Positions 1 to 64,000 are shown, counted from the first letter of the stretch. The stretch: 64,000 nucleotides of DNA from Collinsella aerofaciens (GCA_047014445.1 JBKXPS010000002.1:88505-152504), one strand, 5' to 3'. The notes: generated from the letters alone by a model not told the origin. Program-made: numbers and translations.

Positions 1-90
1 AAGAACCCCCGCCGCACGAAGTGCGCAGCGGGGGTTCTTTCATGTCCGAGGACGCGCTGGGAAGTTACCCCATGCGGCCAGCGGACAACT
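1..90. repeat. Branched palindromic intergenic repeat (copy A, truncated by window edge)
   Basis: Stem AAGAACCCCCGC/GCGGGGGTTCTT encloses CGCAC-GAA-GTGCG and is followed by CATGTCCGAGGAC; homologous to 2433-2569. Confidence 0.8.
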
Positions 91-103
91 ATGTAGCCTT
101 GAA

Positions 104-835
104 CTAGAACATGCCCAAGAAACCGTGCACAAACAGCGCGGCCAGAGCGGCACCGACAAACGGTGCGATGCCAGGAACGAGCAGGCCGTACTTCCAGTTG
201 TTGTCGGCCTTGTTCTTAATCGGCAGCACCTGATAGGCCATGCGAGGACCAAGGTCACGAGCCTGGTTCATGGCGAAGCCGGTGATGCCGCCCATGCCCA
301 TACCAACGGCCCAAACGATCAGACCGACGCAGATAGCGAGCATCAAAACGTTCTCGCCAGCGCGGCTAGCGGCAGCAAGGATGGCGCTGATGAACACGAA
401 GGTGCAGATAGCCTCGCAGAAGAAGTTACGGGCATAGTTGGTGCCCTCGGTGGTGGGGTTGGTCGAGAAGATGTTGCGCTGAGCAATGGGATCGATGACA
501 CCATCGGAAGCCTTGAACTCATCGGCATACATCAACCACGCGATCACGGCACCCGCAAAGCCGCCGAGCATATCGGCAACCATGAAGGGGATGCAGCTGC
601 TCCACGGCACCAGGCCGACGATGCACTGGGCAAGCACCATGGCGGGGTTCATGCACACGGCGCCGCCAAAGATAAACAAAGCGACCGAGATGCCAAAAGA
701 CCAAGTGGTGATGGCAAACATATGACCAGAGCCCTGATACTTGGTGCCCTTGAGCACGGTATCGCAGTGTACGCCCACGCCAAAGATGATCATGAGGGCC
801 GTTGCGCCGAATTCGCAGAGGAGTTTGGTAAGCAT
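104..835 (-). CDS. MIP/aquaglyceroporin channel (GlpF/LarD-like)
   Basis: Hydrophobic 243 aa protein; EFGAT start, MNPA and MNQARDLGPR motifs; directly downstream of larA. Confidence 0.9.
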   Translation of the reverse strand: MLTKLLCEFGATALMIIFGVGVHCDTVLKGTKYQGSGHMFAITTWSFGISVALFIFGGAVCMNPAMVLAQCIVGLVPWSSCIPFMVADMLGGFAGAVIAWLMYADEFKASDGVIDPIAQRNIFSTNPTTEGTNYARNFFCEAICTFVFISAILAAASRAGENVLMLAICVGLIVWAVGMGMGGITGFAMNQARDLGPRMAYQVLPIKNKADNNWKYGLLVPGIAPFVGAALAALFVHGFLGMF

Positions 836-884
836 AAAACCTTATCTTTCTTGTCGGTTATAAACGATTCGTTTAGGCCGCGTA

Positions 885-2162
885 CTAGTGCTGAGCGACG
901 ACAACGCCCAGGCCATCGGGAATGACGGCCACCTTGGCATCGGCACCCTTCATCTCAAAGGCGAGCTTGAGCGCCTCATCGAGGGCGTTAACCGGCGTCA
1001 TGTGCATATCCTTGATCATCTGGTGATCGCACAGGTCGGTAACCATGATCACAGGGTGATGCGCCAGGATGCGGGCAAAGATCTGGCTCGTCCACTGGTC
1101 GGGCAGGGTCTCGTCCTTAGGACGGTCGATGCAGGCGCGCTCAAACTCTGCCGGATCATTGTCGGCGATGTTGTGATAGAAGCCCTCGCCACCGTGACCG
1201 TCGGCACAACCGGCGACATCGATGATCACGCCGCCCTCGGGAAGTGTGGCCTCTGCAGAGCACATGCCCTTCACGGCCTGATAGATGTTCTGGTCGAGCG
1301 GGTAGCCGCCGTTGGTGGTAATGGCAATCTCGCACTCGACGGGCTCAACGCCGGCAAGGCTCTTCACGAACTCGCAGCCAGCCTCGTGCGCCTTGTGGAT
1401 GTCGCCGGCAAAGGAGCCGATGACCTCGTGCTTGCCGTTGAGCACCACGTTGAGCACAAAGGCAAGGTGAGCCATCTCGGCAGCGGCAAACATGTCCTCG
1501 CTCACGTGGTTGTGGCACAGGTTGCCGGCACGCGAATGGGAATCGTTCACAAACTGACCGTTGTGGTTGTACATGATGGTCTTGTAGCTGGCGATACCAG
1601 GCAGAACGGACTTGCGGCTACCAGAGAAACCGGCAAAGAAGTGCGGCTCAATAAAGCCCTCGGCAAGCAGCAGATCGCAATCGGCAGCAATCTTGTTGAT
1701 GATGCACTCGCCGCCAGAAGGCAGGGTGCCGATCTTTTTCATCATGCTGTCATCGGTCGCGACGTGCATAACGATTTCCTCGTTGGCAACGATCTCCTCG
1801 CCGTACTTGTTGACGAGCTCCTCGTGCGTCGACGGACGATGCATACCCGTAGCAACCAGAATACGCACGCGAGCCTCGGGCGCAGCAGAATGGATGTGAT
1901 GCAGCAGAATAGGCATCGTCACACGCGAGGGAACGGGACGCGTATGATCGGAGCTAATAATGACGATATCCTTCTTGCCAGCACAAAGCTCCTCGAGCGA
2001 AGGCGAGCCATAAGGATTGGCAAGCGACTCCTCTACCAGCTCTTCCTGCGATTTTGTAGTCTTAAACTCGTTTTGATGACCTTCCATCACACCCGCGAAG
2101 TTCTTATCCTCGAGCTCCAGATGCAACGTCTTGTGGTCAAACGGCAGTTCACATTCAAACAA
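885..2162 (-). CDS. larA: Nickel-pincer-dependent lactate racemase family protein
   Basis: SDHTRP, ATGMHR, EPHFFAGFSGSRKSVLPG and GGYPLDQNIYQAVKG motifs; TTG start at 2162 behind RBS AAAGGAAGAGG (the ORF-track start at 2399 is over-extended). Confidence 0.88.
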   Translation of the reverse strand: MFECELPFDHKTLHLELEDKNFAGVMEGHQNEFKTTKSQEELVEESLANPYGSPSLEELCAGKKDIVIISSDHTRPVPSRVTMPILLHHIHSAAPEARVRILVATGMHRPSTHEELVNKYGEEIVANEEIVMHVATDDSMMKKIGTLPSGGECIINKIAADCDLLLAEGFIEPHFFAGFSGSRKSVLPGIASYKTIMYNHNGQFVNDSHSRAGNLCHNHVSEDMFAAAEMAHLAFVLNVVLNGKHEVIGSFAGDIHKAHEAGCEFVKSLAGVEPVECEIAITTNGGYPLDQNIYQAVKGMCSAEATLPEGGVIIDVAGCADGHGGEGFYHNIADNDPAEFERACIDRPKDETLPDQWTSQIFARILAHHPVIMVTDLCDHQMIKDMHMTPVNALDEALKLAFEMKGADAKVAVIPDGLGVVVAQH

Positions 2163-2432
2163 TGACGAGCGCCCTCTTCCTTTCAACTGACACACTAGAT
2201 AAACCGTTGGAAGGATACGCCGCTCACCGAAAAACACCACCGTCCACCGACTCATTAACACAACGTTCATATTTGACCCACAACAAAACGGCCACGATCC
2301 CAAACGGGACCGCAGCCGCCACAGTCGTAAGGCGAGAAGCACCAAACGCGCCGCCGGGACAGACCCCATCCAAAACGCGCGAAGCGCGCCATTATTCACC
2401 CAGCAGTAATCCGCCGAAGACCGGACATCGCA

Positions 2433-2569
2433 GGGCCCGCCATTAGTTTACTTTTAGGCACACTCCGCAGGACGCAAGAAGCCCTCGCCGCACGAAGTGC
2501 GCAGCGAGGGCTTCTTGCATGTCCGAGGACGTGCCTAAAAGTAAACTAATGGCGGGCCCGGACGACTAC
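2433..2569. repeat. Branched palindromic intergenic repeat (copy B)
   Basis: Perfect 29-bp inverted repeat 2433-2461/2531-2559 enclosing a 15-bp inner stem and GNA-loop mini-hairpins. Confidence 0.9.
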
Positions 2570-2580
2570 AGGGCTATCGA

Positions 2581-5406
2581 TTACCCCGTGTTCTGCAATC
2601 CTGCCGAGACGCCGGTCACAGTCGAAAGAATCAGGCTCATGTACTCGGCCTTCTTCTCCTCGGCCATCTCGTCCTGGTTCATACGCACCTCGCGAAGGGC
2701 GCGGACCTGGGCGATGGACAGGGCGTCGACGTAGGGGTTGCGCACGCGGACAGCGCAGCCGAGCACGCGGCGGCGCTGCAGCGGCCACTCGTCACCGACG
2801 ATGGCAAGGACCCACTTACGCGTGAGCTGCATCTCGGTGAAGACCTTCTCGGACAGATCCTGGCGATCGCCCAGGTGCAGATACATCTTGGCGATGCGCT
2901 GGTCGGTCTTGGCGATCGACATCTCAATGTTGTCGATAAAGGTGCGGAAGAACGGCCACTCCTGGTAGGCAGCCTTAAGCTGGTCCAGATCGCCAAGCTG
3001 CTCGCAGGCGGTGCCCAGACCGTACCAAGCGGCCAGGTTAATGCGCGCCTGGCTCCAGCTGAAGATCCACGGGATGGTACGCAGGTCATCGAGCGACTTG
3101 GCGCCCAGACCGCGCTTGGCGGGACGCGAGCCGATCGGCAGCAGACCGACCTCGGTCAGCGGCGTCACGGTCGAGAACCACGGTGTAAAGTCCTCGGTGT
3201 TCAGCAGGTCCAGATAGCGCTCGTGGCTTACGGCGTTGAGCTTCTCGGCCATATCCCAGAACTTCTGCGTGGTCTCGGTGTTGGTCTTCTCGACACTCGG
3301 GGCCGACTGCAAAAGCGTTGCGGCGGCAACGGACTCAACATGGCGCTGAGCCAGCGTGCGGTTGCCGTAACGGGCAAAGATGACCTCGCCCTGCTCGGTG
3401 AGCTTAAAGAAGCAATTGACCGAACCCTTGGGCTGCGCCAGCACGGCCTTGTTGGCCGGGCCGCCGCCACGGCCCACGGCACCGCCGCGACCGTGCATGA
3501 GCACCAGGTCGATATCGTTCTTCTCTGCCCACTTGGCGATGCGCTCCTGCGCGGAGTGCAGCGCAAGCATGGCCGTGGTAGGACCGGCATCCTTGGAGGA
3601 GTCGGAATAGCCCAGCATGACCTCCATGCGGCGGTTGGTCTGGGCAAGGCGCTTTTGCACCACGGGCAGCGTAAGCATCTGGTCGAGCACGTCGACGCAG
3701 CCCTCGAGGTCCTCGAGCTGCTCGAACAGCGGGATCACGTCGAGCTCGGGGACATCCTCCTCGTGTGCAAAGGACAGGTGGGCAAGCTCAAAGACGTCGG
3801 CCACATGCTGGGCGCTCTTGGTGAACGAAATGATGTAGCGGTGCGTCATCTTCTTGCCGTAGCGCTTTTGGATGGAGCCGATAGCGCGGAAGGTATCGAT
3901 GACCTCGCGCGTCATGGGCTGCAGGTCGCCGTGGATACCGTTCTCGTGGATATCCTTGAGGGCGCGGGCGTGCACCACGGAGTGCTGACGGAACTCCATT
4001 TCGACCATATGGAAGCCGAAGGACTCGACCTGCCAGATAATGGTCTGGACCGGGCCGTAGGCAGCACGGACGGCACCGCAGGCGGCCAGCGAACGCTGGA
4101 CGACGCGCAGGTCATCCAGGAACTCGTCGGCGCTGTGGTACATGGTGTCGGTGATACGACGGACGGTGGCGTTCAGGCGGTCGGCCATGACGAGCATGAC
4201 GGCGCGATGCGGCTCGTGCTCGGAGATCAGCTCGGCGCGGGCCGTGTAACGAGGGCTCATCTCGACCTGATGGTTCCACAGGTTAATGAGCTCGGCCGAC
4301 GGCTTGCTGTAGGTAGCCTCGAGCGTGAGGTTGCGGCCGATGTGGCGGCACTTGTCCTCGAGCTTGAGCACCATGTGCGTAAAGTACTTGGCGGCGACCT
4401 CACGGCTCACCTTGGCGGTGACGTTGGGGTTACCGTCGCGGTCGGAACCGATCCAGCTGCCGGGATGGAAGAACGCCGGGCACAGCGGCGGCACAGTACC
4501 GGCCTTGTCGCCCAGCACCCAATCGTCAAAACGACGATAGATAACGGGGATAACGTCGAACAGCGTGTTATCGAAGATGTCGATGATGGTATCGGCTTCC
4601 TCGACCGGCGTGGGCTTCTTGAGCGCGATGGGACTCGTACGCACCAGGGCGTCGATCTCCTGCAGCATATGGCGCTCGTTCTCCACCAGGTCGGAGCCGC
4701 CCAGACGCGGACGCTCCTCCAGCAGGTTGGAGATACGGCTGATCTTGCCCTCGACGGCCTTACGACGGGCCTCGGTGGGATGTGCGGTAAAGACAGGGTG
4801 GAACTCGAGCTTGTCGAGCAGCTCGTTGGCACCCTCGACACCCAGCTCATTCACCAGCTGGTGATAGGCAACGGTAAGCTCGTTGGCAGGATCGACCTCG
4901 GTATCGGTCGACGCACCGGCCTCGCGCTCGCGCAGCTGCGCCACACGGTAGTTCTCCTCCGACAGGTTTGCCAGATGGAAAAAGCTCGTAAAGGCGCGAA
5001 CGATGACCTGCTGCTTATCGAGCGGCAGGCTGTCGATCAAATCGACGACCTCACGAAATGCCACGGCAGTGGGCTCGTCGGCGGTGGGCACGCCCTGCTC
5101 GTCGACGGCTTCGTCGGCAGCGCAGGTACCGGGGTTGCCGGCATTGACCACAATCTCGGCTGTCAAAATCTTGTCGAACAGGTCCGCGATCTCGGGATCA
5201 TACTCGCTAAGCACACGGCGCTCCAGGCGCAAGAACAGCGCCAGATTGTCGCGCAGCTCCTCGGGGATCTCGATCTCGGCGAGACGCTCCCTGGACTCGG
5301 CATTCGAGCCGATTCGGTTAACGAGGCGGTTGACCACGGCAGCGACGCGCGCCGCGGCTTCGGGTACAGACTGGTTGCTTAGGTTCTCAGCCACGTTTCC
5401 TCCCAT
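2581..5406 (-). CDS. ppc: Phosphoenolpyruvate carboxylase
   Basis: VFTAHPTE, WIGSDRDGNP, MLGYSDSSKD, HGRGGAVGRGG, LRTIPWIFSWSQ and C-terminal LQNTG; start may be GTG at 5394. Confidence 0.97.
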   Translation of the reverse strand: MGGNVAENLSNQSVPEAAARVAAVVNRLVNRIGSNAESRERLAEIEIPEELRDNLALFLRLERRVLSEYDPEIADLFDKILTAEIVVNAGNPGTCAADEAVDEQGVPTADEPTAVAFREVVDLIDSLPLDKQQVIVRAFTSFFHLANLSEENYRVAQLREREAGASTDTEVDPANELTVAYHQLVNELGVEGANELLDKLEFHPVFTAHPTEARRKAVEGKISRISNLLEERPRLGGSDLVENERHMLQEIDALVRTSPIALKKPTPVEEADTIIDIFDNTLFDVIPVIYRRFDDWVLGDKAGTVPPLCPAFFHPGSWIGSDRDGNPNVTAKVSREVAAKYFTHMVLKLEDKCRHIGRNLTLEATYSKPSAELINLWNHQVEMSPRYTARAELISEHEPHRAVMLVMADRLNATVRRITDTMYHSADEFLDDLRVVQRSLAACGAVRAAYGPVQTIIWQVESFGFHMVEMEFRQHSVVHARALKDIHENGIHGDLQPMTREVIDTFRAIGSIQKRYGKKMTHRYIISFTKSAQHVADVFELAHLSFAHEEDVPELDVIPLFEQLEDLEGCVDVLDQMLTLPVVQKRLAQTNRRMEVMLGYSDSSKDAGPTTAMLALHSAQERIAKWAEKNDIDLVLMHGRGGAVGRGGGPANKAVLAQPKGSVNCFFKLTEQGEVIFARYGNRTLAQRHVESVAAATLLQSAPSVEKTNTETTQKFWDMAEKLNAVSHERYLDLLNTEDFTPWFSTVTPLTEVGLLPIGSRPAKRGLGAKSLDDLRTIPWIFSWSQARINLAAWYGLGTACEQLGDLDQLKAAYQEWPFFRTFIDNIEMSIAKTDQRIAKMYLHLGDRQDLSEKVFTEMQLTRKWVLAIVGDEWPLQRRRVLGCAVRVRNPYVDALSIAQVRALREVRMNQDEMAEEKKAEYMSLILSTVTGVSAGLQNTG

Positions 5407-5651
5407 TCCTCCTTCTATGCACGTAACATGCGGTATTCATTATAGGCGCTTGAGAAATACTTTCGACACTGATTGCGCTTTACCACACAAAAGTATTTTC
5501 TGCATTGCAAAGGTTTTTGCCCTAAATGGTCGTATTTCTCGGTGGGCGGCATACGTAAACGGGGGCATTCCGCATAAAAGCGAAACACCCCCGTAACAAT
5601 CGCTCTCCATGAGCAGGGCACGTTAGCAGGCCCGAAGCTCAAAAAGATGCG

Positions 5652-6971
5652 CTACAGGCGCTCGCGAACCGCCTCGACGACGTTGTCCAGATCGGCGAGC
5701 ACCTCGTCATGGCTCTGCATGTCGCGCACTTTGACCTTGCCGGCGGCAAGCTCGTCGCCACCCAGGACCAAGATGAGCTTGGCGCCTACCTTATCGGCTT
5801 GCTTAAACTGGGCCTTGAGCGAACGACCCTGATAGTCGGCCTCGGTCACGATACCTGCGGCGCGAAGCTCCTGCGTAATGGCAAAGACGTTCTGACGCAG
5901 CTCCTTGCCGGCGTTGGCGACATAGACGCACGGGGCCTCATCGGCACCCAAATCGCTGCCAAAGGCCTGCAGGGCCAGCAGGGCGCGCTCAAAACCGACA
6001 GCAAAGCCGACGCCCGCCGTGGGCTTGCCACCCTCGAGCTCGACCAGGCCATCGTAGCGGCCGCCGCCGCCGATGGAGCCGACGCCGGCGCCAGGGGCCT
6101 CGACCTCAAAGACAGTACGGGTGTAGTAGTCCAGGCCGCGCACCAAGGTGGGATCCTCGACATACTCGATACCGGCGGCATCCAGATAGCGCTTGACCTG
6201 CTCGTAGTGCTCGCGGCACTCATCGCACAGGTTGTCACCCATCAGCGGAGCCTCGGCCATGATCTCGCGGCAGTGGTCGTTCTTGCAGTCGAAGGCACGC
6301 AGCGGGTTGAGCTCGGCGCGCTCGCGGCACTCATCGCACATCTCGTCGGCGTGATCGAGGATGAACTGCTTAACCTGCTCGCGATAAGCCGGACGGCACT
6401 GGGCGTCACCCATCGAGTTGATGAGCAGACGAAGCTTGGAAAGATCGAAGCCCAGGCGCTTGTAGAACTCCATGAGCATGATGATGCACTCGGCGTCTGC
6501 CGCCGGATCGGGAGCGCCGAGCCACTCGATGCCCACCTGGTGGAACTGGCGCAGGCGGCCCTTCTGGGGACGCTCGCCGCGGAACATGGCCTCGGCGTAG
6601 TAAGCCTTAAACGGCGTGGAGCCCTGGGGCACCAGATTGTTCTCGACGACGGCGCGCACCACGCCGGCCGTGCCCTCGGGGCGAAGTGCCAGGCGCTGCT
6701 TGGGCTTGAGTTTGGTGTCGGTGCCCTCGGTAAAGACGCGCTCCAGGTTGGCACCGCTGAACACGCGGAACATTTCCTTGCGCACGACGTCGGTCGACTG
6801 GCCGATACCGTGGACAAACACGTCAACCTGCTCGATCGCGGGCGTCTCGATGGGTTTAAAACCAAACGGCTCGAACACGCCGGCCGCAATCTGCTGCATC
6901 TTTTGCCAGGCGCGCATCTCGGCGCCGATAAGGTCGCGGGTTCCCTCCGCCTTCTGTGCCTGCATGGGCAA
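5652..6971 (-). CDS. hisS: Histidine-tRNA ligase
   Basis: GTRD, LRPEGTA, FRGERPQKGRLRQFHQ, VRGLDYYT and GGGRYD motifs. Confidence 0.97.
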   Translation of the reverse strand: MPMQAQKAEGTRDLIGAEMRAWQKMQQIAAGVFEPFGFKPIETPAIEQVDVFVHGIGQSTDVVRKEMFRVFSGANLERVFTEGTDTKLKPKQRLALRPEGTAGVVRAVVENNLVPQGSTPFKAYYAEAMFRGERPQKGRLRQFHQVGIEWLGAPDPAADAECIIMLMEFYKRLGFDLSKLRLLINSMGDAQCRPAYREQVKQFILDHADEMCDECRERAELNPLRAFDCKNDHCREIMAEAPLMGDNLCDECREHYEQVKRYLDAAGIEYVEDPTLVRGLDYYTRTVFEVEAPGAGVGSIGGGGRYDGLVELEGGKPTAGVGFAVGFERALLALQAFGSDLGADEAPCVYVANAGKELRQNVFAITQELRAAGIVTEADYQGRSLKAQFKQADKVGAKLILVLGGDELAAGKVKVRDMQSHDEVLADLDNVVEAVRERL

Positions 6972-7127
6972 ACACCTTTCTTTTGTATCGCGTCATAGGT
7001 AGTGGACATTATACGGCACAAAGCAGCAACGCGGCGGCGCGCCTGACCGAACGAGGGTATGGGGACTCGTTCGGCCAGACGCGCCGCCGCGGACGAAGCG
7101 GACAAGCGGCGATGCGCTTTGGCCTAC

Positions 7128-7300
7128 CTACTCCCCCGCCACGCTCGCGCGCAGCTTGGCGGCGATGGGCTCGGATGCCAGCAGGAACACGAGCATGACC
7201 ACGGAGCACGCCAGGCACACGATCCAGGTGCTCGCAAAGGAGCCCGTGGCATCGAACAGCACGCCCGAGACAATGGCGCCGGTAGTGCCCAAAATTGCCT
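7128..7300 (-). pseudogene. C-terminal remnant of an MFS transporter
   Basis: GAIVSGVLFDATGSFASTWIVCL resembles the last two MFS helices; no N-terminal part present. Confidence 0.55.
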
Positions 7301-7361
7301 TGAAAGACAAGGGCATAGGCCTTACGGCCATGCCCGCAGGCTTGAAAGGCAAGGTTGGATG

Positions 7362-8657
7362 CTACCGGTGGTCGGCGATATAGCCCAAAGCGACGGCGGT
7401 ATAGGCCGCGGCGCCGAGCGGCAGCTCGGCATCGCTAAAGCATGCCTTGGGATGGTGTTGGGCAAAGTGCTCGTCCGTATCGGTCACAGCTGCGCCCACG
7501 GTAAAGTACGCACTCGGGATCTCGCTCGAGATCAGCGCGAAGTCCTCGCTCGCCATGGCGTGGAACAGCGGCAGGAAGGCGGCCTTGGGCAGCACCGCGC
7601 CCACGTAGCCAAGCGACGCCTGGGTCATGTCGTCATCGAGTACGAGCGGGGGAACATCCGAGAGTGTCTCGAGGGTCGCCGGCGTGCGATACGTTGCGGC
7701 CACGCCGTTAACGACCTCGGCGATACGCTCCTTGAGATGAGCCATGAGCTCGACATCGAAGCCACGCAGCGTTCCCTCGAGCACACAAGTGTCGGGGATG
7801 ACATTTGCGGCCTGACCGCCGGCGAACTTGCCAACGGTAAGCGCGACCTCCTTAGCCGCCGGCACTTCGCGAGCGATAAGCTCCTGAAGCGCCAGATGCA
7901 CATGCACGCCGGCCGTGATGGGGTCGATGCAAATCTCGGGGCTCGAGCCATGGCCGCCCTTGCCCTGAAGCGTGATACGAAAACCGTACACGCCCGAGAG
8001 CGCCGGGCTGCCGTAGAGCACCAGGCCGAGCGGCGACTGGCTATTGACATGCATGGCAAAGGCGACCTGAGGACGCGGGTTCTGCAGCAGACCGTCGGCG
8101 ATGGCGGCGCGGGCACCCTCAAAGGTTTCCTCGCCCGGCTGGAACAGCAACTTAACCGTAGCGTTGGCATCAACAAGCTCTGCCTCGCGAGCTTTGAGCA
8201 TACGAGCCGCACCAAGCAGCGCCGTCGCGTGCATATCGTGACCGCAAGCGTGCATGCAGCCGTTGGTGGATGCAAAGGGCTCGCCGGATTCCTCGGCAAC
8301 GGGCAGGGCGTCCATGTCGCCACGAAGCATGATGACCGTACCGGCCTGCTCATTCGTGCAGACGCCATTGCCTTGGGCCGCGGCGGCACCGGCGCCGACA
8401 AGGCCCACAACGCAGGAACCATCGACGAGCGTTGCAAATGGGATGTCCATCTCGGTCAGGCGCGCTTGGATATACGTAGAGGTCTGCGGGAGGCTATTAC
8501 CCAGCTCGGGCATCTGATGTAAATCGTGTCGCCACGCAGCGAGCTCGTCTGCAAAAGCCTGAGCTTCTGCAACAAGACCGTCACCGATAGCGGTCTGCGC
8601 CGCCGCGGTGGCCTTGGGCGCTGATTGCGGTTGAAGATCGGACAGTGCTGGTGCCAT
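7362..8657 (-). CDS. M20 family amidohydrolase (hippurate hydrolase-like)
   Basis: RHDLHQMPEL, LRGDMDALP, MHACGHD, FQPGEE, GKGGHG and SEDF motifs; RBS GGAGGG before ATG 8657. Confidence 0.92.
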   Translation of the reverse strand: MAPALSDLQPQSAPKATAAAQTAIGDGLVAEAQAFADELAAWRHDLHQMPELGNSLPQTSTYIQARLTEMDIPFATLVDGSCVVGLVGAGAAAAQGNGVCTNEQAGTVIMLRGDMDALPVAEESGEPFASTNGCMHACGHDMHATALLGAARMLKAREAELVDANATVKLLFQPGEETFEGARAAIADGLLQNPRPQVAFAMHVNSQSPLGLVLYGSPALSGVYGFRITLQGKGGHGSSPEICIDPITAGVHVHLALQELIAREVPAAKEVALTVGKFAGGQAANVIPDTCVLEGTLRGFDVELMAHLKERIAEVVNGVAATYRTPATLETLSDVPPLVLDDDMTQASLGYVGAVLPKAAFLPLFHAMASEDFALISSEIPSAYFTVGAAVTDTDEHFAQHHPKACFSDAELPLGAAAYTAVALGYIADHR

Positions 8658-8772
8658 AGATGCCCTCCAGTAACGTTTTTGCAGCAAGCACTTTGATAGC
8701 GTAAAGTGCAAGGTACTACTTTAAGGGCGACGCATAAAAAATGCCGCCCCGGGAGGCGGCGCAACAAATTGT

Positions 8773-9756
8773 TTACAATTGCGGACGCGGCTTTCGACGC
8801 AAAAAATCGAAATGCGTCTCGCTCAAGATAATCGAAAGAAAGATGAGCGCGAAGCCGGCGAGCAGGCGCGAGGTGAGCGCCTCCCCCATCAGCAGCACCG
8901 AGAACAGCACGCCCGAAGGCGACTCCATCGAAAGGAGCAGTGAGCCCGTCGAGGCCGAGACATGCGCCAGGCCGACGTTTTGGATGAGCAGAGCCGCGCA
9001 TGTGCAACCAACCGAGAGAAACGCCATCGCGCTGATAAAGCTCGGCGTCCACACGGACAGAGGCGCTTGGGTCTCGAATAGCAGCGACGTTGCCAGGCTC
9101 AGCACGCCGTTGCCCACAAACATCCAAAACGTGATGACGTTGATGTCCATTTTGCGACCGTACTTGGCAGTCACCGCCATCTGGATGGCGAAAAAGACCG
9201 CACCCGCCAGCGTAATGACATCACCGATGTTGAATTCAACGCTATCGAGCGCCACCAAGCCAATGCCCGCCAAGCACAGCAGCGCCGCGCCCAGGTTATA
9301 GCGGGTGAGTTTTTCGCCGCTCAGAAAATAGCTCGCGAACGGCACAACGATGCAATACGTGCCCGTCAAAAAAGCATTCTTGCCCGCCGTGGTGTGCGCC
9401 AGACCGACTGTCTGCAGGGCGTAGGCGGCCCACATAAGTGCGCCCATGCCAAGTCCGACGATAAGGTTGCGGGCGTTGAGGTGCGCGATGATGCGCTTGT
9501 GGAAGATGAAAAACATGACCAACGCCGCAGGCAGAAAGCGCACGTAGAGCAGTTCGAACACCGGAATGGTGTCGAGCGCGTCCTTCATGGTCGTAAAGGA
9601 GTAGCCCCAGACGACTGCCACCGAAAGCAGCAGGACTTTCCAGAACAGCGGCGAGCGAGCGCCGGCGCCGCGGGAGGTGCCGCCCGCGCCCAGGTCCTCG
9701 CGAGCAACAGGGCTATCGGGCATCATTTCGATATTGTCAGTGGCATGCTGGGCCAT
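8773..9756 (-). CDS. DMT/EamA family transporter
   Basis: About 10 TM segments; WGYSF, QTVGLAHTTAGKNAFL and GDVITL motifs. Confidence 0.9.
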   Translation of the reverse strand: MAQHATDNIEMMPDSPVAREDLGAGGTSRGAGARSPLFWKVLLLSVAVVWGYSFTTMKDALDTIPVFELLYVRFLPAALVMFFIFHKRIIAHLNARNLIVGLGMGALMWAAYALQTVGLAHTTAGKNAFLTGTYCIVVPFASYFLSGEKLTRYNLGAALLCLAGIGLVALDSVEFNIGDVITLAGAVFFAIQMAVTAKYGRKMDINVITFWMFVGNGVLSLATSLLFETQAPLSVWTPSFISAMAFLSVGCTCAALLIQNVGLAHVSASTGSLLLSMESPSGVLFSVLLMGEALTSRLLAGFALIFLSIILSETHFDFLRRKPRPQL

Positions 9757-9957
9757 AGGGCATCCTCGCGCTCAATCTGGGCGTGGTGTCCGCACGCGCA
9801 TGGCTGCGTGCCGCCTCATGGTCAAATAAAAGCAGGGCGCACCGGACCCCCGGCACGCCCCGCTACTGTAGCAACAACCAAGCAGCCCGTGCAATTCACT
9901 ACGCTAAAGCATCGGGTTGGAAGATCTCGATGTTCCGACGGCGTTTACGTTGCTGAA

Positions 9958-12147
9958 CTAAATCAATTTGGTTGACTCCAGTTTTTCGATGATCCAGTCG
10001 TTGGCTTTGATGACCGGGCGGCGGAAGACGACGCCCAGGGCCAGCGACGGAATCAGATAGCTCGCCAGAATGCCTAGCTCAATCCAATACTCCATATGGT
10101 AGGCACCGGCCATAGCGGCGTGCATGGCGTTGATGCCGTGAGTAAACGGCAGGAACGGATAGATCGCCTGGAACACGGGGCCGGTCATCTCGATGGGGAA
10201 CGTGCCGCCCGAACCGCCGACCTGCATGACCAGCAGCACGACGGCGAGCGCCTTGCCGATATCGCCAAACGAAACCGTAAGCGTGTAGACGATATTGGAG
10301 AACACGAGACTCGCGACCCAGCCCGCCAGCACAAACTGCAGCGGGTCGTCGCACTGGATGCCAAAGAACAGGATGTCGCCCGCGCACACGAGCGTTGCCT
10401 GCAGCAGGGCCAGACCGCCAAAGAACAGGTAACGGCCCAGGTAGATCTCGTGCAAGCGCACGGGGATGAGCTCGTTGATAAGCTCATCGTCAACCGAGAC
10501 CTTCATCATGGCCGCCAGCACGATCGAGCCGACCCAGAGCGACAGAATCGTGTAGAACGGTGCCATGGCCGAACCGTAGTTGCGGATCGGATAGACCGGC
10601 TTGCGATCGAGCGCGACGGGGCCGGAAAGCGACACGGCCAGACCCTCGGGATCATTGCCGATCATCGTCTTGATCGTAGCGAGGTCATCCGACATCAAGG
10701 CACCGTCGAGCTCGTCCTTAAACGCACTGATCTTGTCCGACGCCTCGCCTAGCTGATCGGAAGCCTTGTTGACCAGCTTGGCGGCCTTGGAGAGGCCCTT
10801 CGCCAACGAGCCGGATGCATCGGTGAGGCCGCCTACGGCGCTATCCAGGTCGCCCGAGATGCCATCAAGCGAGTCCAGAACGCCCGAAATGGTCTTCTTG
10901 AGCTCCTTGGCCTTAACCGAGAACGTAGAATCGTAGTCGGACTTGGCACCCGAGATACCCGCCTTGGCATCGGCGATGGCCTGGTCGACCTCGGCACGCG
11001 AGTTGTTGACCTCCGCCATGCTGTCCGAAAGGGACTTTGCGGTCGCCGTCAGGTCCTTCGCATTGTTGCGGTACTCCACGGCAATTCTGCCCAGCGACGT
11101 CGCAGCGGACTTGAGGCCGTCTTTGAGCTTGTCATCCTTCACCTGGTCGGCAAGGTTGCGGAGCTGATCGGCCATCGCATCGATATCGTCAGCACGCGTA
11201 TTGAGCGCCGCTGCGGCTTCATTGAGCTGAGACACCGTAAGGTAAACATGCTGATTCGCGGCATCGAATGCCTTCGCAAGCTCGGCGGACACGTTGTCGA
11301 ACGAGCCCGCGCTTCCGTCAATCGCGGCGTTGATGGCGTCGTTGGCGGCCTTCAGCGCTTCTTTGGAATCGCTCATGCCGCTCTTGGCATGCTCCATCAA
11401 CTGCTTGGTCGACTCATCGACCGTACCCGTCTGCTGGAGCATACCGCTCGCCGACGTCAACGAATCGGACGTGGAGCTCAAAACGCCCGCAAGCGATGTT
11501 GCGCTGGCCTGAATGTCCTGCAAGTCCTGGACCGAATCGCCGAGCGTCGAGGACAGGTTGGCGATAAAGTTGCTCACTTGGTCGGTGCTCATGTAGTCAA
11601 GCAGGCTGGACACGGTTTTAAGACCGATAGTCGTAATGGTTTCGGTAAAGGTCTTGTTGACCTGACTCTGGACGGCGCTCGAGCCCTTCTCGGTCACGAT
11701 CTGGGCAATGGCGTTGGCCTTCTGATTCTCATAAAACTCGATATCGGCATGCTTCACGTCGGTCGAGAAAAGCGTCATCATATCGGCACTAAACGTCTTA
11801 GGGATAACGACAGCCGCATAGTATGCGCCCGATTTGACGCCCTCGATGGCCTTTTCTCGATCGTTGAGCACAACCCAGTCGAAGTTCTCGTTGCCACGCA
11901 ACGCGGACGTCACGTTTTCGCCCACGTTGACCTCAACGGGGATCAGATCGCTCTCGTAACCCTCATCGGTGTTGACCACGGCGATCTTAAGATTGCCGGT
12001 GTTGCCGTACGGATCCCAGCTGCCGGCGATGTTAAACCACGCGTACAGGCACGGCACGATAATGAGGCCCATCACGACAACCAAGCCGATTACGGAGCGA
12101 GACACGTTTTGGACATCGCGCTTAAACAGATGCAGGATGTTCTTCAT
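9958..12147 (-). CDS. YhgE/Pip family membrane protein
   Basis: PCLYAWFNIAGSWDPYGNT N-terminus, coiled-coil middle, NYGSAMAPFY and GGTFPIE C-terminal membrane domain. Confidence 0.92.
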   Translation of the reverse strand: MKNILHLFKRDVQNVSRSVIGLVVVMGLIIVPCLYAWFNIAGSWDPYGNTGNLKIAVVNTDEGYESDLIPVEVNVGENVTSALRGNENFDWVVLNDREKAIEGVKSGAYYAAVVIPKTFSADMMTLFSTDVKHADIEFYENQKANAIAQIVTEKGSSAVQSQVNKTFTETITTIGLKTVSSLLDYMSTDQVSNFIANLSSTLGDSVQDLQDIQASATSLAGVLSSTSDSLTSASGMLQQTGTVDESTKQLMEHAKSGMSDSKEALKAANDAINAAIDGSAGSFDNVSAELAKAFDAANQHVYLTVSQLNEAAAALNTRADDIDAMADQLRNLADQVKDDKLKDGLKSAATSLGRIAVEYRNNAKDLTATAKSLSDSMAEVNNSRAEVDQAIADAKAGISGAKSDYDSTFSVKAKELKKTISGVLDSLDGISGDLDSAVGGLTDASGSLAKGLSKAAKLVNKASDQLGEASDKISAFKDELDGALMSDDLATIKTMIGNDPEGLAVSLSGPVALDRKPVYPIRNYGSAMAPFYTILSLWVGSIVLAAMMKVSVDDELINELIPVRLHEIYLGRYLFFGGLALLQATLVCAGDILFFGIQCDDPLQFVLAGWVASLVFSNIVYTLTVSFGDIGKALAVVLLVMQVGGSGGTFPIEMTGPVFQAIYPFLPFTHGINAMHAAMAGAYHMEYWIELGILASYLIPSLALGVVFRRPVIKANDWIIEKLESTKLI

Positions 12148-14928
12148 TTATGCCTCACCTCCTTTGGAGTGCTTGCCAAGCGCGGTGGTATCTCCATCAT
12201 TTGTGGCTGTGCTGTCGCTGCCCTGAGATTTATGGTGCGAGCCGATATGCGGCAAGCGGCCCGTGGACTGATCGCCGCCCTTGGCACCACGCTCGCTGGC
12301 GTTGAGGCCAAACATGTGGCGGGCGGCAGGAATGGCGGCCGTGTGTTCGCGCATCTCGCGACGCAGGTCCTCATCCGAAAGCGCCGAGATGCGCATCTGG
12401 GTATTGAGGCTCGCTCGGATATATTCGATATTGATCAGCCAGCCGCAGATGGCAATAACCGAGATGATCCAAATGACAAGCAGGATGATCTTGCCGTTAT
12501 TGTCGATATCGAGAACCGTCGACAGGACAAAGAGCAGGACCTGAACGCCCACCACGGCGGCAAAACCGCCCTTGATGTAGTACGGGTAGCGATGTTCAAA
12601 GGCGACCGCATGATCGAGCAGTTCGCGACGGTACGAATCGGAATCGAGCATGACGCGCATGGCCGTGCGCAGCGAGTAGCGCTGGCGCGGCAGGTCGTTG
12701 GACTCGCAAATCATCATACCGGTCGTGGAGAGCTGTTTATCAAAGAGCAGGTTAAGGTTGAGCAGCAGCGGACGCAGCTGCAGGCCGATAAAGAGCGCCA
12801 CGATCAAGAACACGCCCAGAATGCACAGGTTAAACAGGTAGTTAAACGAGTACATGCCGCCGACCGTCTCGCGCAGCAGATTGATGCCGTAGGTAAAGGG
12901 CAGCAGTGGGTGCAGCCACTGGAAGAAGCCAGGCATCATCTCGATGGGGTACATGCCCGATGAACCCGGAATCTGCACGATAACCAGAATGACGCCGATT
13001 GCCTTGCCGATGTGCTTAAACGTAGTGGACAGCGCGTAAATGATGTTGACGTACGTAAACGAGATGGCGATGCCGCCCAGCACGAACAGCAGCGGGTTGA
13101 CGCACTGTACGCCAATGACCAGATCACCCACCGTAACGATGATGGCCTGCAACGCGCCCAGGATCACCATGAGCAACCAGCGGCCAAAGTAGCCTTGGCG
13201 CGCCGTAAAGCTGCCAACACCTTCACGGTCGACCTCGAGCTTGTAGATGGCGATGAGCACATAGCCGCCCACCCAAAGCGCCAGGTTGGTATAGAACGGG
13301 GCAATGCCCGAGCCGAAGCTCTTAACCGGATAGATCGACTTGGACGCGAGCTCAACCGGAGATGCCATGAAGTCTGCGACGTCATTGACGTCGACGCCCA
13401 TCAGATCGGCCAGCTCGCCCATGGACTCGGAGGTCTGTAGCGCCGCGATGTCGTTGGCGGCGGTTGCGAGCTTGTCCTGGACCTTGGCAAGCGAGGAATC
13501 GGTCTGGGACAGCGTGGTCTTGGCCTGGCCGAGCGTAGCGTTAAGCTGCGAAAGCGTACCGCGCGCGCTTGCAATCGTGGGCGTGAGGCCAGATACGATA
13601 CCCGTCAAATCACCCGAGACGGCGGCAAAGGAATCAAGCGCGCTCGAGGCCTTCGGCAGCGCGTTTTGACCCAGGTCCGTCTGGGCCTGGCCAAGGTTGG
13701 TCGCACCGGTCTGAATTGCGTTATTGATAGCGTCGCTGGCACCCGAGACAGCCGCGGCGTCATTCGCCATGGCGCTCGACTGCGCGGACAGACCGTCCTT
13801 GATGCTCTGCAACTTCTCGTTCTGCTCACGGAGCGTATTGATGGTCGATACAATGCGCGCGTCAATTTCCTCGGAACCTGTCGACGTGTCATTGGCGAGA
13901 ATCTCCAAGTGCCCGATAACGGCCTTATTGTGGTCGATCGTCGCTTGGAGAGACTCGAGCGAGTTGTCGATACGGGTGGTCGTAGATGTGACCGTGCCCG
14001 TCAGCTTGCCGATGGCAGCGTTCGCGGAGGCCGACGTCTTGGTGAGCGCAAGGCTGCCTTCCGAGAGCGCCTTGGAGAGCGAGGCTATAGAGTTGCCCGC
14101 CGTGGTGCGAGCTTCACCCAGCAGGTCGTTGCCCTGAGAGATCGCTTGCGTCAGTGACGGCGCCTGACCCTGCATGCCGGCAAGTGCCGCATCAGCCGAG
14201 GCGATAGCGCCACTCGTCTTATCGATGGCGGCATTCATGTCGCCAATCGAATCGCGCACCTCGCCCAAGGTATCGGATGCCTCGGAGACAGAACTTGCCA
14301 ACGAATCCTGAGTCTGGGTTGCCTTGTCCTTTAAATCGACTCCGGCATCCTTGGCAATGCTGGCAACGGTCTCGCCCACCGTGGAGACAAATTCCGAGTT
14401 GATCTGCTCCTCGATGGTGCTTGCACCGGTGTCGGTAACCTTGGGCGCAATAGCGCTCTTCTTCTCATTGACGTAGTACGTAAGCTTGGGCTGATGGTAG
14501 TTACCGTCGAGCATCGAAACCAGGTTATCCGAGAAGTTCTTGGGGATTACGATGGCCGCATAGTACTCACCGCTCTCGACGCCCTCCTTGGCATCGAACG
14601 CCGAATCGACGAAGGTCCAGCCCAGCTGATCGTTCTCCTTGAGCTGATCGACAACCTGGTCGCCCGCGTTGAGCTCGCCCACCAAGTCGTTTTGGGTGCC
14701 CCGATCGTTGTTGGCGATGGCAATCTTGATACCCTGGGTGTTTCCGTACGGATCCCAGTTGGCCACGATGTTGTACCAGGCATACAGCGAGGGAATAACG
14801 CACACGCCAAGGGTAACCACCAAGGCGACGGGGTTCACAAGCAGTCGCTTAATGTCGCGCTTAAATATCGCAAAGGACACCTTTGCATTGGATAGTTTGC
14901 TGCCGAGACTCACGCTTGGACCATCCAT
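12148..14928 (-). CDS. YhgE/Pip family membrane protein (paralog with C-terminal extension)
   Basis: PSLYAWYNIVANWDPYGNT, FGSGIAPFY and SGMYPIE motifs; start uncertain (14883-14997). Confidence 0.9.
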   Translation of the reverse strand: MDGPSVSLGSKLSNAKVSFAIFKRDIKRLLVNPVALVVTLGVCVIPSLYAWYNIVANWDPYGNTQGIKIAIANNDRGTQNDLVGELNAGDQVVDQLKENDQLGWTFVDSAFDAKEGVESGEYYAAIVIPKNFSDNLVSMLDGNYHQPKLTYYVNEKKSAIAPKVTDTGASTIEEQINSEFVSTVGETVASIAKDAGVDLKDKATQTQDSLASSVSEASDTLGEVRDSIGDMNAAIDKTSGAIASADAALAGMQGQAPSLTQAISQGNDLLGEARTTAGNSIASLSKALSEGSLALTKTSASANAAIGKLTGTVTSTTTRIDNSLESLQATIDHNKAVIGHLEILANDTSTGSEEIDARIVSTINTLREQNEKLQSIKDGLSAQSSAMANDAAAVSGASDAINNAIQTGATNLGQAQTDLGQNALPKASSALDSFAAVSGDLTGIVSGLTPTIASARGTLSQLNATLGQAKTTLSQTDSSLAKVQDKLATAANDIAALQTSESMGELADLMGVDVNDVADFMASPVELASKSIYPVKSFGSGIAPFYTNLALWVGGYVLIAIYKLEVDREGVGSFTARQGYFGRWLLMVILGALQAIIVTVGDLVIGVQCVNPLLFVLGGIAISFTYVNIIYALSTTFKHIGKAIGVILVIVQIPGSSGMYPIEMMPGFFQWLHPLLPFTYGINLLRETVGGMYSFNYLFNLCILGVFLIVALFIGLQLRPLLLNLNLLFDKQLSTTGMMICESNDLPRQRYSLRTAMRVMLDSDSYRRELLDHAVAFEHRYPYYIKGGFAAVVGVQVLLFVLSTVLDIDNNGKIILLVIWIISVIAICGWLINIEYIRASLNTQMRISALSDEDLRREMREHTAAIPAARHMFGLNASERGAKGGDQSTGRLPHIGSHHKSQGSDSTATNDGDTTALGKHSKGGEA

Positions 14929-15206
14929 CCTGTCGTTAAATCGAATCGTACTATCGACAACCATTGTACGTAGGCGCTTTAGCGTCTCAGAGCACAATGG
15001 TATTGAGTTTTGCGGGTAGCAATATACTACGAAGACAAATTAACGTACAGTTGTACAGTATCCTAAATTTCAGCAGGTCACAAAACCACAACCCGCACAA
15101 ATTAGCAATTCAAATAGTCATTTAAGAACGTCCCCAACGACTACTCCGTACAAAAGGAAACGAGAGTGGAAAATCTCCCACTTCAAGCCCGCATTCGAGC
15201 CAAAAG

Positions 15207-16505
15207 GGGGGTGCGGACAGAAAGTTGGACCGTGAAGCGGTCCGGACTGGAGGTTCGCATGTACAGCAGGGAGAAGGTCGAGCTCTTCCTCCTGGCGACG
15301 GAGGACGGCATGGGGCCGACCGCCGCCGCGAAGTTCGCGGGGGTCACGGTGGGCGCGGCCAAGAAGTGGGCGACGGGCCACCTCCCGCACAGCTACACCG
15401 GGGCGCGCTGTAGAATCGGTGCGAGGAAACCGCGCCGGAAGGAGGCCAGCTTGGGCCCCGACAAGTCGATCTACGCCCCGCCCGCGACCGGCCCGCTCGC
15501 CGGGCTCAACGAGGACCAGATAGAGAACCTGCTGCTCAGGGCGGTGTTGGCCGACCTAAAAGCGGAAGGGTGGGACCCGGCTTCGATCTCGAACAGGAGC
15601 AAGTGCGAGCTCGGCGAGAGATTGAGGCGGGCGACCGCCCTGCCCCTCCGCTCGATCACAGGTTTCTTGAGGATATCGAAGAGCTCCTATGAGTACTGGA
15701 GGCCCCGCGTCGCCGTGCCGCGCGACCGCGACGCCGACATACGCGACCGCGTGGTGCGCATCTTCCGCGAGGGCTCGGGGTGCTGGGGGTACCGCACCGT
15801 CTGGGCGCGCCTGCGCCGCGAGGGGGTCCGCGCCAGCGAGAAGCGCGTGGCCCGCGTGATGCGCGAGGAGGGCCTCGAGGTCGTCTACAACAAGAGGCGC
15901 GCCCGGGGCTACAGCTCCTACGCCGGCGAGGTCTCCAAGGCACCGGAGAACCTCGTGAACAGGAATTTCCACGCCGACGAGCCCAACCGGCTGTGGCTCA
16001 CCGACATCACCGAGTTCAGGCTCCCGGGCGGCGAGAAGGTCTACCTGAGCCCGATAGTCGACTGCTTCGACGGGATGCCCGTCGCCTGGTCGATCGGGCT
16101 GCACCCCGACAAGCGCCTCGCGAACTCGAGCCTGCTCAAGGCCTGCGCGGCCAGGCCGGCGGGCGCCCGCACGACGATCCACTCGGACCGCGGCGGCCAC
16201 TACCGCTGGCCGGAGTGGATCGGGATCTGCGAGGAGAACGGGCTGGTCAGGAGCATGTCCGCGAAGGGCTGCAGCCCGGACAACTCGGCCTGCGAGGGCT
16301 TCTTCGGCCGCCTCAAGAACGAGTTCTTCCACTACAGGGACTGGGAGGGCGTGACGGCCGGGGAGTTCATGGGCAGGCTCGAGGCCTACCTCGTGTACTA
16401 TCGTGAGGAGCGGATCAAGAAATCCCTCGGGTGGCTCAGCCCGATGGAGTACCGCAGGAAGCTTGGATACGCCTAGGCGCGGTCCAAGAAATCGTCCGCA
16501 CCCCC
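15207..16505 (+). mobile_element. IS3-family insertion sequence, complete
   Basis: Imperfect 26-bp TIRs GGGGGTGCGGAC...TTGGACCG at 15207 and 16480-16505; 3-bp target duplication AAG. Confidence 0.92.
15259..16476 (+). CDS. IS3-family DDE transposase (single ORF)
   Basis: WLTDITEF, HSDRGGHY and DNSACEGFFGRLKNE motifs; RBS GGAGG before ATG 15259. Confidence 0.95.
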   Translation: MYSREKVELFLLATEDGMGPTAAAKFAGVTVGAAKKWATGHLPHSYTGARCRIGARKPRRKEASLGPDKSIYAPPATGPLAGLNEDQIENLLLRAVLADLKAEGWDPASISNRSKCELGERLRRATALPLRSITGFLRISKSSYEYWRPRVAVPRDRDADIRDRVVRIFREGSGCWGYRTVWARLRREGVRASEKRVARVMREEGLEVVYNKRRARGYSSYAGEVSKAPENLVNRNFHADEPNRLWLTDITEFRLPGGEKVYLSPIVDCFDGMPVAWSIGLHPDKRLANSSLLKACAARPAGARTTIHSDRGGHYRWPEWIGICEENGLVRSMSAKGCSPDNSACEGFFGRLKNEFFHYRDWEGVTAGEFMGRLEAYLVYYREERIKKSLGWLSPMEYRRKLGYA

Positions 16506-16560
16506 AAGCGGGAGATTATCCACTCTCGTTCTAATCTAGTTACGGTGCCGTATCCCCGAA

Positions 16561-18585
16561 CTACATCAAGTTGCAAACAGCCGCCGCGAAGGCAACGGGG
16601 TCCTCGGGGAGGATGCCCTCGACCAGCAGGGCCTGATCGTAGAGCAAGCCGGAGTACTGCTTGATCTTGTCGGCGTCGCCTGCCTTCTGGGCAGCGACAA
16701 GCTTGTCGAAGACCGGGTGCTTGGCGTTGAGCTCGAGCACGCGCTGGCTCTTGGGCATACCGTCGGGCGCGCCCTCGGGACCCTTCTGGAGCACCTTCTC
16801 CATCTCGAGCGAAAGCGGGCCCTCGGTAGTGATGCAAGCGGGGGCATCGGTCAGGCGCGCGGAGACGGCAACTTTCTCGACCTTGTCGCCGAGCGCCTCC
16901 TTCATAGCGCCAAAGAGGTCCTCGTTCTCCTTGGTGGCGTCCTCGGCCTCCTTCTTCTCGTCATCGGTCGCCAGGTCAAGATCACCGGTCGCGACGTTCT
17001 TGAGCTCCAGGTGACGATCCTCAACCTCGGGCTCGGCACCATCGGCCACGGCCTTCTCGGCAGCCTCGCGGGCAGCATCGTCCTCGTAGATCTTGGGCAT
17101 ATCGGCGGCAACGTACTCACGCATAGCCTGGAACGTGAACTCATCCACATCCTGCGTCAGCAGCAGCACGTCATAACCGCGGTCGAGCACGCCCTTTACC
17201 ACGGGCATCTTGGCCAAGCGCTCACGCAAGTCGCCGGCGGCGTAGTAGATGGCCTTCTGATCCTCGGGCATGCCCTTGGCATACTCGGCCAGGGTAATCA
17301 TCTTCTGTTCCTTGGCAGACCAGAACAGCAACAGATCGGCGAGCTCATCGGCCTTCATGCCATAGCTCGAGTAGATGCCGTACTTAAGACCGCGGCCAAA
17401 GTTCTCAAAGAACTTCTCGTAGGCCTCGCGGTCGTTGTCACGCATATCCTCAAGGTCGGCGGTGATCTTCTTTTCCACACGCTTGGCGATGGCCTTGAGC
17501 TGACGGTTCTGCTGAAGCGTCTCGCGCGAGATGTTGAGCGACACGTCGGCGGAATCCACGACGCCGCGGACAAAGTTGTAGTAGTCGGGCAGCAGGTCGT
17601 CGCACTTCTCCATGATCAGGACGTTGGAGCTGTAAAGCGACAGGCCCTTCTCGTAGTCCTTGCTGTACAGATCGAACGGCGCGCGTCCCGGCACAAACAG
17701 CAGGGCGTCATACTCGAGCGTGCCCTCGGCGTGGAAGCTGATGGTGCGCGCAGGATCGTCAAAGTCGTGGAACGTGGACTTGTAGAACTCGTCGTAGTCC
17801 TTCTGCTCGACATCGGAGCTGCGCTTCTTCCAGATCGGTGTCATGGAATTGACGGTCTCGAGCTCCTGGTAGTCCTCGTACTCGGGCTTGTAATCGTCGC
17901 CGGCGTCCTCGGGCTTGGGTTTCTGGCGGCTCTTGGACACCATCATCTGAATCGGGTAGCGCACATAGTTGCTGTACTGCTGAATCAGGCTCTTGAGACC
18001 CCACTCGGTCAGGAAGCGATCGTAGGTCTCGGCCTCGCCGTCGGCATCGAGCTTCTCATTCTCGCGCAGCGTCAGGATGACATCGGTACCATGCTCGGCG
18101 CGCTCGCCGTCCTCGATGGTGTAGCCCTCAAGACCGTCGGATTCCCACACATGGGCGACATCCTCGCCGTAGGCGCGGCTGACGACCTTCACATGGCTGG
18201 CGACCATAAAAGCCGAGTAGAAGCCCACGCCAAACTGACCGATGATGTCGACATCGGAGCCCTGCTGCTCGGCGTTCTCGGTCTTAAACTCCTCGGAGCC
18301 GGAATGGGCGATGGTGCCCAGATTGCGCTCCAGCTCCTCGGCGGTCATGCCAATGCCGTTATCCGAGATGGTAATGGTGCGGGCGTCTTTATCAAAGGAG
18401 ACGCGAATGGCCAGGTCGCCCTGGTCGATCTTGACGCTCGGGTCCTGCAGGCTCTTAAAGTTGAGCTTGTCGACGGCGTCGCTCGCGTTAGAGATAAGCT
18501 CGCGCAGGAAGATTTCCTTATTGGTGTAGATGGAGTTGATCATGAGGTCGAGCAGTTTTTTGCTCTCGGTCTTAAATTGACGCAT
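16561..18585 (-). CDS. htpG: Chaperone HtpG (Hsp90)
   Basis: NKEIFLRELISNASDA, DNGIGM, IGQFGVGFYSAF and LNISRETLQ motifs. Confidence 0.97.
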   Translation of the reverse strand: MRQFKTESKKLLDLMINSIYTNKEIFLRELISNASDAVDKLNFKSLQDPSVKIDQGDLAIRVSFDKDARTITISDNGIGMTAEELERNLGTIAHSGSEEFKTENAEQQGSDVDIIGQFGVGFYSAFMVASHVKVVSRAYGEDVAHVWESDGLEGYTIEDGERAEHGTDVILTLRENEKLDADGEAETYDRFLTEWGLKSLIQQYSNYVRYPIQMMVSKSRQKPKPEDAGDDYKPEYEDYQELETVNSMTPIWKKRSSDVEQKDYDEFYKSTFHDFDDPARTISFHAEGTLEYDALLFVPGRAPFDLYSKDYEKGLSLYSSNVLIMEKCDDLLPDYYNFVRGVVDSADVSLNISRETLQQNRQLKAIAKRVEKKITADLEDMRDNDREAYEKFFENFGRGLKYGIYSSYGMKADELADLLLFWSAKEQKMITLAEYAKGMPEDQKAIYYAAGDLRERLAKMPVVKGVLDRGYDVLLLTQDVDEFTFQAMREYVAADMPKIYEDDAAREAAEKAVADGAEPEVEDRHLELKNVATGDLDLATDDEKKEAEDATKENEDLFGAMKEALGDKVEKVAVSARLTDAPACITTEGPLSLEMEKVLQKGPEGAPDGMPKSQRVLELNAKHPVFDKLVAAQKAGDADKIKQYSGLLYDQALLVEGILPEDPVAFAAAVCNLM

Positions 18586-18724
18586 GTGCAGTCCTTTCGC
18601 GCTACCCCTGTCCGCAAAAACGGCCCGGTCGCCCGAGCCGCATCGCAGACCTGCTATGTTCAGACTTAGATTTTATAACCCATTAACGCGCATATATACA
18701 TACGGAATCGAAAAACTGTATGTC

Positions 18725-18751
18725 CGAGCGCTCCAATGCGTCAATTGCCAA
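18725..18751 (-). promoter_or_regulatory. Degenerate CIRCE (HrcA operator) candidate upstream of htpG
   Basis: TTGGCAATT-N9-GAGCGCTCG versus consensus TTAGCACTC-N9-GAGTGCTAA (6/9 per arm). Confidence 0.45.
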
Positions 18752-18787
18752 GGAGTGTCCCAAACTGCCGGCAGGAAAGGAACGTTC

Positions 18788-19288
18788 CTATCTGCCATCT
18801 ACGCGCTTGGCCATCCAGGCATGAGGCTGGCCCTCGTCTTCGTAGTCCACCGGGGCAATCTGCGTGTAGCCCGCCTTGGCATAGAGCGGCAGCACGTATT
18901 CCTGAGCATGCAGCTTAATGAGCTTGGCGCCGGCATCACGCGCGCACGTATCACTGGCCTCGACAATCTTGCTCGCCAAACCGCGACGGCGCATGCTCGG
19001 CAGCACGGCCACGCGCCCCATAATGTAGGTCTCCCCCGCCGCGACACCTTCGTCCAAGTCGCACGCCGGCGACACCGGAGCCTCTGCGTCAGCCGCGCGC
19101 TCAAGCTCTTCGGGAAACACGCGCGAGCAACCGGCAAGCTCGCCGTCTACATAGAGCGTCACATGAATGCAGTTCGGATCCTCGTCGATAGCGTCGAACT
19201 CATTCTCGTAGCCCTGCTCGTCCATAAAAACGACGCGGCGCACCAACGCCGCGTCATCAAAGCATCCCGTCTTAAGTTGGATATCCAT
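18788..19288 (-). CDS. GNAT N-acetyltransferase (ElaA/YjcF-like)
   Basis: VRRVVFMDEQG, GRVAVLPSMRRRGLA, LHAQ and EGQPHAWM motifs. Confidence 0.9.
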   Translation of the reverse strand: MDIQLKTGCFDDAALVRRVVFMDEQGYENEFDAIDEDPNCIHVTLYVDGELAGCSRVFPEELERAADAEAPVSPACDLDEGVAAGETYIMGRVAVLPSMRRRGLASKIVEASDTCARDAGAKLIKLHAQEYVLPLYAKAGYTQIAPVDYEDEGQPHAWMAKRVDGR

Positions 19289-19327
19289 GGCTGCCCTTTC
19301 ATTCAATGCGAACGTTAGGGACAGATT

Positions 19328-19978
19328 TTAGCGAAAATGAGCTCCGCGTACGCTAAACTTCGCGCGAGCCTTCGCCAGGCAGTCGTAATGACCCACGTTA
19401 TGGGCATCGCTCGCGATGAAGCTGTACAGGTTCTGATCGAACAGGCGCTGTGCCGGCTTTTTCTCGCGACCAAAGCGACCGCCGGCAATAAAGTCCGCCG
19501 AAGCCTGCAGCTTGCAGCCCATATCGACCAGACGCTCCGCCACGCTTACATCCTTTTGAACCGCACGATAGCGTTCAGGATGAGCGATGATCACCTGGTA
19601 GCCACGGCACTGCAAATCGTAAATCGTGTTCTCGTACTCTCTAAACGCATACGCATCGGCATGCGTCGAAAGTTCGAGCAGAAACTCGTTGGTCCCATCG
19701 AAATGCAAGTGCTCCGCGGCATCGATACCAAGCTCAACGAGCTTTCGATGGTTGACCTCGAAGCCCATCTGGAGCGGAAAACCGTCAGCGTTATCACGCA
19801 GCAGCTCAAAGGCATCCCACATCTTGTCGTAATCAAAATAGGGATCACGGCAGTGAGGAGTGCAAACGATTCTGGTTACACCGGCCCGCTTGGCAGCCTC
19901 GAGCATCGCCAAGCTCTCATCGAGATCGGCGGCGCCGTCGTCTACACCCGGCAAGATATGGCAATGAATGTCACGCAT
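19328..19978 (-). CDS. CpsB/CapC-type PHP tyrosine phosphatase
   Basis: DIHCHILPGVDDG, TPH, IAHPERY and IASDAH motifs. Confidence 0.92.
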   Translation of the reverse strand: MRDIHCHILPGVDDGAADLDESLAMLEAAKRAGVTRIVCTPHCRDPYFDYDKMWDAFELLRDNADGFPLQMGFEVNHRKLVELGIDAAEHLHFDGTNEFLLELSTHADAYAFREYENTIYDLQCRGYQVIIAHPERYRAVQKDVSVAERLVDMGCKLQASADFIAGGRFGREKKPAQRLFDQNLYSFIASDAHNVGHYDCLAKARAKFSVRGAHFR

Positions 19979-19995
19979 AGGTCAGCCTTAATCAA

Positions 19996-20733
19996 CTAAA
20001 CGTTTGCTCGGTTGGTGAAGATGCCCTTTTTGGAAGTCCCCTGATCGTCGGAGCCCTTCTTAACCTTCTTACCGTCCTTGGTGTAGTAGGAGTAGTAGTA
20101 CTCGCTGGTCTCGGTCTCGCAGTAGTTCATAACGGTACCGATGAGCTTGACCTTCTCGGACTTCTTAAGCTGACCGATGGCGTTGAGCGCCTCCTCGCGC
20201 TTGGTGAAGTCCTCGCGCACCACGAACAGCGTGCCGTCGGTCAGGCTGGCAATCTCGGCAGCATCGATGAAGGTGCCGACCGGGGGAGCGTCGAAGATGA
20301 CGTACTGGAACTTAGCAGACAGTGCCTTTACCAGCTTGGCAAAGCGGTGAGAGACGATGATGTCGGCAGGATTGGGAATATGCGGCTCGGCATCAAGGAA
20401 GTAGAAGTTCTTCTGACCCGTCTCGACAATTGCCTGGTCAATGGAGATCTGCTCGGAAAGAACCGCATAGAGTCCGCCGCGCGAACGAACGCCGAGCATA
20501 TCGGAAAGGGACCTGCGGCGCATATCGGCCTCAACCAGGAGCACGGACTTGCCACTCGTGGCAATTGCCTGAGCAAGGTTAATGGAAACCGTAGACTTGC
20601 CCTCGTTGGGAATCGAGGAGGTAACGGTGATGGTGCGAATGGGGTCGTCCACGCTCGCAAAGCGGATGTTGGCCAGAAGGGTCTTGGCGGCATTCTGTAC
20701 AACGAGCTTATCGGTGTTCTTTGCCTTAGCCAT
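19996..20733 (-). CDS. CpsD/CapB-type BY-kinase
   Basis: Walker A PNEGKST, ADMRR, FDAPP and C-terminal Tyr cluster YYYSYY. Confidence 0.93.
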   Translation of the reverse strand: MAKAKNTDKLVVQNAAKTLLANIRFASVDDPIRTITVTSSIPNEGKSTVSINLAQAIATSGKSVLLVEADMRRRSLSDMLGVRSRGGLYAVLSEQISIDQAIVETGQKNFYFLDAEPHIPNPADIIVSHRFAKLVKALSAKFQYVIFDAPPVGTFIDAAEIASLTDGTLFVVREDFTKREEALNAIGQLKKSEKVKLIGTVMNYCETETSEYYYSYYTKDGKKVKKGSDDQGTSKKGIFTNRANV

Positions 20734-20735
20734 GC

Positions 20736-21392
20736 CTATTTACCACCTTTCATAGCCGGAATTCGGCCAACAACGGGAATGCCCAGGAGCTCTTCTGCCT
20801 CTTCGGCACCGCGGATGCGGGTGTTGAGCATGTCTGCCAAAACGACATAGGCAACTGCGATAAAGATGCCCGCGAGGAACGCGACAGCAACGTACAGCAT
20901 ACGCTTGGGGCCGCTGGGGGCTTCGGGGGTCTTAGCCTCGTCGATAACGTTGATGCTCTGGGCAGCGCCGACGTTCTGAGCGACCGTACTCACCGAGCTA
21001 GCTATGGCCTTTGCGACCTTAGCCGTCTCCTTGGCATCGGTGCCGGTAACCGAAAGCGTAATGACACGCGTGGTGGTCTCGGAGGAAACAGACACCTTGT
21101 AGTCATCCAGATCGGTGAGGCCCAGTTCATTGGCTGCGCCGCTCTTAACGCTATCGCTATCCAGCAGCGTGGCGATATCGTTGGAAAGCATCTGACTCGC
21201 CGAGAGATCGTTGTAGCTCATCTGACCGCTATCGTCGGTCTTGGCGAGAATGTACATGCTCGTCGTCGCGGTATAGGTGTTGTCCATCGCAACGAAGGAC
21301 ACGATGCCCATGGCGATCGCGCAGACCACCGGAAGGGTGATGACCAGCTGAAGGTGCTTCTTCAGCAGCTGGAACAGTTCGAGAAGGGTCAT
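20736..21392 (-). CDS. CpsC/CapA (YveK/Wzz-like) kinase modulator
   Basis: Two TM segments; YTATTSMY, VIDEAKTPEAPSGP and LLGIPVVGRIP motifs. Confidence 0.9.
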   Translation of the reverse strand: MTLLELFQLLKKHLQLVITLPVVCAIAMGIVSFVAMDNTYTATTSMYILAKTDDSGQMSYNDLSASQMLSNDIATLLDSDSVKSGAANELGLTDLDDYKVSVSSETTTRVITLSVTGTDAKETAKVAKAIASSVSTVAQNVGAAQSINVIDEAKTPEAPSGPKRMLYVAVAFLAGIFIAVAYVVLADMLNTRIRGAEEAEELLGIPVVGRIPAMKGGK

Positions 21393-21504
21393 GCAGCTTG
21401 CCTTTCATTTCCCCAGTTCGGATTGACAAAACTGTCCGTATGTTATCGCATCTTTTTACCGAGACCAAACTCTATACATAAGAAACAGGCTCTCCTGTAA
21501 AAAT

Positions 21505-23140
21505 CCTTGATTATCGACTTTATCCGAACACCTCCCACATTCATCCGCACATGTACGGATGAATGTGGGAACCCGATACCCTGAGGGCCGGATCGGTCGG
21601 CCCCGGGAGATCGGAGGACGGCATGTCCGGAAAGAAGAAGAAGGGTTCCGCGAAAGCGGCCCCGAGGGCCTACGGAAGGCTCACGAGGCACGAGCGGGAC
21701 ACGGTCCAGAGGATGCTGGAGCGCAGGGCCTCGTGCAGGGAGATCGCGAGGGAGCTGGGCAGGTCGCCCTCGACGGTGAGCGCCGAGGTGGCGTCGCACA
21801 GGTTCGTGACGGCGCCGAAGCCCAGGCGCGGCGAGCGCGTGGGCGCCGACACCGACCTGTCGTCGGCCTGCCCGCGCCTGGCGGCGTGGCCGCGCTGCTG
21901 CAACGGGTGCGGCCGCTACCGCGCGATGGGCTGCAAGCGCCGCCCGCACGTCTTCTACGAGGCCCGCGCCGCGCAGCTGTGTGCCGACTCGGTGCTCGTC
22001 TCGTCCAGGCGCGGGATCGACGCCGACGAGCCGGCCGCGGCGGCCAGGCTGGAGGCCATCAGGGACTGCCTGCGCCGGGGGCTCTCGCCCGAGCAGATGG
22101 CCGCATGCAACGGAGGGCCGGTGGACCTGTCGCCGTCGACCATTTACCGCTGGGTCGCGGCGGGCTACGACGGCATGACCAACATGGAGCTCAGGCGCAA
22201 GGTCGGCTACAGGCCGAGGAAGCGCGCCGCCGGCCGGGCGGCGACCCGCCACTCCGCCCGCAGGTCGTACGCCGCGTTCCTCGCCCTCGGGGAGGACGCG
22301 TGCGCCGCGGCCTGGGAGATGGACACCGTCGAGGGCGCCCGGGAGGACTCCGCCTGCCTGCTCACGCTGCTGCACCGCCCCAGCAGGCTGCAGCTCGCGC
22401 TGCCGCTGGCGGAGAAGACCGCCGGGCGCGTCGCGGCCGCCCTGGGCGATATCAGGGAGGTCCTCGGCGCCGACGGCATGGGCAGGGTCTTCCGCGCCGT
22501 GCTCACCGACAACGGCACGGAGTTCTCCGACGAGCGGGCGATCGCGGCGCTGCTCGGCGAGGGGCCGGGCGAGACGAGGCTGTTCTACTGCGACCCGCGC
22601 CGCAGCGACCAGAAGGGCGCCTGCGAGCGAAACCACGTCGAGATAAGGAAGCTGCTGCCCAAGGGCTCCGGACTCAGGTTCGACCGGCTCGCCCCGGCGG
22701 ACCTGGCGCTGGCCATGTCGCACGTGAACTCCGAGCCCCGCGGCGCGCTCGGCTTCTCGACGCCCGCGCGCGCCTTCAGGGCGATGCTCGGGGAGGACGC
22801 GGCGGCGCTGCTGGACGCCTACGGCGTGGGGGACGTGGCGCTCGTCGATCTCGACCTGACGCCGGGGCTCATCGAGAGGGCGCGCGCCGAGAGGGGCGAT
22901 GCCCCGCTGGCCTAGCCTGGAAGAAAACGGAATAGACGGACCGACCGTCCGGCTGAGTCTGGGAAGAGGTGCCGGGCGGCGGGCGGAGCATGGCCACCGG
23001 ACCCATCGAAACACATCTCCACCGTTCCTTCAACTGGGAAAACGGCGCCCCCGGACCCCAGGAGGGGCCGCGGGGGCGTTCGGCTAACTGCGGGAATGGC
23101 CTATTTGCTCAATGTGTTCGGCTGAGATCGGAAATCAACC
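21505..23140 (+). mobile_element. IS30-family insertion sequence, complete
   Basis: Imperfect ~25-bp TIRs (TTGATT...CCGAACAC) at 21507-21531 and 23114-23138; flanked by direct repeat CTCCTGTAAAAAT. Confidence 0.88.
21623..22915 (+). CDS. IS30-family transposase
   Basis: HTH (REIARELGRSPSTVS), Cys-rich segment, WEMDTVEG, TDNGTEF and QKGACERNH motifs; RBS GGAGGA. Confidence 0.93.
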   Translation: MSGKKKKGSAKAAPRAYGRLTRHERDTVQRMLERRASCREIARELGRSPSTVSAEVASHRFVTAPKPRRGERVGADTDLSSACPRLAAWPRCCNGCGRYRAMGCKRRPHVFYEARAAQLCADSVLVSSRRGIDADEPAAAARLEAIRDCLRRGLSPEQMAACNGGPVDLSPSTIYRWVAAGYDGMTNMELRRKVGYRPRKRAAGRAATRHSARRSYAAFLALGEDACAAAWEMDTVEGAREDSACLLTLLHRPSRLQLALPLAEKTAGRVAAALGDIREVLGADGMGRVFRAVLTDNGTEFSDERAIAALLGEGPGETRLFYCDPRRSDQKGACERNHVEIRKLLPKGSGLRFDRLAPADLALAMSHVNSEPRGALGFSTPARAFRAMLGEDAAALLDAYGVGDVALVDLDLTPGLIERARAERGDAPLA

Positions 23141-23236
23141 CTCCTGTAAAAATGTCGGAAGCAATCGTAAAATTGCACAACAACGCCGCACCCGAAAGTC
23201 AAATGCGGCGTCTACATCAATATCTATGTTGTATCG

Positions 23237-24661
23237 CTATGCGAATGGCTCGTCCTGCTGTATGGGAAACGTCACCGTAATGGTGGTTCCCACGCCCAAC
23301 TCGCTCGACAGATCGAGCGTGGCGTGATGATACAGGGCCGCATGCTTGACAATGGCAAGCCCCAGACCGGTTCCGCCGCGTGCCTTGGACCTACTCTTGT
23401 CCACGCGATAGAACCGCTCAAATACCTTGCCCTGTTCTTCAGGCGCGATACCGATTCCCGTGTCGGCGACCGCAAGGAACGGATGGCCTTCGTCGTTGGT
23501 GCCGCACTGCAGCGTAACCGTACCGCCGGGTCGATTGTAGCGGATGGCGTTGCTTGCCAGATTATAGATGAGCTCGTCAATCAAGCGCGACACGCCCTCG
23601 ATGACCACAGGCTTGGTCTCATGACTTATCGTCACATTCGCCTGACGGGCGACCTGTTCAAGACGCTGCTCGACCGCGTAGATGGCACGCGAGAGCTCAA
23701 TAGGCTCCGTGGACCCAATGGGCACCGCCTCGCCCTCAGCTGCACGCTCGGCCTCGTCCAAGTTAGACAGCGTAAGGATATCGTTGACAAGCGCTGCCAA
23801 GCGGCCCGCCTCACGATAGATGCGACCGCCAAAGTTGCGCAGGTCGCCCTCGCCCTCGACCATGCCGTTTGCGATGAGCTCGGCATAGCCCGAAATCGCC
23901 GTAAGCGGCGTCTTGAGCTCATGGGTGATATTCGCCGTGAACTCGCGGCGCATACGGTCGTTGTCCGCTAGCACCGCCATTTGGCGCTTGAGTTCCTGGC
24001 GCTGCGACTCGATACGCTCAAGCATGGGGACCATCTCGGCATAGGCGTGCTCATAGCTACGGCGTGGGTGGTCCAAATCCACCTCTTGCAACGGCGCGAT
24101 GATGGCACGGGACTCGCGGCGCGCCATAAAAAACGAGAGTACCGCACCCGCTGCTGCGATAAGCAGCATCGGCGCCACCATCGACAGCAAAATCGCCGCA
24201 ACGCCAGGCTGGGCCTGCGCCAAGCGGACAACCTGGCCGTTATCAAGGGCGACGGCGCGATACAGCATAATCTCGTCGAGCGTAGAGCTTGCGCGCTCCG
24301 CGGAACCCAAACCACTCTCAAAGGCCTCGATGACCTCGGGGCGATCGCCATGGTTGGGCAGTGTGGAAGGCGACGCCTCGTTGTCGTAGGCAACCGATCC
24401 ATCCTTGTTAATCAGCGTGATGCGCAAGTCCTCGCGATCGAGACTACGCAAGAACGGGATGGGCTCCTGCTGTTCGTCGAGAGCGGCAGCAATGAGCTCG
24501 GTTTCCTGCGCCAGATTGGCACTCGTGGCATCCGCCAAGGTGTTTTGCACAAAGAACGCACCCAGCACCGTAAACGCCACGATAACCGCCATGGCGCAGA
24601 CAAAGATCGTCACAAAAACGCGGTGCGACAGCGTATGTTTTCCCTGGGGGGCGAAGACCAC
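23237..24661 (-). CDS. phoR: PhoR-like sensor histidine kinase
   Basis: FTANITHELKTPLT, NAIRYN and FERFYRVDKSRS..GGTGLGLAIVKH; context with pstB. Confidence 0.8.
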   Translation of the reverse strand: MVFAPQGKHTLSHRVFVTIFVCAMAVIVAFTVLGAFFVQNTLADATSANLAQETELIAAALDEQQEPIPFLRSLDREDLRITLINKDGSVAYDNEASPSTLPNHGDRPEVIEAFESGLGSAERASSTLDEIMLYRAVALDNGQVVRLAQAQPGVAAILLSMVAPMLLIAAAGAVLSFFMARRESRAIIAPLQEVDLDHPRRSYEHAYAEMVPMLERIESQRQELKRQMAVLADNDRMRREFTANITHELKTPLTAISGYAELIANGMVEGEGDLRNFGGRIYREAGRLAALVNDILTLSNLDEAERAAEGEAVPIGSTEPIELSRAIYAVEQRLEQVARQANVTISHETKPVVIEGVSRLIDELIYNLASNAIRYNRPGGTVTLQCGTNDEGHPFLAVADTGIGIAPEEQGKVFERFYRVDKSRSKARGGTGLGLAIVKHAALYHHATLDLSSELGVGTTITVTFPIQQDEPFA

Positions 24662-24664
24662 GGG

Positions 24665-25393
24665 TTACTCCTCCGATGCGGTGGCCGCGGTGTCGTCGCC
24701 TTTGGCACCATCGCCGGCAGAAGGCTCGGCCAAGCGGTAGCCCACGCCGCGCACGGTCTCGATGGCGCTGGCATGCTCGCCCAGTTTTTGGCGAAGCGTC
24801 TGCACGTGCACGTCAACGGTGCGCGAACCGCCGTCGAAGTCCCAGCCCCACACGCTCTGCAGCAACGACTCGCGGGTAAAAACCACGCCGGGCTTGCGCA
24901 TGAGGTACTCGAGCAGGTCGAACTCGCGCAGGGTGAGCTTAAGCGGCTCGCCGGCAACGGTCACCTCGCGATGGCTGGGCGAGAGCACGATGTCGCCCAC
25001 GCTGAGCACATCGCTCGCCTGCTTGACCATGCCGCCGCGACGCAGCAGTGCGCGGCAGCGGCTCGCAAGCTCCATGAGCGAAAACGGCTTAGTCAGGTAA
25101 TCGTCGGCACCGCCATCGAGCGCCATCACCTTGTCGAGCTCGGTATCCTTGGCGGTAAGCATCATGATGGGCACCGTCGCCGTCAGGCGATCGGCACGCA
25201 GTCGACGCATAATCGCCAAGCCATCGGTATCGGGCAGCATGATGTCGAGCAGGACGGCATCGGGTACCCGTCGCGCCACGGCAGCCTTAAACTCACCGTC
25301 GCACGAAAAGCCTTCGGCCTCAATCCCCTGCTTGCGCAGCGCATAGACCGTCAAATCCCTGATGTTGTCATCGTCCTCGACGTAATAGATCAT
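24665..25393 (-). CDS. phoB: PhoB/PhoP-like OmpR-family response regulator
   Basis: VEDD, LLDIMLP, GADDYLTKPF, RTVDVHV and ETVRGVGY motifs. Confidence 0.8.
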   Translation of the reverse strand: MIYYVEDDDNIRDLTVYALRKQGIEAEGFSCDGEFKAAVARRVPDAVLLDIMLPDTDGLAIMRRLRADRLTATVPIMMLTAKDTELDKVMALDGGADDYLTKPFSLMELASRCRALLRRGGMVKQASDVLSVGDIVLSPSHREVTVAGEPLKLTLREFDLLEYLMRKPGVVFTRESLLQSVWGWDFDGGSRTVDVHVQTLRQKLGEHASAIETVRGVGYRLAEPSAGDGAKGDDTAATASEE

Positions 25394-25457
25394 GTTGAAC
25401 CCCTTTGCGGCCGGCATGACCGCATCTTAACCCTAAAGGTACCTTTACTAGATGGTA

Positions 25458-26333
25458 TCAGCCAAAACGTCCCGTCAAATAATCCGCCGTGCGCGGATCG
25501 GTCGGATTCTTGAAGAGTTGCGCGGTGGGCGCGTGCTCCACCAACTCACCCAGCAAGAAAAACGCGACCGAGTCGGAGATACGCGCCGCCTGCTGCATAT
25601 TGTGCGTAACGACCACGAGCGTACAGACCTCCTTGAGCTCGCAGGCCAGCTGCTCAACCACCAGCGTCGACACGGGGTCGAGTGCCGAGGTCGGCTCGTC
25701 CATCAGCAGAATGTCGGGCTGCACGGCAAGCGCGCGGGCGATGCACAGGCGCTGCTGCTGTCCACCCGAAAGACCCAGGCCCGACTCTTTGAGCTTGTCC
25801 TTGACCTCATCCCATAGCGCAGCACGACGAAGGGAGTCCTCGACCAGCTCATCCAGCACAGCGCGATCGCGCACACCCATGCCGCGCGGACCATACGCGA
25901 CGTTGTCGTAGATGCTCATGGGAAACGGGTTGGGGCGCTGGAACACCATGCCCACGCGCTGGCGAAGGCGGCAAATGTCGTAATCGCCCAGGATATCTTG
26001 ACCATCGAGCGCAATCTTGCCCTCGATGCGGCAATCCTTGATGCCGTCGTTCATGCGGTTAAAGCAGCGCAGCAACGTCGACTTGCCGCAGCCCGATGGA
26101 CCGATGAACGAGGTGATCTGCTTGTCGCGGATCTTGATATTCACGTCCTTGAGCGCATGATGGTCGCCATAGAACAGGTCGAGGCCCTCGACATCGATGC
26201 GCGTCGGCGAGGCGGCAAGATCCTCTGCCGTGGGGCGAGTCGCATCCCCAACCTCGCGCTCGCGCGCGGCCTCGGCCTGCGCTTTCATGAGTTCTTCAAG
26301 CTCCGTGGGCTCCACAGCCGCAGCAGCCGTCAT
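25458..26333 (-). CDS. pstB: Phosphate ABC transporter ATP-binding protein
   Basis: [42 protein letters not shown] and YLTGRFG motifs. Confidence 0.95.
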
Positions 26334-26398
26334 ACCGCATACCTCCACATCGATATCAATTCAGCAGTATCGATAGTAGGAATCGCGGCTCATATGCA

Positions 26399-26426
26399 CG
26401 TGAGCGCATTGTCAAGTGTTTGTAAG
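26399..26426 (-). promoter_or_regulatory. Pho-box-like 11-bp-period direct repeats upstream of pstB
   Basis: Minus strand CTTACA-N5-TTGACA-N5-CTCACG. Confidence 0.5.
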
Positions 26427-26436
26427 GGCACACTGG

Positions 26437-27681
26437 CTATGCGGCGGGCAGCTCGATGGTGAATATCGTGTGTTCGGGCGTCGATTCACATGCAACGGTA
26501 CCGCCGTGTGCCGCGATGATCTCCTTGGCAATAGCAAGGCCCAGACCGGCACCACCGCGATTGGTCGCACGCGCCGCATCCAGGCGATAGAACTTCTCAA
26601 AGATCACCTTGAGCTTAGCCGCAGGGATAGGATCGCCCTGATTGATAAAGCGAACGCGCACGCCGCCATCGTCTTGGCGCCCGGCCTCAATCGTGATAGT
26701 CGAGCCCTCATAGCTATAGGCGACGGCGTTTTTCATGATGTTGTTGAACACGCGAGCCATCTTGTCGCCATCCACGAGCACCGTCAGGTCCTCGTGGATA
26801 TCAACTTGGGCTTCCTTATGCTGCTCGTTGAGGATGGGATAGAACTCGTCAGCCACCTGAGCCAGCAGCAACCCCAGATCAACATAGCCGCGCGTGAGCA
26901 CGATATCGTGGAAGTCAAAGCGTGTGATATCGAAGAACTCTTCGATGAGTGCATCGAGCCGGTGCGCCTTGTCGAGAGCCACGCCCGTAAAGTGCGCACG
27001 TTGCTCAACCGGCAGCTCAGGAGCCTCTTGCAGCAGCGAAAGATAGCCCACCACACTGGCAAGCGGGGTGCGTAGGTCATGTGCCAAGTACGTGACCAGA
27101 TCGTCCTTGCGATGCGACTCGTCACGCAAGGCCTGTTGCACCTTGCGCTCACGGTCACGCACGCGGTTAAGGGCGCCCTCGACCTCCAAGAAGTCGCCGT
27201 CGATGTTGTCCCAGGTGTCGGGGTGATCGATCAGGCGATCTTGAATACGAGCGGCCAGCACACAATCGGCATGCTGCTCGCCCTGTTCGTAGCCCTGGTA
27301 GTACAGGGCGCGGCCACACAAGAACAGCACGCACGCGGCAAGCGCCAGCACAAAGCCAAGCATGTTGAATACAAAGCCGGCATCGAACAGCACCGGCCCT
27401 TCGATGCCGCCGAGCGCCATGGCGCCAATCGCCAACGTCATGGCCCACGCGGCGCCGCCAATCACCATGCAGCGGCGCACGATCTCAAATCGATCGATCA
27501 GCAAAAAGCCGGCAAGCAGCACCGTCAAGATTCCGGCGATGTTGTCGATGCCAATCAGCAGCAGGCTCAGCAAAAAGAGCAGCACCGTTGCAAGCGCGCG
27601 GTTGTCGACGACCGACCTCACGTATTCAAAGAGCCGATCGGGTACCTCGAATGCCTGCCTATCGTCTTTTGTCATATCCAC
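26437..27681 (-). CDS. VanS-like sensor histidine kinase
   Basis: TYLAHDLRTPL, EEFFDITRF, RVFNNIMKNAVAYS and GGAGLGLAIAKEI motifs. Confidence 0.88.
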   Translation of the reverse strand: MDMTKDDRQAFEVPDRLFEYVRSVVDNRALATVLLFLLSLLLIGIDNIAGILTVLLAGFLLIDRFEIVRRCMVIGGAAWAMTLAIGAMALGGIEGPVLFDAGFVFNMLGFVLALAACVLFLCGRALYYQGYEQGEQHADCVLAARIQDRLIDHPDTWDNIDGDFLEVEGALNRVRDRERKVQQALRDESHRKDDLVTYLAHDLRTPLASVVGYLSLLQEAPELPVEQRAHFTGVALDKAHRLDALIEEFFDITRFDFHDIVLTRGYVDLGLLLAQVADEFYPILNEQHKEAQVDIHEDLTVLVDGDKMARVFNNIMKNAVAYSYEGSTITIEAGRQDDGGVRVRFINQGDPIPAAKLKVIFEKFYRLDAARATNRGGAGLGLAIAKEIIAAHGGTVACESTPEHTIFTIELPAA

Positions 27682-27700
27682 TTCCCCACCATCAAAGGCG

Positions 27701-28396
27701 CTATTCGATGATGTAGCCGACGCCCCAGACGTTTTTGATAAAGCGTGGCTTTTGTGCGTCGTCGCCGATTTTTTCGCGCAAGTGGCGAATGTGCACCATC
27801 ACCGTATTGTTGGAGCCGGGCATAAAATCCTCGCTCCACACCGCGCGGAACAGGTCCTCCACGGCCACCACGCTGCCGCGATGCTCGACCAGATACAGCA
27901 AGATTGAATACTCGGTGGGTGTGAGGCGTACCGGTGCACCGTCCACCGTCACGGAACGAGCGTCGCGGTTGATCTCCAAGCCGTCGAGCTGAATGGTCGG
28001 CGACTCGGCCGCCTGTGCACGGCTACCGTAGCTGGTGTAGCGGCGAAGCTGAGCGTGCACGCGCGCGATGAGCTCCAGCGGACGGAACGGCTTAACCACG
28101 TAATCGTCCGCGCCAAGCGAAAGGCCCCCGATCTTGTCTTGCTGGGCATCGCGCGCCGTCAGCATGATCACGGGATAGGTATGGCTGGAACGGATCGTAC
28201 GCAGCAGCTCAAACCCATCGATATCGGGCAGCATGACATCTAGCAGCGCCAAATCGAACTCCTGCTCCAAAATCGCCTTGGCAGCATCGGCCCCGCTATA
28301 GGCAATCTGGACATCAAAGCCCTCTTTTGTAAGGTAGATGCCAACCAAGTCGGCGATGGCCTTTTCGTCATCAACTACCAGTATGCGCTCGTTCAT
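27701..28396 (-). CDS. VanR-like OmpR-family response regulator
   Basis: ILVVDDE, GADDYVVKPFRPLEL, NNTVMVHIRHLREK and VWGVGY motifs. Confidence 0.9.
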   Translation of the reverse strand: MNERILVVDDEKAIADLVGIYLTKEGFDVQIAYSGADAAKAILEQEFDLALLDVMLPDIDGFELLRTIRSSHTYPVIMLTARDAQQDKIGGLSLGADDYVVKPFRPLELIARVHAQLRRYTSYGSRAQAAESPTIQLDGLEINRDARSVTVDGAPVRLTPTEYSILLYLVEHRGSVVAVEDLFRAVWSEDFMPGSNNTVMVHIRHLREKIGDDAQKPRFIKNVWGVGYIIE

Positions 28397-28461
28397 GCGT
28401 GCTCCTCTCGCGCTCCATTATGCCTGAGGCGACGCACGCCACACACAACAAGCGTGGGTGA

Positions 28462-28477
28462 TTAAGTCGGTCTTAAG
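28462..28477. promoter_or_regulatory. OmpR-type direct repeat operator candidate
   Basis: TTAAG-N6-TTAAG between the divergent regulator and carboxypeptidase genes. Confidence 0.45.
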
Positions 28478-28524
28478 CACCCTTGTGCCCGTTCGAACGC
28501 GGATGTGGGCCACGCACGCACGCG

Positions 28525-29934
28525 ATGATCGCCGACGCCGGCAAACGATATACTCTAGTTTCAGAAGAGACCATCCCGTCGAAAGCGAAATCTGTGAAGT
28601 CCCTCACCTCTTTTGCAAAGCGCTCAGCCCAGCTTGCCGCCGGCTTTGTCTGCGCTATCGCCCTTGCCGCTGGCGCGCCCACCGTCGCCGGCGCCCAAGT
28701 GCTCACGACCGACAATGTTTGCGGCAAAACCGCCGATGCGCGCGGCATCACGGCCGAAAACCTGCCCGATATCGATGCGACCAATGCCCTCGTCATGGGC
28801 AAAGACGGTACCGTCTACTATGGGCGCGGCGCCGATGAGCAGGTCAAAATCGCCTCGATCACCAAGGTCATGACCGCAATCCTAACCGTCGAGAATTGCA
28901 AGATGGACGAGAAGGTCACGGTGAGCAACGCCGCAGCCACCGTGGGTAATTCGACCGCCGGCTTGCTCGAAGGCGACGAGCTTACCGTGGAGCAGGCACT
29001 ACGCGGTCTGATGATTCCCTCGGGCAACGACGCCGCCATCGTGCTCGCCGAATATGTGGGCAAGAAGATCGACCCCAAGACCAAAGACGCCGAGGCCACA
29101 TTTGTGAAGGCCATGAACGAGCGCGCTAAGAAGCTCGGCTGTACCGGTACGCTTTTTGAAAACCCGCATGGTCTGGACTTTGATGAGTGGGCTGGCAATA
29201 TGCACTCAACCGCACACGACGTAGCGCTGATGATGCAGGAGGCCATGAAAAACGACACGATCCGCGAGGTCGTAGCGAGCGAGGATTCCTGGATCGAGGT
29301 CACGGGCGCCGACGGCACCGACCATTCGCATTCCATGGACACGCATAACTATTTGCTGGGCCAAGATGGCAACATCGGCGGCAAGACCGGCACCACCGAC
29401 GACGCGGGCTATTGCTTTACGAGCGCCTACAACCGCGACGGCGACGAGATCTACACCGTTATTTTGAACTCCACCACCACCGATCAGCGCTTTACCGATA
29501 CCGCCACCCTTGCCAACTGGTACTACGGTCACAAGGTGACGGTCGCAATCGCCAACACGCAAGAAAAGACCGCCAACGGCAACCCGCTTATGGCGCGCAT
29601 TAGTCAAACCGACTGGACGGATAAGACAATCGACGCCACGCTCGCCGATCCCACGGCGCAAGCGACCGTGTTTTCTCTTGCCGGCGAGGTGACCGAAAAG
29701 GTTAGCTACGACGATCTTTCGGGCACGGTGCATGTGGGCGACAAGGTGGGCAGCGTTACACTCAAGCAGGACGGCACCAAGATCGCCGTCATGGACCTGG
29801 TTGCCGACGAGGAAGGCGCAGGGCCGAATCCCATTGAATGGCTGCTCGTGAAGCTCGATCGCTTGGGCCGCCGCATCGACAACCGCCCGCTCACAGCCGA
29901 GAGCGAGACCGTAGCCAAGGCGCCCAAGGCGTAG
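28525..29934 (+). CDS. D-alanyl-D-alanine carboxypeptidase (peptidase S11)
   Basis: ASITK (SxxK), SGN, NPHGL and KTG motifs; start uncertain. Confidence 0.92.
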   Translation: MIADAGKRYTLVSEETIPSKAKSVKSLTSFAKRSAQLAAGFVCAIALAAGAPTVAGAQVLTTDNVCGKTADARGITAENLPDIDATNALVMGKDGTVYYGRGADEQVKIASITKVMTAILTVENCKMDEKVTVSNAAATVGNSTAGLLEGDELTVEQALRGLMIPSGNDAAIVLAEYVGKKIDPKTKDAEATFVKAMNERAKKLGCTGTLFENPHGLDFDEWAGNMHSTAHDVALMMQEAMKNDTIREVVASEDSWIEVTGADGTDHSHSMDTHNYLLGQDGNIGGKTGTTDDAGYCFTSAYNRDGDEIYTVILNSTTTDQRFTDTATLANWYYGHKVTVAIANTQEKTANGNPLMARISQTDWTDKTIDATLADPTAQATVFSLAGEVTEKVSYDDLSGTVHVGDKVGSVTLKQDGTKIAVMDLVADEEGAGPNPIEWLLVKLDRLGRRIDNRPLTAESETVAKAPKA

Positions 29935-29959
29935 GGCCGGAGCGATATCACATCGAACC

Positions 29960-29991
29960 AAATGAGGCGTCCAACGGGGCGCCTCATTTTT
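29960..29991 (+). terminator. Rho-independent terminator
   Basis: AAATGAGGCGTCC-AAC-GGGGCGCCTCATTTTT. Confidence 0.75.
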
Positions 29992-29993
29992 GA

Positions 29994-30256
29994 GGGTTCG
30001 AATCCCCAGCGCCCTTTCTCGATAATAAAAAAGGGCCCCCGATGGGACCCTTCTTTAAAGTTAAACTGGCGGAGAGCTGGGGATGTCCGGACATGCTACG
30101 CATGCCCTCCGGCTTCAAAGCCTGGCGGCTTTTCGCCCACGGGCTACAAACGCTTTCGCGTTTGCTTAACGCCCGTGCCCTCTCGGGTTCGAATCCCCAG
30201 CCTCCTTTCTCCGCACAAAAAAGGGCCCCAAATGAGACCCTTCTTCAAATTCGTAC
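29994..30256 (-). repeat. tRNA-Ser-linked 190-bp structured unit plus partial second unit
   Basis: tRNA 3'-end copy 30067-30084; antisense T-arm copies 30185-30201 and 29994-30010; duplicated terminator hairpin. Confidence 0.85.
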
Positions 30257-30347
30257 TGGCGGAGAGCTGGGGATTCGAACCCCAGATGCCCTTTTGGGGC
30301 ATACTCGCTTAGCAGGCGAGCACCTTCGGCCTCTCGGTCAGCTCTCC
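30257..30347 (-). tRNA. tRNA-Ser(GCT)
   Basis: Cloverleaf with long variable arm; anticodon arm CTCGC-CTGCTAA-GCGAG; CCA encoded. Confidence 0.96.
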
Positions 30348-30361
30348 GTAACAGCCGTTCT

Positions 30362-30390
30362 ATAGTAACCAAACAGCCTAAGATGGGCAA
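30362..30390 (-). promoter_or_regulatory. Sigma70-type promoter of tRNA-Ser
   Basis: TTGCCC-N17-TACTAT. Confidence 0.6.
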
Positions 30391-30439
30391 GAGGAAATTT
30401 TCTAATTGCCTAGCATCCTTTCCTCATTGGAAGCTTCGC

Positions 30440-32881
30440 CTACCCCAGCGAGCGGTTGAGGGAGCCGAGCTCGTCGTTGCCCATGGTGCGCCACATTTGG
30501 AAGATGCAACCGCGTGCCAGGAAAAAGAAGCCGTTGTCGACCAGTTGAACAGCGGCATCTGCCAGCTGATTCGTCACGGCGGACACTGGCGGCAGCTCGA
30601 GTCCAGCCTTGCGAATGGTCTCGACCGCTTCCTCGAACGTCGGAGGCTCGCTGACGCCCATCTCGTTCATAAGGCCCTGCATTTCTTCCAGCGCGCTGCT
30701 GCCCGACTCCTCGCCACGTGGCACCAGACGGTAACAAGCCAGCGCAAGGTCGAGCTGATCGCAATTCCAATAGGCAAACGCCAGGCGATAGAACAGGTAG
30801 CCGATTGCAGAGCGATCGCTGGCAATACGTAGGCCGTGGCGCGCCACCTCGATAATCTCGTCAAAGCGCTCCAGACGCGCAAGAACGTTGATGAGCGCAA
30901 AGTGCGATTGCATGGACGAGCGCGCCAGATCGTAAAGATGGCGCACCTCGGGCAGCGCTCGTTCAAAGTCCTCTTGCTCGACGTAAAAGCTGCAGATCTC
31001 GTGCTGGGCAAAGTACAGCGCATCGGGCGCACGAAGGATTCGCACAGAGCGGTCTTCTTCCAACACCGGTAGCACCATGCGCACCAGCTGGTTATCGCAA
31101 AACTGCGTTTGAACCGGACCTGTCGCCAAAAGCTCGGCAACGGCGCACTTAGCCTCCAACTCCTCAACAAGACGGGAAAAGCCTTCAAAAGCACCTGTAC
31201 GGTCGACTTTTGCCTGCTCGCGCAATTCAACAACACGGGCCACGTATGGGTCGTCGTCCTCTTCCATGACCTCCAACTCGTCAGCCGTATCGGCAAGCAG
31301 CAAATCGCGCAGCGCCGGCGGAAGCGTGCGATGGTCATCACGCGGACGAGCATGAACCTCCGCAGGTTCAATCGTCTCCGGAGCAGTTGACTCATACGCC
31401 TCAAGTACACGCTTGCACGGCATATCGTCCATGTCCATGCTCTCAAGATCCTTGGCGACAGGCACGCAATCGGCCAGATAGGCCGCGCGCCCAAAGAAAT
31501 ACGTTGCGACAACGCGCTCGCCCTGCTCACTGTCGGGAGCAGCAATCTGCACATAGCAGCGCGTGATGCAGGTGCCCGCGGCAAAACACGCTGCCGCAAG
31601 CGTGAGTGACACGCGCGCATCGTGCTCCGCGGCCCAGATCGCGCGCGTGTCCTCGTCCAGCTCGCGCCAGGCGTCATCCTGAGCGTCGTATTCACGTTGC
31701 GGCATGGCATCAACGACAGACTGCCCAAACCGAACGAGCATAATCCCCTCGGCAACGTTTGCCCGATAGGTATAGTCGAGCCGCGTGACCACGTTGAGCG
31801 CCTCAACGATTCGCGCAAAACGGGTGCGCACGTCCCACTCGCCGCCCGGCTGGCAAGCCACCGTACCCGGCTTGCCCCACGGGTTATCGCTCGAAGCCGT
31901 ATCGAGCAGTCGGGGAACATCGTTGGTCGTCTTGGCGATATGCCACGCATCAAAGAGCGCGCAGCCCTCAAGGCTCGGCGAGGATGCCGCAGGGACCAAT
32001 CCGGCCCCGATGCGCTCAAGGATGCCGGAGAGGCGGTTGAGACGGCACTCGATGGCAAGCAGCATGTCAATCTCGTCCTGGTCCAACAGGCTACGATCAA
32101 AATTGAGATAGAAAATCTTTGAGCGATCAATGCGAGCCAGGCTCATCTCGGACTTGGCAGCGATGGTGCGCAGGCGGGGCAAGTCAATTTCGCTCATAAG
32201 GGCGGCGGCATAGCGCTCGATACCGCTCGGATTCTCGGCATGGTCAACGCGGTAGAGCAGCGTCTCGATAGCATCGGGGAGCGGTGCCGTGTTAAAGCCC
32301 AAAAACACCTCGACCGGCTCGGGCAACTTTACGAGCTTGATCTTGTCGACAACGTTTTGCATACCCTCGTCGAGTCCGCCGGCGTCCGCCGTGTTCACAA
32401 TAGCGCTTTCGGAGTTGGCAAATATCACGTAGCGCAAGAACATCGAGGCCATGAACTCGCCGTAAGGAAGGGCGCGGGTCGAATTCCATGTCTCGTGGTC
32501 GGACTGCTCGCGCATGGGGCCTTCGGGAGAGCCGGCAGTTTGCGCACACGCGCGCATTGCACCGTTGGCTTCCCTTACCATAATCTCACCAATACTGGAA
32601 TCCGACTCGTCAAGGACCAGTTCCATGTCGGGATCGTTGGGCAGCGGAGCCTCGCAGACGGGGCGGTCCACCTTGTACACCTCACCCGAAACGCTTACGT
32701 AGCCCAAAAGCGACACATGACTTTTGCCAACGAATTCGACGACATAACAAGATTCATGCTGGTCCTCGCCAAAGAGTTTCCAGACCACGCCATATGAGCG
32801 CCCCGCAGGCTGCTCGGGCATCGCCGGAAAGCGCTTTTTGGGATCGAGAAACCTGAGCCTGTATGTCGGACGCTCTGCCAC
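30440..32881 (-). CDS. Hypothetical protein with C-terminal TPR-like repeats
   Basis: 813 aa acidic ORF; helical TPR-like pattern (YLFYRLAFAYWNCDQLDLALACY). Confidence 0.75.
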   Translation of the reverse strand: MAERPTYRLRFLDPKKRFPAMPEQPAGRSYGVVWKLFGEDQHESCYVVEFVGKSHVSLLGYVSVSGEVYKVDRPVCEAPLPNDPDMELVLDESDSSIGEIMVREANGAMRACAQTAGSPEGPMREQSDHETWNSTRALPYGEFMASMFLRYVIFANSESAIVNTADAGGLDEGMQNVVDKIKLVKLPEPVEVFLGFNTAPLPDAIETLLYRVDHAENPSGIERYAAALMSEIDLPRLRTIAAKSEMSLARIDRSKIFYLNFDRSLLDQDEIDMLLAIECRLNRLSGILERIGAGLVPAASSPSLEGCALFDAWHIAKTTNDVPRLLDTASSDNPWGKPGTVACQPGGEWDVRTRFARIVEALNVVTRLDYTYRANVAEGIMLVRFGQSVVDAMPQREYDAQDDAWRELDEDTRAIWAAEHDARVSLTLAAACFAAGTCITRCYVQIAAPDSEQGERVVATYFFGRAAYLADCVPVAKDLESMDMDDMPCKRVLEAYESTAPETIEPAEVHARPRDDHRTLPPALRDLLLADTADELEVMEEDDDPYVARVVELREQAKVDRTGAFEGFSRLVEELEAKCAVAELLATGPVQTQFCDNQLVRMVLPVLEEDRSVRILRAPDALYFAQHEICSFYVEQEDFERALPEVRHLYDLARSSMQSHFALINVLARLERFDEIIEVARHGLRIASDRSAIGYLFYRLAFAYWNCDQLDLALACYRLVPRGEESGSSALEEMQGLMNEMGVSEPPTFEEAVETIRKAGLELPPVSAVTNQLADAAVQLVDNGFFFLARGCIFQMWRTMGNDELGSLNRSLG

Positions 32882-33002
32882 GAAATATCACCCTGATCGG
32901 TCGTTGAGAGAAGGAGTGGTCGCGGATGGGCCGCGACACCTACTCGGAATCTTACACGAGTCGACAGGAAATCGTCCCTTTGGACGAAAGCACTCAAGCT
33001 GG

Positions 33003-33234
33003 CGTAAAAGAAAAGCCCCCGTTGCCGGGAGCTTTAATCTCAAATGGTGCGGCGTATAGGATTCCGCGCATCCGCTGCGCGGATCCGCACCGGCTTCGCC
33101 CGCCTTCCGGCGTGCTCGCCCGCGGGCTAAAAACGCTCCGCGTTTTCTTGGCGCTCGCGCCTCGACCGAGGTTCGAATCCATGCGGTGCTTACGTAAAAG
33201 AAAAGCCCCCGTTGCCGGGAGCTTTAATCTCAAA
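33003..33234 (-). repeat. tRNA-Arg-linked 190-bp structured unit (copy 1)
   Basis: 62-bp perfect direct repeat 33003-33064/33193-33254; 3'-end copy 33045-33064; antisense T-arm 33169-33180. Confidence 0.9.
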
Positions 33235-33311
33235 TGGTGCGGCGTATAGGATTCGAACCTATGACGTTCTGATTCGTAGTCAGACCCTCTATCCAGCTGA
33301 GGTAACGCCGC
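33235..33311 (-). tRNA. tRNA-Arg(ACG) copy 1
   Basis: 77-nt cloverleaf; anticodon arm TCTGA-CTACGAA-TCAGA; CCA encoded. Confidence 0.96.
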
Positions 33312-33323
33312 GACTTGTTGATT

Positions 33324-33352
33324 ATTATGCACATCGACTGAATAAAGGTCAA
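33324..33352 (-). promoter_or_regulatory. Sigma70-type promoter of tRNA-Arg copy 1
   Basis: TTGACC-N17-CATAAT. Confidence 0.7.
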
Positions 33353-33431
33353 GCATTTTTCGAAAAAAGTTATTGAATTTGATTTTTACTCATTTTGACC
33401 ACTTGATGCGATCTTCGACGCATCGCGATAT

Positions 33432-33659
33432 AAGAAAAGCCTCCGTTACCGGAGGCTTTAAAATTCAATTGGTGCGGCGTATAGGATTCCGCGCATCCGC
33501 TGCGCGGATCCGCACCGGCTTCGCCCGCCTGCCGGCGGACTCGCCCGCTCGCTAAAAACGCTCCGCGTTTTCTTGACGCTCGCGCCTCGAACGAGGTTCG
33601 AATCTCCGCAATGCCCCCGTAAAGGAAAAGCCCCCGTTTCCGGAGGCTAAAAACTCAAT
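33432..33659 (-). repeat. tRNA-Arg-linked 190-bp structured unit (copy 2)
   Basis: 3'-end copy 33470-33489; antisense T-arm 33594-33604; same core as copy 1. Confidence 0.9.
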
Positions 33660-33736
33660 TGGTGCGGCGTATAGGATTCGAACCTATGACGTTCTGATTC
33701 GTAGTCAGACCCTCTATCCAGCTGAGGTAACGCCGC
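33660..33736 (-). tRNA. tRNA-Arg(ACG) copy 2
   Basis: Identical to copy 1. Confidence 0.96.
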
Positions 33737-33748
33737 AACGCACGGATT

Positions 33749-33777
33749 ATTATGCACGTGACCCCTCGATGGGTCAA
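33749..33777 (-). promoter_or_regulatory. Sigma70-type promoter of tRNA-Arg copy 2
   Basis: TTGACC-N17-CATAAT with a spacer different from copy 1. Confidence 0.7.
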
Positions 33778-33818
33778 GCGACAATTTGGAAAAATTTTAC
33801 GAAGTGATGATTAAGATA

Positions 33819-34090
33819 CTCGCGCCTCGACCGAGGTTCGAATCCATGCAGCGGTGGCATAAAAGAAAAGCCCCCGTTGCCGGAGGCTTTCAATTTCAAT
33901 TGGTGCGGCGTATAGGATTCCGCGCATCCGCTGCGCGGATCCGCACCGGCTTCGCCCGCCTGCCGGCGCGCTCGCCCGCGGGCTAAAAACGCTCCGCGTT
34001 TTCTTTACGCCCGCGCCTCGACCGAGGTTCGAATCCATGCGGTGGCGGCATAAAAGAAAAGCCCCCGTTGCCGGAGGCTTCAAGTTCAAT
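33819..34090 (-). repeat. tRNA-Arg-linked 190-bp structured unit (copy 3) plus partial second unit
   Basis: 3'-end copy 33901-33920; antisense T-arm 34025-34036 and again at 33834-33845. Confidence 0.9.
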
Positions 34091-34167
34091 TGGTGCGGCG
34101 TATAGGATTCGAACCTATGACGTTCTGATTCGTAGTCAGACCCTCTATCCAGCTGAGGTAACGCCGC
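34091..34167 (-). tRNA. tRNA-Arg(ACG) copy 3
   Basis: Identical to copy 1. Confidence 0.96.
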
Positions 34168-34244
34168 AGCGCAAGACATATAAAACCACTTTAGCTTATT
34201 GGAGTCAAGCACAATCTCAAACTTTTTTGTGGAACGCAGTTTTG

Positions 34245-34622
34245 TCATGCTGCTCCGCATATACCGCTGTTCCCCGTACGATCGATTGGCTTTTCGATCA
34301 CGTCAAACTTGGCATCAAGTTCACTCAGGAGCGATCTCACCCGCTGGGCACAATCATAATCGGCAAACGAGATGCTCAGCATGCGCGCGACCTGGTTGGA
34401 AGTCCCAACTCCATAGAAGTGCTCCAGCGCCACAAGTCCCTCGTGCGTCACAAAGGTCTCGACCACATGCGGCGACTCCTCAAAGCACCATTGTGTCAAC
34501 GGACCCTCACTCGTCTGCCGAACCACCAAGCCACCCATACCCGACGGCTCACACGTTACAAGCAGGTACTCCCCGCCCTCGTCGCTCTCAAACAAAACCA
34601 CCCGATCATCAAACAGCTCCAT
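34245..34622 (-). CDS. Hypothetical protein (125 aa)
   Basis: RBS GAAAGGGGA before ATG; plausible composition. Confidence 0.75.
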   Translation of the reverse strand: MELFDDRVVLFESDEGGEYLLVTCEPSGMGGLVVRQTSEGPLTQWCFEESPHVVETFVTHEGLVALEHFYGVGTSNQVARMLSISFADYDCAQRVRSLLSELDAKFDVIEKPIDRTGNSGICGAA

Positions 34623-34681
34623 CGCGTCCCCTTTCTCTCGCTCTTATTTAGCAAAAGCATAGCAGGTAGATGGCTGTATAC

Positions 34682-34695
34682 AGAACAGTTGTTCG
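34682..34695. promoter_or_regulatory. Gram-positive-type SOS (LexA) box candidate
   Basis: AGAAC-AGTT-GTTCG matches GAAC-N4-GTTC, 60 bp upstream of the 125-aa ORF. Confidence 0.55.
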
Positions 34696-34795
34696 TGTGT
34701 TTTCTATTGAGCTGTCCGCACGGCATGGTATGGACCTGCGCACGAAATAGGGCGCCCCCGAAGGAGCGCCCTTGCATATCCCCTATGCAGCCAAC

Positions 34796-36079
34796 TTACG
34801 CGACCGGCTCGATCTTCTCGAGACCACCCATGTAAGGACGCAGGACCTCGGGAATCGTGATGGTGCCGTCGGCGTTCTGGTAGTTCTCCAGAATGGCGGC
34901 CATGGTGCGGCCGGCCGGCAGGCCGGAACCGTTGAGCGTGTGCAGGTAGCGCGAACCCTTGAAGTTCTCGGGGTCGCGGTACTTGATGTTGGCGCGGCGG
35001 GCCTGGAAGTCGCCGCAGTTGGAGCAGGAGCTGATCTCCTTGTAGGCGTTGTAGCTCGGCAGCCAGACCTCGACGTCGTAGGTCTGACGGGCAGAGAAGC
35101 CCAAGTCGCCGGTGCACAGGCTAATCACGCGATACGGAAGGCCCAGCTGCTGCAGCAGGTACTCGGCCTCGGCGGTCATGCTCTCGAGCTCCTCGTCGGA
35201 CTCCTCCGGCTTAGCGAACTTGACCATCTCGACCTTGTCGAACTCGTGCTGACGGATAATGCCGCGGGTGTCGCGACCGGCGGAACCGGCCTCCTCGCGG
35301 AAGCAGGGGGTGAAGGCGGTGTAGCGGCGCGGCAGGGTGTCGGCGTCGAGGACCTCGCCGGCGTGCAGGTTGGTGAGCACGACCTCGGCGGTGGGGATCA
35401 GGAAGTTGTCGCCCGAGACGTGGTAGGCGTCGTCCTCGAACTTGGGCAGCTGACCCGTGCCAAACATGGTCTGACGCTTGACGACGATGGGCGGCCACCA
35501 CTCCTTAAAACCACGGCTGGTGTGCGTATCGAGGAAGAAGTTGATGAGGGCGCGCTCCAGGCGGGCGCCGGCGCCACCGAGAACGGTAAAACGGCTGCCG
35601 GAGAGCTTGTTGCCGCGCTCGAAGTCGAGGATGTCCAGATCGGTGCCCAGATCCCAATGCGGCTTAAAGTCGAAGTCGAACTCGCGCGGGGTGCCCCAAC
35701 GACGGCGCTCAATATTCTCGTCCTCGTCCTTGCCGTACGGCGTGGCCTCGCAAGGAATGTTGGGCAGGTGAGCCATGAAGTCGTACTGCTCCTGCTCGAG
35801 AGCAGTACGGCGCTCGGCCAGACCGTCAATCTTCTCGTTGACGGCGCGCACGGCCTCCTTGGCGGCCTCGGCCTCGTCCTTCTTGCCCTCCTTCATCAGG
35901 GCGCCGATCTTCTTGGACTCGGCGTTGCGCGTAGCCTGGAGCTCCTCGACCTCGGTGATGACGGCACGGCGCTCGTCGTCGAGCTCAAAGAACTTCTCGC
36001 GATCCCAAGACGTCTGGCGGTTAGCCATGGCGACATCGATGGCATCGGGGTTCTCGCGAACAAACTTGATATCAAGCAT
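34796..36079 (-). CDS. serS: Serine-tRNA ligase
   Basis: [10 protein letters not shown] start; [36 protein letters not shown] and HTLNGSG motifs. Confidence 0.97.
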
Positions 36080-36190
36080 TAGATCCTCCGGCGATATACA
36101 TTCCATTTAGGTTGCAACCTTGTACATGTATGGGCAAGTATATACTTATGAGCGTTTACGACCCAACTCAACTACGCAAGAAGGCACCCA

Positions 36191-36364
36191 ATGGACGCAG
36201 TTTTTTCCTTTTTGTTTGGCACCCGCACCGGTTTTGCCATCCTTTTCGCCGGCGGCATCCTGTTATTTGCGATTCTTGCCTTTGTAATGGAGAAGCGTAC
36301 CCATAAGATGTACGTCGACCGCGGACCCAAGTCCGAGGATGAGGAAGACAGCTTCTGGGACTAA
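36191..36364 (+). CDS. Small membrane protein (57 aa), absent from the ORF track
   Basis: MDAVFSFLFGTRTGFAILFAGGILLFAILAFVMEKRTHKMYVDRGPKSEDEEDSFWD; RBS AAGAAGG; one TM segment plus acidic tail. Confidence 0.75.
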   Translation: MDAVFSFLFGTRTGFAILFAGGILLFAILAFVMEKRTHKMYVDRGPKSEDEEDSFWD

Positions 36365-36415
36365 CCTGCCAAAAAGGGACAGGTTTATTTTGGTCTGTTT
36401 TATCTGGGCAAACGC

Positions 36416-36459
36416 AAGCGCCCCGCAACTGGAATTGAGCCAGTTGCGGGGCGCTTTTC
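36416..36459. terminator. Bidirectional terminator between the small ORF and proC
   Basis: AAGCGCCCCGCAACTGG / CCAGTTGCGGGGCGCTTTT. Confidence 0.75.
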
Positions 36460-36522
36460 GCTAAAAGGACAAAACCGCAGAAAATACCTGCCAAAAATAA
36501 ACCCGTCTTTTTTTGGTCGGTT

Positions 36523-37293
36523 TTACTGGAGAGTTGCGTCGATTGCCTTGACCAGGGCGCTGCGCATGCCAGCGTCCTCGAGCGCAACGACGCCCTTGAT
36601 GGTGGCACCACCGGGCGAGCATACGGCATCCTTCATCGCCGCAGGATGCTGGCCAGTTGCAAGCTGCAGCTTTGCCGTACCTAGCACCATCTGGCTCACA
36701 ATGCGATAGGCATCGGCACGCGGGATACCGTGCTTGACCGCCGCATCGCCCAGGGCCTCGATTGCCATGGCGACAAATGCCGGAGCGCAACCACCCACCG
36801 TGCCGCCCACAAACAGCAGGCTCGTATCGAGCTCGACCACCGCACCGAGTTTGCCAAGCAGATCAAGCACCACGGCGCTCTGCTCATCACTAAGCGTGGA
36901 AGCCTTCTCGCAAGCGATGACGCCCTCGCCCACCGAAACCGGTGTGTTGGGCACCGTCGAGATATGCGCGACGCCCGGCAGGACCTGCTCCCACTTGGCA
37001 CTGTCCCAGGTCCAGGCAACCGACAGAACGACCTTTTTGGCAAGAGCATCCTTGAGCGGGGCGAATACCTTCTCGATCATGTACGGTTTGACCGCAGCGA
37101 CCACGATATCGGATGCGGCGACAACCTCGGCGGCATCGTGGCAGGCGACCATGCCGCGCGCCTCGCAGCGCTCAACCAGTGCGTCGTAGCGACCCGCGCA
37201 GGCGCACATGTCGCTCGCAGCTACACCGGCAGCGATCCAGCCATCGGCCATAGCGCTCGCCATATTGCCAAAACCGACAAATCCAATCTTCAT
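36523..37293 (-). CDS. proC: Pyrroline-5-carboxylate reductase
   Basis: KIGFVGFGNMA, AVKP, PNTP and VCSPGGATIKG motifs. Confidence 0.95.
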   Translation of the reverse strand: MKIGFVGFGNMASAMADGWIAAGVAASDMCACAGRYDALVERCEARGMVACHDAAEVVAASDIVVAAVKPYMIEKVFAPLKDALAKKVVLSVAWTWDSAKWEQVLPGVAHISTVPNTPVSVGEGVIACEKASTLSDEQSAVVLDLLGKLGAVVELDTSLLFVGGTVGGCAPAFVAMAIEALGDAAVKHGIPRADAYRIVSQMVLGTAKLQLATGQHPAAMKDAVCSPGGATIKGVVALEDAGMRSALVKAIDATLQ

Positions 37294-37366
37294 ATCTCAT
37301 AGTCCTCTCAGACACGCTCTTCAAAACGAAAGCTATTGTCCCACGCCATTGTTTCGTATTGCCGAC

Positions 37367-37837
37367 CTATTTGTGATACGGCTCGCCACGGCTGATCTTG
37401 CAGGCGCGGTAGATTTGCTCCAGCAGCACCACGCGCGCCAAGTTATGCGGCAAGGTAATGCGTCCAAAGCTGAGCATCTCGTCGGCACGGGCACGCACGG
37501 CATCGCTCACGCCATCCGAGCCGCCGATCACAAAGGCGATGTCGCTGTTGCCTCGCAGCATGAGGTCATCGAGACGGGCCGAGAGCTCCTCACTCGAACG
37601 CTCCTTGCCCTCGATAGCCAGCAGGATCACATGCGCTCGAGACGGCAATGCAGCAAGAATTGCCGCCCCCTCCTTGTCGCGCGCGGCATCCACGCCGCCC
37701 GCCTTAGCCGGGTCGATATCGGCCACCTCGCGGATATCCACCTTGGCATAGGCGCCTAGGCGCTTGGTGTACTCAGCGCACGCGTCCTTCCAAAAGCGCT
37801 CTTTGAGCTTGCCAACACAAACGACGGTGTATTTCAC
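37367..37837 (-). CDS. rlmH: 23S rRNA m3Psi1915 methyltransferase
   Basis: VGKLKE, FVIGGSDG, LPHNLARVVLLEQIYRA and PYHK motifs. Confidence 0.96.
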   Translation of the reverse strand: MKYTVVCVGKLKERFWKDACAEYTKRLGAYAKVDIREVADIDPAKAGGVDAARDKEGAAILAALPSRAHVILLAIEGKERSSEELSARLDDLMLRGNSDIAFVIGGSDGVSDAVRARADEMLSFGRITLPHNLARVVLLEQIYRACKISRGEPYHK

Positions 37838-37843
37838 GCGTGC

Positions 37844-38782
37844 CTACTCCTTTGACTCGTTCTGAACCTTACCGGCAGCCAGCATCTGCTCGAACATAGA
37901 GGCCGACTGCGAAAAGTCGCTCGGCAGCACGACCGTCGAGGTTTTACCCGTGCGAGCGAACTCCGTCATCATCTCGGACCACTGCGTAAACATGAACAGT
38001 TGGTTGGCCTCGTCATTGCCGACACCCGTCTCTTGGATGATCTCGAGCGAATCTTTGATACCCAGCGCGATGGCCTTGCGCTGGTTGGCGATGCCCTCGC
38101 CCGCCTTTTCCATAGCCTCAGCCTCGGCGGTCGCCTCGGTGACGCGCTTGATGCGGTCGGCCTCAGCGAGCTCCTGTGCCGCAGCGCGCTTGCGCTGGGC
38201 AGCGTTGATGTCGTTCATGGAGTTCTCAACCTCGGTCGGCAGTGCGATTTTGGTGATGAGCGTCGACACGAGGGTGAAGCCGTAGGCGGCCATCTGCTCG
38301 GAAACGGTAGCGTTGACATCCTTGGCGATGTCATCCTTCTTGGCAAAGACCTCATCGAGTGTGTAGACGGGGATCGAAGAGCGCAGGGCGTCGGTGATGA
38401 AGTCACGCATCTGGTCGACGGGCTCCTGCAGCATGTAGTAGCTCTTGTAGATACCCGAATCTGCCGGGCCGGCGCCCATGTCATAGCTCACGTGGTACTG
38501 AGCAGAGACCTCAAGGCCGATGGTCACGTTGTCCTGGGTCTTAACGTCGATGCCAAAACCGTTTTTCATGGTGCGCAGGCTCACCGTGGCGGCCTTGCGG
38601 TCGATCACGGGCACCTTCATGTGGAAGCCCGCGTTGACGATGCGGTTAAACTTGCCCAGGCGCTCGATGATCACGGCATGCTGTTGTTCAACGACATAGC
38701 AGGCGTTGGGAAGCAGCAGCAACAGGATGATGATGGGAATCAAAAGGCTGGTAAGGGCGGCGATGATACCGGACAACAGCAT
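37844..38782 (-). CDS. SPFH/Band 7 domain protein
   Basis: N-terminal TM segment; IIERLGKF, KTQDNV and EAEA repeats. Confidence 0.92.
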   Translation of the reverse strand: MLLSGIIAALTSLLIPIIILLLLLPNACYVVEQQHAVIIERLGKFNRIVNAGFHMKVPVIDRKAATVSLRTMKNGFGIDVKTQDNVTIGLEVSAQYHVSYDMGAGPADSGIYKSYYMLQEPVDQMRDFITDALRSSIPVYTLDEVFAKKDDIAKDVNATVSEQMAAYGFTLVSTLITKIALPTEVENSMNDINAAQRKRAAAQELAEADRIKRVTEATAEAEAMEKAGEGIANQRKAIALGIKDSLEIIQETGVGNDEANQLFMFTQWSEMMTEFARTGKTSTVVLPSDFSQSASMFEQMLAAGKVQNESKE

Positions 38783-38853
38783 GGTCTCTCCTCTGATAGG
38801 CACACGTTGGCATTAGGATACCCGCACGAAGCAGCAACGTGACATCAACAAGA

Positions 38854-39087
38854 GGCCCATAACAAAAAGCTCCCATTGCTGGGAGCTCTTTCAATCAATG
38901 GTGCGGGCGAAAGGACGTCCGCGTATCCGCTTCGCGGATCCGCACCGGCTTCGGCCGCCTGCCGGCGTCCTCGCCAGCTCGCTAAAAACGCTCCGCGTTT
39001 TCTTTACGCTCGCTCCTTCACAGGTTCAAGTCCCTGTGATGGGCCCATAACAAAAAAGCTCCCATTGCTGGGAGCTCTTTAATTTAA
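38854..39087 (-). repeat. tRNA-Leu-linked 189-bp structured unit
   Basis: 3'-end copy 38899-38916; antisense T-arm 39022-39033 (AGGTTCAAGTCC); core nearly identical to the Arg units. Confidence 0.9.
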
Positions 39088-39174
39088 TGGTGCGGGCGAA
39101 AGGACTTGAACCTTCATGGGGTTGCCCCCATACGGACCTGAACCGTACGCGTCTGCCAATTCCGCCACGCCCGC
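39088..39174 (-). tRNA. tRNA-Leu(CAG)
   Basis: 87-nt cloverleaf with long variable arm; anticodon arm TACGG-TTCAGGT-CCGTA; CCA encoded. Confidence 0.95.
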
Positions 39175-39185
39175 GTGCAGGAATT

Positions 39186-39214
39186 AGAATAACGGAGCGC
39201 CACCACGAACGCAA
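39186..39214 (-). promoter_or_regulatory. Sigma70-type promoter of tRNA-Leu
   Basis: TTGCGT-N17-TATTCT. Confidence 0.55.
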
Positions 39215-39217
39215 GAA

Positions 39218-40135
39218 CTATTTTTGAAAAAGTTTGCAGGCATTCTCCCAAGCGGCTTGCACGATTGTTTCGGCGTCCTCACCCGTGCGATCGACACGGT
39301 CGTTAACCAGCGCGTTTGCCGTAATGGAGATCATTGCGGGCTCGCATTCAAGACCGCGGATGGGCTCTGGAGCCATATACGGGCAATCCGTCTCGAACAA
39401 AATTCGATCGAGTGGGGTTGCCGCAAATGCCTCGCGCACGTCGTCGTTGCGCTTAAAGGTGGCCGCACCACCATAGGCGATATAGCAGCCCAGCTCCACA
39501 AAGCGCTCCATCGTGGCGCGGTCCTCGCCAAAACAGTGCAGCACACAACCGGCCTGGGGCACGCCCACCTCACGAAGCACGTTGTACGCATCAACGTGCG
39601 AGGTGCGCTCCCCATCCGAGTCCTCGTGACGCAGATGCAGCTCCACCGGCACGTTACGGCACACGGCAAGCTCGAGCTGGCGCGTCATGCAGTCAATCTG
39701 CACGTTATGGGGTGCCGGCGCGATATCGTCGTCATAGTCCATGTGGTAGTCCAGGCCGATTTCGCCAATACCGGCGCATAAGGGGTCATCGAGTGCGGCA
39801 ACGACCTGCGCGTGAACGTCGTCGGTATAGTCCGGCGCACCATACGGATGCACGCCGGCAAGATACTTGATCTGCGGGATATCCTGCATCGGCAGAATTT
39901 CGCGCACGAGCCAGTCGCTATAGTCCGTCACGCTGCGTTTGTCAGCGATGGGGTCGAACATCGTCACCAACAGGTCGACGCCCGCGGCTTTGGCGCGCAC
40001 GAGCGTCTCGGGCACTTCTTTGCCCCAAAACGAAAGCAGATGCGCATGCGTGTCGGCAAGCGGCGCCAAGGGCACGGGACAAGCAACCGTCTTCTTTTTC
40101 TTGGTAAACGTCACGCGTTCGGCATTAGGCGTCAT
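39218..40135 (-). CDS. tatD: TatD family hydrolase
   Basis: DTHAHL, GVHP, IGEIGLDY, LHCF and ETDCPY motifs. Confidence 0.93.
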   Translation of the reverse strand: MTPNAERVTFTKKKKTVACPVPLAPLADTHAHLLSFWGKEVPETLVRAKAAGVDLLVTMFDPIADKRSVTDYSDWLVREILPMQDIPQIKYLAGVHPYGAPDYTDDVHAQVVAALDDPLCAGIGEIGLDYHMDYDDDIAPAPHNVQIDCMTRQLELAVCRNVPVELHLRHEDSDGERTSHVDAYNVLREVGVPQAGCVLHCFGEDRATMERFVELGCYIAYGGAATFKRNDDVREAFAATPLDRILFETDCPYMAPEPIRGLECEPAMISITANALVNDRVDRTGEDAETIVQAAWENACKLFQK

Positions 40136-40985
40136 GGATTAGCTCCCGGGCCAGACGGACAAAGTCGGCAACATCGAGCGTCTCGGCGCGCGTGGTGGGT
40201 GCGATACCGCAAACCTCAAAAGCGGCATCGAGCACGTCCTTGGCAAAACCGTTGGCGCTCATGGAATTTCGGACGGTCTTGCGCCGCTGAGCAAATGCAG
40301 CGTCGATCACACGAGCCACGAACTCGCGATCGAGCCCCTCGGGCACCACGCCGTCAACACGGTCGATACGCACGACGGCCGAGTCCACGTGCGGCGCTGG
40401 CATAAAGCAACGCGGCGGCACCTCAAAGCGACCCGTCACCTGCGCATACAGGCCGAGCTTTGCCGTATAGCCGCCATAGGTCTTGTTGCCCGGCACTGCG
40501 GCAATGCGATCGGCAACCTCCTTTTGCACCATGACCACGGCACGCTTGAGCGCGGGCATCGTCTGAAAAAACTGCAAGATGATCGTCGCCGCCACGTTAT
40601 AGGGCAAGTTCGCGACAAATACCGTCGGCTCACCGCCGGCGGCCTGCTCAATCTGCTCCGGCGTCACCTTAAGCGCGTCGCCCATGATAAAGCGGAAGTT
40701 GGCGTAGTCGGCGGCGTGAGCATCGAGCACCGGCTCGAGCTCAGGATCGGCCTCAATCGACGTAACGCACGCCGCCTCCTGCAGCAGGGCCAACGTCAGC
40801 GTGCCGCAACCCGGGCCGACCTCGAGCACGCGCTCATCGCCCGCAAGCTCAGCGAGCTCACAGATACGTTCGATCACATGGTTGTCGATCAGGAAGTTTT
40901 GACCCAGGCGATGCTTGGTCGCAAGGCCAAACTCCTCTAGCAGCTCCCTAGTTGCCGTGGGGTTTGCCAAAGGCGAAGTTGTCAT
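40125..40985 (-). CDS. rsmA: 16S rRNA adenine dimethyltransferase
   Basis: LGQNFL, VLEVGPG, NLPYN and MVQKEVADRI motifs. Confidence 0.96.
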   Translation of the reverse strand: MTTSPLANPTATRELLEEFGLATKHRLGQNFLIDNHVIERICELAELAGDERVLEVGPGCGTLTLALLQEAACVTSIEADPELEPVLDAHAADYANFRFIMGDALKVTPEQIEQAAGGEPTVFVANLPYNVAATIILQFFQTMPALKRAVVMVQKEVADRIAAVPGNKTYGGYTAKLGLYAQVTGRFEVPPRCFMPAPHVDSAVVRIDRVDGVVPEGLDREFVARVIDAAFAQRRKTVRNSMSANGFAKDVLDAAFEVCGIAPTTRAETLDVADFVRLARELIHDA

Positions 40986-41096
40986 GGTTGCCTCCTTAAC
41001 ATGGTGGCTGCATCGTAAAGTAAAAGGGCATGGACCGTTGCGGCCATGCCCTTACCGTTACACAGCAAATTGCCGATATGGCACTCGCGCGACGTC

Positions 41097-42698
41097 TTAG
41101 CCCAGGCGCGGGAACAGCGGGTCACCCTTCTCGACGGGCTGACCGCCGGCAAGCAGGCCCCAGGCGCAGATGCCCTTGAGGTCGTCGCTCGCGGCCTCGT
41201 CCTCGCAAGACAGGCGACGCAGAGCCTCGGCAGAAGTCTGGGGCATGAGCGGCATCAGCAGGTGAGCGGCGATGCGGATGGCCTCGAGCAGGTTGTAGAT
41301 CACAAATGCCAGCTCGTCGGCCTTAGCCTCGTCCTTGGCAAGCGCCCAAGGCTCGGAGTCCTCGATGTAGTGGTTAGCGGCATGGATGAGTTCCATGACC
41401 TCGTCCTTGGCTCCGCCGTAATCGAGTACGTCCATCTTGGCCATGTAGCGCTCGACCAGGCCGTCGGCGATCTTTGCTAGCGGGTTGTCGAACGCATCGA
41501 ACGATGCAGGCTTGGCGGGCGCGCAACCGTCAAAGTACTTGCCGCTCATGTTGAGCGAGCGCGAGATAAGATTGCCCCAGCTGTTGGCCAGGTCGGCGTT
41601 GTAGACCTGCTCCATGCGCTCGAAGCTGATGGCGCCGTCGGTGCCGGGGACGACGTCGGTCATGAAGTAGTAGCGATAGCCCTCGACACCCAGCATGTCG
41701 ATAACATCCTGCGGAGCGATGGCGTTACCGCGGCTCTTGGACATCTTCTCGGCCTTGCCGGTCTCGGCATTGCGCACGGTCAGGAAGCCGTGGGCAAAGA
41801 CGTGCTCGGGCAGGGCCTCGCCGATGGCCATGAGCATGGCGGGCCAAATGACGCAGTGGAAGCGAATGATGTCCTTACCCACAATATGGAACTGCGCGGG
41901 CCAGCGATAGGCCAGCTCGGCACGGGCCTCGTCGGTGTCGACACCGTAGCCGACGGCCGTCATATAGTTGAGCAGCGCATCGAACCACACGTAGGTCACG
42001 TGACCCTCGTCAAACGGGACCTGAATGCCCCAGTCAAAGCTCGTACGGCTCACGGAAAGGTCGTTGAGGCCGCCCTCGACAAAGCTGCGCACCTCGTTCA
42101 TACGGAACGCAGGCTCAACAAAGTCGGGGTGCTCGTCATAGAGCTTGAGCAGCTTGTCCTGGAAGGCGGAGAGCTTAAAGAAGTAGGACTCCTCCTGCAC
42201 GCGCTCGAGCGGACGGTGGCAGTCGGGGCACAGGTGCTGGCCGACGCTGCCGTACTCCTCGTCACCCTTCTGGACCTGCGTATCGGTAAAGTAGGTCTCG
42301 TCAGGCACGCAATACCAACCGTCGTAGCTGCCCTTATACAGGTAGCCGGACTCCTTCATGCGCTCCCACAGGTACTGCACGGCATGATGCTGGCGCGGCT
42401 CGGTGGTGCGGATGAAGTCGTCGTTGGAGATCTCGAGCTTGCTCCAAAGCTCCTTGAAGTGCGGAGCCTGGCTGTCGGTCCACTCCTGCGGCGTCATGTT
42501 GTGCTTGGCTGCGGCCTCGGCGACCTTCTCGCCGTGCTCGTCCATGCCGGTCAGGAACTTGACGTTATAGCCGGCGGAGCGGCGATAGCGAGCCTGAACG
42601 TCGGCGATGATGGTGGAATAAGCCGTGCCCAGGTGCGGATCGGCGTTGACGTAGTAGATGGGCGTCGTGATAAAGAACGAAGGCTTGCTTTGATCCAT
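41097..42698 (-). CDS. metG: Methionine-tRNA ligase
   Basis: TTPIYYVN, HLGT, YVWFDAL and KMSKS motifs. Confidence 0.97.
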   Translation of the reverse strand: MDQSKPSFFITTPIYYVNADPHLGTAYSTIIADVQARYRRSAGYNVKFLTGMDEHGEKVAEAAAKHNMTPQEWTDSQAPHFKELWSKLEISNDDFIRTTEPRQHHAVQYLWERMKESGYLYKGSYDGWYCVPDETYFTDTQVQKGDEEYGSVGQHLCPDCHRPLERVQEESYFFKLSAFQDKLLKLYDEHPDFVEPAFRMNEVRSFVEGGLNDLSVSRTSFDWGIQVPFDEGHVTYVWFDALLNYMTAVGYGVDTDEARAELAYRWPAQFHIVGKDIIRFHCVIWPAMLMAIGEALPEHVFAHGFLTVRNAETGKAEKMSKSRGNAIAPQDVIDMLGVEGYRYYFMTDVVPGTDGAISFERMEQVYNADLANSWGNLISRSLNMSGKYFDGCAPAKPASFDAFDNPLAKIADGLVERYMAKMDVLDYGGAKDEVMELIHAANHYIEDSEPWALAKDEAKADELAFVIYNLLEAIRIAAHLLMPLMPQTSAEALRRLSCEDEAASDDLKGICAWGLLAGGQPVEKGDPLFPRLG

Positions 42699-42767
42699 GG
42701 GGTTTGTCCTCCAGAAAAACGTTGCATACAGGGGATGATTCTAGCGCAAGGGCTGGATATCCTCCAT

Positions 42768-43646
42768 CTATTGCATATCGAGCACCATGGCATAGACATC
42801 GCGCTTGCGGCGCGAATACTTCTGAGACAGGCGCTTGGCCACCGCAGAGGCGGGCTCCCCCTCCTCGAGCGCGGTGCGGATATCCTCGCGCAGGGCCTCG
42901 TCGGGATCCGCTACCGCAGCGCCAACCGGCGCGATGCCGGCCTCCTCATCCTCGCTCGGCGGCGCGATGACCAGCGCAATCTCGCCCTTTACCTCGCCGC
43001 GAGCACGCAGCTCCTCGGCAAGCTGGTCAGCGGGCCCGCGCAAGACCTCCTCGTGCAGCTTGGTGAGTTCGCGGCAGACGGCAACCTCACGCTGGGGAAA
43101 GACCTCCGCCACGGCCTCGAGCGTCGCCACGATGCGATGTGGAGACTCGTAGAAGATGAGTGCGCCGGGCACCACGGCAAGGCGCTGCAAACGGCGCACA
43201 CGGTCGCCGTGCTTTCGGCCCAAAAAGCCCTCGAAGAAAAAATGCTCGCAGGGAATGCCGGACGAAACAAGCGCCGTGACGCAAGCAGAGGGCCCGGGAA
43301 TAACTTCGACGGGCAAATCGGCCTCACGCGCCGCCTCGACCAGCGCCTGGCCGGGATCGGACACGCTCGGCATGCCGGCGTCCGAGGCAAAGGCGAGGGT
43401 CTCCCCCGCCAGCAGACGGTCGACCAGGCCGGTGGCGCGGCTGGCGATCACATTCTCGTCGCAACGGACAAGCGGCTTGGAAATGCCCAGGTGCATCAGC
43501 AGCTTTGACGTCACGCGCGTGTCCTCGCAGCAGATGGCATCGGCGGCGGCAAACGCCTCGCCAACGCGCGGGGACAGGTCGCCCAGGTTGCCGATGGGCG
43601 TGCCGACCACATAGAGTTTGCCCGTATGGGCGCTGTTTTGCGTCAT
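42768..43646 (-). CDS. rsmI: 16S rRNA C1402 2'-O-methyltransferase
   Basis: LYVVGTPIGNL, EDTR, SDAGMPSVSDPG, YESPHR and RELTKLHEE motifs. Confidence 0.96.
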   Translation of the reverse strand: MTQNSAHTGKLYVVGTPIGNLGDLSPRVGEAFAAADAICCEDTRVTSKLLMHLGISKPLVRCDENVIASRATGLVDRLLAGETLAFASDAGMPSVSDPGQALVEAAREADLPVEVIPGPSACVTALVSSGIPCEHFFFEGFLGRKHGDRVRRLQRLAVVPGALIFYESPHRIVATLEAVAEVFPQREVAVCRELTKLHEEVLRGPADQLAEELRARGEVKGEIALVIAPPSEDEEAGIAPVGAAVADPDEALREDIRTALEEGEPASAVAKRLSQKYSRRKRDVYAMVLDMQ

Positions 43647-43652
43647 ATCAAC

Positions 43653-44714
43653 CTATTCAATCATGCCGCGCTCGAGCGTACCGAGCGCCGCGCGGGCGTC
43701 CCATGCTGCAATGCGCTTCTCGGTCTTCCACGTTTGGAAGAACCAACCGGCAGCCGGCGCAAACGAAGCCAGCTGGTTGGCGATAAACACGCGCTCGTAG
43801 GCATTGCGGCCCTCGGGCGTAACCGACGAGTTGGCAAAGATCGCCGCACCCGACCATTCGCCCACCAGCACGGGGAACCCTGTCGAAATCGCTTCTTTAA
43901 GCTCGCGCTTGTTACGCGAAATCGCCGTCGTCAGCCCGCGGGGGCTCGTGATGTCGAGCGCATACTCGTCGCGGTAATGGTACAGGTGAAGGTCCATGTA
44001 GACGTTCTTGTACTTGGCGCCGCGCATAAAATGCTTCCACTCGCTGGGATGCCCCGACGACGAGAAGACGACGATCTTATCCTCGGGCATATACGAACGG
44101 ACGAGCTCGTAGGCATCGCGATAGAAATTGCGCAGGTAGTGAGCAGGAATGCCATCCGTCATGGTGAAGAGGCTCTTGCGAACGCTCATCTGCGGCGTGT
44201 CCAGCAGCTCAATGCCCAGCAGGCTCTCGGCCTCGCCATAGCGATCGGCCAAGCGCTCGAGCACGTCGAGTGCGACATGACGGCCGTTGGTGGACGAATG
44301 CCACTCGGCGACAGCCTCCGGCGTGGTGGGTGAATCGTTGGAATCGCCCTGGCCACCGGGCACAGTTGCCAGATCGAGCAGCACGCGGATGTCGTACTTG
44401 GCAGCCCACTCAATCGCGCGGTCGATGTAATCGACAACCGATATGTAGGAGGCATCGGACTCCTGTGAGCCAAAGGCATACCAGGGCACCGGCAGACGCA
44501 CGGCATTGAGACCGATCTGCGCCATACGGCGAAAATCGTCCTCGCTCACAAACGTCTCGTAATGGCGGCGCATGCGCTCGTTATAGGCGGCGGTACCCAT
44601 GGCCTCCTGTAGCTCGGCCGCGTTGGATGCACCGGTCGCCGCGTACAGCGACGGGGTCACCCAAGGCTCGGGAATAAACCAGCCAGAGAGATTAACGCCG
44701 AGTATCCTCTCCAT
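43653..44714 (-). CDS. Glycoside hydrolase family 5 (exo-beta-1,3-glucanase-like), atypical active site
   Basis: GVNLSGW, GLNAVRLPVPW, DLHLY, VGEWS and GWFFQTWK motifs. Confidence 0.85.
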   Translation of the reverse strand: MERILGVNLSGWFIPEPWVTPSLYAATGASNAAELQEAMGTAAYNERMRRHYETFVSEDDFRRMAQIGLNAVRLPVPWYAFGSQESDASYISVVDYIDRAIEWAAKYDIRVLLDLATVPGGQGDSNDSPTTPEAVAEWHSSTNGRHVALDVLERLADRYGEAESLLGIELLDTPQMSVRKSLFTMTDGIPAHYLRNFYRDAYELVRSYMPEDKIVVFSSSGHPSEWKHFMRGAKYKNVYMDLHLYHYRDEYALDITSPRGLTTAISRNKRELKEAISTGFPVLVGEWSGAAIFANSSVTPEGRNAYERVFIANQLASFAPAAGWFFQTWKTEKRIAAWDARAALGTLERGMIE

Positions 44715-44954
44715 CACTGCCCCCTTCGGATCATGCAGGTCGAACCCGCATCGTATTGCATAGGATAAGTATCGTTTTGAGTATACCCGCGTGTGCGGAC
44801 AGGCGACCGAACGGTCTGTAAAGTGGCGCAAAAGCGGGAGGAATGTCTGAGCGGGCGGGCCCGAGATGTGCACGCACGTCGGAAGTAAGCGCCGGAAAGC
44901 GCATCCCACTCTGAAGCCAAATTCCGGGACGCAATTTCCGCAGAGCCCTCAATA

Positions 44955-44983
44955 AAAGAAAAGGACCCCTTTGCAGAGGTCCT
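44955..44983 (-). terminator. Terminator of tRNA-Phe
   Basis: AGGACCTC-TGCAAA-GGGGTCCT followed by TTTCTTTT. Confidence 0.7.
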
Positions 44984-44996
44984 AGTCAATTCAAGG

Positions 44997-45069
<73 letters not shown>

Positions 45070-45101
45070 ATTTGAGGTGTGCCTTGTTTCAAGGCTTGAT
45101 T

Positions 45102-45129
45102 AGTATAACCAAGGACGCGTTCCGGTCAA
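45102..45129 (-). promoter_or_regulatory. Sigma70-type promoter of tRNA-Phe
   Basis: TTGACC-N16-TATACT. Confidence 0.6.
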
Positions 45130-45192
45130 CCGAGAATTTTAAAAAAGTTTTTGAGCACAGCCTCGGTTCTATAAATCGGCACGTCAGAGGCA

Positions 45193-45480
45193 TCAGCCGG
45201 CAGCAAGAAGTTTTTCACTCAGAGCCGCACGGGCAAACTCACTTGGCGTCATCCCCTCGGCAGCCGCCCGTCGACGAATGGCCTCCTTCATTCCCAGAGG
45301 AATCTTGACCGACAGCGTTGCCGTCCCCTCACCTGAGAGCGGGGGCCGTCCATGCACGATCCCACCAACGGTGTGTTCGCCATCCGGAAACTCTCCGCGC
45401 TCGTACGACTCGCACCACGCGTCAATCATTTCATCCGTTACAACCTGACCATTAGCGGCCGTATACGTCTTGCCCATCAT
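45193..45480 (-). CDS. Ribbon-helix-helix (CopG-like) putative antitoxin
   Basis: GRPPL followed by RHH pattern LSVKIP...IRRRAAAEGMTPSEFARAAL. Confidence 0.75.
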   Translation of the reverse strand: MMGKTYTAANGQVVTDEMIDAWCESYERGEFPDGEHTVGGIVHGRPPLSGEGTATLSVKIPLGMKEAIRRRAAAEGMTPSEFARAALSEKLLAAG

Positions 45481-45743
45481 CGACCCCTTTGCCGAGCCTG
45501 TTCAATCTCCTGCCAAAATTTCTTCTGGACTGGAGACAAGGCATGAATGATAAGCCACCCACGGACAAGCTCGACCGCGACAAGCTCCACGCTTCGTCCG
45601 TCTGGGAGCCATCCAATCGCAAGCCATCTCGGCGGCTCGTCCTTCGACTCGCGACGAATGCACTCAGTAACCGCAAGCCAAGCGCTAAGCACCTGCTTTT
45701 CCGTCAGGTGCTTTTTAGCGTTGGGATGAATCTCAACATCCAT
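45477..45743 (-). CDS. Putative type II toxin (BrnT/RelE-fold-like)
   Basis: 88 aa; IHPNAKKH, LAIG..DGRSVELV and IIHA motifs; 4-nt overlap with the RHH gene. Confidence 0.65.
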   Translation of the reverse strand: MDVEIHPNAKKHLTEKQVLSAWLAVTECIRRESKDEPPRWLAIGWLPDGRSVELVAVELVRGWLIIHALSPVQKKFWQEIEQARQRGR

Positions 45744-45801
45744 GCATCTTCTCCTCCATCTTACCCAATTTCGTATGACGAAAGTCCACTGTCGCCAATT
45801 C

Positions 45802-46161
45802 TTAAGCCGGCACGCGTTGGAGAGCAGGGGTCGAAACAATGATTGAAGGACGCTCTAGTACGGCCCAGGCGCCGGGGCAGGAGCACATGCGCCAAGGGCG
45901 GACGTTTTCGTAGCGCGCGAGGATATTGCCGTCGCGATCGATGAAGGCGATGTCGATGGGATAGGCCATAAAACACGTATGGACCGAAGAGCAGCGTGGA
46001 AACGCCATGACGAGCGGCAGGCCGTTGGCGGCAACCGGACGCCGTCCCAGCATGCCGCGCAGGCGCACGACAAACGACTCCGCCACCACAAACTCGGCCG
46101 GCGTCCAACCCAGCCTATTGAGTGCCCGCGCGTAGACGATGTAGGACGAGACCGCGGTCAC
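45802..46161 (-). CDS. DUF192 domain protein
   Basis: RLRGMLGR, CSSVHTCFMAYPIDIAFID and VLE motifs. Confidence 0.85.
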   Translation of the reverse strand: MTAVSSYIVYARALNRLGWTPAEFVVAESFVVRLRGMLGRRPVAANGLPLVMAFPRCSSVHTCFMAYPIDIAFIDRDGNILARYENVRPWRMCSCPGAWAVLERPSIIVSTPALQRVPA

Positions 46162-46634
46162 ATGACCACCCCCGGACGCCATGGATCGACCGTCACCGCA
46201 CGCTCGTGCGACAACGTTGTCGGCGCCCCCAGCGGAACGCCAGCGATGCTGAGAGAAGTCGGCCACGGCTCATAGTGCATGGTGCAGGTGTAGGTCCTAA
46301 ACGTACCGGATAGGGAGAGCAGGCCACCATCCGATGCCTCCGCGCCTTGCTCGCTCGACACTTCGATCTGCAAGTCATAGCCTTCCATGGCATTCAGAAT
46401 TTGAGTCTGAACCGTCGCCGAGGCATCGGCAGAGCTTTCGTCGCCCTCCCCCTCCGACGCCACGGCGTGCGCCAACACGATGTCGGGCACCACGCGGTCG
46501 AAGCGCGCAACAGCGCTGGCAAAGATCATGACGTTGTACACGATGAGTGCCAGCACCAGCAAAACGGGCGTAACCACTGCCATCTCAACCGTCGCTTGGG
46601 CGCGCTCCTCGCGCAGACGCATGCGGATACTCAT
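46158..46634 (-). CDS. TadE-like pseudopilin
   Basis: EERAQATVEMAVVTP prepilin motif plus TM segment. Confidence 0.8.
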   Translation of the reverse strand: MSIRMRLREERAQATVEMAVVTPVLLVLALIVYNVMIFASAVARFDRVVPDIVLAHAVASEGEGDESSADASATVQTQILNAMEGYDLQIEVSSEQGAEASDGGLLSLSGTFRTYTCTMHYEPWPTSLSIAGVPLGAPTTLSHERAVTVDPWRPGVVM

Positions 46635-48694
46635 TACGACCCACCGCCCAGAGCGCCAACCAGCGTGGCGACATCGACGGTGAGCGGGATGGAGCCGCCG
46701 CCGGGCAGAGGAATCTCCGCAAGTGTGAACACCGTACCGCTAATGGTGCGTTCGACTTGATATTCCAACGCCTCGCAAAGCGCCTTGGGATCGGTCACGC
46801 CCAACGGAATACTTCGCAGTTTGTCTTGCGTTTGAGAGAGACCCGCAATGTCAGACCCCGGACTCTTAATGACGTTGGCGGAATCGGTCAGCACCGGCTT
46901 TCGCAGGCGCAAGTCGCACGGTTCCAAACCCAGCGCCGCCACGGACGCCGAAACGGTATCGCCGAGCCACGATGCAATGGAGCCCAACGCACCGCTGCCC
47001 CCTCCTAGGTCTTTAATCATCTCGTCCATAAGTTCGTCGGCCGAACCTTGGATGTCTCCGTATCCCACGAGTAGCCGTCCCCAAACATCCATGACGCCGT
47101 CGAGCACGCCGGCAACGCCGCCCGAGCGTTCCTTCAATGTCGAGAAAAATCGCGAAAGCACGTTGTTTTGCGCCGTCGCCTCATCGGGCGCCAGCACCGC
47201 GGCAGAGATAGCACCGCGATCGCCAAGCCTGACTGCCGCGTTAAACGAGGAGTTAAGTTGATCGGGGCTGGTAATGTCACCCGAAACTGCAAAGGCGACC
47301 ACGCCGTTGCGGCCAGGTGGGGCGATACGCGGGCGCTCGCCGGAAAGCGCTTTAATGGCCTGGTCAAACGCATTGCCCGCACGGTCGGCCTCATCCTCGG
47401 TCTGACGCTCAAGTTCGAGTTCTTTGTTGCGGCATTCGACGTAGTCTTCCAGAGCCTCTTTGAACTTATCGAAGTGGTACTCGAAGCCCCTTTCGACAGA
47501 AGTCGTTGCAATCGCAACGTACCCTAAAGACGACACACCGAAATGGCATTCGCTACACGTTTCGTGACCGTCAAAAACCGCGACAGACGCCAGCCCACCA
47601 GGCGTTCCCCTTTTGTAATTTGGACAGTCAGTCCCGTAATGCAGATAGGACACTTCATCTAGTTCACTTGTTGGCCAACGTACATCGGTGTAGAGTTCGG
47701 TCGTCCGCGCCTCATCTGGATTTCGCGGAAGAAAGGGGATGTAGGCGGAAACCTTGCCGTCCTCTTCAGCTATATACGCTCGTTCAACTTCTTCACTCGC
47801 ATAAGCGAAGAACGCCTTTCGCGCAGCGGAATCTGCCTGTTTTTCCGGACCTTCGCCAAGCGGCTTCTCATTTGCCAGGCGCTGGCGATAGTAGGCCTTC
47901 GCGCGATCGAGCGCCACTTGCGGCTCCCACGTAACGCTCGAAGCGTAATGTGGATTTTGAGCACCAGAGAGATCCGCTAGGCTTTTCGCACGCTCCCACA
48001 TGCAAGAACAGCTGCTGACCGAGCCCTTGTCCGACCCGCCACAATCCGCCAGCCAAGCGCGCTCTTTAGCCTTCGCCGTGTCCTCAGAAGCCTTCCGCAG
48101 CTCCTCGGCCGCACGCCCTAAATCATCTGAAGTGTCTTTAATGGTATCGGTTGAGATCTCTGACCCTTTGAGCGCAGCGAAGTCCGACTCGGATGTCCTG
48201 GGCACGGCAAGCGCCGTACCGGTATAGGTCACACTATCGGTATCCTGCGCCGACACCGCCTGCGTGGCACGCGCGGCGATCAGATACGGCAGAGCCGTCT
48301 CGATTTTCTGTAAGCCTTCCGATGCGCTTTTGGCAAACTTGTTGCGCGTTTTAATGATTTCAATCCCGGTGTCGACCATATTGCCGGCAACTGGCTCGGC
48401 ACCCGGGATGAGGATGGCGACCAGTCCCGTCCCGATCGTGGCAAACCCCGCCAGCCCCAGACTCAAGATGCTCGCATCCACCACCGTCGCAGCCGTATGG
48501 TAGGACGACACCACATTGGCGCCTGCCAGCGCGCCGCTATCGGCAGCCACCTGGGTATCCCCCGCGCGCGACATGCTCCATATCGCCGCGGTCGACGAAA
48601 ACAGCAACGTGAGCACCACTAGGATGACCACGGCAGAGGAAAGCGTGGTGTAGGCACCGTCTTCGATAAACAGGTCGATACCGGCGCGGCCCAT
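46634..48694 (-). CDS. Large TadG-like pilus accessory protein
   Basis: EDGAYT plus TM segment, QVAADSGALAGA (TadG N-terminal motif), Cys-containing middle region; start uncertain. Confidence 0.75.
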   Translation of the reverse strand: MGRAGIDLFIEDGAYTTLSSAVVILVVLTLLFSSTAAIWSMSRAGDTQVAADSGALAGANVVSSYHTAATVVDASILSLGLAGFATIGTGLVAILIPGAEPVAGNMVDTGIEIIKTRNKFAKSASEGLQKIETALPYLIAARATQAVSAQDTDSVTYTGTALAVPRTSESDFAALKGSEISTDTIKDTSDDLGRAAEELRKASEDTAKAKERAWLADCGGSDKGSVSSCSCMWERAKSLADLSGAQNPHYASSVTWEPQVALDRAKAYYRQRLANEKPLGEGPEKQADSAARKAFFAYASEEVERAYIAEEDGKVSAYIPFLPRNPDEARTTELYTDVRWPTSELDEVSYLHYGTDCPNYKRGTPGGLASVAVFDGHETCSECHFGVSSLGYVAIATTSVERGFEYHFDKFKEALEDYVECRNKELELERQTEDEADRAGNAFDQAIKALSGERPRIAPPGRNGVVAFAVSGDITSPDQLNSSFNAAVRLGDRGAISAAVLAPDEATAQNNVLSRFFSTLKERSGGVAGVLDGVMDVWGRLLVGYGDIQGSADELMDEMIKDLGGGSGALGSIASWLGDTVSASVAALGLEPCDLRLRKPVLTDSANVIKSPGSDIAGLSQTQDKLRSIPLGVTDPKALCEALEYQVERTISGTVFTLAEIPLPGGGSIPLTVDVATLVGALGGGS

Positions 48695-48758
48695 AAAGCC
48701 GCCTCGCTTGCGATGGCAGCTCGGACGGCGCGTCAAAACGCATCTAGACCAGAAACGC

Positions 48759-49256
48759 TTAATCCCATGCAGCAATCCACGAACCATAATCTCCCTCCAG
48801 CCATTCGGGACGTGATTGATACGAGACATCGACCTTGAGCTCAACGTAGCCGCCCTCGGCGGTACCACCCATAGCCTGCGCAAACGCACCGATCACAGGT
48901 AACGGCTTGACCTCGCCGGAAACGGACACGGACGAGACGCCACCCGCATCGGCCCGACCAAGCTCGATATCCCACGACAACGGCCCGCCGGCATGAAAGA
49001 TCGAAACGTTGGGCACTGCGGCAAGCCGGCGGCGGGTGAACTCCTTAAGATCGTCGTCCTCCGCCGTCGTCGTGGTCATGAGCCGCGCGGTCTCGGCAGC
49101 GGCAGACTCCATGACCGCGCGCGTATAGAGCAGGCACACCGGTTGCAGTGCGAGAAGGATGAGCATCAGAAACGTCGGCAGCAAAAAAGCGGCCTCGACC
49201 GTAGACTGCGCCCGGTCCTCGCGCGCGATATCAATACAACGCGATGTCCTTAGCAC
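48759..49256 (-). CDS. TadE-like pseudopilin
   Basis: EDRAQSTVEAAFLLP and AAAETAR motifs; start uncertain. Confidence 0.8.
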   Translation of the reverse strand: MLRTSRCIDIAREDRAQSTVEAAFLLPTFLMLILLALQPVCLLYTRAVMESAAAETARLMTTTTAEDDDLKEFTRRRLAAVPNVSIFHAGGPLSWDIELGRADAGGVSSVSVSGEVKPLPVIGAFAQAMGGTAEGGYVELKVDVSYQSRPEWLEGDYGSWIAAWD

Positions 49257-49449
49257 CCGCAGCGGCGTCGATAACCGACGTCGAGGCAACGCCATGGGAT
49301 GCCGCCCGCTCGACCAGCGCCGCCAAGCGCCCGTCGGCACCGGCACGCCAAAGCCCCGCGATCGCCAGCACGATGGAAAGCAGCGCCACCGTGACGATGG
49401 CGTATTCGACCGTCGCCTGGGCAGATTCCTCGCGCAGGACGTCATGCAT
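49231..49449 (-). CDS. Small pilin/pseudopilin
   Basis: EESAQATVEYAIV motif. Confidence 0.8.
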   Translation of the reverse strand: MHDVLREESAQATVEYAIVTVALLSIVLAIAGLWRAGADGRLAALVERAASHGVASTSVIDAAAGAKDIALY

Positions 49450-49450
49450 T

Positions 49451-50014
49451 TCACGACCCCTCCTTTGAGTTCGATGCCTGCGGGCTCAGGCGGATCACGC
49501 GCAGGCGGCACGAGGCATCGCCGGCATCCGCGGCAACCGTCACCATATCGACCCAGCCGCGCCCATCGCGTACAATGGCGCCCCATACGTTGCCCTTAAT
49601 ATCGAGATAGCCGCTCAGGGCGAGCTGGGCCGTTGGCACCTCGCGGTAGGCGCGTAACATATCCGCCGCTGCCTCGGTCATCGGTCGGTCCTCGGACCAT
49701 GCAAGCCGGACCGCAATCGCGTTGTCCTCAGGCGAATCCGTCGCAGTGCCAGACCGCTTGTCGAGCGTCCGCAGAAAGGTTTGCGCCGTGACAGCGACAT
49801 CCGAATCGTCCGCATCTCGCATCTCATCTTTTTGAGACGCCACCGCCGAATCTGAGCCCGAATCGAAGGCGGCCCCAGGACGCTGCTGCCGCGCGGCGTT
49901 AAGCCCCCAAAGCACCGCCGCTATCGCCACGGTCAGGCAAGCAAACACCAGCAGCACCCCGATGGGGCGCTCGCCCTCTACAGGCTGTTGATGCCCTCGC
50001 TGATAGCGTTCCAT
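49451..50014 (-). CDS. Hypothetical membrane-anchored protein in the tad locus
   Basis: N-terminal TM segment; fills the gap between pilin genes; start uncertain. Confidence 0.7.
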   Translation of the reverse strand: MERYQRGHQQPVEGERPIGVLLVFACLTVAIAAVLWGLNAARQQRPGAAFDSGSDSAVASQKDEMRDADDSDVAVTAQTFLRTLDKRSGTATDSPEDNAIAVRLAWSEDRPMTEAAADMLRAYREVPTAQLALSGYLDIKGNVWGAIVRDGRGWVDMVTVAADAGDASCRLRVIRLSPQASNSKEGS

Positions 50015-50211
50015 AGATCTTGGACCTTGCCTTTAAATGCAACGATGGCAATAATCGCGATCACCACGAGCACGCCGACCAAGATGGCGTACTCGGTGGT
50101 ACCCTGCGCGCTCTCCTCCCGCAACAGCTCCTTGGCATGCTGGCGAGCGCGGATCGCCCGGCAAAAAGCCCAGTTCCAAGCCTTGTCAGCAACTTCGACC
50201 ATCGTGTTCAT
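49978..50211 (-). CDS. flp: Flp family type IVb major pilin
   Basis: EESAQGTTEYAILVGVLVVIAIIAIVAF, short protein. Confidence 0.85.
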   Translation of the reverse strand: MNTMVEVADKAWNWAFCRAIRARQHAKELLREESAQGTTEYAILVGVLVVIAIIAIVAFKGKVQDLWNAISEGINSL

Positions 50212-50221
50212 GTATTCCTCC

Positions 50222-50863
50222 CTACATCATCCCGCCTGCTCCCAGCAGCGGGCCCAATATGGACAGAAGCAACGCCGGCAAGATGAGCGTGCCGGTGGGA
50301 ATCAGCAGCTTGACGGGCGCACGCTCAATCTCGCGCTCGACCGCGGCGCGATGAGCCGCACGGATCTCGCGACTTTGAGCGGCCAGCGTCTCGGCAAGTG
50401 GGGCACCCAGGGCGAGTGCCTGCCCCACCGTAATGGCAAAGGTCTCGAGCGCTCGCACGTCCAGGTCGCGCGCGGCGGCCAACAACTCGTCCTCACGCGT
50501 GCCCACGCCCACCTGCCACGCCATGCAGGCCCGCTCAAGGCGAAGAGCCAGCACTGACCGGCGGTTGGCGCAGAAAATCTCAAGCGCCGCATCAAACGAA
50601 AGACCGGCCGAAAGACCCAAGCGCACAACATCGATCATCTCGGACACTTCGCCGAGCGAAACTCGCGCCGGGCCGCCCGCTCCAACCGCGCCCTTCACTC
50701 GCGCGGTCAGGGCATCGACCACCGAGCGACCCGCGGCAGCGACCAGCACCGCCTCGCGCTTGCAGGCCCCTGCGATCTTGCGCGCGTCCGCCCGATCCAA
50801 ACCCGTCGCGACAAATACACTCAGGGCGCACAGGCAAGCCGCAACTGCAACCGGGGCGCTCAT
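50222..50863 (-). CDS. tadC: TadC-like (T2SS F family) protein
   Basis: LSAGLSFDAAL, GAPLAETL and APVKLLIP..LILPA motifs. Confidence 0.85.
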   Translation of the reverse strand: MSAPVAVAACLCALSVFVATGLDRADARKIAGACKREAVLVAAAGRSVVDALTARVKGAVGAGGPARVSLGEVSEMIDVVRLGLSAGLSFDAALEIFCANRRSVLALRLERACMAWQVGVGTREDELLAAARDLDVRALETFAITVGQALALGAPLAETLAAQSREIRAAHRAAVEREIERAPVKLLIPTGTLILPALLLSILGPLLGAGGMM

Positions 50864-51786
50864 AGCTCCACCCGCATAATGCGCCGGATAACCACCAGGG
50901 CAACGGCGTTGAGGGCAAGACCCAGCACCACAGCGCCCGCGCCGGCAGGTGTCGCAAGACCGCGACGAAAATCTGCCGAAAGCAGCGCCAACACCGCGCA
51001 CATGCCCGCCGGCATCGCCGCGACCATATGCGCAGACATGCGAGCCTGCGACGTCTTGACATCCAGGCGGCGCTTGAGCTCAATGCGCTCCCCCACCATG
51101 CTCGACGCCTCGGACAGTAAGTCGGCAAGCGGAGCGCCGGTGCGCTGAGACACCTTAAGCGCCAAGGTCACAAGCGAAAGGCCGGGGGCGTCGATGCGCA
51201 CGAGCAAGTCATCGAGCGCGTCGGTCGCCGAGATGCCGCAATCGATTGCCGCCGCCACCCGCAAAAACTCGGTATGCACCGGTTCTTGCGCATGAGCGCC
51301 CACAAAGCGCATGCCCTGGGCCAGCGAATGTCCCGAGGCAAGCGACATGGAAAGTGCGGTAAACGCCTCGGGCATGGCCTCTTCTGCATCGTGTTGCTCG
51401 CGCCGGCTCTCAAAGCCATCCCGGGCGGCGCCAACGGCAATCGGAGCAACAAGTCCCAAGGCAAATCCGAAGGGCGATAACGACACCATCGTTAGCAAAA
51501 CGCAGCAGACACCGCTCGATAGCAGCAGAAACGCCAAACGCTCCGAAGCATCCTCGATCACGAGGCCAAGGCGACGCGCCGGAGCCAGCGATGCCCACGA
51601 ACGGGCGATCTTTTTCAGCAGATCGTTTTCCACCAGCTCACGCGGCAGCTTCTCTGCCACCGTCTCGAACGCCTGACGCGCCAGCTCCGCCGGCGGCACC
51701 TGCGGCACACGAGGTTCCGCCCCGCACGCCGTCGCGACAGAAAACCCTGCCAAACCCCCTACGACGAGGGGCACAGCGACCTCCAT
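50860..51786 (-). CDS. tadB: TadB-like (T2SS F family) protein
   Basis: MPEAF..LASGHSL, QRTGAPLADLL and TSQARMSA motifs. Confidence 0.85.
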   Translation of the reverse strand: MEVAVPLVVGGLAGFSVATACGAEPRVPQVPPAELARQAFETVAEKLPRELVENDLLKKIARSWASLAPARRLGLVIEDASERLAFLLLSSGVCCVLLTMVSLSPFGFALGLVAPIAVGAARDGFESRREQHDAEEAMPEAFTALSMSLASGHSLAQGMRFVGAHAQEPVHTEFLRVAAAIDCGISATDALDDLLVRIDAPGLSLVTLALKVSQRTGAPLADLLSEASSMVGERIELKRRLDVKTSQARMSAHMVAAMPAGMCAVLALLSADFRRGLATPAGAGAVVLGLALNAVALVVIRRIMRVEL

Positions 51787-53087
51787 TCGTCCACCTCCTC
51801 TTGTGTGAGCGTCCCCGACCGCAGGCCTTCTGCGATAAACGGCGGCTCGCGGTCAAGCGTCCAGGTGCGCTCGGCGGCATCGAAAGTCACATAGCGCTCG
51901 AGCTCTACGCCGCCCGACGCGGCGCGACGCACCCCCGAATACGAGGAGACGAAGCGCCTGCCATCGGCGTGGCGCTCGGACATCACGATGCCGTCGAGCG
52001 CCATGGCAATCTGCTCCTCGATGAGCTCGCTCGGCAGATCGATGCCATAACGTGCAAGCAACGTCAGACGCACCACGGTCTCCTGCTCGGAACCCGCATG
52101 AAGTGTGGTGAGCGACCCGTCATGGCCCGTGTTCATGGCCTGCAACATGTCGCAGCACTCGGCACCGCGCACCTCGCCCACCACGATGCGGTCGGGGCGC
52201 ATGCGCAGGGCATTGGTCACCAGGTCGCGGATCGTCACCGCGCCCTCGCCCTCAATTGAAGCCTCGCGCGCCTCTAGGCGCACCACGTGCGGATGATGCG
52301 CAAACTTGAGCTCGGCAGAGTCCTCGATCGTCACGATGCGCTCGCCGGTGGAGATCTCGCATGACAACGCGTTGAGCAGGGTGGTCTTACCAGATCCCGT
52401 GCCTCCCGCAACCGCCAGGTCCTGTCGCAGCGACACCGCGCACGACAGCAGCTGCGCATACCAAAGCGGCAGCGACCCCAGCCCCACAAGCTCGTCCAGC
52501 GAGCAGATGCGGTCCGAGAACTTTCGGATGGTGAGAATCGGTCCGTCAATCGCCACAGGCGGAATCACCGCGTTGACGCGATAGCCCGTTTTGAGGCGGG
52601 CGTTGACGATGGGGCTGCGCTCGTCGATACGGCGGCCAAGTGGCGAGATGATGCGGTCGATAAGCACACGGATCTGCTCATCATCCTCAAACGCATGCTC
52701 GATGGGGTGCAAGACGCCGCCGCGTTCAAAGAAAGCCGAACGGCAGCCGTTAATCATGATCTCGGTAACGGTGTCGTCCTCGATGAGCGGCTGCAACGGC
52801 CCCAAGCCCACCACGTCATCCAAAATCTCGTCGATGATGGTCTCGCGCTCGGACGTCGCGAGATCAGTCGGCTCCTCAACATTGAGCGCCGCCTCCACCG
52901 CGGGACGCAATTCCGAGCGGGCAAGTGCCGGGTCGATATAGGCGCTGATACGCGCCACTTCGTCGTAACCCATGCGGTCCATCACGGCGCGCTTGGTGCG
53001 TCGTTTCACCGCGCGGCGGCGCCCCGCATCTACAGGCGCTGCCGCCGCTGCAGCGCCGGCAGCCTTAATCCTCGTTTGCAGGCTCAT
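51759..53087 (-). CDS. tadA: TadA/CpaF pilus assembly ATPase
   Basis: [37 protein letters not shown] and AMNTGHDGS motifs. Confidence 0.95.
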
Positions 53088-54736
53088 CGCTGATCACCCT
53101 CGCGCGACCAGGGAAGGCGGATACGCGGGCGTTCGGTGCGCATTGCACGGTCGGCGACCATATCGCCCCAAGGGCCGACGGCGCACCCCAGTTCCACGAG
53201 CATCTCGCGCGTGGCCTCGCGCACGCTGGTCGCAAAAGCGCTGGTCTGCCCCACTGCCTCGTCAGCGCGCCCAAACGCCATGAGCGCGGCGAGATCCTGC
53301 CCGCCATCGGCGATACGAATCTTGGAGCTCAACGCACAGGCAATCTCAAAGCGCATGGCAACATCCTCGTCTGCCCCGCGCGCACCGAACCGGTTGAACA
53401 CGGCGCTCATGCGCGTGCGCGGCACACCTACTCGACTTGCCAGTTCAATGACGCGCGACGCCGATGTCGCGGACGACACCGCCGCATCGCCAACGACCAG
53501 GCAACGGTCGCTCGCCGCCACCGCAGCCGCCACGGCGTCGCCCCAAAAGACCGAGGTATCGATAAAGACCACGTCGGATTCGCGACGCAGGACATCAAGC
53601 AGTAGCTCCACCGGACGTGCCATGAGCTCGGCTTGCTCGGGCGCCGCGACGGGACCCCAGAGCGTAACGCCCGGCGCCACGCGCATCGATGCGGCTACGA
53701 TATCCGGCTCGGTGAGCGCGCCCGCCGCCGACGGCTCGATAAGTGCCGCCATATCGCGCGGAGCATCGACGCCTAACAAGTCGTAAAGGTTTCCAAACAT
53801 CAGGTCCAGGTCGAGCACGGCGGCACGCAAGCCCAACAGCGACGATGTGTGTGCCATGGTGGCAACGATCGTCGACTTGCCGCAACCGCCCGAGCCCGAA
53901 ATGGCGCAGATGACCGGAGCTCGATGCGGCGAAGCGGCAGCGTCTGCCGGCGGCATCGGAGGCGGCGGGGCGGGCGTCGGTGACAGCGTCCCCGTCTCCT
54001 CCGCCGCAACCACACGCTGCGTCCAAGCCGGCATGGCAGCTTGTTCGGTCTGCGAGGCAGGCTCGTTCTGTGCAATCTGCTCATGCTGCATCAGCGACAA
54101 CTCGCCGCACCCGGCAAAGCCCTCAACTTCGTCGAGTTCATCCACCAGATTCACGCCGTGCACGTATCCCATATCTACAGCCGGGGAATCGCCAGCATGC
54201 TGCGCCGGCCCTCCAGCGTCATCGTATACAAGGGGGTTCCGGGGGCGCCGACCATGCTCGGCTTCCGCTTTTCCATAATCATCAACACACGGGCCTCTTG
54301 TAGCGCGAGGCGCCCCGGGTTCCCTATCAACAAAAGCATCGGGCTCAATCGTCATGCGCCGATCGGAATCAACCGCTCCCTCGCCCGCGCACCCGTTGCC
54401 GCATATACTGTGCGCAGCGATGACCTCGGTCGCCCCTGCGCGAAACAGCCCCTCGATATCCGACGGATCGAGTGCTTCTATCAACACGACCACGCGACTC
54501 ACGCGGCCTTCGGCCGTCAGGCGCGCAACAGTCTTGCGCACATCTTCGGTATCAAACAGAGACGCCGCGATGATGGCAGCCCCGCGGCGCGACGGAAACG
54601 CCCGAGCCATGGAAACCAGCCCGTCCAGGTCACCTACGCGAAGCACCTGTGCACCCGCATCACGGCCCTCGACTTCCCGCTGCAACAGCCCGTAATCGCC
54701 GCACGCGCAGCACGCAAGCCAGATCGCCTTCATCAC
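53084..54736 (-). CDS. TadZ/CpaE-like P-loop protein with degenerate receiver domain
   Basis: SGSGGCGKST and LDLDLMFG motifs; long low-complexity linker. Confidence 0.85.
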   Translation of the reverse strand: MMKAIWLACCACGDYGLLQREVEGRDAGAQVLRVGDLDGLVSMARAFPSRRGAAIIAASLFDTEDVRKTVARLTAEGRVSRVVVLIEALDPSDIEGLFRAGATEVIAAHSICGNGCAGEGAVDSDRRMTIEPDAFVDREPGAPRATRGPCVDDYGKAEAEHGRRPRNPLVYDDAGGPAQHAGDSPAVDMGYVHGVNLVDELDEVEGFAGCGELSLMQHEQIAQNEPASQTEQAAMPAWTQRVVAAEETGTLSPTPAPPPPMPPADAAASPHRAPVICAISGSGGCGKSTIVATMAHTSSLLGLRAAVLDLDLMFGNLYDLLGVDAPRDMAALIEPSAAGALTEPDIVAASMRVAPGVTLWGPVAAPEQAELMARPVELLLDVLRRESDVVFIDTSVFWGDAVAAAVAASDRCLVVGDAAVSSATSASRVIELASRVGVPRTRMSAVFNRFGARGADEDVAMRFEIACALSSKIRIADGGQDLAALMAFGRADEAVGQTSAFATSVREATREMLVELGCAVGPWGDMVADRAMRTERPRIRLPWSREGDQR

Positions 54737-55392
54737 TTGTCGCCTCCGCTCTTTTTGCCGCGCGCCGTGGCGGGAATCGTCAAGCTGACCGTTCCCTTGC
54801 CCGAGGCTCCCAGCAGTTCCTTGACGTCTTCGGGGTCAGCCGCCAGCGTCACCCATTCGATCTTGCCCTCGCGCGTGGCACCGGAATCCTCACTGGTATC
54901 GATCACGTACGCGCCGCACAGTCGATCGGTTACGCCGTCTTTTTGCACATACACATCCACGTAGCTGCCCACGCCCGCAGCACCGCCGACCGAGTGCTCG
55001 GCATCGACCGCCACCGAAACGGCGACTTTGCCCTTAGGCACCTCGAGCTTGTGGCTCTCGGCCTTGGTGTAGACATTGCAGATCACGGCGTTTTTGGGAA
55101 TACGCGAAGTCGTCACGTCGCCGCGCACCTGGCGCAGCTCGGTCGCCGCGTCACGCGGCAGCAGACTCGTCAGCCATTCTTGGGTTATGACATTGGTCTC
55201 ATCGAGGGTCTCGCCCACATCGATATCACGCGCCGCGACGCATACCTCGACGCGATCGCCACCGTACTTGGCCAAGGTCTCAGCCTGGACCTGTTCGGCT
55301 TGCGAGCGGATCGACGAGCCGTAAACCATGCAGAGCAGAGCAGCGAGCACGCCCGCGACCAGACTGATGGCGATGCGCTTGCTCTTGTTCAC
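54733..55392 (-). CDS. cpaB: CpaB/RcpC (SAF domain) pilus assembly protein
   Basis: TM segment; VAARDIDVGE, VPKGKVAVSV and GSYVDVY motifs. Confidence 0.85.
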   Translation of the reverse strand: MNKSKRIAISLVAGVLAALLCMVYGSSIRSQAEQVQAETLAKYGGDRVEVCVAARDIDVGETLDETNVITQEWLTSLLPRDAATELRQVRGDVTTSRIPKNAVICNVYTKAESHKLEVPKGKVAVSVAVDAEHSVGGAAGVGSYVDVYVQKDGVTDRLCGAYVIDTSEDSGATREGKIEWVTLAADPEDVKELLGASGKGTVSLTIPATARGKKSGGDK

Positions 55393-55644
55393 GGCCGCTC
55401 CTCTCATGGCAGTGCCGGGCGAATGCCCGTACCACCATTGTCTGGGCGGTCAGAGCGCAAAGCGGCGCAATCGCGATCTTGGTTTTCGATGTCAAACCAA
55501 TCGCTGACCAAAAACTAACCAGCCCGTCAAGCTCGTGGCAAGGTTTTGGTCAGCACGTCAGCAAACTGCATGCTTCGAGGCTTTTCCGCAGCAAAAAAGC
55601 CGTCTCCCGAACAGTTGGGAGACGGCTGTCATAGGAAAAATCAA

Positions 55645-56829
55645 TTACAGATGGACATCGGGATCGAGCATTTGGGCGCTCACGCGCATGGATGACGCCA
55701 GGTTTTGGAACGTTTCCAGACGCAGGCTGTCGATCTGCCCGGCGTCCTCGGCCTCGCGAACGGCGCAACCCGGCTCATGGGTATGCGTGCAATCGCCAAA
55801 TCGGCACGCGCGCGATGCCTCGACAATCTCGGGGAAGGCGCGCGCCAGACCCCGCTCGTGACCCACGAGCGGTAGGCTGCGCAGGCCCGGGGCATCGGCG
55901 ATCACGCCGGCGTCGCCCGGCAGTGCCACCATCACGCGCGCAACGGTAGTGTGACGGCCCTGGTCGTCGCGTTCGCGCACACCGCCAGTCGCCAACGTAT
56001 CGTGGCCCAGCAGCGCATTGAGCAGCGTCGACTTGCCGGCACCCGACTCGCCCAGAATCATGGCGCAGCTCCCGGCAGGCACGCAGGAACGGACCTCGTC
56101 CAGGCCGCGCCCCTCGGCAGAGGACGTCACGATCACGCGCACGTCCGGACCCACCAGGCGGCGCACGCGATCCAGATCGCACTCGAGCTCCTCGGCATCG
56201 CAGCGGTCAGCTTTGGTGAGCACCACCACCGGCTCGGCATCGCAGTCGAGCGCCAACACCAGCGAGCGCGCCACGCGGTCGAGCAGCACCTCGCCGGCAC
56301 CGAGCGCCTGCACGATTAGCACGCTATCCACGTTGGAGCAGAGCACCTGGCGCTCTCCGCGGGCACGGCCGCGCCAACGCTCAAAGCTCGTACGGCGCGG
56401 CAGCACGCACTCAATCACGCCCATATCGTGCCCGGGAGCGCGGCGCACCGCCACACGGTCTCCCACGGCAGGCAGCAGGACCTCATCCTCGCCGCGCGAT
56501 TTGGCAAACCCCACGGCATGCTCGGCGCGAAAGGTGTCGTCGGCAGTCGCCACCAGCGGAAACCCGCGATCCAAGCGCACCACGGCGCCAAGCCGCATCT
56601 GCTCGGGCTCCTCGGTATGTGTGCAGAAATCATCAAAGGCAGTCTGCTGGGTTTCATCGACCGGCAGGTCATCAAACGCCGGAACGTCCTGCAGCGCGTC
56701 AAGTCCCGGCACGCTTGCCAGCAGCTCCTCGGCAGACGCGGGGGCCTCGGTCGCAAGCTTCCGACGACGATCGCGCTTAGCCCGCGCCCCCGTCGTCTTT
56801 TTCTTCGCCTTAGCCTTAGCCTTGCCCAC
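55645..56829 (-). CDS. rsgA: Ribosome small subunit-dependent GTPase A
   Basis: TKAD, GESGAGKSTLLN, GRHTT, DAPG and CRFGDCTHTHEPGC motifs. Confidence 0.95.
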   Translation of the reverse strand: MGKAKAKAKKKTTGARAKRDRRRKLATEAPASAEELLASVPGLDALQDVPAFDDLPVDETQQTAFDDFCTHTEEPEQMRLGAVVRLDRGFPLVATADDTFRAEHAVGFAKSRGEDEVLLPAVGDRVAVRRAPGHDMGVIECVLPRRTSFERWRGRARGERQVLCSNVDSVLIVQALGAGEVLLDRVARSLVLALDCDAEPVVVLTKADRCDAEELECDLDRVRRLVGPDVRVIVTSSAEGRGLDEVRSCVPAGSCAMILGESGAGKSTLLNALLGHDTLATGGVRERDDQGRHTTVARVMVALPGDAGVIADAPGLRSLPLVGHERGLARAFPEIVEASRACRFGDCTHTHEPGCAVREAEDAGQIDSLRLETFQNLASSMRVSAQMLDPDVHL

Positions 56830-56935
56830 AAACGCCTCCCAGCACCCAAAATCACAACTGAGCAGGTATTTTACCCATAAAAAAGAGTCGGTCGAGCAAC
56901 TGCTCGACCGACTCACACACTTTCCCTCAGCTCAT

Positions 56936-57070
56936 GGTCCCGAGAGGTTATCCGAAGGCCCGACGCCGGGAGGGGTTTCTTCTGAGCGATCCCGCAGCGC
57001 GAAGCGCGAGGACCAGCGAAGAAGAAACCCTGCAGGCGGTCGGGCCGGTGGGAAGGATGACCTTTCGACC
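56936..57070. repeat. Long branched palindrome downstream of the P-type ATPase
   Basis: Nested stems GAGAGGTTATCC/GGATGACCTTTC, GGCCCGAC/GTCGGGCC and GGGTTTCTTCT/AGAAGAAACCC, with apex CGC-GAA-GCG. Confidence 0.7.
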
Positions 57071-59751
57071 TACTCCTTCTCGACCGCGCGCATGATCGCC
57101 TTGTAGATCTCCATCAGCGGGATGATCAGGAAGGCTAGACCCAGCGCGGCAAGAACGCCCTTGAGCTCAAGCGTCACGGGGCCAAAGAACATCTCGGCAA
57201 GCGTCGGCTGAACGGTCACGATAACCGTCAGTACCAGCGCCAGCGCGGCGGAAGCCCACAGCCACTTGTTCTGCTTCTTCATGGTGAACAGCGACGCACG
57301 ACGGCTGCGCATATTGAAGCAGTGGAAAATCTCGACCATGTTGAGCGTGATGAACGCCATCATCACGCCTTCCTCGTCGGCATTGCCGGCGATCATATCG
57401 GCGATGTGGATGTAGCCCATGTCAAAGTACACGCCCACAAAGAAGCTCGCCAGCACCAGCACGGTGATGATTAGGCCCTGGACCACACAGTCCAGGCCCA
57501 TATTGCCGGCAAAGACACCGTCCTTGGCGTTGCGCGGCTTGCGCTTCATAATGTCGCCCTCGGCGTCCTCCATGCCCAGCGCGAGCGCGGGGAAACAGTC
57601 GGTAACCAGGTTCACCCACAGCAGCTGCACCGGCTGGAAGATGGTAAAGCCGATGAGCGTGGCGATAAACACCGAGAAGACCTCGGCAAGGTTGGCCGAA
57701 AGCAGGAACTGGATGACCTTGCGGATGTTGTCGTAGATGCGACGGCCCTCTTCGCAGGCACCGATGATGGTGGCGAAGTTGTCGTCGGCAAGCACCATGT
57801 CGGCGACGTTCTTGGTGACATCGGTACCGGTGATGCCCATGCCCACGCCGATGTCGGCGCGCTTGATGGACGGGGCGTCGTTGACGCCGTCGCCCGTCAT
57901 GGCCACGATCTGGTCGCGCGACTTCCAAGCCTCGACGATGCGGGTCTTGTGCTCGGGCTGGACGCGGGCGTACACGCCGTAGTCCTCGATGTGCGCGTCG
58001 AGCTCCTCTTCGCTCATGCGATCGAGGTCGGCACCGGTGATGGCCTGGCTGCGATCGGTGACGATGCCCAGCTGCTTGGCAATGGCCACGGCGGTGTCGA
58101 TATGGTCGCCCGTAATCATGACGGTGCGGATACCGGCGTCGTGCGCCTCGCGGATGGCGTCGGCGACCTCGGGGCGGACCGGGTCAATCATGCCGGACAG
58201 GCCGCAGAAGACCAGGTCGTGCTCGAGCGCAGCGGGGCTGCAGTCGCTCGGGACCTCGGTGTAGGTGCGGCTTGCCAGCGCCAGCACGCGCAGGGCCTCG
58301 TCGGCCATGGCCTTGTTGGCGGCCACGAGCTCGGCGCGACGCTCCTCGGTCAGCGGAACGACCTTGTCGCCGTCGTAGATATGGGTGCACAGGCCGATCA
58401 CCACGTCGGGCGCGCCCTTGGTGTACTGCTCATACTCGCCGTCCAGGGTCTCGACGACCACGGACATCATCTTACGGCCCGAGTCGAACGGGGCCTCGCC
58501 CACGCGCGGGTGCTCGGCAGTCAGGCCAGTGAGGCCCGCCTTGCCGGCGTCGTTGACGAGCGCGCACTCAGTCGGCTCGCCCACGGCCTCGCCCAGCTCC
58601 TCGTCCCACTGGGCATCGGAGCACAGAGCCATGCCGGCCAGGAACTTCTCCTTAGGCGCGGCGAGCTCGTGCTTGACGACGGTCATCTTGTTTTGGGTAA
58701 GGGTACCGGTCTTGTCGGAGCAGATGGTCTGCGTGCAGCCGAGAGTCTCGACGGCAGAGAGCTTGCGGATGATTGCCTGACGCTTGGCCATCTTGGTCAC
58801 GCCAAGCGACAGCACGATGGTCACGACGGCGACCAGGCCCTCGGGGATGGCAGCGACGGCAAGCGAGACGGCGACCATAAAGGTATCGAGCAGGGCGGTC
58901 GGGTCGGTAAGAACGTTGCCCACGCCGTGGCGGATGATATCGACGCCAAAGATAACGACGCAGATGACGATAACCATGATGGTGAGGATGCGGCTGAGCT
59001 CGGCAAGCTTCACCTGCAGCGGCGTGAGCTCTTCCTTGGCCTCGGCCAGGGCGCCGGCGATCTTACCCATCTCGGTGTTCATGCCGGTGCCGACCACGAC
59101 GGCGCGGCCGCGGCCGTATACCACGGTGGAACCCATGTAGCACATGTTCTTGCGGTCGCCGAGCGGCACGTCATCGGTGCCCGCGGCAAGCTCAATCACG
59201 TCGGCGTGCTTCTCTACGGGCACCGACTCGCCGGTGAGTGCGGCCTCTTCGATCTTCATCGTGGCGCTCTCGAGCACACGGCAGTCGGCCGGGACGGAGT
59301 CGCCCGCCTCGAGCATGATAACGTCGCCGGGCACGAGCTCAGCGCTCGGCAGGTGCACGAGCTTGCCGTCGCGCAACACCTTGGACTGCGCCGCGCTCAT
59401 CTCCTGCAGGGCCTCGAGGGCCTCCTCGCTCTTGGCTTCCTGGACCACGCCCAGCACCGAGTTGACGATAACGACGAACATGATGATGGCGACATCGGCA
59501 AAGTCCGCCTCGCCCTTGACCATGCCCGTGAGTGCACTGATGACGGCGGCAACGATCAGCATGATGACCATGGGGTCGGCCATCTGCTCAAAGAAGCGCT
59601 TCCATAGCGGCGTCTTCTCGGCTTCCTCAAGCTTGTTAGGGCCTGTCTTGGCGAGGCGCGACGACGCCTCGTCGCTGCTCAGGCCGAGGTTCTCATCGAC
59701 ACCTTGGTCGCTGAGTACCTCCGCCGCGGCGGACAGGTATTCCTTTTGCAT
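57070..59751 (-). CDS. Cation-translocating P-type ATPase (P2A, Ca2+-type)
   Basis: TGES, IPEGL, DKTGTLT, KGAP and MTGDGVNDAP motifs. Confidence 0.95.
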   Translation of the reverse strand: MQKEYLSAAAEVLSDQGVDENLGLSSDEASSRLAKTGPNKLEEAEKTPLWKRFFEQMADPMVIMLIVAAVISALTGMVKGEADFADVAIIMFVVIVNSVLGVVQEAKSEEALEALQEMSAAQSKVLRDGKLVHLPSAELVPGDVIMLEAGDSVPADCRVLESATMKIEEAALTGESVPVEKHADVIELAAGTDDVPLGDRKNMCYMGSTVVYGRGRAVVVGTGMNTEMGKIAGALAEAKEELTPLQVKLAELSRILTIMVIVICVVIFGVDIIRHGVGNVLTDPTALLDTFMVAVSLAVAAIPEGLVAVVTIVLSLGVTKMAKRQAIIRKLSAVETLGCTQTICSDKTGTLTQNKMTVVKHELAAPKEKFLAGMALCSDAQWDEELGEAVGEPTECALVNDAGKAGLTGLTAEHPRVGEAPFDSGRKMMSVVVETLDGEYEQYTKGAPDVVIGLCTHIYDGDKVVPLTEERRAELVAANKAMADEALRVLALASRTYTEVPSDCSPAALEHDLVFCGLSGMIDPVRPEVADAIREAHDAGIRTVMITGDHIDTAVAIAKQLGIVTDRSQAITGADLDRMSEEELDAHIEDYGVYARVQPEHKTRIVEAWKSRDQIVAMTGDGVNDAPSIKRADIGVGMGITGTDVTKNVADMVLADDNFATIIGACEEGRRIYDNIRKVIQFLLSANLAEVFSVFIATLIGFTIFQPVQLLWVNLVTDCFPALALGMEDAEGDIMKRKPRNAKDGVFAGNMGLDCVVQGLIITVLVLASFFVGVYFDMGYIHIADMIAGNADEEGVMMAFITLNMVEIFHCFNMRSRRASLFTMKKQNKWLWASAALALVLTVIVTVQPTLAEMFFGPVTLELKGVLAALGLAFLIIPLMEIYKAIMRAVEKE

Positions 59752-59759
59752 ATAGAGTC

Positions 59760-59863
59760 CCCTCCTGGGATTCGGGCCACTCAGCAGATTGATGCCCGAT
59801 CATAATTCCCAGGAGAAGGGCAAGGGCTCATCAAGGCTGCCGTGCTGAGCGGCAGTTGATAGT
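59760..59863 (-). promoter_or_regulatory. Structured 5' leader, riboswitch-like candidate
   Basis: Two hairpins with complementary loops; the second hairpin sequesters the SD sequence. Confidence 0.5.
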
Positions 59864-60193
59864 GGGGCTATGGTACCCCAAAGCGGCGCGTCTAGCCAAA
59901 ACATTCCAATTGGAAACACGGCTCGAGTGCAACGATGCAGACCGTGTGATGCTCAACATTGATAAAACGTTTTTTCTTCGGTGCATCATCAAACTGAAAT
60001 ATCGCCCAGATAGCAGCGGTTAGAACGGTTGGTAAAGTTTTTGCATATACCGTTTTTACCGCAAAAAATGAACTTCTAATTCGGCATACGGTCGATTTTT
60101 TGGGGTATTCGGTCGGCATTTCGTTATAATCATCTCAGTTTTATTTCTTATGGTTTATCTATCAGCGCAAGACGATGTCAGATGGAGGTCTGA

Positions 60194-61654
60194 ATGTACA
60201 AGCGCACCAAGATTGTATGCACCATGGGTCCCGCCTGCGATAGCGACGAGACCATCCGCGAGATGATTAAGGCGGGCATGAACGTCGCCCGTTTTAACTT
60301 CTCGCACGGATCCTACGACGAGCACCACGGTCGCATCGAGCGCGTCCGTCGTATTTCCAAGGAGCTCGGTCTGCCCGTCGGCATCCTGCTCGACACCAAG
60401 GGCCCCGAGGTCCGCACCGGCCTTCTGGTCGATGGCAAGAAGGTTGCCGTCAAGACCGGCGACAAGATCGTCGTCACCGCTCAGCCCACGTCCGAGGATT
60501 TCCACGGCACCGCTGAGCACATCTCCCTCGACTACCTGGCTCTGCCCTCCGAGGTCGAGAAGGGCTCCCTTATCCTGATCGACGACGGCCTGGTTGCCCT
60601 CGAGGTCGAGTCCGTCGACGGCCAGGACATGACCTGCGTCGTCAAGAACGACGGCCTGATCGGCGAGCGCAAGGGCGTCAACATGCCCAACGTCAACATC
60701 TCGTTGCCCGCTATCACCGAGCGCGATCGTCAGGACATCCTCTTTGGCCTGACCGAGAACATCGACTACATCGCCGCTTCCTTCATCCGTGACGGCGAGT
60801 CCGTCCGCGGCATCCGCGAGCTTTGCCGCGAGAACGGTGGCGAGCACGTGACGATCTTCCCGAAGATCGAGTGCGCCCTGGGCGTCGAGAACTTCGACGA
60901 GATCCTCGAGGCTTCCGACGGCATCATGGTCGCCCGTGGCGACCTGGGCATCGAGATCAAGCCCGAGCTCGTTCCGCACATCCAGAAGGAGATCATCGCC
61001 AAGTGCAACGCGGCCTACAAGCCCGTTATCACCGCTACGCAGATGCTCGACTCCATGCAGCAAAACCCGCGCCCGACGCGCGCCGAGGTTGCCGACGTTG
61101 CTAACGCCATCTACGACGGCACCGACGCCGTTATGCTCTCTGGCGAGTCCGCTGCCGGTAAGTACCCGGTTGAGGCCGTCAAGATGCAGGCCAGCATTGC
61201 TCTCGAGACCGAGAAGTACCTCCCGGCTCACGCTCCGCTCGAGGTTCCGGCCGATGCTCACGGCACCCGCGTTGTCAACAACGTTGTGGGTATGTCCGCT
61301 GTGAACATGGCTACCACCGTTGGCGCCAAGTGCATCACCGTGCCGACGACCACCGGTCGTACCGCTCGCCTGATTTCGCACTTCCGTCCCAACATGCCGA
61401 TCTGCGCGTTCTCCCGCCACGAGTGGGCCGTCCAGCAGATGATCATGTACTGGGGCGTTATCCCGCACCAGGCCGAGATTACCCAGGGCACCGTCAACGG
61501 CACGATCGTCAAGGCGATCGAGACCGCTAAGGAGCTCGGCTACGTCGAGGCCGGCGATCTGACCGTCGCTACCGCCGGCGATCCCCGCATGAGCGTCCAG
61601 CTCGAGGACAAGGTCTCCTCGACCAACGTCGCTTACGTCGCTCAGGTGCGCTAA
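60194..61654 (+). CDS. pyk: Pyruvate kinase
   Basis: RTKIVCTMGP, ARFNFSHG, DTKGPE, MVARGDLG and TATQMLDSM motifs. Confidence 0.97.
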   Translation: MYKRTKIVCTMGPACDSDETIREMIKAGMNVARFNFSHGSYDEHHGRIERVRRISKELGLPVGILLDTKGPEVRTGLLVDGKKVAVKTGDKIVVTAQPTSEDFHGTAEHISLDYLALPSEVEKGSLILIDDGLVALEVESVDGQDMTCVVKNDGLIGERKGVNMPNVNISLPAITERDRQDILFGLTENIDYIAASFIRDGESVRGIRELCRENGGEHVTIFPKIECALGVENFDEILEASDGIMVARGDLGIEIKPELVPHIQKEIIAKCNAAYKPVITATQMLDSMQQNPRPTRAEVADVANAIYDGTDAVMLSGESAAGKYPVEAVKMQASIALETEKYLPAHAPLEVPADAHGTRVVNNVVGMSAVNMATTVGAKCITVPTTTGRTARLISHFRPNMPICAFSRHEWAVQQMIMYWGVIPHQAEITQGTVNGTIVKAIETAKELGYVEAGDLTVATAGDPRMSVQLEDKVSSTNVAYVAQVR

Positions 61655-61682
61655 ATCGTACTTGCAAGCACACTTGCATTGC

Positions 61683-61719
61683 AAAGGGCCCGGAAGGCAT
61701 TGCCTTCCGGGCCCTTTTT
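61683..61719 (+). terminator. pyk terminator
   Basis: AAAGGGCCCGGAAGGC-ATT-GCCTTCCGGGCCCTTTTT. Confidence 0.85.
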
Positions 61720-61883
61720 CTGTGCCAATGCCGCCGCACGGCAAAACACGCACTCATTTCTTTACCAAAAGCGCGAAATCCACCCTTCGAGGCCCAAAAA
61801 ATAAGGCTCTGTTAGACCAACATTGACATATAGGTGATGCCACCGTGGTATAATAGCCGTAAGCACTACGGCATTGGAGCATC

Positions 61884-62939
61884 ATGAACGCCGAAGACCT
61901 GGTCATCACCTTCAAAAAGAACATGGCGAATCTCAGCAAAACCGAGCGCCGCCGCGCGATCGAATCCGTCAGGGACGTGATCCGCGCGGCGGCGTTCGAT
62001 GACGCGGCCGGCTCCTCCTATGAAGTCGAATGCTGCCCGCGCTGCGGGTCAGTCGCGATTGTGAAGAAGGGGAAGGCCAAGAACGGAGAGCAGCGCTACC
62101 TCTGCCGAGACTGCGGTAGGACCTTCGGCATGGGCAGTGAGCGTATCCTGGGAACGAGCAAGCTCCCGAAGGAGACCTGGATGGCCTACGCCGAGTGCTT
62201 CGTGCTCATGCTGCCCCTGCGGGAATGCGCGAAGCGCTGCCACGTCTGCCTCAAGACCGCCTACACCATGCGCCACAGGCTGATTGAGTGCCTTTCGGCC
62301 TACTCCCCCTCGTTCAAGGTCGAACGGGGCTGCGGCTGCGAGCTCGACGAGACCTATTTTCCCGAGTCTTTCAAGGGCAACCACACGAAGGGGTCGTTCA
62401 CGATGCCGCGTCCCTCCCGACATCGCGGCAAGCAGGTGCACAAGCGCGGGCTGTCGCGCGAGCAGATCTGCGTTATGACCGGCGTGAACGACTCGAACGA
62501 AACGTTCTTCGAGGTCTCGGGGCGGGGCGTCCTGTCGAGGAAACGCGCCATGGATGTGCTGAGGGGCCGCATCATGTCCGGTTCCGTCGTGGCGACGGAC
62601 AAGGCGTCCGCCTACGTCGACGTCCTCGCCGAGCTCGAGGTCGCCGCGCATACTGCCTACGATTCCAAGGACCGCTCCGAGGGGACCATTAACCGGATCA
62701 ACACCGTCCATTCGCTCCTCAGCACCTTCATGGAGCCGTTCAGAGGCGTGTCGACGAAGCACCTCGATGCCTACCTCGCCTGGTTCAAGTGGTGCCGGAC
62801 CTTCATGGCGACCGATTCCGGCACCGCCGAGCGCACGGTCGCGCGACAGATCGCGAACGGCGTATGCAGGAGCCGCATCCGTGACATGTTCAACATCCTG
62901 CCGCCCTATATGGACTACTGGGTCGCATCCGCCGCATAG
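61884..62939 (+). CDS. IS1595-family (ISXO2-like) transposase
   Basis: Zn ribbon CPRC...CRDC, HTH, ELDETYF, ATD and [16 protein letters not shown] motifs. Confidence 0.92.
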
Positions 62940-62985
62940 AGACGATAAAATGGTTGCACCGTGATATACGAGGAAAGGTACAACC

Positions 62986-63183
62986 ATGCCGTCGAACATA
63001 CCCGCCACGACGATTCGCATCGAACCGGAGGTCAAGAAAGAGGCTACCGTCATCCTCGACGAGCTCGGCCTGTCTATGTCCACTGCCGTCAATGCGTTCC
63101 TCAAGGCTCTCGTCCGGGAGGGCGGGATGCCATTCGAGATGAAGGTCAAGACGTCGGCATCTGACGGAAAAACGGTGAGATAG
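62986..63183 (+). CDS. RelB/DinJ-family RHH protein
   Basis: TIRIEPEVKKEA..LDELGLSMSTAVNAFL..VREGGMPFE; RBS GAGGAAAGG. Confidence 0.85.
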   Translation: MPSNIPATTIRIEPEVKKEATVILDELGLSMSTAVNAFLKALVREGGMPFEMKVKTSASDGKTVR

Positions 63184-64000
63184 TTGGCAAATCAACTTGA
63201 AACGCAGCTGGCACTGGCCTCTTCGCTCGGATTGTCGGAGCTGTCGAAAACCGCGATCATGCGCGGGCTTTTCTCGCTGGACGGCACTCAGATAAAGTAT
63301 TCCTTCCGCAGGACGAAAAGCTATCAGATCAGCGATCCCGAGGAAAAGGTCAGGGCCGACGCCGTAGCGTTTCTGGTCCTGTCGAAAGGCTATGATTCGC
63401 GAAAGATCGATACCGAGGTGGAAGGCTCGCACAACGATTTCGCGGATATCGTACTCTACGAAGACGACAGATGCACGAAGCCCTGGCTAGTCGTCGAGAA
63501 CAAGAAAGAGGGCGCGACTCCGGCTGAAAGGGCGGAAGGGGAAGCGCAGGCCTTCGCCAACGGCATCGCGCTGGGCGCAAAATACACCATGAAGGACTAC
63601 GGAGACGAGTCATGCGTCTGGCAGCTCGAGGGCTTCGGCGCTAGGGAGCGCAGGAGAAATAAGCTGGGCGACAGAGAACTTCTTCCGAGGAACTACTCTC
63701 AGGATATGGTGTATCCGCTTCACGCGGGCACGGAAATGGATATTAAGCCGGCGAGCGCCTTCGATATCAGCATCGCCATCAGGCGCGCGCACTCCATCAT
63801 TTGGGCTGGAGGAAAACGCGATCCGCTATCGGCTTTCGATGAGTGGAGCAAGCTGATGTTCGCCAAGGTCCGCGACGAGCGCTACACGCGAAACGGCCAC
63901 CCCCGCTCGTTCCAAGCTGGTGTCAACGAGTCCGACTCGGCTATCGCCACGAGGGTCCACAAGCTGTTTAGCGACGCTAAGGAGCAAGATCAGGCCATTT
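63184..64000 (+). CDS. Fused restriction endonuclease / N6-adenine methyltransferase (HsdR_N plus HsdM_N-like; type IIG/I-like), truncated by window
   Basis: Manual translation from TTG 63184: PEEKVR, ADIVLY...LVVENKK (PD-(D/E)XK), then AHSIIWAGGKRDPLSAFDEWSKLMFAKVRDE; open to the window end. Confidence 0.8.
   Translation, partial: MANQLETQLALASSLGLSELSKTAIMRGLFSLDGTQIKYSFRRTKSYQISDPEEKVRADAVAFLVLSKGYDSRKIDTEVEGSHNDFADIVLYEDDRCTKPWLVVENKKEGATPAERAEGEAQAFANGIALGAKYTMKDYGDESCVWQLEGFGARERRRNKLGDRELLPRNYSQDMVYPLHAGTEMDIKPASAFDISIAIRRAHSIIWAGGKRDPLSAFDEWSKLMFAKVRDERYTRNGHPRSFQAGVNESDSAIATRVHKLFSDAKEQDQAI

What the first reader, a model, noticed from the sequence alone, without database searches (positions are those of the whole stretch)
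29994..39174. tRNA-tailored 190-bp structured element: shared core flanked by an antisense T-arm and a duplicate 3' end of whichever tRNA it follows
Seen: five tRNA genes of three identities (Ser-GCT, Arg-ACG x3, Leu-CAG) are each followed, in transcript direction, by a terminator hairpin, an antisense copy of that tRNA's own T-arm, a ~100-nt homologous core, a copy of that tRNA's last 18-20 nt with CCA, and a second terminator. The antisense part tracks the host. On the + strand it reads AGGTTCGAATCC at Arg, AGGTTCAAGTCC at Leu and GGGTTCGAATCCCCAGC at Ser, each matching that tRNA. The core is shared across tRNA types. Established: 3'-end duplications occur at integrase att sites and in E. 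coli tyrT-type repeats, but I know no description of a shared core with host-matched antisense T-arms. Inference: either a non-autonomous micro-island or ssDNA element targeting the T-loop, or a cis-acting module affecting tRNA folding, processing or att-site availability (for example a decoy for phage or ICE integration).
Basis: partly seen in the sequence, partly recalled or inferred. Interest (0 to 1): 0.9.

Follow-up and report, generated by a model that had tools for sequence, protein, structure and literature searches.

The report
RtT-like structured RNA behind tRNA genes
Many tRNA genes of this gut actinobacterium are followed by a conserved, folded ~150-base RNA module whose two ends are copied from the neighbouring tRNA, built the same way as the little-studied E. 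coli RtT RNAs, whose function is still unknown.

Summary
All five tRNA genes named are followed by terminator, antisense T-arm, shared core, a copy of tRNA nt 59-76 and a second terminator, as 190-nt tandem units. The family is much larger. I found 14 units in this genome, including one behind the tmRNA gene. It occurs in 35 of 36 sampled species of the genus and 49 of 150 genomes of the order. All 97 evaluable distinct copies lie behind a same-strand tRNA or tmRNA gene.

It folds as an RNA on the tRNA strand, with a five-helix junction, GNRA loops and strong covariation. Orthologous copies are more conserved than the neighbouring ORF.

It is not without precedent. E. coli RtT RNAs (Rfam RF00391) behind tyrT/V, proK, serX and lys tRNAs have the same plan, and each is tailored to its own tRNA. 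Rfam's RtT model does not detect this family, and core homology tests fail.

I read it as a new, expanded variant of a known kind: an RtT-like trailer RNA. It is probably co-transcribed with the tRNA and gains or loses units by repeat recombination. Host matching is probably kept by local copying. The cellular function remains inferred. I found no support for a micro-island, ssDNA element or att decoy.

The parts
30257..30347 (-). host tRNA-Ser(gct)
   Evidence: ARAGORN; Rfam tRNA
30213..30256 (-). Ser unit: linker and first hairpin/T-run (T1)
   Evidence: sequence; direct repeat D10
30067..30212 (-). Ser element: leader, antisense arm (30185-30201, 17 nt complementary to the host T-arm), core helices P2-P5, copy of tRNA nt 59-76 (30067-30084)
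   Evidence: CM hit 113 bits
30027..30066 (-). Ser unit: repeated linker and second hairpin/T-run (T2)
   Evidence: D10, 86% identical to T1 region
29994..30010 (-). start of a further, truncated unit (antisense arm only)
   Evidence: D12 and I15; sequence
34091..34167 (-). host tRNA-Arg(acg), first of three tandem gene+element units (period 425-431)
   Evidence: D1
33901..34081 (-). T1 (34058-34081) and element (33901-34052) of the first Arg unit
33821..33891 (-). T2 (33866-33891) and a truncated further unit (antisense arm and start of core)
   Evidence: (D3)
33749..33777 (-). sigma-70-like promoter of the second tRNA-Arg gene. No such site lies between T1 and any element.
33660..33736 (-). 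host tRNA-Arg(acg), second
33436..33648 (-). T1 (33629-33648), element (33470-33621), T2 (33436-33459)
33235..33311 (-). host tRNA-Arg(acg), third; promoter-like site at 33324-33352
33012..33225 (-). T1 (33202-33225), element (33045-33196), T2 (33012-33035). The 53 nt of 3' copy plus T are identical in both copies.
   Evidence: (D4)
39088..39174 (-). host tRNA-Leu(cag)
38864..39087 (-). T1 (39057-39076), element (38899-39049; antisense arm carries the host's unusual loop as ACTTGAA), T2 (38868-38887)
   Evidence: (D4); 149.5 bits
44995..45069 (-). tRNA-Phe(gaa): an unoccupied site in this genome (tRNA plus one terminator). The same site holds one unit in 20 of 28 related loci.

Best explanation
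This is a family of RtT-like trailer RNAs: structured non-coding modules of about 150 nt encoded just downstream of tRNA and tmRNA genes on the same strand.

Shown:
- Each module is closed by a helix (P1) between a 5' arm antisense to the host's nt 59-68 and a direct copy of the host's nt 59-76.
- The inner part of the antisense arm (complement of nt 51-58) pairs with a degenerate sense copy, GGGYRCG, to form a GNRA-capped hairpin (P2).
- Three further helices (P3-P5) branch from the point that corresponds to T-loop position 58/59.
- The fold is conserved with compensatory changes, and orthologous copies are under purifying selection.
- Units are gained and lost precisely, consistent with recombination between the direct repeats (nt 59 to the end of the terminator).

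Inferred:
- The module has no promoter of its own and is transcribed by read-through of the tRNA's terminator.
- Because its 3' end and trailer are the same sequence as the tRNA's, the tRNA 3'-maturation enzymes trim it to a CCA end. This releases a stable RNA that displays the host tRNA's 3' strand. The E. coli rttR gene is annotated as ending at that CCA.
- Host matching of both arms is kept by local templated copying (gene conversion or template switching) from the tRNA a few dozen bases away.

Speculative:
- The released RNA acts in trans as a mimic of the tRNA's acceptor/T-stem end, as has been suggested for E. coli rtT RNA in the amino-acid starvation response.
For: Position and host range:
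- 14 full-length units in the own genome (E below 1e-12). They lie behind 11 called tRNA genes, one tRNA-Lys copy broken by an N-run, and the tmRNA gene.
- 97 of 97 evaluable distinct copies lie behind a same-strand tRNA/tmRNA, across 17 host species of tRNA.
- Found in 35 of 36 sampled species of the genus and in 49 of 150 good-quality genomes of the order. One of 140 genomes elsewhere in the phylum has it, again behind a tRNA.

Structure and strand:
- RNAalifold gives a consensus in which 13 of 26 pairs carry compensatory changes within one genome.
- On 47 distinct sequences 93.2% of cells are paired, against 78.7% in shuffles. 20 of 26 pairs change on both sides, and slid controls give 34-59%.
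- G-U pairs at three stem positions and GNRA-type loops read correctly only on the tRNA strand.

Selection:
- At the Leu-cag locus in 18 species the element is 96.2% identical, with 121 of 151 columns invariant. The intergenic DNA after T2 is 68.0% identical and the next ORF 79.5%.

Transcription:
- No promoter-like site lies between T1 and the element.
- RNA-library contigs of 4 of 4 runs from two studies bridge tRNA nt 53-76, T1, the antisense arm and the core (33508-33684).

Unit turnover:
- At tRNA-Phe, 20 loci are filled and 8 are empty. Filled equals empty plus exactly one 186-nt unit. The empties are scattered among filled relatives on a flank tree.

Host tracking:
- Two elements in genome G038 have nearly identical cores, but both arms differ at nt 59, exactly as their Gly-tcc and Gly-ccc hosts do.
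- The complement of T-loop nt 57 follows hosts with A57, although this weakens the internal pair.

Precedent:
- E. coli K-12 has 16 RF00391 matches behind tyrT/V, proK, serX, and the lys/val and arg/ser clusters. I read the sequences of 12 of these. In 7 of the 12 (proK, lysQ, lysV, serX x3, tyrV), a host-matched antisense arm, a sense T-arm half and the last 18-19 nt of the upstream tRNA were all seen. A unit between tyrT and tyrV has a near-matched arm. The four units inside the lys cluster lack the antisense arm.
- rttR is annotated as ending at the copy's CCA.
Against: - No RNA ends, strand or abundance could be read. Only contigs were available, and DNA carry-over in the libraries was not excluded.
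- RF00391 finds nothing in this genome at E up to 10, and no Rfam family covers the element.
- My model hits E. coli RtT units at only 8-16 bits. Chance hits of 12-14 bits occur in mukB and yicI.
- Core-only HMM tests in both directions do not beat shuffles: 421 of 500 shuffles score at least as high, and Mann-Whitney p = 0.88. Kinship with RtT therefore rests on architecture only.
- The helix between the leader and the acceptor strand is weak or missing in many copies, so the module is not a full mimic of the acceptor/T minihelix.
- Gene conversion is inferred, not observed.
- How a unit first reaches a new tRNA is unexplained.
- The predicted minimum-energy fold of the whole co-transcript does not keep tRNA and element apart. 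It pairs the antisense arm with the genuine T-arm.
- The trans-acting function is speculation. The primary paper on rtT RNA could not be read.
Confidence: 0.6

Rival explanations
1. A non-autonomous mobile element aimed at the T-loop. An RNA or DNA intermediate inserts at position 58/59 or just behind the terminator of tRNA genes and copies target sequence into both of its ends. A host or helper enzyme would carry out the step.
For: - The same core subfamilies sit behind unrelated tRNAs.
- Copy number runs from 0 to 19 per genome, and distribution across the families of the order is patchy.
- Arrays hold 1.3 to at least 3 units.
- Occupancy differs between species at tRNA-Phe.
- The junction always lies at nt 58/59, and the duplication runs to the end of the terminator.
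Against: - No TnpB.
- The only reverse-transcriptase-like gene is split and lies elsewhere.
- Integrase genes are not next to elements.
- The Phe polymorphism fits repeat-mediated loss of exactly one unit, with empties polyphyletic.
- Fixed orthologous copies are under purifying selection, which a selfish insertion would not predict.
- In genome G038 the tailored 3' copy lies inside shared element sequence, so it is not a target-site duplication.
- At tRNA-Phe, 19 of 20 copies follow the genomic sequence, which lacks A76, so they were not copied from mature tRNA.
Confidence: 0.15
2. A cis-acting antisense device. In read-through transcripts the antisense arm pairs with the genuine T-arm of the upstream tRNA, and the downstream sense copies compete for it. 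Transcripts that escape the first terminator are thereby misfolded, marked or re-routed, which ties tRNA output to termination efficiency.
For: - The antisense arm follows host T-loop bases (nt 54-58) that have no partner in the 3' copy.
- In predicted minimum-energy folds of the whole co-transcript, the antisense arm pairs with the genuine T-arm and the tRNA's 5' acceptor strand pairs with the distal copy. For Ser the energy is -159.4 kcal/mol, z = -9.9. The Leu centroid fold is similar.
- RNA contigs bridge tRNA, terminator and element.
Against: - These are thermodynamic predictions only. A tRNA folds and is cut out co-transcriptionally.
- The three conserved core helices are not needed for such a device.
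- For Arg the arm matches only the generic 12-nt T-loop word.
- Some E. coli lys-cluster RtT units lack the antisense arm altogether.
Confidence: 0.12
3. A DNA-level feature of integration sites: either the remnant of attL/attR after decay of an island, or a decoy that alters the use of the tRNA gene as attB by phage or ICE integrases.
For: - tRNA and tmRNA genes are the classical integrase targets.
- The direct repeat starts in the T-loop and runs through the 3' end, as in many att sites (established knowledge, recalled).
- Direct repeats of 61 nt flank the insert.
Against: - Only about 128 nt lie between the repeats, and it is the same structured core at 17 different hosts.
- A true 14.7-kb island with integrase at tRNA-Arg(cct) in this genome carries no core.
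- Covariation and strand-specific RNA motifs are not expected of a DNA site.
- The distal copy lacks the 5' half of the T-arm, so it is not a complete attB.
Confidence: 0.04

Closest known systems
RtT RNA (E. coli rttR, Rfam RF00391; 178-bp repeats of the tyrT locus)
   Same: - Lies in the trailer of tRNA genes on the same strand.
- Forms tandem units of about 180-190 nt (three tandem serX units and the tyrV units).
- The closing helix joins a 5' antisense segment to a copy of the last 18-19 nt of the host tRNA, ending in CCA (Rfam consensus structure).
- A sense copy of the T-arm 5' half is interrupted after nt 58 by a GC-rich multi-hairpin core.
- The same core serves different tRNAs, with ends re-tailored to each host: Tyr, Pro, Ser and Lys in E. 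coli.
- Passages of PMC4986893 place RtT members beside Asn and Lys tRNA genes in a Pasteurellaceae species. They describe RtT RNAs as released from tRNA operon transcripts and linked to amino-acid limitation.
   Different: - RF00391 does not detect this family (0 matches at E up to 10; none).
- Core sequences show no similarity above shuffles.
- This family has an extra long hairpin (P3).
- In most copies an intrinsic terminator is inside each unit.
- The tmRNA gene is among the hosts.
- It reaches up to 19 hits per genome.
- It belongs to another phylum.
att sites of tRNA-targeted genomic islands and prophages
   Same: A direct repeat of the tRNA 3' part that starts in the T-loop, with tRNA and tmRNA genes as the shared targets.
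   Different: There is no integrase or cargo between the repeats. The intervening DNA is a conserved structured RNA. The antisense arm has no counterpart in att sites.
Guide RNAs of IS200/IS605 elements (TnpB reRNA, IscB omega RNA)
   Same: A structured scaffold followed by about 16-20 nt that match the neighbouring host DNA, so the RNA is tailored to wherever it sits (recalled knowledge).
   Different: No TnpB is present in the genome (the only match is below the cut-off). There is no transposon, and here both ends are host-derived.
Internal guide sequence of group I introns and engineered trans-splicing ribozymes
   Same: A 5' guide complementary to both sides of a junction (nt 51-58 and 59-68), followed by a structured core and then the downstream 'exon' (nt 59-76). 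This is a formal resemblance, recalled.
   Different: The core is only about 100 nt. No Rfam intron or ribozyme family matches it. No catalytic activity is known or shown.

Membership tests
RtT RNA (RF00391) | Encoded in the 3' trailer of a tRNA gene, same strand | tested here: met
   97 of 97 evaluable copies; window copies
RtT RNA (RF00391) | Closing helix between a 5' antisense segment and a 3' copy of the host tRNA's last 18-19 nt ending in CCA | tested here: met
   P1 in the consensus fold. Duplexes of 5-17 bp in 38 of 38 copies. Same helix in the Rfam consensus.
RtT RNA (RF00391) | Tandem repetition of ~180-nt units behind the tRNA | tested here: met
   Period 189-191 nt in the window. 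Up to three units elsewhere.
RtT RNA (RF00391) | Reaches the Rfam gathering score of RF00391 | tested here: not met
   No RtT match in the window at E up to 1, in 15 loci at E up to 0.1, or in the whole genome at E up to 10
RtT RNA (RF00391) | Core sequence homologous to E. coli RtT | tested here: inconclusive
   Model R1 ranks E. coli RtT units on top in 15.7 kb, but at only 8-16 bits. Chance hits of equal score occur genome-wide. Core-only HMMs do not beat shuffles.
RtT RNA (RF00391) | Released as a discrete RNA by processing of the tRNA transcript | not testable with these tools
   Only RNA-library contigs were available. They bridge tRNA and element but give no ends or strand.
tRNA-targeted integrative element (att remnant) | Integrase gene or island cargo between the direct repeats | tested here: not met
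   About 128 nt of structured core between the repeats. The 5 Phage_integrase matches lie elsewhere.
IS200/IS605 guide RNA (TnpB/IscB) | Partner nuclease gene in the genome | tested here: not met
   PF07282: one match of 21.8 bits, below the 26.3-bit cut-off. IscB was not searched.
Self-splicing intron or known ribozyme | Match to a curated catalytic RNA family | tested here: not met
   Rfam scans at permissive E-values list only tRNA, tmRNA and noise

The most novel reading that the evidence does not exclude
The arrangement is that of an intron-like exon-replacement device at T-loop position 58/59. The antisense arm would act as an internal guide that lines up the tRNA's nt 51-58 with the spare nt 59-76 carried by the element. 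Read-through transcripts, or tRNAs cut in the T-loop, could then be rejoined to a fresh 3' end. The joining would be done either by the conserved core itself or by a cellular RNA ligase. Run in reverse, the same reaction would rewrite the element's 3' end to match whichever tRNA it attacks. That would explain host tailoring in two phyla.
Probability: 0.05. Interest if true: 0.95.

Novelty: new variant of a known kind. Interest (0 to 1): 0.5.

Why it matters
RtT RNA has sat in Rfam for two decades as an E. coli curiosity without a function. This work shows that the same building plan exists in a distant phylum. That plan is a conserved core closed by an antisense copy and a sense copy of whichever tRNA lies upstream. 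Here the plan is expanded to a quarter of the tRNA genes and to the tmRNA gene, and it is under purifying selection. The plan is therefore either ancient or repeatedly invented.

In both phyla the ends follow the host tRNA, and at least once they do so to the single base. This raises a concrete, testable question: what process rewrites both arms, and what the cell gains from an RNA that displays the 3' strand of a specific tRNA. The repeats also give a ready route to changes in tRNA gene copy number, as in the three tandem Arg gene-plus-element units in this window. A curated covariance model would remove these regions from the unexplained intergenic conservation seen in gut Coriobacteriia.

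Tried and rejected
1. Retrovirus-like origin (reverse transcription of mature tRNA stopping at m1A58, which would give an 18-nt copy). Rejected. At tRNA-Phe the gene lacks A76 and 19 of 20 copies repeat the genomic ...CCACCTTG. The trailer and terminator are duplicated as well.

2. TnpB/omega-RNA-like scaffold plus flank-derived guide. No TnpB is present.

3. Dedicated reverse transcriptase. There is one split RT-like ORF pair on another contig, not linked to any element. It was not followed across genomes.

4. Mini-island with integrase. Integrases lie elsewhere, and a real island at tRNA-Arg(cct) has no core.

5. Opposite-strand tRNA-like gene. G-U pairs would become C.A mismatches and the loops would become UNNC.

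6. Homology to RtT by sequence. Core-only HMM tests in both directions gave nothing above shuffles. A genome-wide run of R1 on E. coli, under strict filters, returned only two chance hits, in mukB and yicI.

7. RNA evidence. There are no ends, no strand, and no silent-stretch control for DNA.

8. A weak CM hit inside a coding region of G015 (L057, E 0.003) has none of the anatomy and is taken as a false positive.

9. Literature. Searches found no description of this family, and none of host tailoring in RtT. The primary rtT paper (PMC329039) is not held, so what it says is recalled or taken from citing passages.

Full report
**The observation**

ARAGORN places tRNA-Ser(gct), three tRNA-Arg(acg) genes and tRNA-Leu(cag) on the - strand at the stated coordinates. 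Read in transcript direction, each gene is followed by the same series:
- a short linker and a hairpin with a T-run;
- 10-15 variable bases;
- a stretch complementary to the tRNA's own T-arm;
- about 100 nt that align across all five copies;
- a copy of the tRNA's last 18-20 nt, ending in CCA;
- the linker and hairpin again.

The repeat finder shows that this is a tandem repeat with a period of 189-191 nt. At Ser and at the first Arg gene, a further truncated unit follows the second hairpin. The terminator scan calls all six Arg hairpins. It finds promoter-like sites only in front of tRNA genes, never in front of an element. No Rfam family other than tRNA covers the region at E up to 1.

**Size of the family**

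An HMM, and then a covariance model built from the copies in this genome, find 14 full-length units. Their hosts are Ser-gct, Arg-acg x3, Leu-cag, Leu-taa, Leu-caa, Ser-cga, Gln-ttg, Glu-ttc, Val-tac (two units), a Lys-ctt copy broken by an N-run, and the tmRNA gene.

The model finds the family in:
- 35 of 36 sampled species of the genus, with 2-19 hits each;
- 49 of 150 good-quality genomes of the order, patchily across seven families;
- 1 of 140 genomes elsewhere in the phylum, where it again sits 26 nt behind a tRNA-Ser and carries a 20-nt copy.

I then pooled all fetched loci, which gave 100 distinct near-full-length copies:
- 97 have a same-strand tRNA or tmRNA upstream. Of these, 90 lie at 20-65 nt and 7 are later units of an array.
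- The remaining 3 lie at contig ends where the tRNA is cut off.
- The direct copy shares at least 16 nt with the host in 81 of 97.
- The antisense arm shares at least 11 nt with the host in 88 of 97.

Within this genome I compared each unit against 44 distinct tRNA/tmRNA sequences. The host is the best match of the 3' copy in 13 of 13 units. It is the best match of the antisense arm in 10 of 13, ties included. The antisense arm is therefore clearly tailored only where the host T-loop is unusual: Leu-cag, tmRNA, Lys-ctt and Leu-taa. For Arg it is the generic 12-nt T-loop word.

**Anatomy**

- The 3' copy starts at nt 59, or at nt 57/58 where the bases happen to fit. It directly follows a conserved CGCGGA(C).
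- The antisense arm covers the complement of about nt 51-68.
- Its outer part pairs with the 3' copy to form P1.
- Its inner part pairs with a degenerate sense version of the T-arm 5' half (GGGYRCG). This forms a hairpin, P2, capped mostly by GNRA-type loops.
- Three more helices follow: P3, P4 and P5.
  - P3 is a long hairpin around AAACGCG...CGCGTTT. It has a 7-bp extension that occurs either as a perfect helix or as a variant with tandem G.A mismatches.
  - P4 carries GNNA loops.
  - P5 is GCG-G-stem-loop-stem-A-CGC.

In other words, the module is an inverted repeat of the host's T-arm and acceptor 3' region, with the core emerging at T-loop position 58/59 of the sense copy.

Covariation is strong:
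- 13 of 26 consensus pairs change on both sides within one genome.
- On 47 distinct sequences, 93.2% of cells pair, against 78.7% in shuffles. 20 of 26 pairs change on both sides. Sliding the partners by 1-3 columns drops pairing to 34-59%. That alignment was fitted to the model, which favours the structure.
- Distant copies replace whole helices with unrelated complementary sequences. In genome G038, AAATTCC pairs with GGAATTT where this genome has CGCGGGC paired with GCCCGCG.

G-U pairs at three stem positions and the GNRA loops make sense only on the tRNA strand. The folding molecule is therefore an RNA, or at least the sense strand.

**Selection and turnover**

At the Leu-cag locus of 18 species:
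- the tRNA is invariant;
- the element is 96.2% identical on average, with 121 of 151 columns invariant;
- the intergenic DNA beyond the second terminator is 68.0% identical;
- the next ORF is 79.5% identical.

Fixed copies are thus kept by selection.

Units also come and go. I examined 28 loci of tRNA-Phe. Twenty carry one unit and 8 carry none, this genome's site at 44995-45069 among the 8. In the group closest to this genome, filled sites equal empty sites plus exactly one 186-nt unit. Empty sites are scattered among filled relatives on a tree of the downstream flank. This is what recombination between the 61-nt direct repeats (nt 59 to the end of the terminator) would produce. It needs no transposition machinery.

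**How the ends follow the host**

- In genome G038 the elements behind tRNA-Gly(tcc) and tRNA-Gly(ccc) have almost identical cores and share their own second terminator. Yet both arms differ at nt 59, exactly as the two tRNAs do. There the tailored copy lies inside shared element sequence, so it is not a target-site duplication.
- The complement of nt 57 follows hosts with A57, although this turns a C:G pair of P2 into U.G.
- At tRNA-Phe, whose gene lacks A76, 19 of 20 copies repeat the genomic sequence. The template is therefore DNA or the primary transcript, not mature tRNA.

I infer local templated copying: gene conversion for the direct copy, and template switching between the inverted T-arm copies for the antisense arm. 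This was not observed directly. How a core first reaches a new tRNA remains open.

**Transcription**

RNA-library contigs from two studies cover the elements. In 4 of 4 runs a 177-nt contig spans tRNA-Arg nt 53-76, T1, the antisense arm and most of the core. Another contig joins the end of one unit, the next promoter and the next tRNA. Depths differ several-fold along the stretch. Contigs give no strand or ends, and DNA carry-over was not controlled, so this is weak support for read-through transcription.

Predicted minimum-energy folds of the whole co-transcript do not keep tRNA and element apart. They pair the antisense arm with the genuine T-arm, and the tRNA's 5' acceptor strand with the distal copy. 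This is a prediction only. It keeps open a cis-acting or intron-like reading.

**Machinery**

- The genome has no TnpB above the family cut-off.
- It has one split reverse-transcriptase-like ORF pair on another contig.
- It has five Phage_integrase matches at four places, none beside an element.
- A classical 14.7-kb island with integrase at tRNA-Arg(cct) has a long tRNA 3'-half repeat and no core.

**Comparison with what is known**

The E. coli tyrT/tyrV locus carries 178-bp repeats annotated as rttR (Rfam RtT, RF00391). Reading it shows the same plan:
- GGGGAAGGAT, antisense to nt 59-68 of tRNA-Tyr;
- a small hairpin holding AAGGTTCGA, the sense T-arm 5' half;
- a GC-rich multi-hairpin core;
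- the last 19 nt of tRNA-Tyr.

The Rfam consensus structure closes the RNA with that antisense/copy helix. The rttR annotation ends at the copy's CCA.

RF00391 matches 16 places in E. coli K-12: behind tyrT/V, proK, serX (three tandem units), and in the lys/val and arg/ser clusters. I read 12 of these. In 7 of the 12 (proK, lysQ, lysV, serX x3, tyrV) the antisense arm, the sense half and the 3' copy all match the upstream tRNA. The unit between tyrT and tyrV has a near-matched arm. The four units inside the lys cluster lack the antisense arm. A shared core with host-matched ends at different tRNAs is therefore already present in a curated family, although I found no paper that says so.

What I saw in papers:
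- Passages of PMC4986893 place RtT members beside Asn and Lys tRNA genes in Actinobacillus. They describe RtT RNAs as released from tRNA operon transcripts and linked to amino-acid limitation.
- One passage of preprint 10.1101/2024.07.17.603846 is to the same effect.
- One passage of PMC3318445 states that rttR is encoded by a repeated unit of the tyrT operon.
- The primary paper could not be read.

**Membership**

- RF00391 finds nothing in this genome at E up to 10.
- My model ranks the E. coli units on top within 15.7 kb, but at only 8-16 bits. Chance hits of 12-14 bits occur in mukB and yicI.
- HMMs restricted to the cores fail in both directions.

The two families share their architecture. 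Common descent is not shown. I therefore file this as a new variant of a known kind, not as a member of RF00391.

**Verdict**

The finding is real, far larger than the window shows, and under selection.

The best-supported account is an RtT-like trailer RNA. It is co-transcribed with the tRNA. It is closed by host-derived arms. It is probably trimmed like a tRNA to a CCA end. It multiplies and is lost by repeat recombination, and it is kept in step with its host by local copying.

What the RNA does is not known in either phylum. Among the possibilities, a trans-acting mimic of the tRNA 3' end is my preferred guess. A cis-acting antisense device and a T-loop-directed mobile element are the main rivals.

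Noticed in passing
G000 contig C7, about 59548 to 74330 (outside the window); loci L076/L077: A classical island. An antisense-read copy of the 3' part of tRNA-Arg(cct) lies 14.7 kb from the gene, with a Phage_integrase gene (C7:60358-61008) beside it. It served here as a contrast to the 190-nt units.
   Followed up: partly
L013 about 1-215 (G000 contig C19, about 18900-19115, - strand, beyond the truncated second unit behind the tmRNA gene): The truncated second unit is followed by repeated palindromic hairpins of about 45 nt (GGGAT..GCTTTCC....GGAAAG..ATCCC). This looks like a separate REP-like repeat family.
   Followed up: no
L016 17-70 (G000 contig C19:17-70; continuation of contig C16 behind tRNA-Glu): A core-less form of the element. 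It is a perfect 9-bp hairpin of antisense arm and sense T-arm (GCCGGGATT...AATCCCGGC) with only about 18 nt between the arms. Its right arm matches the left arm rather than the host tRNA.
   Followed up: partly
G000 contig C13:54333-55866 (locus L072 657-2190): Two overlapping ORFs (232 and 298 aa) together look like one reverse transcriptase with a YCDD motif, split by a frameshift. This may be a defence-type RT. It is not linked to the elements.
   Followed up: no
G000 C3 behind tRNA-Gly(ccc), C1 inside a second tRNA-Lys(ctt), C6 inside the first Val-tac unit: Runs of N sit exactly at or next to tRNA/element repeats. Contigs C16 and C19 break inside an element. The repeats evidently disturb assembly, so copy counts are lower bounds.
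   Followed up: no
window 33003-34167: The three tRNA-Arg(acg) genes form 425-431-nt tandem units of promoter, tRNA and element. Related genomes show four or five element copies at the corresponding Arg array (G003, G021). The elements may promote changes in tRNA gene copy number.
   Followed up: partly
window 36363-36522: This stretch holds a perfect 17-bp inverted repeat with a 7-nt loop (36416-36456). It is flanked by a second, 29-nt inverted repeat that is A/T-rich at its ends. It is unrelated to the tRNA elements and probably a bidirectional terminator.
   Followed up: no
E. coli K-12 loci L149, L150, L154, L156: E. coli RtT units behind proK, serX, lysQ and lysV carry antisense and sense segments matched to their own host tRNA. 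Units inside the lys cluster lack the antisense arm. I found no statement of this in the papers searched.
   Followed up: partly
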